64,000 nt of DNA, from the NCBI GenBank assembly GCA_038141505.1, contig JAYQIE010000042.1, positions 3,903-67,902 on the forward strand, written 5' to 3'. Shown in pieces: positions 1-64,000 of this stretch; within the stretch, counting starts at the first letter, position 1; every line of letters starts with the position of its first letter. The DNA comes from Francisella sp. (GTDB lineage: Bacteria > Pseudomonadota > Gammaproteobacteria > Francisellales > Francisellaceae). Below the pieces are notes generated by a model that ran no database searches, had not been told where the DNA came from, and saw nothing but the letters and a program-made list of their open reading frames with translations. A program made the translations under genes and the position numbers.

Positions 1-442
1 GGTTAGCATCATCAGAGTCTAGTTTTGAATATACCGATGTTAGTTTTTTAGCAAGGGCTGGGAATGTCTTTGGCTTATACCAAAGATGAGGATTTATGCC
101 TAGCTTAGAAGTCTTTTTGAAGTTGCCTAAGTCTTGTACCTTGATGATTACAGCATTTTTGTTGCTCTTGAGGATAGAGTTGATCCATGAGTCATAATCA
201 GCACCGTTGTAGATGATGATATCAGCATCAGCTAGTAGTTTGGCATTTTTTACCGAAGAGATAAATGTGTGAGGATCGCCATCGGCATTATTGATGATAT
301 TGGTTACATCGACATTACTTCCACCAATAAGTTTTGCAACACTGCCGTATTGATTTTCAGCCGCGACAACGGTTATTTTCTTAGCAAAACTGGAGATAAA
401 TGTAGCTATTATTAGCAAGCATAGTAGGATAATTTTTTTCAT
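1..442 (-). CDS. Zn/Mn ABC transporter substrate-binding protein (ZnuA-like), 3' end beyond window
   Basis: Manual translation from ATG at 442: MKKIILLCLL...TVVAAENQYGSVAKLIGG...GDPHTF...ADIIIYNGADYDSW...NPHLWY; signal peptide plus the metal-binding His motifs of this family. Confidence 0.85.
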   Translation of the reverse strand, partial: MKKIILLCLLIIATFISSFAKKITVVAAENQYGSVAKLIGGSNVDVTNIINNADGDPHTFISSVKNAKLLADADIIIYNGADYDSWINSILKSNKNAVIIKVQDLGNFKKTSKLGINPHLWYKPKTFPALAKKLTSVYSKLDSDDAN

Positions 443-518
443 TTTGTGATTACTCTAATTAGTAAAATTTAGTAACAGAATGATAGAATAAATATCAGCT
501 GTAGTAAAGCTACAATGA

Positions 519-1744
519 TTAATAATCTTTAGAATCTTTTATAAAGAGAGCAATTATGAATGATAGTAGCATTAGCACTGGTATAAAGATCATAGCTACT
601 TTAAATGAGAATAATGGTGTATGAGTGTGACCTAGATACTTAACTATCATACCAGTTATTGGTTGTAATACCCCGCCACTTAATGGTAAGAATAAGTTTA
701 CTAAAGCAAGAGCTGTAGCTATACGAGCCGGAGATACACTCTTGCGAAGAGAAGAATAGTTAAGGACATGGACAGCTTGAATACCACCAAATAAAACACA
801 CAATACAAGAGCAACATACGGATTAACATTTATATACAGTAAAGATATTGCTATAAAGATTCCTAGAAATGGTGCGACGATTAAAGGTTTCCGTTCACTA
901 TCTATAGCGGTAGCAATAATTCCCCAAATAGGGCTAAAAACAGCAATACCGATAAAAATAAGAGAAGTACAAGTACCAGCCATATCTTGGAAAAACCTAG
1001 TAAACCTAAGTATCGGATGCCCCATAAATCAGCAAATAATACAGTCGTACCGTATATTGTAAAGCAGTAAAAGCCGTGTAACCAAGCTTGTTTGTTTTGC
1101 ATAACCTTTAATAGATTTTGAAAAGCACTAACTTTGCGTTTTTTAGTGGTCTGTTTGAAGTCGAAGCTAGGATGAATTTTGATAACAAAAACACTAAACA
1201 GGAAAAGCGCGATACAGATTAAAAACACTCCGCTCATTATCATCGAAACAGAAATGTAATTAACTGTAATCACAAGAGGGGCTGCTGATAAGGCTGCACC
1301 AAGGTATAAGAAAAATTGTGTAAAGCCAGTAAATATAGGGAAATAGCGATCAGGAAGCCATAAGGCAATACTTTTTATTGCACATAAAAAAGCGAATCCG
1401 CCACCTAACCCAGCTAGTGCTCTATAGAGTATCAAACCATTGGCGGAAGTTACTATTGATGCTATGAATATCGCTAAAGAAAAGATAAGAGAACTAACTA
1501 TCATTATTCTCTTGATACCGAATTTATCAACAAGCATACCGGATGGTAATTGAGCTAGTACATAAGTAAGGTAGAAAGCAGAGCTGGATAACGATATCTG
1601 ATCGGCTGTCATATTATACGGTAAAACTGAATAAGACTCATATAATGCCCCGCTAGAAGAGCGTATGAAATATTCAAGTGCATAGAAAAATGCACACGCG
1701 AACCAAATAAGAACGCCAGTTGTTTTTAACTTCTCTTTATACAT
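519..1744 (-). CDS. MFS transporter (split into two ORFs by a frameshift)
   Basis: ORFs 902-1744 and 519-1025 are hydrophobic; motif A-like GMLVDKFGIKR. Confidence 0.85.
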
Positions 1745-1866
1745 TAAAAATTCCTTTAGATAAAATATGTGTGTACAGTAGACACTCTTAGCTTATAATA
1801 AAACATAGTCATTAATAATAGCAATGTTAGAGTGCTGTAATTTTATAATCAGGTATGGGCAGTCCC

Positions 1867-2325
1867 TTAGTTGCTAGTTAAAGGCACTATTCTCGTGTTA
1901 TTTCCTGATGCTAGTATTGTAACCTCATTACCGACATTAAGGCCTTTGTTTTCTTGTTGAAGTACAGCTATACACTTACCATCTTTTAGTTGGATAACAA
2001 ACTGATATGCTTGTGACGAAGTAAGAGCTTTTTCAGCTGCTCCACCAGCAATCCCACCGACTATCGCTCCTCCGATAGAGCCTGCGATACTTGTAAGCAT
2101 ATTGCCACTGCCAGCTAAGGCTCCGCCAAGTCCGCCAGCCATGCCGCCGACACGAGAGCCGACATTATCATTACCTTTGATATTAACCACCTGGATGTCG
2201 ATGATTTTGCCTTGCTCGATATTGGAGACTTGCCCAATAGAATTGGCAGAATAGCTTGGACCATCACTAGCACAGCTAGATAGTAATGCTAGTGGTATGA
2301 TTATCAAAAGAAATAGTTTTTTCAT
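1867..2325 (-). CDS. Outer-membrane lipoprotein, glycine-zipper (SlyB/Pcp-like)
   Basis: Lipobox LLSSC; GGxAGGxxG glycine zipper. Confidence 0.8.
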   Translation of the reverse strand: MKKLFLLIIIPLALLSSCASDGPSYSANSIGQVSNIEQGKIIDIQVVNIKGNDNVGSRVGGMAGGLGGALAGSGNMLTSIAGSIGGAIVGGIAGGAAEKALTSSQAYQFVIQLKDGKCIAVLQQENKGLNVGNEVTILASGNNTRIVPLTSN

Positions 2326-2334
2326 GTTTTTTCC

Positions 2335-2925
2335 TTAGTTAGATAGTTTGGTGGCAATATCAGCAACTCTTTTACCTAAAGTTTTGCATATTTTTACCTC
2401 ATCATCAGAGAGAGTTTTATTTGGTGAAAAAGTGTTTAAGTGCGATGCGCCATAAGGAGTGCCGCCTGTACGAGTATGCTCAAGAGCTTGTTCGCTATAT
2501 GGTACGCCAACTATTACACAACCGTGATGTATAAAAGGGATCATCATAGAAAGTAGAGTGCTTTCATGACCTGCGTGCATACCTGAAGCTGCAGTGAAAA
2601 AGCCTGCTGGTTTGCCAATAAGGTTGCCTTTAAACCATACATCTGCATGTTTTTCTAGGAAGTATTTAAGTGGTGATGCCATATTACCAAAGTAAGCTGG
2701 GCTACCGACAATTAGGCCATCACAGTTCGCAAGATCTTCTTTAGAAGCGTATAAATCCCCTGTTTCTGGAATATCTGACTCAAGCTGTTCTGTATTGGCA
2801 GAAATGTTTGGTACAGTCCTTATAGTCGCAGAAGCTCCATTTGCTTCTACACCTAAAGCTATAGTATGAGCCATTTTCTTTATACTTCCACCTTGGCTGT
2901 AGTATAGTATTAATATGTTTTTCAT
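2335..2925 (-). CDS. wrbA: NAD(P)H:quinone oxidoreductase WrbA
   Basis: Flavodoxin fold ILILYYSQGGS, GSPAYFGNM, GGTPYGASH. Confidence 0.92.
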   Translation of the reverse strand: MKNILILYYSQGGSIKKMAHTIALGVEANGASATIRTVPNISANTEQLESDIPETGDLYASKEDLANCDGLIVGSPAYFGNMASPLKYFLEKHADVWFKGNLIGKPAGFFTAASGMHAGHESTLLSMMIPFIHHGCVIVGVPYSEQALEHTRTGGTPYGASHLNTFSPNKTLSDDEVKICKTLGKRVADIATKLSN

Positions 2926-2937
2926 AAGCTTAGTATT

Positions 2938-3977
2938 ATGCCTAGTATTGATTTATCAAAAAAATATTTTTCCATTTTCAAAAACTACTGGATATGGGTC
3001 TTAAAGGAGTATGTCCGCAAAGATTGTCCTACTGTAGCAGCATCGATTACTCTTTCGAGTTTGTTTGCTATCGTACCAGCTTTTTTTATTATAATAAATA
3101 TTTTGGACACTTTTAATGTGTTTAATTCGTTTTCTGGCAATATTCAACAGTTTCTATTTCAAAATATGCTTCCAGATACAGCAAATACTGTACAAGAGTA
3201 TATTGTAAGTATTTCTAAGCAAATGACGGCGTTGCCTATAGTATCTGTTTTCTTTCTAATAGTCTTGATTTTCATGATGATTAAAAGATTAGAAAAAACA
3301 CTTAACAAAATATTCTATGTGCAAAACCTCGCTCAATAGTACAAAGTTTGTTATTGTATTAGACTTTGATGACTGTGGTTCCATTGCTTTTGGGTTTTGT
3401 GTTTGTATCTAGTACTTATGTACTTTCTATGGCTTGGATATTTAATGATGTAGGTATTGAAAAATATCTTTTAGGTGGATTATCTGTATATCGTTTTTGT
3501 TTCATTTGTAATACCTCTCATTTATTAGTATATTTTTGTACACTTCTAAATGCTATTATTTTTAGGGGGTATTACCATTCGAGCAATGCAATATATGCGA
3601 GTTAGTTTGGATTTTAATGAAAAGAATAAGACTGATGATTTAAGTATAAGTGTCAATATTCTTAAAGAATTATATTTTGCACAAAAAAAGCTTTGATTGA
3701 TGGTGTGGCTATGGATTGTATATACAAAAATACAGGGATAACTGACTATGATAAAATCAAAAAGATTCTTTATCTGTTAGAAAGACAAAATATTATAAGA
3801 ATAGACAGTGCTGATAAGTGCTATTTAAATTGTGATGTTTTTGACCTTAGTTTGAAGAAGATATACTCAGCATTTTATCCAACTTTAAATCTTGAAAATA
3901 CAGAAGTTGAAAAATTAAATGCTGTAAAGTCTCAACTAAATAGTGATCTTGATATAAAATTATCGGATTGTTTTTAA
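2938..3977 (+). CDS. YihY/BrkB family membrane protein (fragmented)
   Basis: AASITLSSLFAIVP and LEKTLNKIF motifs; divergent from wrbA; three ORF pieces. Confidence 0.75.
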
Positions 3978-3994
3978 ATTTTAAAGGTATATAA

Positions 3995-4560
3995 ATGCTG
4001 CTTAGTTTCTTAGATTACTCTGCTTTGATTATCAATGTGCTATATACGATATATCTTGCGCGATTAAAAGTCTGGTCTTGGTCATTGGGCATAGTTGGTG
4101 CGATATTGCTTTTAGTGCTATTTGCAATCAAAGGAACTTACTCTTTAGTGCTTTTGCAATGTGTTTATGTGGTGTTTTTGGTTATGGTTGGTATTGTTGG
4201 CATACTCAAGGTGTCGATGACAAGAAAACTATCAAATGGATGAAGTTAAAAGATTATTGCCGTTATTTTCTGTATGTAATAATTTTATGTGGATTGTCTA
4301 TAGGATTTAATTATCTAACTGATTCTAAAGATATCATATCAACAGGTATTCTAACGGGTATAACATTTACAGCTGTAATTATGACTATAGAGAAGTTTAT
4401 GGAAAACTGGATTATTTGGATAATTTCAGATTTGTATTTTGTAGTTGTAATGTACAATGAAGGCTTGCATGGTCAAGTTATCCAAAATTTTATATTTTTC
4501 TTGACAGCCGTTTATGGGTTTTATTATTGGTTTAATAATTCAGCATCAGCCAAAAAATAA
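3995..4560 (+). CDS. pnuC: Nicotinamide riboside transporter PnuC (frameshifted)
   Basis: VWSWSLGIV, ENWIIWII, AVYGFYYW motifs. Confidence 0.85.
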
Positions 4561-6793
4561 TGATAATCAAAGTAGCACTACAAATCCCCCTAGTTATTTA
4601 TTGGATTATAAAATTGAAGTCAGTTCTATCGATATGGCTCAAAATAATCAGTCATTCCGTCAGGCTCCGACCACGGAATCTCTGCCTAATAATCAAGGTA
4701 GCCTAGGGATAAACCTTTTCGATAGAGTCTTGGTGCAAGTTGGTAAAAGAGAGCTAATTGGTTTTGTGGTAGCTAAAGATGTGACTGTTGATTACGATGT
4801 GTCAAAAGTTAAACTAATTACAAAATATCTCGATAGTCCACTAAGCCAAGATGTGCAAAAACTCGTGCGATGGTTGGCTCAATATTACTGCTGTGATTTA
4901 TACAGTGCAATTCGCCTAGCTTTACCAAATGACTATTTCAAAAATGAAATTGTAACACCAAAGCAAGAGGTTTATATCTTTAAAAATCAGTCACCAGCAG
5001 ACCATAAGCTTACAGCTAAGCAACAAGAAGTTTTAGATGAGTTTGCTGAGGGGAATTGCTCTTAGATATGAAAATCTTAAAGAAAAGCATTCTGTAAATA
5101 TAATTTCTCGTTTAATAGATAAAAACATACTTATTAAAACTACAAAGTTAGAAGATATTCCTACTGCAAACTCAAAACAAGATTTAGAAAAACAATTAAA
5201 TCAAGATCAACAAGTTGCATTGGAAGTGATATCACAGGCAAAAAAAGTTTGCTGTATTTTTATTATACGGTGTGACAGGGAGTGGTAAGACAGAAGTATA
5301 TTTACAAGCTATACAAAAGATTTTAAATACACAAAAGCAGATATTAGTGCTTATTCCAGAGATAAATCTTACACCGCAGACCATGCAGAGATTTGAGCAA
5401 AGATTTGTAGGTAAAAATAGTTACCATTCATTCTAAGCTTTCAGAAAAAGCACGACTAACTAATTGGTCGAATATTAAAGCTGGTAATGCAGACATTGTG
5501 ATATCAACACGTAGTGGGGTGCTTTCAGATTTTAAAAATCTTGGTATGATAATTGTTGATGAAGAGCATGATAGCTCATTCAAGCAGCAGTCAAGTACTA
5601 TAAGGTACAATGCTCGCGATGTGGCAATATTTAGAGCTAAAGGATTAGAAATTCCTATTATATTGGGGAGTGCAACACCATCTATCGAGAGCTATTATAA
5701 TTGCAGTGTTGGTAAATATACTCTTCTCAAACTTAGAGCAAAAGCACTTAATAATTTTAAAAATGAAGTTAGGCTTTTAGATCTAAAATCATCTATAGTA
5801 GATAATGGTATTAGTACAAAGCTTTTGAGTTACTTGAAAATAACATCAATGCACATAGTCAATCTTTGATATTTATTAATAAGCTAGGTTTTGCAAAAGC
5901 TTTGGTATGCAAGGCTTGTGGGGATGCTATTGAGTGCAAAAAATGTGATAAGCCATTTACGCTACATACACACCCGTATCAATATTTGGCTTGTCATTTT
6001 TGTGGTACTCGTAAACCTATAGCCACTTCTTGCCAAAGTTGTGATGGTGGAGAGCTCTTTATATTCGGAAGTGGCACAGAAAAAAGTCCAGTCTCGTTTG
6101 GAAGCAAAATTCCCATACAATAAGATAATTCGCTTTGATCGTACAAATGTTAAAACTATCAGTGATCTACATAGTATCAATGAGATGATAAATACAAATA
6201 TGGTTGATATTATCGTCGGTACGCAGATGATAGCAAAAGGGCATCATTTTGCAAATATCACACTTGTTGGGCTTATCAATATAGATGCTGGTTTGTATAG
6301 TACGGATTTTCATGCGATTGAGAAGACAGCTCAACTTATAGTGCAAGTATCAGGAAGGGCTGGGCGTGCTGATAAACCAGGTGTGATATTGCTACAAACT
6401 TATCAGCCAGAAAATAAGTTGTTGCAGTTATTAGTGAGTAGGGATTATTTGGAATTTTTGGATTATCTACTTGAGCAACGCCAATACGCAAGCTATCCAC
6501 CGTATACATTCCAAGCTCAGATAATGACAGAGTCAAGGAATGAAGCCGAAGTATTAAGTCTTCTTAAAAATCTTTATGAGGAATTATCTGTACAAAAAAT
6601 GGTACAAGTATCAGCACCATTACCAGCATTACACCTAAAGAAAAATAATGTTTACAGATATATTTTACTTATGACAGCAAGTTCACGAAAAGATATTAAT
6701 GGCATTATAAAGTGGGTGAAGAAGAATGTTCAGTCTGAACTACCAAGCTCAATCAAAATGTATTTTGATATTGATCCTATTGAGTTGGTTTAG
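4560..6793 (+). CDS. priA: Primosomal protein N' (several indel breaks; carries an in-frame repeat insertion)
   Basis: ATG at 4560 ([10 protein letters not shown]), GVTGSGKT Walker A region ~5270, DEEHD, CxxC zinc module, [27 protein letters not shown]-terminus. Confidence 0.93.
4649..4682 (+). repeat. Palindromic CGTC/RPE-like repeat inside priA
   Basis: CAGTCATTCCGT-caggctccgacc-ACGGAATCTC, encodes [11 protein letters not shown]. Confidence 0.8.
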
Positions 6794-6859
6794 CAATATA
6801 ATTAGAAAAGCACTCTTTACTGATTTGAGTGCTAGTGATTAGGGGAAAGTATTGAGAAA

Positions 6860-6948
6860 TTAATCTTCTTTTTGTCAATTCTGCTTGCTACAAAACATCC
6901 AACAGCTACTGCTGAAAATGCGGATAAGAACCAATAAATATAATACAT
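6860..6948 (-). CDS. cydX: Cytochrome bd small subunit CydX (~29 aa; not in ORF track; probably one A missing)
   Basis: MYYIIWFLSAFSAVAVGCFVASRIDKK directly after cydB, RBS AGGA; single TM helix with a MYYxxW start. Confidence 0.8.
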
Positions 6949-6959
6949 AATAGTTTTCC

Positions 6960-8152
6960 TTAATACATATCGTGTGAATTTTCTTTAACTTCTTCTGCAC
7001 ATATTCTGCGACCATTTGCCCACATTTTTTTGTATACAAAGAATGTATAACTAAAGATGATAGGCAGGATAATCACTGCAGCACATAAGATACCAATCAA
7101 TGAAGTTTGGCTACTACTAGCATTATATACTGTTAAGCTGTATAAGTGGTTACCCTCAGTTGAAACCATAATGAATGGAAATAATGCAAATCCAACAGTC
7201 AGTACAGCACAAAGTATAGAAACCATACTTGCTAAGAATGCTAAGGCATCTTTATCTTGCTTATTAAATCTGATTACAAATATCGCGCCAATTACAGTTA
7301 CGATAGGAGCAAACCACATCCAAAGATGGGCATGACAGAAATTGTAGTACCATGAGTAATCCATACTAACCACGCCACTTGTAAATGGATGGTGTAAAGT
7401 ATCAGACATATTTACCAAGTCAGCATTTGGAGTATATTGGTATCCAGGGATGAATGCTATCCAAACACCAGCAACAACAAATAGTAGTATATAAACACTA
7501 GCCATAACAGTCGTTATAGATCTAAATCTATCTCTAAGTACGCCTTTTGTTCTAAGCTTAGCATAAGCTGAACCATGCATCAAAGCCATTACAAGTGCAA
7601 ATACACCAAACAATAATGCAAATGGAGTTAGCAAGTATATAAGTGTTACCCACATAGATTGGTAAGCACCATTTGTGATAGTACCGTAGATTAAGCGAGA
7701 AGTCTCATCATAGGAGATAGGGAAGCCTAGGAATAAATTACCTATAGCTACACCCATTACTACCATAGGAATTATGCTACCTAATACAAGCATCCAATCC
7801 CAAAATCCACGCCATTTAGGGTTGTCGATTTTTTTGCGATACTCAAGAGCAGGGGGCGTAAAAACAATCCCCATAGTACTAATAAAATCGCAATATACAA
7901 TCCTGAAAAGCTTGTAGCATAAACTTGTGGCCATATAGCAAATATAGCACCACCAGCAGTGATGAACCAAACTTGGCTACCGTCCCATGTAGGGGCGATG
8001 GTGTTGATAACAGCTCGTTTTTCATAGTCAGTTTTACCAACGAACTTCGCTAATATTCCTACACCAAAATCAAAGCCAACAGTACCTGCCACAAGGAATA
8101 TAAGTACTCCGACAACTAGCCAAGAGACGATTTGTAAAATATCTAAAATCAT
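6960..8152 (-). CDS. cydB: Cytochrome bd ubiquinol oxidase subunit II (frameshifted)
   Basis: GFDFGVG, INTIAPTWDGSQVW, LEYR...WRGFWD, SLTVYNASSS. Confidence 0.95.
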
Positions 8153-9913
8153 TTATTTATCTCCCTCTTGTTTATTTTGTTCAAAATGATACTTACCTAA
8201 GCCAAGCGAGCTAGGACCTAGTCGAGCAAATTTAAACATCAAGAATATCAATACTGCAAATAAAGCTGTATCGATTAGTGTAAAGATTGCCATTGAAGTA
8301 GCTACATCGATAGCTGTAAGAGCTGATGAGCTAATGTCCGTAGGAAGTATATTGTATACTGTCCAAGGTTGACGACCATGCTCGGTTACATACCAGCCAG
8401 CGATACATGCTATAAATGGTAGAGGTATAGACCAAGTCATAATTTTTAGGACTAATCTTGTGAAACAGTTGCTTGTAAACGCTTGTCTTGCTAGTAGTAT
8501 CAAGCCAACTATGATCAATGAGAACATAAAGAAGCCAATAAATACCATTATTCTGAAACTCCAAAATACGCTAGGTGCATCAGGAGTCATATTGGTAGCA
8601 ACAGCTCTTACAACTTCAGGATTATTGGCAACTTTTATGATGTTTGCAGAATCAGCTGCACCATATTTGTCCATAGCAGCTTGCACAAGAAGTTTACCAA
8701 AGCCCATGTATTGTTGGTACTGAGCATTGTTGTAATCTTTATAATCAGCAGTAGGATTATCGCCAGCATGACCAGATTCACGCCATTTTAGAAGATCTGC
8801 ATAAGCAAGACCACCGTCTCTAATCATTACCAAAGCAGAAGGAACTTTTTCATACTTAGCAGGGTTTGCCGCCGCAGCTTCAGGAGAAACATTCGCAGTT
8901 ACACCTGTTTCGATATCTCTGTAGTACGAGAAATTAGGATCTCTATTGCCGTTAGCATCAGCTTTTCCATAAAGGATAGCTTTCATACCAGGAATTTCAA
9001 CATCAGTTTTGTGAGTTGCAATTAGACCAAGTACAGCAGGTACTTCAACATTATAGTTATTCTTCTGCTCATCTTGACTTGGAAGGGCAACTAAGTTAAA
9101 TGCCGCAGGAGCTTTAGAGGTATCCCATTCAGCCTCAATAGCCGCCATTTTCATTGGTTGTACTTTAAATACATCCACACCGTTTGCATCACCAAAGATC
9201 ATAGCTACTAAGCAAGTTACGATACCAAAACCAAGACCTACAGCCATAGAGCGAGTTGCAAATGCTTTATCACGACCTTTTAATAGGTAGAACGCACTTA
9301 TACCGATTACAAACATTGCTGCAGTTGTATAACCTGCCGTCATCACATGACCAAAGTTTGTTTGAGCTGTTTCGTTCATAAATACATCAAGTAAACTTAC
9401 GGTTTCCATACGCATAGTAGAAGCTACAAACTCAGAGCCTACAGGATGTTGCATATAACCGTTAGCTACTAGGATAAGTAAAGCAGAGAAGCTTGATCCT
9501 ATTGCCATACAGAAAGTTGCACATAAATGCTGCTTCTTAGAAACTTTGTCCCAACCAAAGTAAAACAACCCAACAAAGGTAGACTCTAGCATAAATGCTG
9601 CTAAGCCTTCGATTGCAAGTGGAGTACCAAAGATGTCTCCCACAGATTGTGAGTAATAAGACCAGTTTGTCCCAAATTCAAACTCCATAGTCAGACCTGT
9701 GACTATACCTATAGCAAAGTTAATTCCGAGCAATTTACCCCAGAATTTAACCATATCTTTATAAACTTGCTTATTTGTTCTTACATACATTAGTTCCATG
9801 CTGAATATTATCCATGTCAGACCTAATGTCAAAGGTACAAATAAGAAGTGAAATGATGCTGTCAGGCCGAACTGTAATCTAGCAAGGTCAACAGACATGA
9901 GCGTTGGTAACAT
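8153..9913 (-). CDS. cydA: Cytochrome bd ubiquinol oxidase subunit I
   Basis: LARLQFGLTASFHFLFVPLTLG, EFEFGTNWS, QPMKMAAIE, GRQPW. Confidence 0.97.
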   Translation of the reverse strand: MLPTLMSVDLARLQFGLTASFHFLFVPLTLGLTWIIFSMELMYVRTNKQVYKDMVKFWGKLLGINFAIGIVTGLTMEFEFGTNWSYYSQSVGDIFGTPLAIEGLAAFMLESTFVGLFYFGWDKVSKKQHLCATFCMAIGSSFSALLILVANGYMQHPVGSEFVASTMRMETVSLLDVFMNETAQTNFGHVMTAGYTTAAMFVIGISAFYLLKGRDKAFATRSMAVGLGFGIVTCLVAMIFGDANGVDVFKVQPMKMAAIEAEWDTSKAPAAFNLVALPSQDEQKNNYNVEVPAVLGLIATHKTDVEIPGMKAILYGKADANGNRDPNFSYYRDIETGVTANVSPEAAAANPAKYEKVPSALVMIRDGGLAYADLLKWRESGHAGDNPTADYKDYNNAQYQQYMGFGKLLVQAAMDKYGAADSANIIKVANNPEVVRAVATNMTPDAPSVFWSFRIMVFIGFFMFSLIIVGLILLARQAFTSNCFTRLVLKIMTWSIPLPFIACIAGWYVTEHGRQPWTVYNILPTDISSSALTAIDVATSMAIFTLIDTALFAVLIFLMFKFARLGPSSLGLGKYHFEQNKQEGDK

Positions 9914-10169
9914 AACGACTTCTCCTTTTTATTTTATTAAAGTTTACTAGGGTTTTTACTTTTTTATTTAAAAATGTATGGGAAGATAAATAGTCGTATT
10001 TTCAATAGGTTTGAGTATAGATAGACTATTTGGTGCTTACCTAAAAATTTATACTTTAGATTTTAGCACAACACGACAGTAAATCAAAAGTGTAAATCGC
10101 TTGAAAGCCTTTAAAACAAAGGGTTTTACTATACCGATTTGGCATAGTATTGGATGTCTTTTTTAAAAA

Positions 10170-11533
10170 TTACTTGACAATAAACTTTTCAATTTTTTTC
10201 AAAAGATGATGTTCATTGAACTCTTTTTTATCTATTTTAATGTAAATGGCAGGTTCTTCTAGACAAGTGTTGTATTCATAAATCCCAACTTGAGATGCCA
10301 GAACGTCTTCGATAATTTGTTTTGTATCTGTGTGGCTATTGTTTAATTTATAAATTTTTGAATTGAGGTAAGTTGGCTCTGCCATTGTCGCACAAACTAT
10401 CAGCCATAGAGTGCCAAGTATCAAGCAGAAAACAAGCACTCCAGCTATATGCCAGTGATGGTATACTAGGCCTCCGACCATTCCACCGATAAATATTCCA
10501 AAAAATTGACAGCTTGAGAATATTCCCATCGCAGTACCTTTGCTGCCAACAGGTGCAATTTTTGAGATCAAAGATGGCAGGCATGATTCTAAAAATGTAA
10601 ATGCTGCAAAAAATAGTGTCAAAAACACACAGAGCAAGATTATGTGAGTATAGCTTAATGCTAAAGCTCCCATGCAGGCAGCGAGTATTGCTACTGCTAT
10701 TATGAAAAACCTTCTCATCTTGCGTTGAACTTCAGCAATCATCACAAAAGGAAACATCAGTGCAAAAGATATTATCAATACTGGGAAATATACTAGCCAT
10801 TGGTAGTCTCCTGGCACTTTGAGAATATTTGTAAGTATAGTTGGGATAACTATAAATAGAGCGGTCAAACTTGCGTGTAAGCAAAATATCCCAAAGTTGA
10901 GTTTTAAAAGTTCTTTGTGGTTTAGTACATCTTTGATTAGAGTTAGTACGGCTTTACCTTCATGGTGAAAGGTTGGGGTTTGAGGGGTTGGAACTTTACT
11001 TAGCATAAAAATACTCGCAAAACCAAAGAAAGCTGTCACCCAAAATATCCCAGATAAGCCGATGATGCTATTTAGAATAGGGCTAATCATCATTGCTACT
11101 AAGAATGACAAGCCAATTGACATCCCAACTAAAGACATTGCTTTTAGACGGTTCTCTTCTTTTTTGTTGTGTCTGCTACAAGAGCTGTCAAAGTACTGCC
11201 GATAGCCCCAGCACCCTGTATCGCACGACCGATGATTATCCCATAAATGCTAGTTGAAAGAGCTGCGACTATACTGCCTATTATAAAAAGTGCTAATCCA
11301 AACAAAATCACAGGTTTACGCCCAAATTTATCTGAGCAGATACTTAGTACGATTTGTAACATTGCTTGAGTTAAGCCATATACTCCTAGTGCTAGACCTA
11401 TGAGAAAAGGTGTCGCATCATCAAGATGGTTTATATATAAGCTAAAGATAGGGAATATTATAAATAGACCAATCATTCTAAAGCAGTAGATTAGAGAAAT
11501 GTATGTTGTATTTCTAAATTCGTTTTTGTACAT
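10170..11533 (-). CDS. MFS transporter, YajR-like (frameshifted)
   Basis: SDKFGRKPVI, GRAIQGAGAIGS, GTAMGIFSSCQFFG, soluble C-terminal domain. Confidence 0.85.
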
Positions 11534-11737
11534 GTGAATTTTTATGCAAAACTTGGTAGCGAAAGTATATACAATAAAGCTCTGTGTTTAAATATTAAAT
11601 TCAAAATACTCTGTTTTTTAATTTCTATAAGGGTGTTTTTTTTTGCGTGCTGCTGTATAATGTGGTATCTCGTTTGAGGTGTGTGTAAAATTCACGACTT
11701 TAAAAAAAAAAAAAAATAATGAAAGGGTATCTGTATA

Positions 11738-12633
11738 ATGAAGTTGAAAAAATATTTAGTTATATTGTTTAGTATATTCGCAGTGCTATCTTTAACAGGT
11801 TGTAAAGGTGGTATTTGGAATCCAAACGGTATAATTACAGCGCAAGAAAAAGACTTATTCATAATCGCTACGGTTCTTATGCTTTTGGTGGTTGTTCCTG
11901 TAATTATCTTGACTTTGTGGTTCGCTTGGCGTTACCGTGAAGGTGCAAATGCTAAGTACAGACCAGAGTGGACTCACAGTACGGCTTTAGAGGTTGTATG
12001 TTGGGGTATCCCTGCGATACTTATCTTGGTGTTAGGAATAATGGTTTGGAAAACAACTCATTCACTTAGCCCATACAAGCCACTAGAGTCTGATAAAAAA
12101 CCTCTTGAAATTGATGTGGTAGCATTGGATTGGAAGTGGATGTTTATATATCCAGAAGAAAACATCGCTACTGTAAACTACATTAAGATCCCTAAAGATC
12201 GTCCAATTAATTTCAAAATCACATCAGCGGCGCCGATGAACTCATTCTTTATCCCTGAGTTGGCTGACAAATCTATGCGATGACTGGTATGACTACTCAG
12301 TTACACCTGATTGCTGAAAATAACGGTAAATATCGTGGCTTCTCAGCAAACTATACAGGTACAGGATTTGCTGAAATGCAATTCTACGCAGAAGTTTCTG
12401 ATCAGAAAGATTATGATAGTTGGGTTAAAGAAGTTCGTGATGGTAAGCATCAAGCTTTGACATGGGATTACTTCTGGAGTGATCTTGTTAAACCATCTAT
12501 TGGTAATCCTGTAACTTATTACTCAGATGTTGATAAAAATCTATTTAGTGATATCACAATGTCTTACATGATGCCTAATTATAAGCCTGGCGATATGGCA
12601 AAGATGGGTGATATGCACCACATGGAAATGTAA
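11738..12633 (+). CDS. cyoA: Cytochrome bo3 ubiquinol oxidase subunit II (frameshifted)
   Basis: Lipobox LTGC, VVALDWKWMFIYP, MNSFFIP, SANYTGTGFAEM. Confidence 0.95.
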
Positions 12634-12711
12634 TAAATAAATTACAGTGATTTTAGAAAAGTAAAATTTAGAAGTTATAAATAAAGTAGTACAGTAAATA
12701 GGGAGAATAAC

Positions 12712-14735
12712 ATGCTAGAAGCATTAATCGGAAAACTAAGTGATCCGCATCTGGTTTTTCCATACTTGTATGAACCGGTAAGCCAACAATTAATCATACT
12801 TGTTATGTTTATAGGCATATCGGTCGGCGGTGTGGCATTAGTCGGTGGAATTACTTACTTTAAGAAGTGGGGATATTTATGGAGCGAGTGGTTTACCACT
12901 ATCGACCATAAGAAGATCGGTACGATGTATATAATCGTAGCTTTAGTAATGATGGTTCGTGGCTTTGTAGATGCTGCGATGATGAGAACACAGCAAGCTT
13001 TAGCTTCTGGCGATAGTACGGGGTATTTGATTCCTGAGCATTTCGATCAGATCTTTACTGCTCATGGTGTGATCATGATTTTCTTTGTTGCTATGCCATT
13101 GATTTTTGCACTTATGAACTGGGTAATTCCACTTCAGATTGGTGCTCGTGATGTAGCTTTCCCTTATATGAATTCATTAAGCTTCTGGCTTTTCATCGTA
13201 GGTGCGATGCTGATAAATATTTCTTTATTAGTTGGTGACTTTGCGCATGCTGGTTGGTTGGCTTATCCACCTTTCTCAGAGGTGACCTATAGTCCGACAG
13301 TCGGAACCGACTACTATATATGGGGTTTACAAATCTCTGGTATTGGTTCGTTGATGACTGGTATTAACTTCTTTGTAACGATCATCAAGATGCGTTGTAA
13401 AGGTATGACTATGATGAAAATGCCTGTATTTACTTGGGCTTCATTATGTTCGGTTATATTGGTTGTAGCAGCTTTCCCTGTATTGACAGTTACACTAGGT
13501 CTACTTACATTAGATAGATACTTCGGTACTCACTTCTTCACTGTTTCTGGTGGTGGTGATCAAATGATGTATGTAAACCTAATATGGATTTGGGGTCACC
13601 CAGAAGTATATATTCTTGTACTTCCTATGTTTGGTGTGTACTCAAGTTGTTGCAACATTCTCTAAGAAGCCATTATTTGGCTACGCTACAATGGTTTGGG
13701 CTACAATCGCAATTACAGTTTTATCATTTGCAGTATGGTTGCATCACTTCTTCACAATGGGTGCAAGTGCAAATGTAAACGCCTTCTTTGGTATTATGAC
13801 GATGATTATCGCGATACCAACAGGTGTGAAAATCTTTAACTGGTTGTTCACTATGTTTAGAGGTCGTATAGCATTTACTACTCCGATGATGTGGTTAGTT
13901 GGCTTTATGATCGTATTCTCAGTTGGTGGTATGACAGGTGTACTATTATCAGTACCTGGTGTTGACTTTCAAATGCATAACAGTGTATTCCTTATTGCTC
14001 ACTTCCATAATGTTATTATTGGTGGTGTGGTGTTTGGTGCGTTTGCAGGTCTTACTTATTGGTTCCCTAAAATCTATGGATTTACACTAAATGAACGCCT
14101 AGGTAAATATGCGTTTTGGTGCTGGTTTGTTGGTTTCTTCGTAGCATTTATGCCTTTATATGTGTTGGGTATGATGGGTATGACTAGAAGATTGTATCAT
14201 TATGATGCGTCGACAGGATATCAAACGCTACTAGTTGTAGCATGGTTTGGTGCGATGATTATCGCTCTTGGTGTATTCTTCCAAATACTTCAAATTATTG
14301 TAAGTATTCGTGATAGAGATCAAAACCGTGTAGGTGCTGATGTTTGGGGTAGTGGTCGTACTTTAGAGTGGGCTATACCTTCACCAGTTCCTTTCTACAA
14401 CTTCTCACATGATCCTGAAGTTTCTGATAGAGATGATTTCTGGTCACAAAAGAAAAAGGTCTAGGCTTTGATGGCAAACCTAAAGATGAGCAAAGAGCTT
14501 ATGAAGATATTCATATGCCTAAAAACACATCTGCAGGTGTAATCATCGGCTTATTTAGTTTTGTATTTGGTTTTGCTATGGTATGGCATATATGGTGGCT
14601 TGCTATCTAGGTGTTATCGGTATGATCGGTACAGTTTTACGCAGATCTTTTGATTACAGCATTGACTACTATGTGAAAGCAAAAGAAGTCAAAGTAGTCG
14701 AAAGTAAATATACAAAAGAAGGGGAGTTACGCTAA
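12712..14735 (+). CDS. cyoB: Cytochrome bo3 subunit I (frameshifted)
   Basis: [36 protein letters not shown]. Confidence 0.96.
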
Positions 14736-15340
14736 TGAGTACAGTAACTGCAGATAACAATCACCACGACGATCATCATCACTTCGATGGTTCTAAAAGC
14801 GTCTTTGGTTTTTGGATTTACATTATGAGTGACTGTGTGCTTTTTGCTACACTGTTTGCTGTATATGCGGTATTTCACAAACATACATTTGGTGGAGCAG
14901 GAGCTCAAGAGCTATTTAGCTTACCTTATGTATTTGTAGAGACTATGCTACTACTTGTAAGTAGTTTTACTTTTGGTCTAGCGATGCTTAATCGTAATTC
15001 TGACAACATTAATCATGTGATTAAGTTTTTATGGGTTACATTCTTCTTAGGTTCAGGCTTTATCATAATGGAGGTTCATGAGTTTTATGAGCTTGCTATG
15101 GAAGGTCATACTTGGGCTAGTAGTGCATTCTTGTCATCATTCTTTACTTTAGTTGGTACACATGGTCTTCATGTATCTATGGGCTTAATCTGGATTGTAA
15201 GCATGATATTCCAACTTAAAAAGCATGGCATGACACCGATGGCTAAGACTAAGCTAACTTACTTAGGTTTGTTTTGGCATTTCTTAGATATCGTATGGAT
15301 ATTTGTATTCTCAATAGTTTATTTATTAGGAGCGGTATAA
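14735..15340 (+). CDS. cyoC: Cytochrome bo3 subunit III
   Basis: FGFWIYIMSDC, FFTLVGTHGLHV, FWHFLDIVW. Confidence 0.96.
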   Translation: MSTVTADNNHHDDHHHFDGSKSVFGFWIYIMSDCVLFATLFAVYAVFHKHTFGGAGAQELFSLPYVFVETMLLLVSSFTFGLAMLNRNSDNINHVIKFLWVTFFLGSGFIIMEVHEFYELAMEGHTWASSAFLSSFFTLVGTHGLHVSMGLIWIVSMIFQLKKHGMTPMAKTKLTYLGLFWHFLDIVWIFVFSIVYLLGAV

Positions 15341-15341
15341 T

Positions 15342-15668
15342 ATGTCAGGTTTATATGATAAAGATACAGGTGCTGCTTACGGCACGCATAAGACTTATAT
15401 AAAAGGCTTTGTATTTTCAGTAATTATCACAACAATAGCTTTTGCTTTAGTTGGTTTTAAAGTATTTTCACCAGTAGTATTATGTATAGCTGTTGCGGTA
15501 CTTGCATTGACTCAACTTTTCATTCAGCTAGTATATTTCTTGCATTTAAGTACAGATTCAGAAGCTCGTTGGAACTTAGTAAGTGCTGTATTTGCTGTAA
15601 TGATAGTAGCAATCATACTTGCTGGTACGCTATGGATTATGTTTGATCTGTATGCAATGATGATGTAA
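15342..15668 (+). CDS. cyoD: Cytochrome bo3 subunit IV
   Basis: QLFIQLVYFLHL, GTLWIM; operon position. Confidence 0.93.
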   Translation: MSGLYDKDTGAAYGTHKTYIKGFVFSVIITTIAFALVGFKVFSPVVLCIAVAVLALTQLFIQLVYFLHLSTDSEARWNLVSAVFAVMIVAIILAGTLWIMFDLYAMMM

Positions 15669-15683
15669 TCACAATTTCTAGAT

Positions 15684-16534
15684 ATGTCTTCTTTCAAAAA
15701 TTATATTCAATTAGCTAAACCAGGTATTATATTTGGTAATTTAATCACTCTTACGGGTGGTTTTTTATTGGCTACTCATCGCCAAATCGGCTTTGAATAT
15801 CTAAGTCTTTTTTCTTTGTGATGATTGGTGTAGCATTGATGATTGCTTCTGGTTGTGTGTTTAATAATTGTTATGATCGCGATATTGATAGCACAATGGC
15901 TCGCACACAAAAACGACCGCTTGTAACGGGAGATATATCTTTGGTTATGGCGTTACTTTATGGCTTAGTACTATTTGTGCTAAGTTGTATAGTGCTTTAT
16001 ACGCTAGTTAATCCACTTACACTTTACATAATCCTTATTGGCTTTGTAGTGTATGTGATTATATATACCATCTCAAAGAGGCTTACTATCCATGCTACTG
16101 TACTAGGTGGTATATCTGGGGCTATCCCTCCTGTAGCAGGTTATACTGCTGTAGTGAATGGGTTGGACTATAATGCTTTGTCATTATTCCTGATACTGTT
16201 CTTTTGGCAGATACCCCACTCTTATGCTATCGCAATGCTTTATAGTGATGATTATAAAAAAGTTAAGCTACCTATGCTACCTTTAGTAAAGGGAGTTCCT
16301 TATACTAAAAAGATTATGCTAGTTTATTTAGTGCTGTTCGTGATCTCATGTAGCTTACCTTATATGCTAGGTACAGCTGACTTATTATCATTCTTGATAT
16401 GTATGTTCATGGCTGTGTATTGGATGTATAAATCTTTTAAATCGTATCAAAACGATGATGATAGAGCTTATGCAAAGACAGTTTTTAAGTTTTCTATTAT
16501 AGTTGTTACTGTAATTAGTTTGACTATTGGTTAG
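15684..16534 (+). CDS. cyoE: Protoheme IX farnesyltransferase (heme O synthase), 5' frameshift
   Basis: [13 protein letters not shown] from ATG 15684, [22 protein letters not shown]. Confidence 0.93.
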
Positions 16535-16583
16535 AATTTTTAATCATAGATTCCTGATTAAATGATTTATGGACAGTCCCTTG

Positions 16584-16652
16584 CAGTCATTCCCGCGGAG
16601 GTGGGAATCTCTCAAATAGTGAGGAGATCCCGTGTCAAGCACGAGGATGACG
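16584..16652. repeat. Intergenic inverted doublet of CGTC/RPE-like palindromes
   Basis: CAGTCATTCCCGCGGAGGTGGGAATCTC (16584-16611) and GAGATCCCGTGTCAAGCACGAGGATGACG (16624-16652) between convergent cyoE and lpxD. Confidence 0.85.
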
Positions 16653-16677
16653 ATAATTTTATATATGTATTGTAATA

Positions 16678-17715
16678 TTATAAGTCAATATTCAAAGTTT
16701 TAGCTAAAGCTTTCAACTTCTTCATAGTTTCTGGTAGGTGTCTAACGGCTGCCCATTGACGAGCAAGTTCACGACTTTCATATGCTGGATATCCCATTAC
16801 ACGCTCACCGGCTTTCACATCTTTCATGACACCAGCTTTACCGCCGACTTGTGCACCATCGCCTATAGTGATATGGTCTTTGATACCAGCATTACCTGCA
16901 ATTATAACGCCATTACCAATAGTCACAGATCCAGCGATGCCTGCTTGACCGCAAATCATGCAGCCTTGTCCGATTATTACATTGTGTCCAATCTGCACAA
17001 GATTATCAATTTTTGTGAAATCTCCTATAGTTGTTGAACCAAATTTAGCATTATCTATACAAGTACCGGAGCCAATATCTACATAGTTACCAATCACTAC
17101 ATTGCCAATATGTGGAACTCTAACGATAGATTTGCCATCTTCAGAAGAGCGATAGCCAAAGCCATCACTACCTATATTGCAACCAGAGTATAGCCTACAA
17201 AAGGCACCGATCTGTGTGCGTTCGCGGATATTCACATTTGGCCAAATGATACATTGGCTACCAATTTGAGCGTTATCATATATAGATGTGTTTGCATAAA
17301 TAATAGTTCCATCGCCGATAGTTACATTTCTACCTATATAAGTGCCTGCACCTATAGAAACATTACTGCCAATATTTGCAGTAGGTTCTATCACAGCACT
17401 TGGGTGAATGCCATTTTGCTCAGGGTTAGGTTGAGAAAAAAGTTTAAGAACTTTTGCCATAGCAAGATCGGCATTATCAACTATAAGAATCGGTTTGTCA
17501 TTGATTTCTTTAGCTTGATCCTCTAAATCTTTGGTAATTAGGGCTGCACTAGCTTTTGAAGTAGTGAGTAATTCTATATGTTCAGTTTTATTTATAAGTG
17601 TAAGCTCATTTTCTTGTGCTTGATCGGCATAGTTAAGTCCTGTGATAATCATATCTGCAGGATTCAATAGCGTTGCTCCAAGATGCTTAGCAATATCTTG
17701 TAAAGAGTGTTTCAA
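16678..17715 (-). CDS. lpxD: UDP-3-O-(3-hydroxyacyl)glucosamine N-acyltransferase
   Basis: Hexapeptide repeats, [19 protein letters not shown]. Confidence 0.95.
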
Positions 17716-17728
17716 TTTATTAACTTTT

Positions 17729-18634
17729 TTAATAGGTTCTTTTACTAGAAATTTTAACAGATTTTTTGGTGAAGTATAAGAGTTGATTACTTGATGAATT
17801 TTGAGCTTGTATAAGAGCTAACTCATCAGTGTCTAAATTATGGGTAGTCATAAATATACCATCTAAGCAAGTAGTCACATTTTTTAGAGTAGTAGATAGG
17901 TTGTGTCCTTTTAATATATAGCTTAAAAACATCGCCGCAGTTATATCTCCAGAGCCGCTGACTTTCGATTGTACTTTGTATTTTGGAGATTCTAGGTAGT
18001 TTAGTTTACCATTTTTATAAACAGCAATGCCTGTTTTAGCTCTATCAAAAGAAGTACTAGTTATAATGATGGTCTGATTTTTATTACCTGTTTTTCAATG
18101 AGAGTATCGCATGCTTTAGTGATGTCATCATAGCCATGAATATTTGTATCACTCAAGGTAGCAAGCTCAAACAGATTTGGGGTAATGATGTCCGCTATAG
18201 GAAGTAGGTGTTCTAAAAACATTATAGGATGATCTTTTGAAGCAAAAATATGTCCTTTATCGTGATGATCGTAAAAATCACCAAACACAGGGTCGCAACA
18301 ATATAAAGCCTTTGGATTACTATTTTAAATCAATAACAGTATCGGCTATAACTTTAGCCACACTTATGTCACCAATGTAACCAGATAATATAGCATCATG
18401 CTTATGTAGAAAGTCGTTTGCTTTCATTCCTTCTATTATGTTCTGGATATCTTTTGCACTAAAAAAAGCACCTTTAAAAACATCGTACTGAGTGTGGTTG
18501 GATAGTTGCACTGTGTATATGGGAGATACTTCTATGCCAAGTTTTTGCATTGGAAATACAGCTGCTTTGTTACCAGCATAGCCATAAGCCACATGAGATT
18601 GTATAGATAGTACTTTGGGTATGTCTTTGTGCAT
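17729..18634 (-). CDS. pdxY: Pyridoxal kinase (fragmented by indels)
   Basis: [48 protein letters not shown]. Confidence 0.9.
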
Positions 18635-18645
18635 GGGTTTGTAAT

Positions 18646-19079
18646 TTATAACCCTAGATTTGTTCTGATACTAGAAAGTAAATCAACAGATGATTGCTTA
18701 TCTCCAACTGTACCTATCTTGATGTAGATGTTTACTGTAGAGTTATCATACTTAGAGATTTCAATACTATAAGGGGTTTTGCCTTCTTTATCAAACATGC
18801 TTTTTCTGTTTTGATAAAGCCTTTTATTTCAGCATTTCTTTCAGTAATAGTATTGCTTTCGATATTGTAATTGTTTGTGTTGTTGATTGCTAGTTCAGTT
18901 GCATCATATACACTTTTTACATTGGTATTGTATAGTTGGGCAGAAAATGTACCATTTGCAAATCTTACGATTGAGTTTCCTGTAGAATTTAAGTCATCCA
19001 TCATGCTGCTATTATTTGAGCAAGCGGATAATGCTAAAGTGGCAGTGAGTCCTATTGTAATAGTTTTAAGTATTTTCAT
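18646..19079 (-). CDS. DUF3568-like lipoprotein (frameshifted)
   Basis: Lipobox LSAC; C-terminal KIGTVGDKQSSVDLLSSIRTNLGL resembles Francisella DUF3568 lipoproteins. Confidence 0.65.
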
Positions 19080-19348
19080 TGTTTGAATTCTCAAATTGAT
19101 TAGTTTAATAGATTTTATAATATAGTTATTGCTTTGTAAATCATGGTTTTAAAGCAATACGCTATCCTTTAATAATAGTTTTATTTTGATTTTATGGTTG
19201 GTTTATAACGACTAGCTATACAGTATTTATGAATTATGCCTTATAAATAATATTTCGGTTATAACAAAAATATAAAATCTATCTTGAAATAGTTGTATTA
19301 GCCCCTATACTCTTATAAAGTCATATTTGCATTTTTGGGAGAAGCTAA

Positions 19349-20305
19349 ATGTCTGCACTTAATCAGTTTAATCAATTGTTAGAATTTTTGAATAACCGCG
19401 TAGTCGGTCAAGAGAATTTAAATAAAAGGCTTTTAATAGCTTTACTTGGCGGGGGGCATCTACTCGTAGAGGGTGCTCCAGGTCTTGCTAAGACTACAGC
19501 TATTAAGACACTATCTGAAAGTATAGATTGTAGCTATCATAGAGTTCAATTTACACCAGATCTACTTCCAGCAGACCTTACTGGTACAGAGATATATGTG
19601 CCACAACAGCAAAGCTTTGAGTTTCAAACAGGTCCGTTGTTTCATAATTTGCTTTTAGCCGATGAGATAAATAGAGCCCCAGCAAAAGTTCAATCTGCTC
19701 TACTTGAAGCAATGGGTGAGAAGCAAATAACCGTAGGTAAGAAGACCTATCCATTGACAGATTTATTTATGGTGATGGCTACACAAAACCCGATTGAGCA
19801 AGAAGGGACTTATCCTTTGCCAGAAGCACAGTTAGATAGATTTATGATGTTTGTTAAAATCGAATATCCAGATCCAAAAACTGAAGCTAAGATTTTAGCT
19901 ATAAGTAGAGGTGAAGCTTTAAGGCATACTTTTGACCACCCAAGTATTCATCAGGATGTAATTTTTGCAGCTCAAAAAGAAGTTTTGAATGTGCAGATGT
20001 CTCAAGCGATTGAAGAGTACATTATTGAAATAATACTAGCATCGCGTAATCCTAGTAAATACAGCCAAGATATCGCTAAATGGATTTCATTTGGTGCAAG
20101 TCCGCGTGGAACTATTGCATTAGATAGAGCTGCTCGAGCTCACGCCTGGTTAGATGGCAATGATTATGTATCTCCTAGTGATATTCATGCGGTTGTGTAT
20201 GAAGTCCTTCGCCACAGAATACTTTTGACTTTTGAGGCGGAAGTTGATGGTGTAACTACGGATGATGTGATTACTAAGCTACTTAAAGTGGTTCCGATAC
20301 CATAG
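19349..20305 (+). CDS. moxR: MoxR family AAA+ ATPase
   Basis: GHLLVEGAPGLAKT, RVQFTPDLLPAD, DEINRA, ATQNPIEQEGTYPLPEAQLDRF. Confidence 0.96.
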   Translation: MSALNQFNQLLEFLNNRVVGQENLNKRLLIALLGGGHLLVEGAPGLAKTTAIKTLSESIDCSYHRVQFTPDLLPADLTGTEIYVPQQQSFEFQTGPLFHNLLLADEINRAPAKVQSALLEAMGEKQITVGKKTYPLTDLFMVMATQNPIEQEGTYPLPEAQLDRFMMFVKIEYPDPKTEAKILAISRGEALRHTFDHPSIHQDVIFAAQKEVLNVQMSQAIEEYIIEIILASRNPSKYSQDIAKWISFGASPRGTIALDRAARAHAWLDGNDYVSPSDIHAVVYEVLRHRILLTFEAEVDGVTTDDVITKLLKVVPIP

Positions 20306-20314
20306 GGTGAGCTT

Positions 20315-21225
20315 ATGAAAAGCTATAAAGGAATAAAACCTGATATCAAAGAACTGCTAAGCTATCGTTATCGTGAGAAGGCTTTGAAATTGTTTGCTAA
20401 CCAGAAAGTAAATACCGTCAATGCTGGAAGTAAATCTTCTAAAGCAAAAGGTCGCGGTATGGACTTTGATGAGGTTAGGCATTATCAACCTGGCGATGAT
20501 ATTCGTCTGATGCACTGGTCACTGACAGCTAGATTAGGTAAGCCTTTTACAAAGGTATATCATGAAGAGCGTGAGCGGACGATGTACTTTGTGGTAGATC
20601 AAAGCGCTACGATGCGATTTGGTACGCGTGAATGCTTTAAATCTGTAAAAATGGCAAATGCTACAGCTTTACTTGGTTTTGGTGCTTTAGAAGCTCATGA
20701 GAAAGTTGGTGGTGTGATACTCAATGACAGTGGATATAATTTTTATCCAGCTAAGCAAGACAAGTCGGCATTGGTGAAAATGCTTAATCATGTCACAAAC
20801 GATGATACAAAAACTCAGATAACGACAGATAAAGGTTTGGCAGATGCGTTGAAATTTCTGTATGCTAAGGTTCGTAGCAATAGTGTGATCGTTGTACTTG
20901 GTGACTTTGATGGTTTTAACGAGCAGGCTCAACAGTATCTAAGACTACTTGCGAAGAAAAATGAGATTATAAATATATTTAGTTATGATCCTATCGAAAA
21001 GAGCTGCCAGCTAAAGATGTTTATAACTTTAGTAATGGTAATGAAAATTTAGTTTTGGATGCAACTAATACTAAACAATATCAAGTTTATAAAGATATCT
21101 ATAATACGAGACACAACGCTATCAAAGATTTTTCCAGAGCATATCAAATGGCATTTTTTGAAATAGCGACTAATGATGATTTGGTTAAAACTATAAATTG
21201 TGGGGTAGCTGGTTATGGAAAATAA
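20315..21225 (+). CDS. DUF58 domain protein (3' frameshift)
   Basis: GRGMDFDEVRHYQPGDDIR; follows moxR. Confidence 0.9.
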
Positions 21226-21691
21226 CAACCTTCTAGATCAGTTAAAAGATATTTATCTACCTCCACAAATTTCTTCATGGTGGCCTTTAGCTTATGGCTG
21301 GTGGATTGCGATAGCTGTTTTAATACTTTTGGTTTTGTTGGCTTTACTAGTTTTACGCAAAAGAAAAAAACATAAGCAGTACATAAACACGGTTGTAAAT
21401 GATTTTAAAGAAAATCTTAGGGCTGTTTATGTCACCAAACCCAAAGAAGTTGTGCAAACTATCTCTGTATATCTAAAGAGAATAGCTGTGCACAAATTCC
21501 CAAAAGATGAAATTAAAACATTACACGGTAAAGCTTGGGTTGATTATCTTGAGTCAAAAACTAAGAAAGATGCTTTTGATGGCGAAGTCACAAGCTATCT
21601 AACTAACACTTACAAGCCTTATGAGCTAGATGATAGCGAACTTGAAAAGATAGTCTCTGCAAGTGAAAAGTGGATAAGGAGAGTTTTATGA
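21215..21691 (+). CDS. DUF4381 family membrane protein
   Basis: LKDIYLPPQISSWWPLAYGWW, LHGKAWVDYL. Confidence 0.85.
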   Translation: MENNNLLDQLKDIYLPPQISSWWPLAYGWWIAIAVLILLVLLALLVLRKRKKHKQYINTVVNDFKENLRAVYVTKPKEVVQTISVYLKRIAVHKFPKDEIKTLHGKAWVDYLESKTKKDAFDGEVTSYLTNTYKPYELDDSELEKIVSASEKWIRRVL

Positions 21692-22688
21692 TAAATGTAG
21701 AATATCCTTGGGCTTTTGCTTTGATTATTTTACCTCTGATTGTGTACTGGATAATCCCGCGAGCAAGTTCAGACAAGCAATTAGCTTTAAAAACACCATT
21801 TTTCTCTAAGATAAAATCTCAATTACCAATCGTGGGTGCGAGTAATTTTAAGAGAGCTAATTATTTTAAGTATTTATTAGCTGTGATATGGGCATTATTA
21901 ATAATCTCGGGTAGTGGCTTACAATGGATGGGTAAACCGATAAACCTACCTCAAAGTGGTAGAGATCTGATGATGGCTATAGATTTATCAGGTAGTATGG
22001 CGATTGAAGATATGAAAAAATCTGATGGAAAAGCAGAATCGCGTTTTGATCTTGTGATGCGTGTGGCACATCAATTTTTAGAAACTCGTAAGGGCGATAG
22101 AGTTGGTTTGGTACTTTTTGGTACAAAGGCGTATTTACAAACACCGCTTACTTTTGATATCCCAACAGTTAAAAAAATGCTTGATGATGCAAGTATTGCA
22201 CTACCTGGACCACAGACGGCTATAGGCGATGCGATTGGACTATCTGTTAAAAAACTTATGCAATATCCAAGTCAGTCAAAAGCTTTGGTATTACTAACTG
22301 ATGGGGAAAATAACTCTGGTTCTTTACAGCCTTTACAAGCTGCAGAAATCGCAAAGCAAAATGGTATCAAAGTCTATACTATTGGCTTAGGTGGTGGGCA
22401 AATGGTTATGAATACAGCTTTTGGTCAAAGACTAATAAATACTTCAGAAGATTTAGATACCGATGTGCTTCAAAAAATTGCTTCCATGACGGGGGTAAAT
22501 TCTTCAGAGCTCAGAACAGTGATGATTTACAAAAGGTTTATGAAGCTATAGACAAGATGGAGCCTGTTGAATCAGATAAAACCGTGGTGCGACCAGTAAC
22601 TTATCTATATCCATGGACATTGGGTGCGGCATTGTTATTGAGCTTTGTTTTAAGTGCTATTTGGCTACAACGCAGGAGGGCTGGCTAG
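21688..22688 (+). CDS. vWA domain protein, BatA-like (3' frameshift)
   Basis: MIDAS DLSGSM, GDRVGLVLFG, TAIGDAIG, LLTDGEN. Confidence 0.9.
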
Positions 22689-23696
22689 TGGAATTATTTC
22701 ATTTTATACGACCATGGTGGTTGTTGGCATTTATACCTGTAGTTTTGTTTGTGGTGTTATTATTTAGACATTCGGGTAAATCAAATAGTTGGGCTAAATA
22801 TTGCGATGCTCATCTGCTTGAACATGTGCTTGTGGGGAGAGAGTCAAAAGCTAAGAAATCATTATTGCCAATATTCTTTTTGCTAGTTTGGAGTGTAGCT
22901 ATAGTAGCATTAGCAGGACCAACTTGGAAATACAAAGATGTACCGACTTATCAGAAAAATATCTCAAGAGTTATCGCACTAGATGTATCACAGTCTATGG
23001 ATACTACAGATGTTGCACCTAGTAGGTTAGAGCGAGCGAAGTATAAGATTTTTGATATATTGCGCAAAATAACTGAAGGTCAAACTGGGATGATAGTTTT
23101 TCTAGCGAGAGCTTTGTGGTATCACCTTTAACTAGTGATTCTAAGACTATCTCAAATTTAGTTTCGGTGTTAAATACCAATATAGTTCCAGTACATGGTC
23201 ATGATATGACAAAAGCTTTAGCTAAGTCATCAGAGCTTCTTTTTCACAAGGTGGTGCAGGCGATGGTCAGATTATTCTTATCACAGATTCAAGTCCGACA
23301 GATAAGGCTATTGCTAAAGCTAAGCAATTAGCTGAGAGTGGCATAAAAACGGATGTCTATGCAATTGGTACGCCGAAGGGTGGTATAGCAAAATCTAAAG
23401 ATGGAAGTTATCTAAAAGATGATTCTGGGAATATTCAGTACTTTGGTGTAGATTTGTCGCGAATGCAAGATTTAGCTAAGGCTGGAGATGGTAAGCTTAT
23501 AACTCTCACAGCAAACAACAATGATGTAAATGCACTTATAGCGGATATCCAAAACAATGATTCGCAAGCGAAAAAATCACAGCAATCTACAGCAAATACT
23601 TTTTGGCAAGATGAGGGCGTGTATTTTATATGGGTGCTAGTGTTACTTAGTGTGTTTGTGTTTAGGAGAGGTTTTTTGGAGAAAATATGTCGCTAA
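22688..23696 (+). CDS. vWA domain protein, BatB-like (fragmented)
   Basis: HFIRPWWL, ALAGPTW, DVSQSM, PSRLERAK. Confidence 0.88.
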
Positions 23697-24532
23697 GAAA
23701 ATTAATTCTATCAGTAGTATTATTGCCATGTATATCACAAGCTAGTATCTGGAGTGATGCGTGGCAGACAAAAGATCAGCAAGGTGCAAGCAGCTTTGAA
23801 GCAGGGGATTATAAGGCATCAGCACAATCTTTTGAGAATACTGATTGGAAAGGCTCAGCTTACTATAAAGCAAAAGAGTATGACAAAGCTTATGATGAGT
23901 TTAAAAAAAGATAGCTCAGCAACGGGACTATACAATCAAGGTAATGCTCTAACTCAATTAGGTAAATATGATGATGCTATAAATGCTTATAGTAAGGCTA
24001 TCGAAAAACGACCAGATTTTGAAGATGCAAAAAGTAACTTAAAGATTGCCGAAGAGCTTGAAAAGCAAAAAGACCAAAACCAGAATCAGCAAGACAACAA
24101 AGACAACAAAGACAACAAAGACAACAAAGACAACAAAGACAACAAAACAAAGACAACAAAGACAACAAAGACAACAAAGACAACAAAGACAATAAAGACA
24201 ATAAAGACAATAAAGACAATAAAGACAATAAAGACAATAAAGACAATAAAGACAATAAAGACAATAAAGACAAACAGGATCAACAGGATCAACAGGATCA
24301 ACAGGATCAACAGGATCAACAGGATCAACAGGATCAACAGGATCAACAGGATCAACAGGATAAGCAGGATGAAAATTCTAAAGAGCAAGAAGCTAAAATA
24401 GCTGAAGCTCGTGAAGATGAGATGAATAAAAAAGAAGCTGATAAGCTTTTAGCGATGATTGATGATGATCCAGGTGGACTTTTGAAACATAAGTTTGCGA
24501 GAGATTATCAAAGAATGACAGAAAAAGCGTGA
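23687..24532 (+). CDS. TPR protein, BatC-like, with low-complexity KDN/QDQ repeat linker (frameshifted)
   Basis: YNQGNALTQLGKYDDAINAY TPR; C-terminal IDDDPGGLLKHKF in the corrected frame; stop TGA 24530-24532. Confidence 0.88.
24090..24364 (+). repeat. 9-bp coding tandem repeat array: (AAAGACAAC)~10, (AAAGACAAT)9, (CAGGATCAA)9
   Basis: Units counted directly; one truncated 5-nt unit (AAAAC) at 24144-24148. Confidence 0.97.
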
Positions 24533-24558
24533 TAGAGTTAATTGTGAAGGTTAATCTA

Positions 24559-26174
24559 ATGAAAAAAATAGGTGTTTTGGTTTCGCTAGTATTGTTTAGT
24601 GTGTCAATGAGTTTTGCAACGGTGTCAGCAAGTATTAGTCGTACTAATGTTGAAAATGGTGAAACTATAGACCTTACGCTACATCTTGAAAATTTCAATA
24701 CACAACCTAACCTTAGCGTTTTAGATAAAGACTTTACTGTATATAACGCTAGTACTAGTAGTAAGGTCAGCACTATAAATGGTAAAACTACTGCTCAGTA
24801 CGACATGATAGTCACAATAATGCCAAATAAAACAGGTAAATTAACTATCCCAGCTATAAAAGTTGGTAGTGAATATACTAAGCCAATATCTATAAATGTA
24901 GATAAAGCATTATCTAATGATGAAGAAGATAAATACCAAGATATATTTGCCATAAGTACTATTGAAAGTGATAGTAGCTATATAAATGTACCTGTGCTTT
25001 ATACAATAAAAATTTATTACTCCACCCCGATATTAGGTCTACAGCCAAAGCCTTTTAAGATAGATAAATCAGAAATACGCCCAACAAACCATAGACTAAC
25101 TTATCAGAAAAGAATAAACGGTAATTTATATGATGTGAACGAGGAAAGTTTTTTAATAGTTCCTCATAAAACTGGCAAGGTTAAAATACCTCCAATGGTG
25201 CTACAAGCTACAGTATCCAATGGTTTTGGGCAACTTGGCGTTAAGACAAGGTTTGTTTCTACAAAAGGACATACGCTAAATGTAAAACCTATTCCAAAGA
25301 ATATAAGTATAAAAGACTGGTTCCCATCTTCTGATGTGAAATTAAGTGATAACTGGTCTGATGATAAAAATGTAACAGCTGGTAGCTTGATTACTAGAAC
25401 AGTTACTATTTCAGCAAAAGGTGTACTTAGCAATGATATTCCTAAGCTTGATTTTAAATCTACAGATGATTTTAATATCTATGCAGAAAAGCCAAAGTTA
25501 GAAGATGTTGAGAAAAGCGGTAAGCTAACAGGTACAGCTACTTATAAAATCGGTTATATGCCAACTAAAGAAGGAAAATCTAAAGTTCCTGAGCTTAAAT
25601 TGAAATGGTATGATGTTGATGCACATAAATCTAAAGTTGCGAGTATTGCTGCAAAAGAGTTTGATGTAAAAAAAGGCAGCGTTGCTAATACTGATTTTTT
25701 AGGTTCTATAACTCCAGATGCGACTAAAGTAGTTGAAAAAACAGTTGTAGATCCTTTTGGAAGAATGTATCTATTGCATTGGCTGTGCTATGGGTAATAA
25801 CACTATTACTACTTCTAAAGTGTCGATTTTCAAAGTCAAAAAAGCTAAGGTCTGTAGGATTTGAAGAAAACAATGCTAATGAAAGTCTTGGTATAAAAGA
25901 TATTAAAAAAGCTTGTGATAAGAAAGATAATGCAGGCTTACAAAAGGCTTTAGTTAGCTGGGCAAGTCAAAGGTTTGATAAAGAGATTTTCTCTACACAA
26001 GAGATTTCTAATTTCGTTCCAGAATTAGAACCTATTCTGAAAAACCTAAATGCAGCGATGTATTCTAATAAGAAGTTTGATGGGTATGCGGAGCTTTTAA
26101 AGATAGTTATAAATGCAGATAAGATAAAAAATAAGAAAAGATCTAATAAGCAAATTAAAGGGTTGTATGAATAG
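24559..26174 (+). CDS. BatD-like protein (frameshifted)
   Basis: Signal peptide, repeated P..TGKLTIPAIKV Ig-like motifs, LKWYDV, C-terminal TM; last gene of the moxR-vWA-TPR locus. Confidence 0.85.
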
Positions 26175-26269
26175 TTTTTGCTAAAAAATCAGATAATTGC
26201 TTTTATCACAATAATTAGTCTGTTAATTTGATAAACTAATATTTAGTAACATAAGCTCAATAAGTTTTA

Positions 26270-26704
26270 ATGAAAGTTGAATTTCAAGTTTTTCAAACAA
26301 GTAATCTTGTAGATGTTTTAAATAGTATCTGTGAATATGTAGTCGCTAATTATAGTCATTCTAGAAAGATAGCAATACTTGCACCTCAAGGCATAGCTAA
26401 AGAATTAGATAGTAAATTGTGGCAAGCTGATACAGAAAATTTCTTACCTCATTTTTGTGCGATAAATTCAAAGCAATACAATTCTTGTAAAGGTATTCCA
26501 CTACTTATAACAGATAATTTATTTATCGTTTCAGAAGCTGATGAGTTGATTAATCTAATGGATATAGTTATTGATAGTAGTAAAGTAAATGTTGCTAAGC
26601 TAACAGAGATTGTCTACCAAGCTGATAAGGCACTAGAAAGCTCACGCAAGAAATATATGTTTTATAAAAAAGCTGGTTTTGAGATCGAGTCGAATAAAAA
26701 ATAA
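26270..26704 (+). CDS. holC: DNA polymerase III subunit chi
   Basis: LDSKLW...FLPH motif, SRKKY.FYKK.GF; upstream of valS. Confidence 0.85.
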   Translation: MKVEFQVFQTSNLVDVLNSICEYVVANYSHSRKIAILAPQGIAKELDSKLWQADTENFLPHFCAINSKQYNSCKGIPLLITDNLFIVSEADELINLMDIVIDSSKVNVAKLTEIVYQADKALESSRKKYMFYKKAGFEIESNKK

Positions 26705-26820
26705 ACACTTTATAGAGCTGATTTTACATTAGGCAATTTCATAATATATTTTTCTGCGTATTCTTGCTAAAATTAACCTCATAAATTTTCTAATTAATCT
26801 ACATATTTACGGTTGTATAA

Positions 26821-29594
26821 ATGACTCAAGAAATAAACAAAAACTATAATCCAAAAGAAATCGAGCAATCTAACTATCAAAACTGGGAAGCAAGCGGAAA
26901 ATTTGCTTGTGGTACGGACTCTAATAAATCTGATTCTGCTGAAAAATTTGCAGTAATGCTACCACCTCCAAATGTAACAGGTACGCTACATATGGGGCAT
27001 GGTTTTCAAATGACTTTAATGGATATCCTTACTCGTTATCATCGTATGACAGGTAAAGATACTTTGTGGCAACCAGGTACAGATCATGCTGGTATTGCTA
27101 CTCAAATGGTTGTTGAAAGACAGCTTAATGCTGATGGTATATCTCGCCATGATTTAGGTCGTGAGAATTTCCTTAGTAAAGTGTGGGAATGGAAAGAGCA
27201 ATCTGGTGGCACGATAACTTCGCAAATGCGTAGAATCGGAGCATCTCCTGATTGGGATCGTGAGAGATTTACTATGGATGAGGGTCTATCAAAAGCTGTA
27301 ACTAAAGCGTTTGTAAAACTCTACGATGATGGTTTGGCTTATAGAGGTGAAAGACTTGTAAATTGGGATCCTAAGCTTAAAACAGCGGTTTCAGATTTAG
27401 AGGTTGCTCAAATAGATAAGAAAGGGTCACTTTGGCATTTTGTATATCCAGTAGCTGATAGTGATGAGAAAATCATTATTGCGACAACTCGTCCAGAGAC
27501 TATGCTTGGCGATATGGCTGTAGCAGTGCATCCTGAAGATGAGAGATATACTCATTTAGTTGGTAAGATGATAAATCTGCCACTTACAAATAGACAAATT
27601 CCGATTATTGCGGATGATTATGTTGAGAAAGATTTTGGTACAGGTTGTGTGAAAATCACACCAGCACATGATTTTAATGACTATGAGATGGGTAAGCGTC
27701 ATAATTTAGAAAAGATGAATATCTTAACTGATGATGCGACTTTAAACGATAGAGTGCCAGCAGAGTATATCGGTTTAGATAGGTTTGTAGCTCGTAAAAA
27801 GATTGTTGCAGATATGGATGCTTTGGGTCTTTTGGATAAAATCGAGCCACATGATCTTAAAGTACCGACTGGCGATAGAACTGGAGAAGTACTGGAACCA
27901 TACCTTACAAAGCAATGGTTTGTAAAAGCTGATGTACTTGCAAAACCTGCTATAGAAGCAGTTGAGTCTGGTAAGGTAAGATTTGTGCCAAATAATTGGA
28001 AAAATACTTACTACTCTTGGATGAGAGATATCAATGACTGGTGTGTATCTCGCCAGCTTTGGTGGGGGCATAGAATCCCTGCTTGGTTTGATAATGATGG
28101 TAATGTATTTGTTGGTGAGTCAGAAGAGCAAATTCGTACTAAATACAATTTAGCAGATAGCATAGTGCTAACTCAAGATAATGATGTTTTTGATACATGG
28201 TTTTCATCTGCTTTGTGGCCGTTTAGTACTTTGGGTTGGCCTGAACAAACTCCAGAGTTAGCAAAATACTATCCAACAAGTGTGCTTGTAACTGGTTTTG
28301 ACATTATATTTTTCTGGGTTGCTAGAATGATGATGTTTGGTATGTACTTTATGGACGATGTGCCGTTTAAGGATATTTACATCACAGGGCTTATCCGTGA
28401 TAGTGAAGGTCAAAAAATGTCTAAGTCTAAAGGTAATGTGCTAGATCCTGTAGATTTGATCGATGGTATATCATTAGAAGATCTTTTAAAAAAAGAACAA
28501 CAGGTTTAATGCAACCACAAATGAAAGCTAAGATTGAAAAGGCTACTAAAAAGAGTTTCCAGAAGGTATAAGTGCTTATGGTTCTGATGCTGTACGATTT
28601 ACATTTGCTGCATTAGCTTCAACTTCAAGGGATATAAGCTTTGATACTCCTAGAGTAGAGGGCTACCGTAATTTCTGTAACAAGCTTTGGAATGCTTCAA
28701 GATTTGTTATGATGAATCTTGATGGTTATAAAGTTTGTGAAAACTATGAGCTTAATGTCACAGATAAATGGATTTGGAGTGCTTTAAACAATACTACGGT
28801 AGAAGTTCATAAGCATATCGCTAATTATCGTTTTGATTTAGTGGCTAATACTATTTATGATTTTGTATGGAATAATTATTGTGACTGGTATGTCGAGTTT
28901 GCAAAAGTTGCATTAAAAGATGAGTCTCTTTCTGAGAAGCAAAAAAATGGTGTTAAATACACATTAGCAAAAGTGCTTGAGAATATCCTAGCTTTAGCTC
29001 ATCCGATAATCCCATTTATCACTGAGAGCATTTATGAGCAGTTAAAAACTCATCTTGATAACGCTCAGACTTCGATTATGGATGTTTTCTATCCTGAATT
29101 TAACCAAAGTTTAGTGGCTGTAGAAGCGGAAAAAACTGTTTCATGGTTGCAGAATATTATCACTACTCTACGAAATATGCGTGGCGAGGTTGGTATCAAG
29201 CCATCATTAGAGATCTCTTTGATAGTGAAAGATGTAGCTAATAAAGATAAAAAATATCTAGCTCAAACAGAGAGCTTTATAAAAGCTTTGGCAAGATTGA
29301 AAAATATCGAGTTTAATGATAATCCTCCAACTTCACTATCTCAGATTGTAGAAGGACTTGAGCTTAATATTCCATTAGATGGCTTGGTTGATATCGAAGC
29401 AGAAAAAGCAAGACTTGATAAAGAGCTAGATAAACTACAAAAAAGAAGTAAAAAGAGTTGAGAGTAAACTTTCTAATGAAAGATTTGTATCAAATGCTCC
29501 AGAAGCTGTAGTAGGTGTCGAAAAAGAAAAGCTTGCTAAGTATAAAGACTTATATGCGAAGACTCTTGAGAAGAAAAACCTTTTGCAAAAGTAA
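26821..29594 (+). CDS. valS: Valine--tRNA ligase (indel breaks)
   Basis: [34 protein letters not shown]-terminal coiled coil. Confidence 0.97.
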
Positions 29595-29606
29595 TGACCT
29601 GATTTA

Positions 29607-29987
29607 CTAGGATTTTGTATTTATTTCAATCATATTGAAATCAGGATCATAAAAGAAAAGTTGTTTTGTACTTGTTTCTTTGCTGAAATCCTCAGTTATT
29701 ATTTCTATATTCAAGGACTCTAATTTTGTTTTTTGTTTAAAATAGTCGCTATTTGTCATTTGTATTGCAAAATGTGGTTGAGTAGTTTTATTTACATGTT
29801 TTTTGTTAGGATTGTTTGTTGAAAGTATAAGATGAAGAGAACATTCTCCTAAATTATACCAAAGGCCTGGAGTGATAAAACCAGGTCTATATATTTTTGT
29901 TAATTCTAAAATATTGGAGTAAAAGTTTTCAGCAACCTCTATGTTTGTAATAGTTAGTGCTATATGATCTAATTTAAATAATTTCAT
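29607..29987 (-). CDS. VOC/glyoxalase family protein
   Basis: LDHIAL, FYSNIL, HFAI, QLFFYDPDFNMIEI. Confidence 0.88.
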   Translation of the reverse strand: MKLFKLDHIALTITNIEVAENFYSNILELTKIYRPGFITPGLWYNLGECSLHLILSTNNPNKKHVNKTTQPHFAIQMTNSDYFKQKTKLESLNIEIITEDFSKETSTKQLFFYDPDFNMIEINTKS

Positions 29988-30044
29988 ATTTCAACAGTTA
30001 TTTATATGTTGCTAAAAAGTTTATCATAAAAAACAGAGCTGAAA

Positions 30045-30732
30045 CTAATTAGCACCCACCAATATAGACCTATCGACTTTATTAATGTCAATATGACCAC
30101 AAAATGCCATAGTCTTATCCATTTCTTCACAAAAGATTTCTAGTACTCTTTCGGCACCTTTTTCACCATAAGCCCCAATACCATAGACCATCGGTCTGCC
30201 AATTAGCCCAGCTGTTGCACCTAGGGCCTTTGCTTTGAGTAAATCTTGACCAGAACGAATACCACTATCAATAAGAACTTCAAGCTTGCTATCTACAGCA
30301 TCAATAATTTCTTCTAAAACAGATATGCTTGAAGGAGCCCCATCAAGTTGGCGACCACCATGGTTTGATACTACTATCCCATCCGCCCCAGTATTTTGTG
30401 CTAGAATTGCATCTTTTGCATCCATAATCCCCTTGATAATCATAGGACCATTCCATTGCTTTTGTACCCATTCAACATCACGCCAGCTTAGGCTTAAATC
30501 AAATTGCTCATTTGTCCATTTTCCTAAAGAGGCAAAGCCACCTTTATTTTCAGTATGATTTTCGATGTTACCAAAAGTTTTATTTTTAGTTTTTAGCATA
30601 TTTAAACACCAAGGAATTTTGGTACTTAGATTGACTAGGTTTTTAAAAGTTGGTTTTGGTGGTACAGTTAAGCCATTTTTTATATCAGCATGGCGATTAC
30701 CTAGCATTTGTAAATCAGCTGTTAGCACTAAA
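30045..30732 (-). pseudogene. lldD: FMN-dependent L-lactate dehydrogenase, 5'-truncated by IS3 element
   Basis: VSNHGGRQLD, DSGIRSGQD, GRPMVYG; frame runs into the IS end and the N-terminal part is absent on the far side of the IS. Confidence 0.88.
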
Positions 30733-30803
30733 GGGTAATACCCCTAAAAATAATAGCATTTAGAAGTGTACAAAAATATACTAATAAATGAGAGGTATTA
30801 CAA

Positions 30804-31070
30804 ATGAAACAAAAACGATATACAGATAGTCAAATAGTAAATATTTTAAAGGAATCAGAGAGCGGCATTATCGTATCTGATTTGTGTCGCAAATATGGTA
30901 TAAGTAGCTCAACATCTTATAAATGGCGTGAGAAATACAGTGGTATGGATGTTTCAATGCTAACAAAAGTTAAAGAGCTTGAAGCCCAAAATAGTAGACT
31001 TAAGCGTATGTATGCTGATTTACAGTTAGATCATGATATTTTAAAGGAAGCGATGACAAAAAAGTGGTAA
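30804..31070 (+). CDS. IS3 transposase OrfA
   Basis: RYTDSQIVNILKE...LCRKYGIS...YKWREKYSGM...ELEAQNSRLKRMYADL. Confidence 0.93.
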   Translation: MKQKRYTDSQIVNILKESESGIIVSDLCRKYGISSSTSYKWREKYSGMDVSMLTKVKELEAQNSRLKRMYADLQLDHDILKEAMTKKW

Positions 31071-31892
31071 AGCCATCTGGAGCGAAAGAAGATGGCTTTA
31101 CAGACAGTAAAAAGCTAAGAAAATCAGTGTCAAAAGGAGCTGTAAAGTTTTTTGCATAAGTGAAACAGCATACTACTATAGCCCTAAAAATAGTGATGAT
31201 AATGAGTATATAGCAAATAAGTTAATTGAGCTTACAGGCTCATCGCAACTGGGGTTTTAAGCTATGCTTTCTGCATATAAGAAATGTATTGGGTAAGAGG
31301 TTTAATCATAAACGAGTATATCGAATATATTGTGATTTGTGTTTAAACTTACGAATAAAGCCTAAAAAAAAGAATTAAAAGAGATAAGCCAAAACCATTA
31401 ACTGAAGCTACTAGAGCAAACCAAATATGGTCTATGGATTTTATGCACGATAATTTATCTAGTGGTAAAAAGTATAGGCTATTAAATATTATAGATGACT
31501 ATAATAGAGAAGGCTTAGATTGTGAGATTGACTTTTCATTACCATCATATCGAGTTGAAAAGACTTTAAAAAGGTTAATAAATCAAAGGGGTAAGCCTAT
31601 AGCAATCAGGTGTGATAATGGTCCTGAATATATAAGCAATAGCTTAAAGTTGTGGGCTAAAAGAAATAAGATACAACTATGGTATATTCAACCTGGAAAC
31701 CCTCAACAAAATGGCTATGTTGAGAGATTTAATAGGACTATGAGATATGAACTATTAGAGCAAAATTTATTTGATAGTTTAGATGATATTAGGTTACAAT
31801 CTACTAGATGGTTATGGGATTACAACAACATTAGACCACATATGGCTTTAGGAGGTTTTCCTCCTAGAATGGTAGCTAATAAAGCTATTTAA
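31064..31892 (+). CDS. IS3 transposase OrfB (extra indels in the 5' part)
   Basis: [45 protein letters not shown]. Confidence 0.9.
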
Positions 31893-31963
31893 ATAAGTGT
31901 ACACTTCTAAGTGACATTAAAAATGGGAGTATTACCCTCTATATAGCCAAAGCGCTATAAAAA

Positions 31964-32061
31964 TGTCATCTTTGAATTTGGTTTGCTGAGCGTAGCTGAA
32001 AGATGGCATATCAAGACAGGTATTGATTTTATTGAAATCCTAAAACAAGTTCAGGGTGACG
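31964..32061. repeat. Degenerate CGTC/RPE-like doublet downstream of grxD
   Basis: 32034-32061 reverse complement CGTCACCCTGAACTTGTTTTAGGATTTC; degenerate TGTCATCTTTGAA at 31964. Confidence 0.6.
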
Positions 32062-32097
32062 AAATAGGTTTTTAGTATTTCTTTTATTGCTAGTAAG

Positions 32098-32424
32098 CTA
32101 GATAGTATTTATAAGCTCTTGAAGTTCGCCTGAATCTTTCATTTCCATGATGATGTCACAGCCACCAACAAGTTCGCCTTTTATCCATAATTGTGGGAAA
32201 GTTGGCCAATCTGCGTATTTTGGTAAGATTGCTCTGATATCTGGGTTTTCAAGTATATTTACAAATGCAAATGGTTTGCCGCAAGCTCTTATCGCTGTAG
32301 CTGTATGAGCTGAAAAACCACATTGAGGCATGCTCGGAGTACCTTTCATATAAAGAATCATATCGTTTTCTTTTATTTGCTTTTTGATTCTGTCAATAAC
32401 TTGTTGTTCTTCTGGTGTGTACAT
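32098..32424 (-). CDS. grxD: Monothiol glutaredoxin
   Basis: MKGTP..PQCGFS, WPTFPQL, GGCD. Confidence 0.96.
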   Translation of the reverse strand: MYTPEEQQVIDRIKKQIKENDMILYMKGTPSMPQCGFSAHTATAIRACGKPFAFVNILENPDIRAILPKYADWPTFPQLWIKGELVGGCDIIMEMKDSGELQELINTI

Positions 32425-32490
32425 TATATTTATCCTTTTTTATATTATGTGATTTGTTAAATTTAGAAATTTTATCAAAAAAATGATATT

Positions 32491-32747
32491 TTACTGATAT
32501 TATACACCAAACGCAATCTTGAGCAAAAGAGGAAGTTTTATATGCAAGGCAGATTTTTATTAGGATAGCTGTAGCTATGGTAATAAAGTTCTAAAGAGTC
32601 AGATGATGCTTTATCTTTTTTGTACCTCATGGATGGTATAATTTACATCAAATTGCGTCGTTAGTAAGATTTGAAGCTACTGGTAGCTCCTGCACTTCAA
32701 TGCAACTTATACCGCACAAGCTTGCTTTTGGTGTGTAATATCAGTAA
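32491..32747. mobile_element. Non-autonomous MITE-like element, copy 1 (257 bp)
   Basis: 21-bp terminal IR TTACTGATATTATACACCAAA / TTTGGTGTGTAATATCAGTAA (1 mismatch); homologous, inverted copy at 36768-37200. Confidence 0.85.
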
Positions 32748-32812
32748 TATTATACTAAATAGGTATAGTTTTCTAAACCAACAATTTCAATAAAATAACA
32801 AAGGAGCATAAT

Positions 32813-33392
32813 ATGCAATTTGAATTACCAAAATTACCATACGCACATGACGCGTTAGAGCCAGTTATCTCAAAGAAACAATCGAGTATCACTACGGTAG
32901 ACATCATCAAACTTATGTAACTAACTTAAACAAACTAGTTGCAGGTACTGAGCATGATGGTCAAAACTTAGAAGAAATTATCAAGACTTCTAGTGGTGGA
33001 TTATTTAATAATGCAGCTCAAGTATACAACCACACTTTTTACTGGAATTGCCTAGCTCCTAAAAAGACAGAAGCTTCAAGTGCATTGAAAGCAGCAATTA
33101 TCGAAACTTTTGGCTCTTGCGATGCTTTTAAAGAGCAGTTTTCAACAGCAGCAGTAACTACTTTTGGCTCAGGTTGGGCGTGGCTTGTAGAAAAAATTCT
33201 CATGGTAAGCTTGAGATTGTAACTACAAGTAATGCAGGTTGTCCGCTTACAGACAACAAAAAGCCACTTCTTACATTTGATGTATGGGAGCATGCTTATT
33301 ATGTTGATTATCGTAATGCTAGACCTAAATATATTGAGTCACTTTGGGATATCGTGAACTGGGAATTTGTTTCAGAGCAGTTCGCTAAATAG
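32813..33392 (+). CDS. sodB: Fe superoxide dismutase (indel breaks)
   Basis: [40 protein letters not shown]. Confidence 0.95.
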
Positions 33393-33394
33393 TT

Positions 33395-33750
33395 CTAAGA
33401 ATCTAAATCTATTATTTCACTTATAGTGTATTTATTTGTTTCTGGCTCGAATGAAACACTTAATTTATCTCCTTCATAATATAAATCAAGATCACAAGTA
33501 AACTCATTAAATTTGTTTGTGCTACATGCTTTGGCACTGTTTTCGTTGTTTATATTATATATTGTGATACTTTTTCCCGAGCTAATTTTTTAGTTATACC
33601 TGCATATTTAACTTCAAAAGTAGCATCTATGCCACCCATATCATTTTTAAGTTGTATCTTACTGAGATCTTTTGCATCATCAGGCTTATCTTCAGCAAAA
33701 CAAAAGCTAGATAAACTAATAAGTCCAATCATTAAAAGTATTTTTTTCAT
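33395..33750 (-). CDS. Hypothetical secreted protein (frameshifted)
   Basis: Signal peptide MKKILLMIGLISLSSFCFA; second frame continues ...KACSTNKFNEFTCDLDLYYEGDK...DLDS*. Confidence 0.55.
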
Positions 33751-33845
33751 AATAATTTCCTGCAACATAAGGTTAAGTTAGACTTATTATTATAGATTAT
33801 TAATTTACAAATACAATTTTAAGAATGATTTTTGCTAAAAAATAT

Positions 33846-35113
33846 TTAAATTAATCTCGCCATTTCTTTGATTCGCTGTCTAAATATATATATGAATAAT
33901 GAGACAATCATTCCAATAATAAAGCTAAATATAAATAATCCCTCCCAGTTATAGTTGGTTTGTATATAACCAGCTAGTGGGCCTACAAGGACTCTGCCTA
34001 GAGAATCTATTGAGCTAAGAATAGCGAATTGAGTTGCAGAAAACTTAAGGTTTACCAGGCTCATAATCATTGCAACTAATATCGCTGTACCCATTGCACC
34101 ACAAAAGTATTCGACTGCTACAGAGCTTACCATTAGGTAATAATTTTTGCCAACTATAGCTAAAGCTACATACATAAGATTTGCACAAGCCATGATTATA
34201 CTGAAGTATAAAAGCTTTTATAAACACCTATTTTTTTAGCAACTAATCCACCAAAGACTAAACCACTAATAGTCGCAACTAAGGAGAATGCTTTGTATGA
34301 TAGTGCTATTGTAGTTTTATCAAATCCTATATCTACAAAAAATATTGTGTTTAAAGAGAAAGCAATAGCATCAGCTAATTTATAGACAACTATAATGGTT
34401 AGAATAATAGCTGCGGTTGTGACACCTTTACGCGTAAAAACTCTATAAAAGGTACTGTAAATGCTTCTTTGAATGATTTTGGACTATCTGATTGTTTAGT
34501 TTCTTTTAGAACTAGAGTGTAAAGTGGACAGATTATAAAGAATGGCAATATCATTAGCCAAGTCAAGTTCCAATTATTATTTAGCCTATCTGCGATAATT
34601 AGAGCTATCGAGCCTGTAACAATCATTCCTATGCGATAACCCATCACGGCTATTGCATTACCTAGTGCTCGCTCGGATTCTTCTAATATTTCTGCTTGAT
34701 AAGCATTTATTGCAATGTCTTGGGTTGTTGATACAAAGCAGATTAAAAAGCCAATAAAGGCAATAATTAAGGGGAGTTTGCTGGTGAAAAAGGCTCATTG
34801 TTGCAATAAGTAATATTAGAGATATTTGTGTTAGCAATATCCATCCCTTTCTTCTGCCTAGTCCAGGTATGTTTATTTTATCGAGAAATGGAGCCCATAA
34901 ATATTTGAAAGTATATGGGAGGGCAATTAGTGTTAAGAAGGCGATATTTTGTGTGCTAATGCCACTATCCTTGTACCATAGCAATAAAGATGATGCTGTA
35001 AGCATTAAAGGTAGTCCAGAAGCATAGCCAAGCATTAGCATGCTAAACATTTTTGAATCACGGAAGGGAGTTGTTAGTTTCTCCGCTAAGGCTGGTTTAT
35101 TTATTGATTGCAT
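33846..35113 (-). CDS. ampG: AmpG muropeptide MFS permease (fragmented)
   Basis: LGYASGLPL, KYLWAPFLD, GRRKGW, TQDIAINAY, GYRIGM, SATQFAILSS. Confidence 0.9.
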
Positions 35114-35223
35114 ATTGATGCTATGAAAATACTAATAGGCTAAGGCTAGTTTAAAAAAGATGTATTTTCAAGTAATTTGTCTAAGGATATCATTATCAAC
35201 AGCTTTTTAACTGAAGTTGTGGG

Positions 35224-35289
35224 GGATAAGTAGAGACTTATCCATTATAAGAAAATCAAAAGTATAAAGATTCCCTCCTTCGAGGGGAT
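35224..35289. terminator. Two short hairpins downstream of gltA (possible terminator)
   Basis: GGATAAG-n6-CTTATCC and CCCTC-cttc-GAGGG; no clear U-tract. Confidence 0.3.
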
Positions 35290-35330
35290 TACTATTATTG
35301 GTATTGTGGAAAGATATAGATGGAGAAAAA

Positions 35331-36590
35331 TTAGAAATTTCTACTAGTAGCACCAGTATAAAGTTGTCTTGGGCGACCAATTTTTTGAGCAGGATCATTA
35401 GTCATTTCAATCCATTGAGAAATCCATCCTGAAGTTCTTGCAAGAGCAAAAATAGCAGTAAACATTTCTTCTGGTATACCCATAGCTTTAAGAATTATTC
35501 CAGAGTAGAAATCTACATTAGGGAATAATTTTCTGTCAATGAAAAAATCATCTTGAAGAGCTATTTCTTCAAGTTTTTTAGCCATAGAAAGTAGAGGGTT
35601 GTCACCGCCACCAAGTTTAGCCAAGATTTCTTCACAATTTTCTTTCATTGCTGTAGCGCGAGGGTCAGTGTTTTTGTAAACTCTGTGTCCAAAGCCCATC
35701 AATCTGAATGGATCATCTTTATCTTTTGCTTTTTCGATAAATTTGTCGATATTCTCTACAGAACCAATTTCAGCTAGCATCTTAAGTACAGCTTCGTTAG
35801 CTCCACCATGAGCAGGTCCCCATAGAGCTGTTATACCTGCAATGATAGCTGCATAAGGTGTAGTACCTGTTGATCCTGCTAATCTTACTGTAGATGTAGA
35901 AGCATTTTGTTCATGATCTGCATGAAGTATAAACATAGTATCCATAGCTTTTACATGTAGCTCATCAGGCACAAAGCTTTCATCTTCTGCAAACATCATG
36001 TATAAGAAGTTTTTAGCATAACCAAAATCAGGTTTAGGTTCTAAGAATTTCTTACCTTGATTGTGTCTGTAAGCCATAGCTGCTATAGTAGCTATTTTAG
36101 CTACGATGTTTTTAGCTACTTCATGTTGAGATTCGGTTTGTCCATTTGCGATATGTTCAGCGGCAAGTATATTTACACCAGCAATCAAACTTGACATTGG
36201 ATGAGTGTTTTGTGGCATAGTAGAAATAGCTGTTTTAACATGTTTGCAAACAGGCATTTTAGCTACTATTTCCTCTCTGAAAGCTTGCTTTTCTTGATCG
36301 TTAGGAATAGCTCCGTAGAATAAAGCATAACAAAGGCTTCTATAATTAGATTTTTTTGTCCATTCTTGAATTGGGTATCCTCTGTGTAAAAGCACACCTT
36401 TGCCACCATCTATGTATGTAATAGTAGATTCACATGCAGCAGTTGACATAAAGCCAGGGTCATAAGTAAATAGACCGTGTTTTACTAAAGATGAAACATC
36501 GATGCAGTCGTTGCCTAGACTAGGAGAATATACGGGTAATTGTATCTCGATATTCTTGTCTGCATACTTAAGAGTTACGTACTTACTCAT
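35331..36590 (-). CDS. gltA: Citrate synthase
   Basis: TYDPGF, LHADHEQNAST, GPAHGGANE, GFGHRVYK, PNVDFYSG. Confidence 0.97.
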   Translation of the reverse strand: MSKYVTLKYADKNIEIQLPVYSPSLGNDCIDVSSLVKHGLFTYDPGFMSTAACESTITYIDGGKGVLLHRGYPIQEWTKKSNYRSLCYALFYGAIPNDQEKQAFREEIVAKMPVCKHVKTAISTMPQNTHPMSSLIAGVNILAAEHIANGQTESQHEVAKNIVAKIATIAAMAYRHNQGKKFLEPKPDFGYAKNFLYMMFAEDESFVPDELHVKAMDTMFILHADHEQNASTSTVRLAGSTGTTPYAAIIAGITALWGPAHGGANEAVLKMLAEIGSVENIDKFIEKAKDKDDPFRLMGFGHRVYKNTDPRATAMKENCEEILAKLGGGDNPLLSMAKKLEEIALQDDFFIDRKLFPNVDFYSGIILKAMGIPEEMFTAIFALARTSGWISQWIEMTNDPAQKIGRPRQLYTGATSRNF

Positions 36591-36767
36591 TTAATTATGC
36601 CTCCGAGTAGAAGTTATATTAAAAATCATGCAATTTGTGTTGCAGTAAAAAGATACTATTCACCTAATTAAAGGCTTTATAAGCGTATCACAACTTGAAT
36701 AATAAGCTAAAGACCTGCTATTTGCAAATAAAAAAACTTTATATTATTAATCAATATTTTTAGTTAT

Positions 36768-37200
36768 TAACTGATGCTACGCACTAAAGACAAGCTTGAG
36801 TGGTGTAAGTTGCGTTAAAGTGCTAGGCAGAAAGGTGTATAAGCTACTAGTTGCTTCAAATCTTACTGAGAGACTGTTCACAAATAAGTTAAACGATTAA
36901 CTTGCTTATTTCCCCATACTTTGCGTTGTTAAAATATACCATAAGCACAACTATGCTTATATTTTAACGCCTTAATTATGAAAAACTAATCATCGTTACT
37001 AATTTTAATTTATTTATGGACAGTCCCTAACGATGCCATTTGATGTAAATTATACCAATCCCTTAAGGACAAAAGATAAAGCATCATCTGGCTGCGTTAG
37101 AACCTTACTACCATAGCTACGGCTATGCTAATAAAAACCTGCCTTGCATATAAAACTTTCTCTTTTGCTCAAGATTGTGTTTGGTGTGTAACATCAGTTA
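36768..37200. mobile_element. MITE-like element, copy 2 (inverted relative to copy 1), with nested insertion
   Basis: Terminal IR TAACTGATGCTACGCACTAAA / TTTGGTGTGTAACATCAGTTA; both flanking parts align to the reverse complement of 32491-32747. Confidence 0.85.
36870..37027. mobile_element. Nested 158-bp MITE (IS5-like ends)
   Basis: 18-bp IR GAGACTGTTCACAAATAA / TTATTTATGGACAGTCCC (15/18), flanked by TGA/TAA; copy 1 gives the empty site with a single TAA. Confidence 0.82.
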
Positions 37201-37314
37201 TTAAATCTTTTGTTGAAATGTTTGAATTTAGAGTCACAAAAATATATCATTTATAAATACCCGTTTACATTACTGTTACTTGTAATACGAAATTGCTTCG
37301 GAGGATCGACAAGC

Positions 37315-37694
37315 GTGAAAAAATTACTAATATTGATTTGATGTCAATAAAATCATACAACTTCCCGGTTACGGCGATTAGTTCGATACTGCATCGAATT
37401 AGTGGTTTGATACTACTTATAGCTATGCCATTGGTGGTAGTGGGGATGAATTATTCATTAGCAGGACCAAATGGTTATCAGAATACAGTCAATTTGCTTA
37501 CGGCAAGCTGGTGTAGCGTATTTTTTTGGCTATTTTTGTCGGCTATTACATATCATGTGTATGCTGGTGTTAGGCATATGATTATGGACATGGGTTTTGG
37601 TGAGAGCTTGAAAGTGGCTAAGTTCACTTCTATGCTTGTTATAATTTTGGGTGTAATATCTGCAGTATTGTGGGGGTGGTTCTTATGGCTATAA
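37315..37694 (+). CDS. sdhC: Succinate dehydrogenase cytochrome b556 subunit
   Basis: AISSILHRISG, YHVYAGVRHMIMD; likely GTG start 37315 after GGAGG (start inferred, needs one extra A). Confidence 0.93.
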
Positions 37695-38038
37695 TTTCAT
37701 TAACTTCATCCGGTCTTAAGGACTTTTTTGTCCAAAGAGTTACAGCTGTAATTATTACTCTGTATTTTGGATATTTATTTATCGAGACTCTTTGTTTATC
37801 GCATTCTGGTCAGCTGAACTACGATAGTTGGCATGGTTTGTTTACTGATGGAATGTTTTTTAGAGTTGCTACACTGATGGCTTATTTAGCAGTGTTTTTT
37901 CACGCTTGGGTAGGTATTTGGATTATATGTGGTGACTATATCAAGTGTGCTTGGGCATCTGCTTTGGTAATGTTGAGTTTTGTTTTAACTTACGCTTTCT
38001 GCTTTTTCTGGCTGTTTGCAGTATTATTTTTCTACTAA
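37685..38038 (+). CDS. sdhD: Succinate dehydrogenase membrane anchor
   Basis: GLKDFFVQRVTAV, HAWVGIW...DY. Confidence 0.93.
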   Translation: MAIISLTSSGLKDFFVQRVTAVIITLYFGYLFIETLCLSHSGQLNYDSWHGLFTDGMFFRVATLMAYLAVFFHAWVGIWIICGDYIKCAWASALVMLSFVLTYAFCFFWLFAVLFFY

Positions 38039-38050
38039 GAGGTTGTTTTT

Positions 38051-39843
38051 ATGAGTATAGCTACACAGGAATTTGATGCTATTGTTATTGGTGCTGGTGG
38101 TGCTGGTTTAAGAGCAGCATTTCAGCTTTCGCAGTCTGGTTTTAAGACGGCTGCAGTTTCAAAGGTTTTTCCAACAAGGTCTCACACAGTTGCTGCTCAA
38201 GGTGGTATTGCTGCTGCGTTAGGTAATGTTCAGTTTGATGATGATTTACCATCTGATGATTGGAAGTGGCATATGTATGATACTGTTAAGGGTTCTGACT
38301 ATATTGGTGATCAGGATGCAATTGAGTATATGTGTGAGCATGCTCCACAGTCTATTATTGAGCTTGAGCATATGGGTATGCCTTTCTCTCGTTTAAAGAA
38401 TGGTAAGATTTATCAGAGAGCTTTTGGTGGTATGTCAAGAAACTTTGATCAGCGAACCAAGCTGAAAGAACATGTGCTGCTGCTGATAGAACAGGTCATG
38501 CTCTTTTGCATACGCTTTATCAGGGTAACTTAGCTCACGAGACTAATTTCTACACAGAATGGTTTGCTGTTGATTTAGTGAAAGCTGATGATGGTAGTAT
38601 TTCTGGTGTGATAGCTTTATGTATTGAGACTGGTGAAAACTGTATTTTTAAAAGCAAAAATCACGATACTAGCAACAGGTGGCGCAGGTCGCATATACGA
38701 GTCTAGCACAAATGCTTACATCAATACTGGTGATGGTATGGGCCTTGCTTTAAGGGCTGGTCTTCCTCTTCAAGATATGGAGTTTTGGCAGTTTCACCCT
38801 ACAGGTATCGCAGGTGCTGGTGTATTAGTTACAGAGGGTTGCCGTGGTGAAGGCGGAATCTTGCGTAACAAAGATGGCGAGAGATTTATGGAGCGTTATG
38901 CTCCAAATGCAAAAGATCTAGCGTGTCGTGATGTTGTATCGCGTGCATCTCAACAAGAAATTATGGAAGGTCGTGGAGATACATTTAGTGGTTCAAGCTG
39001 TGTGTATCTTGACCTTACTCATTTAGGTGAAGAAGTTATTGATGAGAAGCTACCAACTGTGAGAGAGCTTACTCAAACTTTTGCTGGTGTTGATCCGGTT
39101 GAGAAGATGATTCCTGTTGTACCAACTTGCCATTATCAGATGGGTGGTATTCCGACTAATAAGTTCGGACAAGTAGTTACTCAAGAAAATGGTGAAGATA
39201 AAGTTATCGGCGGATTATATGTTGTTGGAGAGTGTGCTTCAGTATCTGTTCACGGTGCAAATAGATTGGGTAGTAACTCACTACTTGATTTAGTTGTATT
39301 TGGTAGGGCAGCAGGTATGCATGCAGAGCAAAGTCTAAAAGAAGGTATGAGCATTAAGCCTACATCTCAAGAAAATATTGATGCTGCAATGAGTAGAATC
39401 AATAAGTGGGATAGTCTGAAAAAAGAGGCTGTAAAGAAAAAATTACAAGCCTAAGAAAAGAATTGCAACAAGTTATGCAACAGTATTTCTCTGTGTTTAG
39501 ACAAGAAGATACTATGCATAAGGGTCTTGATAAGCTTTACGCACTTAGAGATAGGTTAGAAAATGCTGTGCTTGAAGATAACTCTCGTATATTTAATATG
39601 ATGAGAATCGAAGCGCTTGAGCTTGATAACCTTATGCTGACAGCAGTTGCGACGGCTAAAGCAGCTTTAGAAAGAAAGGAGTCTCGTGGAGCCCATTCAA
39701 GAGTAGATTTTCCAGATAGAGACGATGTGAACTGGATGAAGCATTCAATATATTTCTTGGAAGGTGATAGAACCTCTTCAAGAGAAGTAAATATGTCGCC
39801 TACTAAAGTTAAGGCATTCCAACCAGCAGAACGAAAGTACTAA
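38051..39843 (+). CDS. sdhA: Succinate dehydrogenase flavoprotein (indel breaks)
   Basis: [41 protein letters not shown]. Confidence 0.96.
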
Positions 39844-39861
39844 TTACAAGGATTTTATATA

Positions 39862-40559
39862 ATGGAAGTAAGATTTAAAATTTATAGATATAATCCAGAA
39901 GTAGACAAAAAACCTTATTATGATGAGTATGTGGTTACTGTTGAAAATGAAGGTGTAAAAGTTTTGACTGCTCTTGAGCTTATCAAAGAGCAAGACCCAA
40001 CTCTAGCAATGCGTAGATCGTGTCGCGAGGTGTGTGTGGTTCTGACGGTATGAACATTAACGGCAAAACCGTTTAGCTTGTATTACATCTATTGGTGAGC
40101 TAAAGCAACCAATCAAAATCAATCCTTTACCAGGCTTGCCTGTAGTTAGAGATTTGATTGTTGATATGAAACAGTTCTTTAAAAACTATGAGAAAGTTAA
40201 GCCGTATCTTATCAATGATGAAGAGGCTCCTACAAAAGAGACTTCAGTCACCTGAAGATAGAGCTAAGTTAGATGGTTTGTATGAGTGCATTTTGTGTGC
40301 TTGTTGTACAACAGCTTGCCCATCATTCTGGTGGAATCCTGATAAGTTTATTGGACCATCTGGACTGTTACAGGCTTATAGATTTATCGCAGATTCGCGT
40401 GACACAGCTACAGAAGAAAGACTTAATGATTTAAAAGATCCGTTTAGCTTGTTTAGATGTAGAACTATTATGAGTTGTGTTTCGGTATGTCCTAAAGGTC
40501 TAAATCCTACAGAGGCAATCGGTAAAATTAGATCAACTTTATTAAGCAAGAGTGTATAA
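39862..40559 (+). CDS. sdhB: Succinate dehydrogenase Fe-S subunit (indel breaks)
   Basis: [40 protein letters not shown]. Confidence 0.96.
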
Positions 40560-40586
40560 ATAGTAAAACCAATTTTAGGCCTCTAT

Positions 40587-43381
40587 ATGAAAAAAAATCA
40601 ACGGATTTTAGCCAATGGCTAGAAACAACCCAGTTTTCTGGCGGTAATTTAGAATATCTTGAATCAATTTATGATGACTATATAACAGGCAATCGCGAAG
40701 GACTAGATCCGGAGTGGTTGTCTTTTTGGTTCTGTAGCTACATCAACTGATACTGTGCATAGAGATACAGTTGAAGAGTTCAAGTACTTAGCTAAAAATA
40801 AAATCAATACAGTCACAATGGCTGGTGATAGTGATATTACTCTAAAAGTAAAATCATTGCTTAAAGCTTATAGGTCTCATGCTTATAAATCAGCAAAAAT
40901 TGACCCGTTGAATATAACTCAGTATGATCGAGATACTGACCTTGATTTATCAACTCATGGACTGTCTGATAGCGATTTAACGGAATCTGTGAATTTAGGT
41001 TCTTTTACAAATGATCAATCAGTGCCTTTAGCCAAAATTATCGATAAACTAAAAGCTACTTATGAATCAAGTGTTGGTTATGAGTATAAATATATCGGAA
41101 ATAAAGCCGAAAAGCTTTGGCTAGAGCAAAGAATAGAAGATGATACAGCTCCAACGGCAGAAGAAAAAGGATACTTCAACAGTTAGTAGCTGCAGAAGGT
41201 TTAGAGAAATTCTTGCGTTGAAATATGTCGGACAGAAAAGATTTGGCTTAGAAGGTGGTGAATCTATGATCCCATCTTTGCAGCATATAATCGAAAAAGC
41301 AATATCGAGACATTCAACTCGTTTTGTACAGTTAGGTATGGCTCATAGAGGTCGCTTAAATGTATTAGTAAATATATTGGGTAAAAATCCAAAACATCTT
41401 TGTGAAGAGTTTGAGGGTAAGCAAAATGAGAAGGCTCTATCAGGTGATGTTAAGTACCATATGGGGTATTCAAATTATCGTAGTATTGACGGTAAAGAAG
41501 CAAAAATTGCATTAGCGTTTAACCCATCGCATTTAGAAGCAGTTGACCCTGTAGTAGAGGGTGCTGCTAAAGCTATTCAAGATAAGCTTGATGGAGATGT
41601 ATTTAGTCAGGTTTTGCCTATTTTGATTCATGGAGATTCTGCTTTTTGTGGGCAGGGTGTCGTGATGGAGACATTTGGTTTTTCATTGACAAAAGCTTAT
41701 GGTACTGGTGGTACGGTACATATTGTTGCGAATAATCAGGTCGGTTTTACAACAGCTAGTGTCAATGGTGTAAATAGAAGTAGTACTTACTCTACAGATA
41801 TTGCAAAAATGGTTAATGCGCCGATATTTCATGTAAATGGTGATGATCCTGAGGCTGTAATCAAGGTTACAGATATTGCATTAGAATATCGCATGAAGTT
41901 TAACAAGGATGTCGTAATTGACTTGGTTTGTTATCGTAGAAATGGTCATAATGAAACAGATGAGCCGTCTGGGACTCAGCCAAAAAATGTATGAAGTGAT
42001 TAAAAAACTTCCAACAACTTTGAAAATATATAGTGATAAGCTTTTGAGAGAAGGTTCTATCGATAATGATTTGTACACTCGTTTGGTGGCTAGCTATCGT
42101 AGTAAACTAGATGAAGGTAAAGTAACTGTAGATATTCTTGATAAAAGTGTTGTAAAAGATCAGTATAAGGTTTGTGATTGGGCGCCGTATTGTACTACTC
42201 AAGAGACTAAATACAACTATAAAACTATTTCTGAGAAAACTTTAAAAGAATTGACTATGAAGATGTGTGCTGTACCTGAAGGTATTAAGGTGCAAATGCA
42301 GGTCAAAAAAGCTCTTACAGATAGAGAAAAGATGGCTGTTGGTGAATTACCACTAAACTGGGGTTTTGCTGAAACTCTAGCTTATGCAACACTTTTAGAA
42401 GAAGGGTATCCTGTGCGATTATCTGGTGAAGATAGTGGTAGAGGTACTTTCTCACATCGTCACGCAGTTGTCAAAAATATGGATACTAGCTCTAATGTTG
42501 ATGAATATATACCTCTTCAACATATAAATAAAGAAGCAAGGTTTGATGTAATTGACTCGACACTTTCAGAGTATGGTGTGCTTGGTTTTGAATATGGTTA
42601 TAGTTGCTATAGTCCAGATTCTTTAGTTATTTGGGAAGCTCAGTTTGGTGACTTTGTCAATACGGCTCAAGTAGTAATCGATCAGTTCTTAGTGGCTGCT
42701 GAAGAGAAGTGGGGTATATTATCTGGTTTGACACTGCTACTACCTCATGGTCAAGAAGGTGCTGGATCTGAGCATTCATCTGCTAGACTTGAGAGATTTT
42801 TAAGCTCATGTGCAAATCAAAATATGCAAGTTTGTACTCCAACAACGCCAGCACAAATTTATCACCTATTAAGACGCCAAGTTATTCGACGATTAAGAAA
42901 ACCTCTTATAGTTATGACACCGAAAAGCTTGCTAAGAAACCCTAAGGCCATTTCTTCTTTAGAAGAATTGTCAAAAGGTCATTTTGAGCGAGTGATAGAC
43001 GATAGTGTGGCAAAAGCTGATAAAGTTACTAAATTGGTGCTATGTAACGGTAAGGTTTATTATGATCTTATGGCGAAGAAGCTTGATAAGTACGATAATA
43101 TTGCAGTTGTAAGAATTGAAGAGTTATATCCAACACCTCGTGAAGATATGGCTAAGATATTAGCAAAATATAAAAAAGCTAAACAAATTGTATGGTTACA
43201 AGAAGAGCCTCAAAATAAAGGTGCTTGGTACCATATAAGAGGTAGGTTAGAGAAATTACTTGATGCTAAGCAGTCACTAGAATGTGTTGCAAGAGAGAGA
43301 TCTTCTACACCTGCAGTTGGTTATCATGCCTTATATGTGAAGCAACAAGAAGAATTAGTTAATAGAGTTTTAGATATATAA
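40587..43381 (+). CDS. sucA: 2-oxoglutarate dehydrogenase E1 (indel breaks)
   Basis: GMAHRGRLN, GDVKYHMG, HGDSAFCGQG, WEAQFGDF, EHSSARLER. Confidence 0.96.
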
Positions 43382-43401
43382 AATTTTACTAGGAGTAAAT
43401 A

Positions 43402-44873
43402 ATGGTTGAATTAAAAACCCCAATGTTTCCGGAATCTGTGGCAGATGGTACTCTAGCACAGTGGACTAAAAATGAAGGTGAATTTGTAAACGAAGGCGAT
43501 ATAGTTGCTGAAATCGAAACAGATAAAGTTGTACTAGAAGTTCCTGCAACTGCGAGTGGCGTATTGACTGGTGTTAAAAGAAAGAGGGTGATATAGTATT
43601 ATCACAAGAATCTTTGGCAAGTATCGATACTAATGCAACTGTAGGTGGATCTAACGCGGCTCCTAAAGTAGAAGCTAAACAAGAAGCTGTAGCACCTGCA
43701 CAATCAGTTGGTAAAGATGTGATTGTAAAAGCTCCAGTATTTCCAGAATCTGTAGCAGATGGCACGATTTCTGATTGGCATAAGCAAGTAGGTGATGTAG
43801 TTGCAGAAGGCGATATATTAGCAGAGATTGAAACAGATAAGGTTGTGCTAGAAGTACCTGCAACAATAGGCGGTACAATAGCTAAGATAGTTAAGCAAGC
43901 AGGTGATACTGTTTTATCAGGTGAAGAGATTGCGGTTATTTCAGAAAGTGGTTCAGCAGTAGCTGTAAGTGCTGCACCAGCTAAAGAAGAGAAATCTACA
44001 GGTGGAACAACTAATCCTCATTTAGTTCCATCAGCTAGAAAAGCTTTTAATGCTAGCGGTTTAGATTCTGCTACAAATATAAGTGGAACAGGTAAAAAAG
44101 GTCGCATTACTTCTGATGATGTGAAAAAAGCTTCAAGCTCATCAGCGACGCCAGCTCCAGTTGCCCAAGGTAAGAGATACGAAAAACGCGTGAAAATGAC
44201 TCGTTTGCGTCAAACTATTGCAAATAGACTAGTTGATGTACAGCAAACTAATGCGATTTTGACTACTTTTAATGAAGTTGACATGACTGCTGTTATGGAA
44301 ATTAGAAAAAAATACAAAGATATGTTTGCTAAAGAGCATGATACTAAACTTGGATTTATGTCATTTTTCTTAAAAGCTTCTACAGAGGCTTTGAAAAAAT
44401 TCCCTGATGTAAATGCGTCTATTGATGGTGATGATATTGTTTATCATAACTATTTTGATATAAGTATCGCAGTAGGTACAGATAGAGGTTTAGTTGTTCC
44501 TGTGCTAAAAGATGTTGATGATATGAGTTTAGCTGACCTGGAAAATGCTGTAGTTGAGAAAGCTATCAAAGCAAGAGATGGTAAGCTAACTCTTGAAGAT
44601 ATGCAGGGTGGTACATTTACTATCACTAATGGCGGTACTTATGGTTCTATGCTATCTACGCCGATCATTAATTCGCCACAAAGTGCTATTTTGGGTATGC
44701 ATAATATCGTACAGCGTCCAATGGTTGTTGATGGTGAGATAAAAATTCGTCCAATCATGTATCTAGCATTATCGTATGATCATAGAATCATTGATGGTGG
44801 TACTTCTGTGAGATTCTTGAAGATGATTAAAGAACTTCTTGAAGATCCAACTAGAATTTTACTACAAGTATAG
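43402..44873 (+). CDS. sucB: Dihydrolipoamide succinyltransferase E2 with two lipoyl domains (frameshift ~43580)
   Basis: Two FPESVADG...[13 protein letters not shown] domains, [12 protein letters not shown]. Confidence 0.96.
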
Positions 44874-44913
44874 TTTATTTAATTTTATCAAATTTCTACC
44901 GATAGGTATTCCC

Positions 44914-45441
44914 ATGAGTTTAGAATTTATAGAAAGTAAAATCGTCACTGTGCCTGACTATCCAAAGCCAGGTATTATGTTTCGTGATATCACACCATTA
45001 TTAGCTGATAAAGATGGTTTGAGAAAAACTACTTTTGAAATGAAAAAGGCTTTAGAAAGTAAAGGTATCAAACCAACAGTTATAGCTGGGACAGAAAGTC
45101 GCGGTTTTATATTTGGTGTGGTACTAGCGGAAGCCTTAGGTTTAGGGTTTGTACCTGTCAGAAAACCTGGTAAGTTACCTAGAGCAACTTATAGTGTAAG
45201 CTATGAGCTAGAGTATGGTAGTGATAGCCTTGAAATACATCAAGATGCTTTTACAAAAGATGATAGTGTGCTTGTTGTAGATGATTTGCTAGCAACTGGT
45301 GGTACAGCAAAAGCTACTGCGGAGCTTATTGAAAAAACACAAGCAAGTGTTTGTGGTATGATATTTGTAATGGAGCTAGACGGTTTAGGCGGTCGTGAAA
45401 AAATTGCAGATTATGATGTAACAACACTGCTGCATTTCTAG
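44914..45441 (+). CDS. apt: Adenine phosphoribosyltransferase
   Basis: PDYPKPGIMFRDIT, ESRGF, RKPGKLP, VVDDLLATGGT. Confidence 0.96.
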   Translation: MSLEFIESKIVTVPDYPKPGIMFRDITPLLADKDGLRKTTFEMKKALESKGIKPTVIAGTESRGFIFGVVLAEALGLGFVPVRKPGKLPRATYSVSYELEYGSDSLEIHQDAFTKDDSVLVVDDLLATGGTAKATAELIEKTQASVCGMIFVMELDGLGGREKIADYDVTTLLHF

Positions 45442-45456
45442 GGAACTTTAATAGAT

Positions 45457-46785
45457 ATGGCTAAATACTTTGGAACAGATGGCATAAGAGGTGAAGTTGG
45501 TAACTCAACTATTACAGCAGAGTTTGTACAAAAGCTTGGTAATGCGGTTGGTTCGCTTATAAATGACTATAAGCAGGATAAATTGGTGATAATTGGGCAA
45601 GATACTCGTAGCTCGGGCGATATGCTGAAGTTTGCTTTGGTGTCTGGTTTAAATGGTGCTGGTATTCATGTACTAGATCTCGGAGTAGTTCCAACACCAG
45701 TTGTGGCTTTTATGACTGTTAAGCATAAAGCTTCAGCAGGGTTTGTGATTACAGCATCGCATAATAAATTTACAGATAATGGCATTAAACTTTTTTCAGC
45801 TGATGGTTTTAAGCTTGATGATGCTTTAGAAGCAGAAGTTGAAGCTAAAATTGATAGCGATTTTGTTTACCAAGATGACTATAAATTTGGTGGATATAAG
45901 CTCTTAGAAAATTCTACGGCAGAGTATATAGAAGATTGCCATAACAGATTTAAAGACATAGTTTCATATAAAGGCAAAGTTGTCGTTGATTGTGCTCATG
46001 GTGCTGGATCAAAACACTTTGAGTCGCTGCTTGATGTGTTTGGCATAGATTATGTAACTATTGCATCAAACCCTGATGGTGTGAATATTAATGTAGATTG
46101 TGGTGCAACTTGTGTTGGTAATGTTGCAAAAGCAGTATTAGAGCATAAAGCTGATCTTGGGATATCTCTTGATGGTGATGCTGATAGGATTATGATTGTT
46201 GATGAGAAAGGTTGTGAAATAGATGGAGATGGTATTTTAAATATCATTTCACAATATGCTGATATATGTGGAGGTACTGATGGAATTGTTGGTACTCAAA
46301 TGACAAATATGAGCTATGAAAATCATTATAAGAAAAATAACATTCCGTTTATTCGCTCAAAAGTAGGCGATAGATATGTATTAGAAGACCTTGTAAAATA
46401 TGGCTATAAAATCGGTGGTGAATCATCTGGTCATGTGATAAATCTAAACTTTGGTACAACTGGTGACGGGCTATTTACAGCGGTACAATTATTGGCAGTA
46501 TTCTCTCAACATGATAAACCTGTATCTGAGTTTAAGCTACAAGGTGAGCTTATGCAACAGACTCTTATAAATGTACCGTTAGCTAAAAAAGTAACTTCAG
46601 AAGACTTAGAAAATTTAGCTGATGATGTGGCAGAAGTAGAGAAAGAATTAGCAAGCCATGGTAGAGTGCTTTTGCGTCCATCTGGTACAGAGCCTGTACT
46701 TCGTGTAATGGTTGAAGCAGATGATAAAGGTCTAGCTCAAAAATATGCTGAGTATTTAGTAGAGAAAGTGAAAGAGAAGATTTGA
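45457..46785 (+). CDS. glmM: Phosphoglucosamine mutase
   Basis: [34 protein letters not shown]. Confidence 0.95.
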
Positions 46786-46798
46786 GTTAAATAGCAAG

Positions 46799-46826
46799 GA
46801 GATCCCCAGTCAAGCTGAGGATTTCG
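46799..46826 (-). repeat. Single degenerate CGTC/RPE-like palindrome between glmM and tpiA
   Basis: GAGATCCCCAGTCAAGCTGAGGATTTCG; same GAGATCC..TCAAG..GGAT architecture as 16624-16652. Confidence 0.65.
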
Positions 46827-46863
46827 TTCTGTTTTTTGTAAAAGTAAAGTAGGTATTATAGAT

Positions 46864-47625
46864 ATGCAAAAATTAATAATGGGTAACTGGAAAATGAATG
46901 GTAATACTCAGAGCATCAAAGAGCTTTGTGAGGGTATTGCTACTGCGAAATTTGATAGCTCAAAAGTAAGTGTAGCTGTATTTCCATCGAGTGTATATGT
47001 GAAAGAAACAATCGCTCAACTTCCTAAAGAAATAGGCGTTGGTTTGCAAAACATCACATTTAATGATGATGGTGCTTATACAGGTGAGCTTTCAAAAGCT
47101 ATGCTTGAAGATCTAGGCTGTGATTATGTATTGATTGGTCATTCAGAAAGAAGATCGTTATTTAATGAGTCTGATGAAGATGTATTTAAAAAGTTACAAA
47201 AAGTTATAGATACTGATATAACACCTGTAGTGTGTATTGGTGAATCACTTGAAGATAGAGAAGGTGGTAAGCTTGAAGAAGTTTTAGCTTCTCAATTGGC
47301 GTTAGTATTACAAAATCTATCTGTAGCACAATTAAGCAAAGTTGTAGTAGCTTATGAGCCTGTATGGGCAATAGGTACAGGTGTAGTTGCATCACTTGAG
47401 CAAGTACAAGAAACGCATGAATTCATCAGATCTATGATAGCTAAAATAGACGAAAATCTTGCTAAAAATATCAAGATAGTGTATGGTGGTAGCCTAAAAG
47501 CTGCAAATGCAAAAGACATACTGAGTCTTGCTGATGTGGACGGTGGATTAATAGGTGGAGCATCATTACAAGCTCCTGAGTTTAACGAAATAATAAGTCA
47601 AGCAAATATAATATGTACTCAATAA
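46864..47625 (+). CDS. tpiA: Triosephosphate isomerase
   Basis: [30 protein letters not shown]. Confidence 0.97.
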
Positions 47626-47990
47626 TTTTAACAATAGATGTAATAGCAGCTTTAGCTATTATTGTACTAGTACTTTTACAACAAGGTAAAGGTGCTGATA
47701 TGGGTGTTTCATTTGGAGCAGGTTCTTCAAATGCTGTATTTGGTAGCAAGGGAGCAGCTTCATTTTTATTCAAAATGACAATCTTCTGTACTGCAGTATT
47801 TTTCATCGGTTGCCTAACTCTTGGTTATCTTGGTAAAAGTCCAAAGGTTGCAGCTACTGATACTTCTGCTAAGTCTATAGCGAATCAATACGACTATGCA
47901 CAGTACCAAAAAGAGATTGGTCAAGCAGCTACAGCAGCTACTCCTCAAAAGACTGCTGAGACTACAAAAGAATCTCCTAAGTCTAAGTAA
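47613..47990 (+). CDS. secG: Preprotein translocase subunit SecG
   Basis: [25 protein letters not shown]. Confidence 0.95.
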
Positions 47991-48000
47991 TTATCTACCT

Positions 48001-48085
48001 GCACTGGTGGTGGAATTGGTAGACACGCCATCTTGAGGGGTGGTGTCCGAAGGATGTGTGGGTTCGAGTCCCACTCAGTGCACCA
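48001..48085 (+). tRNA. tRNA-Leu(GAG)
   Basis: GCACTGG acceptor, GGAATTGGTAGAC D-arm, TTGAG anticodon, long variable arm, GGTTCGAGTCC, CCA end; conserved secG-leuU synteny; G-run one base short. Confidence 0.93.
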
Positions 48086-48190
48086 AAAATTTATTTTTAT
48101 AAAATCTCATAATTTTCTTTTCTGAATATTGTTTATTACAATCATTGCTTATCGTATACTAAATGCAGATATATCACGATTTAGAAAATT

Positions 48191-64000: not shown

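Follow-up and report, generated by a model that had tools for sequence, protein, structure and literature searches.

Hairpin repeats of a REP/REPIN-like family inside Francisella genes: an in-frame insertion in priA and recurrent copies in recBCD

Rickettsia palindromic elements (RPEs) are short selfish palindromes that lie in-frame within many unrelated protein genes, and the host genes stay open (PMC10969869). The Francisella hairpins described here resemble RPEs in adding peptide in-frame: the priA gene that harbours one of them is open over 744 aa, and the recB genes of relatives are open as well. RPEs, however, are ~100–150 bp long and encode a conserved peptide, whereas the Francisella units span 25–35 nt (doublets 70–85 nt), fall short of the RPE length, have variable stems and give rise to peptides that recur in several frames. 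In further contrast to RPEs, the present repeats are gammaproteobacterial, and the ~22% of copies that are coding are concentrated in recBCD.

The REP/REPIN–RAYT systems of Pseudomonas and enterobacteria provide another point of comparison. Like these, the Francisella repeats are imperfect palindromes of small size whose stems are compensated; they are often arranged as inverted doublets, number tens to a hundred copies and are accompanied by a single RAYT-like Y1 gene, with more copies in the genomes that have it. Their 5′ tag, however, reads GTCAT and not GTAG as in classical REPs, the RAYT-like gene is unflanked by repeats and scores below the NCBIfam cut-off, and, although most copies are extragenic, a fifth are translated inside genes, unlike in typical REPs. 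Intragenic ERIC, Coxiella QMITE1 and Neisseria Correia elements, finally, are bacterial MITEs, non-autonomous elements that bear terminal inverted repeats and can lie within ORFs or fuse to them (PMC10969869). Francisella doublets end in inverted GTCAT...ATGAC and occur within ORFs, and their copies show no consistent target-site duplication. No Rfam family covers the repeats, and our literature searches for REP, MITE or palindromic elements of Francisella found no description; we here describe such a REP/REPIN-like family. If its copies are indeed selfish, this would be a second, gammaproteobacterial case after Rickettsia of selfish palindromic DNA translated in working genes.

The insertion in priA and its reading frame

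The window, i.e. the entire 64-kb stretch of DNA that was analysed, corresponds to positions 3903–67902 of contig C42 in genome G000 (assembly of 1.47 Mb in 44 contigs, 33.7% G+C). Three of its features concern priA:

4560–6793, forward strand: priA (replication-restart helicase), ATG at 4560, NCBIfam priA/PRK05580 match; five ORF pieces, six indels of 1–2 nt
4622–4705 (ends good to a few bases), forward strand: in-frame insertion of 84 nt (28 codons) in priA, a gap in G005 and G054
4649–4684, forward strand: hairpin repeat core in priA, with GTCAT at 4651–4655, a 7-bp stem (4654–4660/4673–4679) and a 3′ ATC

The preliminary description had proposed an extra PriA segment of ~25–30 aa that contains a repeat copy, and both parts of this proposal stand. 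The spacing between LLDY and FDRV is 7–8 residues in 16 related PriA proteins and 36 in the window, a difference of 28 aa, and when the nucleotide sequence is aligned to G005 and G054, the closest genomes with 81% identity each in this domain, a clean 84-nt gap results. The insertion falls in the 3′-DNA-binding domain of PriA, in the loop that follows its LLDY strand; profile alignment to solved PriA structures places the insert directly ahead of residue 25 of the E. coli protein (2d7e), in the loop following the F-D-Y-L strand. An AlphaFold model of the N-terminal domain (mean pLDDT 54.7, with the lowest confidence at the insert region) is one that we consider too poor to place the insert as a harmless surface loop. 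As to the repeat copy, it is a hairpin whose series GTCAT-stem-loop-stem-ATC runs from 4651 to 4682, within the insertion. Its exact pattern occurs once in the 64-kb window (4653–4679; shuffles expect 0), and a covariance model built from 45 aligned copies scores 4649–4684 at 34 bits (E 5.8e-6).

Just ~31 nt of the 84-nt insert are repeated elsewhere in the genome. A copy in tsaB (C20:144419–144449) matches these 31 nt at 100% identity, and two intergenic copies match them at 93.5%. The repeat thus accounts for 31 of the 84 bases and not for the remaining ~53 nt, for which no second copy was found in the G000 genome. A direct repeat, AATAATCA, flanks the priA copy and no other. The priA loci of the 16 relatives contain no hairpins, and the priA copy is best read as a one-off, recent and species-specific insertion event.

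Is the priA gene that carries this insert a pseudogene? This was our initial guess: priA and recBCD would be decaying in a shrinking genome, and the repeats would sit where nothing is selected. In the assembly, priA is indeed split into five ORFs and recB into three pieces, recC has one stop, the completeness score is 60.7%, and 644 of 938 gene loci are broken when the ORF proteins of the sister genome G005 are aligned onto G000. Yet rpoB (seven pieces in three frames, 93% identity) and rpoC (four pieces, 79% identity) are broken too, gene intactness drops with length in a Poisson-like manner (~1.3 breaks per kb), and half of the breaks fall at homopolymers of 5 or more. The breaks in general, and with them the 60.7% score, are therefore assembly indel errors and not genome decay, and those in recB and recC are probably of this kind too. 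As a practical warning, this means that apparent pseudogenes of this assembly are indel errors; G000 is error-rich, and its gene models derive from a single sister genome (G005).

Metagenome contigs point the same way. We aligned contigs from four marine or estuary runs, each of a different study, on positions 4400–6900 (runs with small word shares, X9–X24, were left out of the comparison). Relative to the window, they differ at six priA indels (4585 +C, 5050 −1, 5240 −1, 5412 +AA, 5822 +T and 6080 −1), and applying these differences yields a single priA frame of 744 aa (= 716 + 28); the priA genes of relatives are open at 716–737 aa. Contigs of all four runs carry the insert, none has a joint that bypasses it, and those of three (X1, X2 and X3) span 4620–4710 and cover it without a joint. 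Since the contigs mend all six indels to one frame and keep the insert, priA with its insert is intact in natural populations and not a pseudogene. The frame used in the preliminary description has to be corrected accordingly: it started past the C-run at 4586–4590, from which the assembly has lost 1 nt, and the true ATG lies at 4560. Relatives bearing inserts, moreover, have open recB genes of 1188–1250 aa. Rejected on account of the broken rpoB and rpoC together with the mended priA, and for priA itself largely refuted, the pseudogene reading is in our view extremely improbable.

A hairpin family with a candidate transposase

Each unit consists of the GTCAT tag, a stem of 7–9 bp (8–9 in most) whose first arm starts from the tag’s AT, a short loop that often reads CTTGA, the second arm of the stem, and ATC(T/C). 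The stem sequences vary by subfamily, with self-complementarity kept, while GTCAT is invariant in the 45 aligned copies, which were themselves picked by a scan requiring GTCAT. A short ATCA or (T)TC often precedes the tag, and across copies we saw neither a strict target sequence nor a consistent target duplication. Many units are paired with an inverted partner across a spacer of 10–30 nt, thereby forming doublets. One doublet of 81 nt is present twice in recB, at 89% identity. The window also contains an example of the usual extragenic, REPIN-like form:

16584–16653: intergenic inverted doublet found with the covariance model (16584–16613, forward strand; 16622–16653, reverse strand)

Strict tag-plus-hairpin matches number 67 in G000 as compared to ~10 in shuffles, and the covariance model retrieves 82 copies at E ≤ 1. 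Model and strict-scan extras together give a census of at least 88 copies, and these 88 hairpins group into 66 clusters; with ~150 candidates scored per genome in the genome-wide searches, all copy numbers are lower bounds. Within the genus, 23 of 25 genomes contain such repeats, as do four other genera of the Francisellaceae; copy numbers range from 0 to at least 88 per genome. In G000, ~78% of the copies are extragenic and 19–20 are translated. The well-assembled sister G005 has 31 copies, of which 30 lie outside ORFs and one in an ORF, and its recBCD genes are clean.

What might mobilise these repeats? Relatives with many copies share a syntenic ORF of ~190 aa adjoining mnmC, with an HUH-like motif and a conserved Tyr region. 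The ORF passes the Pfam cut-off for Y1_Tnp (PF01797), and against the NCBIfam model ‘REP-associated tyrosine transposase’ (NF047646) it reaches 1e-13 and 50 bits, which is below the cut-off of 80. In G000, the RAYT-like gene (C12:61033–61600) has one frame break, adjoins the mnmC-like ORF and is joined by two paralogues; a search of this genome with PF01797 returned nothing, a failure of sensitivity, since the proteins of relatives found the gene. Across 48 genomes, the median hairpin count is 19 where a RAYT-like gene is present and 1 where it is not (p = 7e-4, ignoring shared ancestry). Nevertheless, several genomes have 16–33 copies yet no detected RAYT-like gene, and within ~700 nt of the gene in nine genomes no model match was better than E 0.57. 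The Francisellaceae-wide hairpin family is probably mobilised by the RAYT-like HUH/Y1 transposase.

Copies within genes and the RecBCD loops

Run without filters, the model detects 13 copies in the window with confidence (E ≤ 0.01), namely 11 coding copies and the intergenic doublet at 16584–16653. The coding copies fall in priA (1), recC (1), recB (8) and recD (1), and the rest of the window holds weak matches alone, probably by chance or intergenic. This agrees with the preliminary description, which had counted 11 coding copies in these four genes by eye and none in the other genes of the window. The features of the recBCD locus are as follows:

48163–51363, forward strand: recC, NCBIfam recC match, with an in-frame stop at 48790–48792 in the assembly
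48504–48535, antisense: recC hairpin found with the covariance model, peptide SRDSGSESGMTG
52543–56237, forward strand: recB in three ORF pieces, NCBIfam recB match, with eight hairpins, all in open frames
53658–53688 (+), 53705–53735 (−), 53754–53783 (+) and 53802–53831 (−): recB hairpins 1–4, filling the stretch from helicase motif II to motif III
55217–55248, forward strand: recB hairpin 5, found with the covariance model
55620–55649 (+), 55668–55697 (−) and 55721–55752 (+): recB hairpins 6–8, ahead of the conserved FCLKDI..KTLKE block
56236–58071, forward strand: recD, an open frame of 611 aa recognised by its homologues
56961–56991, sense: recD hairpin found with the covariance model, ~12 extra residues

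The stronger claim, that coding copies are confined to repair and restart genes, holds in the window and fails in the genome. At least eight further in-frame copies lie in murE (two), tsaB, a queF-like gene, an mnmC-like ORF, an hrpA-like ORF, a DUF1365-like gene and one unnamed ORF. Against the sister G005, the gaps are clean in murE (+10 aa), the queF-like gene (+11) and the DUF1365-like gene (+9), and the tsaB hairpin sits in a replaced variable loop; in murE, the two copies and another repeat type are near one another. By the genome census, mfd, mutS, polA, uvrD/rep and recG of G000, all of them named for checking in the preliminary description, carry no copies, which runs counter to the suggested enrichment in repair genes as a class. 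Given the copies in murE, tsaB and other such genes and their absence from these five repair loci, a role in DNA repair is not what marks out the hosts of coding copies.

Each of the 19 coding copies lies in an open reading frame; between them they use five of the six combinations of orientation and frame, and hydrophilic peptides recur among the hairpin-derived segments (SVIP..DPES and SHS(G/D/H)..) in several of these frames. What the hosts share is length and weak conservation. Eight host genes have an orthologue in G005, and their identities to it of 51–78% rank between the 3rd and the 39th percentile among 819 genes (median 81%; Mann-Whitney p = 3.6e-4 for host genes against the others), and the median host gene encodes 566 aa as compared to 265 aa for other genes. 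These figures fit the other suggestion made at the outset, that inserts are tolerated in large, loop-rich proteins. Of the four longest genes among the 95 least conserved, three are recB, recC and recD.

Within this group, RecBCD stands apart by numbers. The recBCD coding span of G000 (8.7 kb) contains 10 hairpins against 0.52 expected (P = 2.6e-10) or, counted by clusters, 5 against 0.39 (P = 5.5e-5). A search of the recBCD loci from 20 relatives gave 27 hits (E ≤ 0.05), and 21 of them lie inside the genes—12 in recB, 4 in recC and 5 in recD—with these genes making up 37% of the DNA searched (binomial P = 2e-5, ignoring shared ancestry), and 11 of the 20 relatives have recBCD hit. The recBCD enrichment is real and recurrent across the genus.

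The inserts map to loops. Alignment of RecB reveals three hypervariable loops, the first of which lies between motif II (DEFQDTD...YP) and motif III (LLLMIGDPKQAIYGF). This first loop is empty (4–6 residues) in ten genomes and holds different types of GTCAT-hairpin doublet in G000, G054, G013, G052 and G009; other genomes have an unrelated repeat type (..SPLERGADRR..) or remnants in it. G000 and G054 share one doublet, recB doublet 1, at this loop, and in G054 the frame is kept and the stem has decayed, which disfavours selection on the hairpin itself. In recB of G000, one site is occupied by two adjacent doublets and another by a doublet with one further copy, and in relatives with inserts the recB ORFs are open. 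In the RecD alignment, an extra SSYTKNSHAELV segment is seen in the window’s protein alone, and in other lineages RecD carries different insertions elsewhere in the protein. A hairpin type with the stem ACCCGT/ACGGGT and its variants was seen in recB and recC only (G000, G052, G007 and G012).

RecBCD is only 51–56% identical to its G005 counterparts as compared to the median of 81%, which places it among the least conserved long proteins. The recBCD genes probably just evolve fast. A horizontal origin of the locus, considered in view of a RecD just 51% identical to that of G005 and a differing locus, is not needed, since G054, whose PriA is likewise 81% identical, has a RecB at 71% identity.

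Tolerance, targeting or function

Which process, then, put hairpins into priA and recBCD and kept them there? We lean towards reading them as selfish REP/REPIN-like hairpin DNA that is retained in tolerant loops, with the priA copy as one such event, and hold this to be probably correct. Copies would land mainly between genes and in a minority of cases within them, and an intragenic copy would survive only if it kept the frame and added a short hydrophilic loop at a tolerant spot, so that a selective filter would shape what we see. The hosts are long, poorly conserved proteins. RecBCD, the main sink, would owe this to hypervariable RecB, RecC and RecD loops that have been colonised repeatedly in many Francisella lineages, possibly with new copies inserting beside old ones. 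In priA, the recent, species-specific insertion has added 84 nt (28 aa) after the LLDY strand. Under this reading, the inserts presumably have no function at all. Tolerance alone, however, does not explain why RecBCD is preferred over PolA, Mfd and MutS.

Two kinds of explanation could fill this gap. The insertion machinery may prefer existing copies or a motif in recB, in which case the clustering reflects where copies land and not where they are tolerated. In line with such mutational targeting, the 88 hairpins fall into only 66 clusters, recB has two neighbouring doublets at one site and three copies, two of them paired, at a second and contains the 81-nt doublet twice, murE accommodates two copies and the other repeat type close by, and the ATCA or (T)TC ahead of GTCAT is frequent. 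Against it, no strict target sequence or duplication emerged, the direct repeat AATAATCA being peculiar to the priA copy, and every surviving coding copy keeps the frame, so that a selective filter would be needed anyway; we regard targeting as the main cause as unlikely. Alternatively, inserts might be kept because they alter RecBCD, with priA belonging to the same theme of restart and recombination. Such a functional or conflict link might consist in tuning the nuclease/helicase that degrades DNA intermediates of the element, or in diversifying surfaces targeted by inhibitors. The 10 recBCD hairpins where 0.52 are expected, the 21 intragenic hits among 27 in the 20 relatives, the same loops being hit in distant species, the ACCCGT/ACGGGT type restricted to recB and recC, and the low conservation of RecBCD among long proteins would all suit a link of this kind. 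Yet other repair genes are without copies, priA is hit in one species only, housekeeping genes unrelated to DNA are hit as well, and the sister G005 does without any hairpin in recBCD. The orthologous copy in G054, in addition, lets its hairpin decay, and the unrelated repeat type in the same RecB loop argues for a permissive site and not for a specific partnership. Taken together, these observations make a functional link quite improbable in our eyes.

Retention of selfish hairpins in tolerant loops hence stays our preferred reading, and we give only a slim chance to the more general idea that the hairpin family and RecBCD are linked beyond tolerance, be it that the element benefits from an altered enzyme or that the loops are diversified under selection. 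If true, such a link would account for the recolonisation of the same loops in many Francisella species, with other long repair proteins staying clean. The repeatedly invaded RecBCD loops now make the choice between tolerance and function testable by experiment.

Assembly indels and completeness

Frame-breaking indels run at ~1.3 per kb across this Francisella sp. assembly, half of them at homopolymers (examples in the window lie at 4585, 5050, 5240, 5412, 5822, 6080 and 6868), and rpoB is split into seven pieces and rpoC into four. Because of this indel rate and the fragmentation of both rpo genes, the 60.7% completeness of the assembly is a product of sequencing error, and gene loss is not its cause. 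Breaks are much sparser in recBCD, with about 3 in 8.7 kb, than in priA, with 6 in 2.2 kb.

Layout of the recBCD locus

Two further features lie in or beside the recBCD block:
48001–48082, + strand: tRNA gene immediately upstream of recC
51464–52474, + strand: 336-aa ORF in the recC–recB interval

The ORF, which returned zero matches in Pfam and NCBIfam, stands where the E. coli operon has ptrA; in relatives, recC and recB are spaced by 0.4 to about 7 kb. The flanks of the block correspond to stretches that G005, the sister genome, separates by 17.5 kb. In G005, recBCD is found at a different place and in the order recB-recD-recC, an order shared by the relative G009. Within this clade, the operon has changed place or undergone rearrangement.

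RAYT-like genes and translated repeats

Candidates for mobilising the GTCAT-tagged hairpins are three genes, or fragments of genes, for RAYT-like Y1 transposases on other contigs of the assembly:
C12:61033–61600, − strand: gene or fragment 1
C32:2799–3170, − strand: gene or fragment 2
C38:4509–5014, − strand: gene or fragment 3

Relatives that carry many hairpins have a gene beside mnmC with which the first of these shares synteny. A Pfam search of the assembly detected none of the three.

At C15:40107–40139, a hairpin copy and a long gene, whose G005 orthologue encodes 502 aa, overlap at the gene's 3′ end. Here, the hairpin appears to supply the last ~17 codons and the stop of its host gene; unlike the internal inserts, it is a C-terminal extension.

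A second repeat type, G+C-richer than the GTCAT hairpin, is also read in frame, as ..SPLERGADRRGV.. or ..LPHQ..TATPS.QRG.., in other Francisella lineages, namely within RecB (loci L225 of G003 and L234 of G002) and RecD (proteins P0002, P0005, P0006 and P0008), and apparently also within murE of the present assembly (C18, about 19130–19190). Additionally, a long array of 9-nt tandem repeats (window 24048–24391; about 38 units of two types) lies inside a gene matched to a 221-aa G005 ORF; the array encodes a low-complexity D/N/K/Q stretch.

Habitat of the source organism

Several studies have yielded metagenomes of marine, seawater and estuary origin (runs X1–X4) that contain DNA near-identical to window 4400–6900, with some contigs at least 99% alike. 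Since such DNA recurs in these environments, the source organism seems to be a marine Francisella, a tick symbiont being disfavoured. In run X2, a loose end reveals, within the same sample, a related species that lacks this 5′ sequence.
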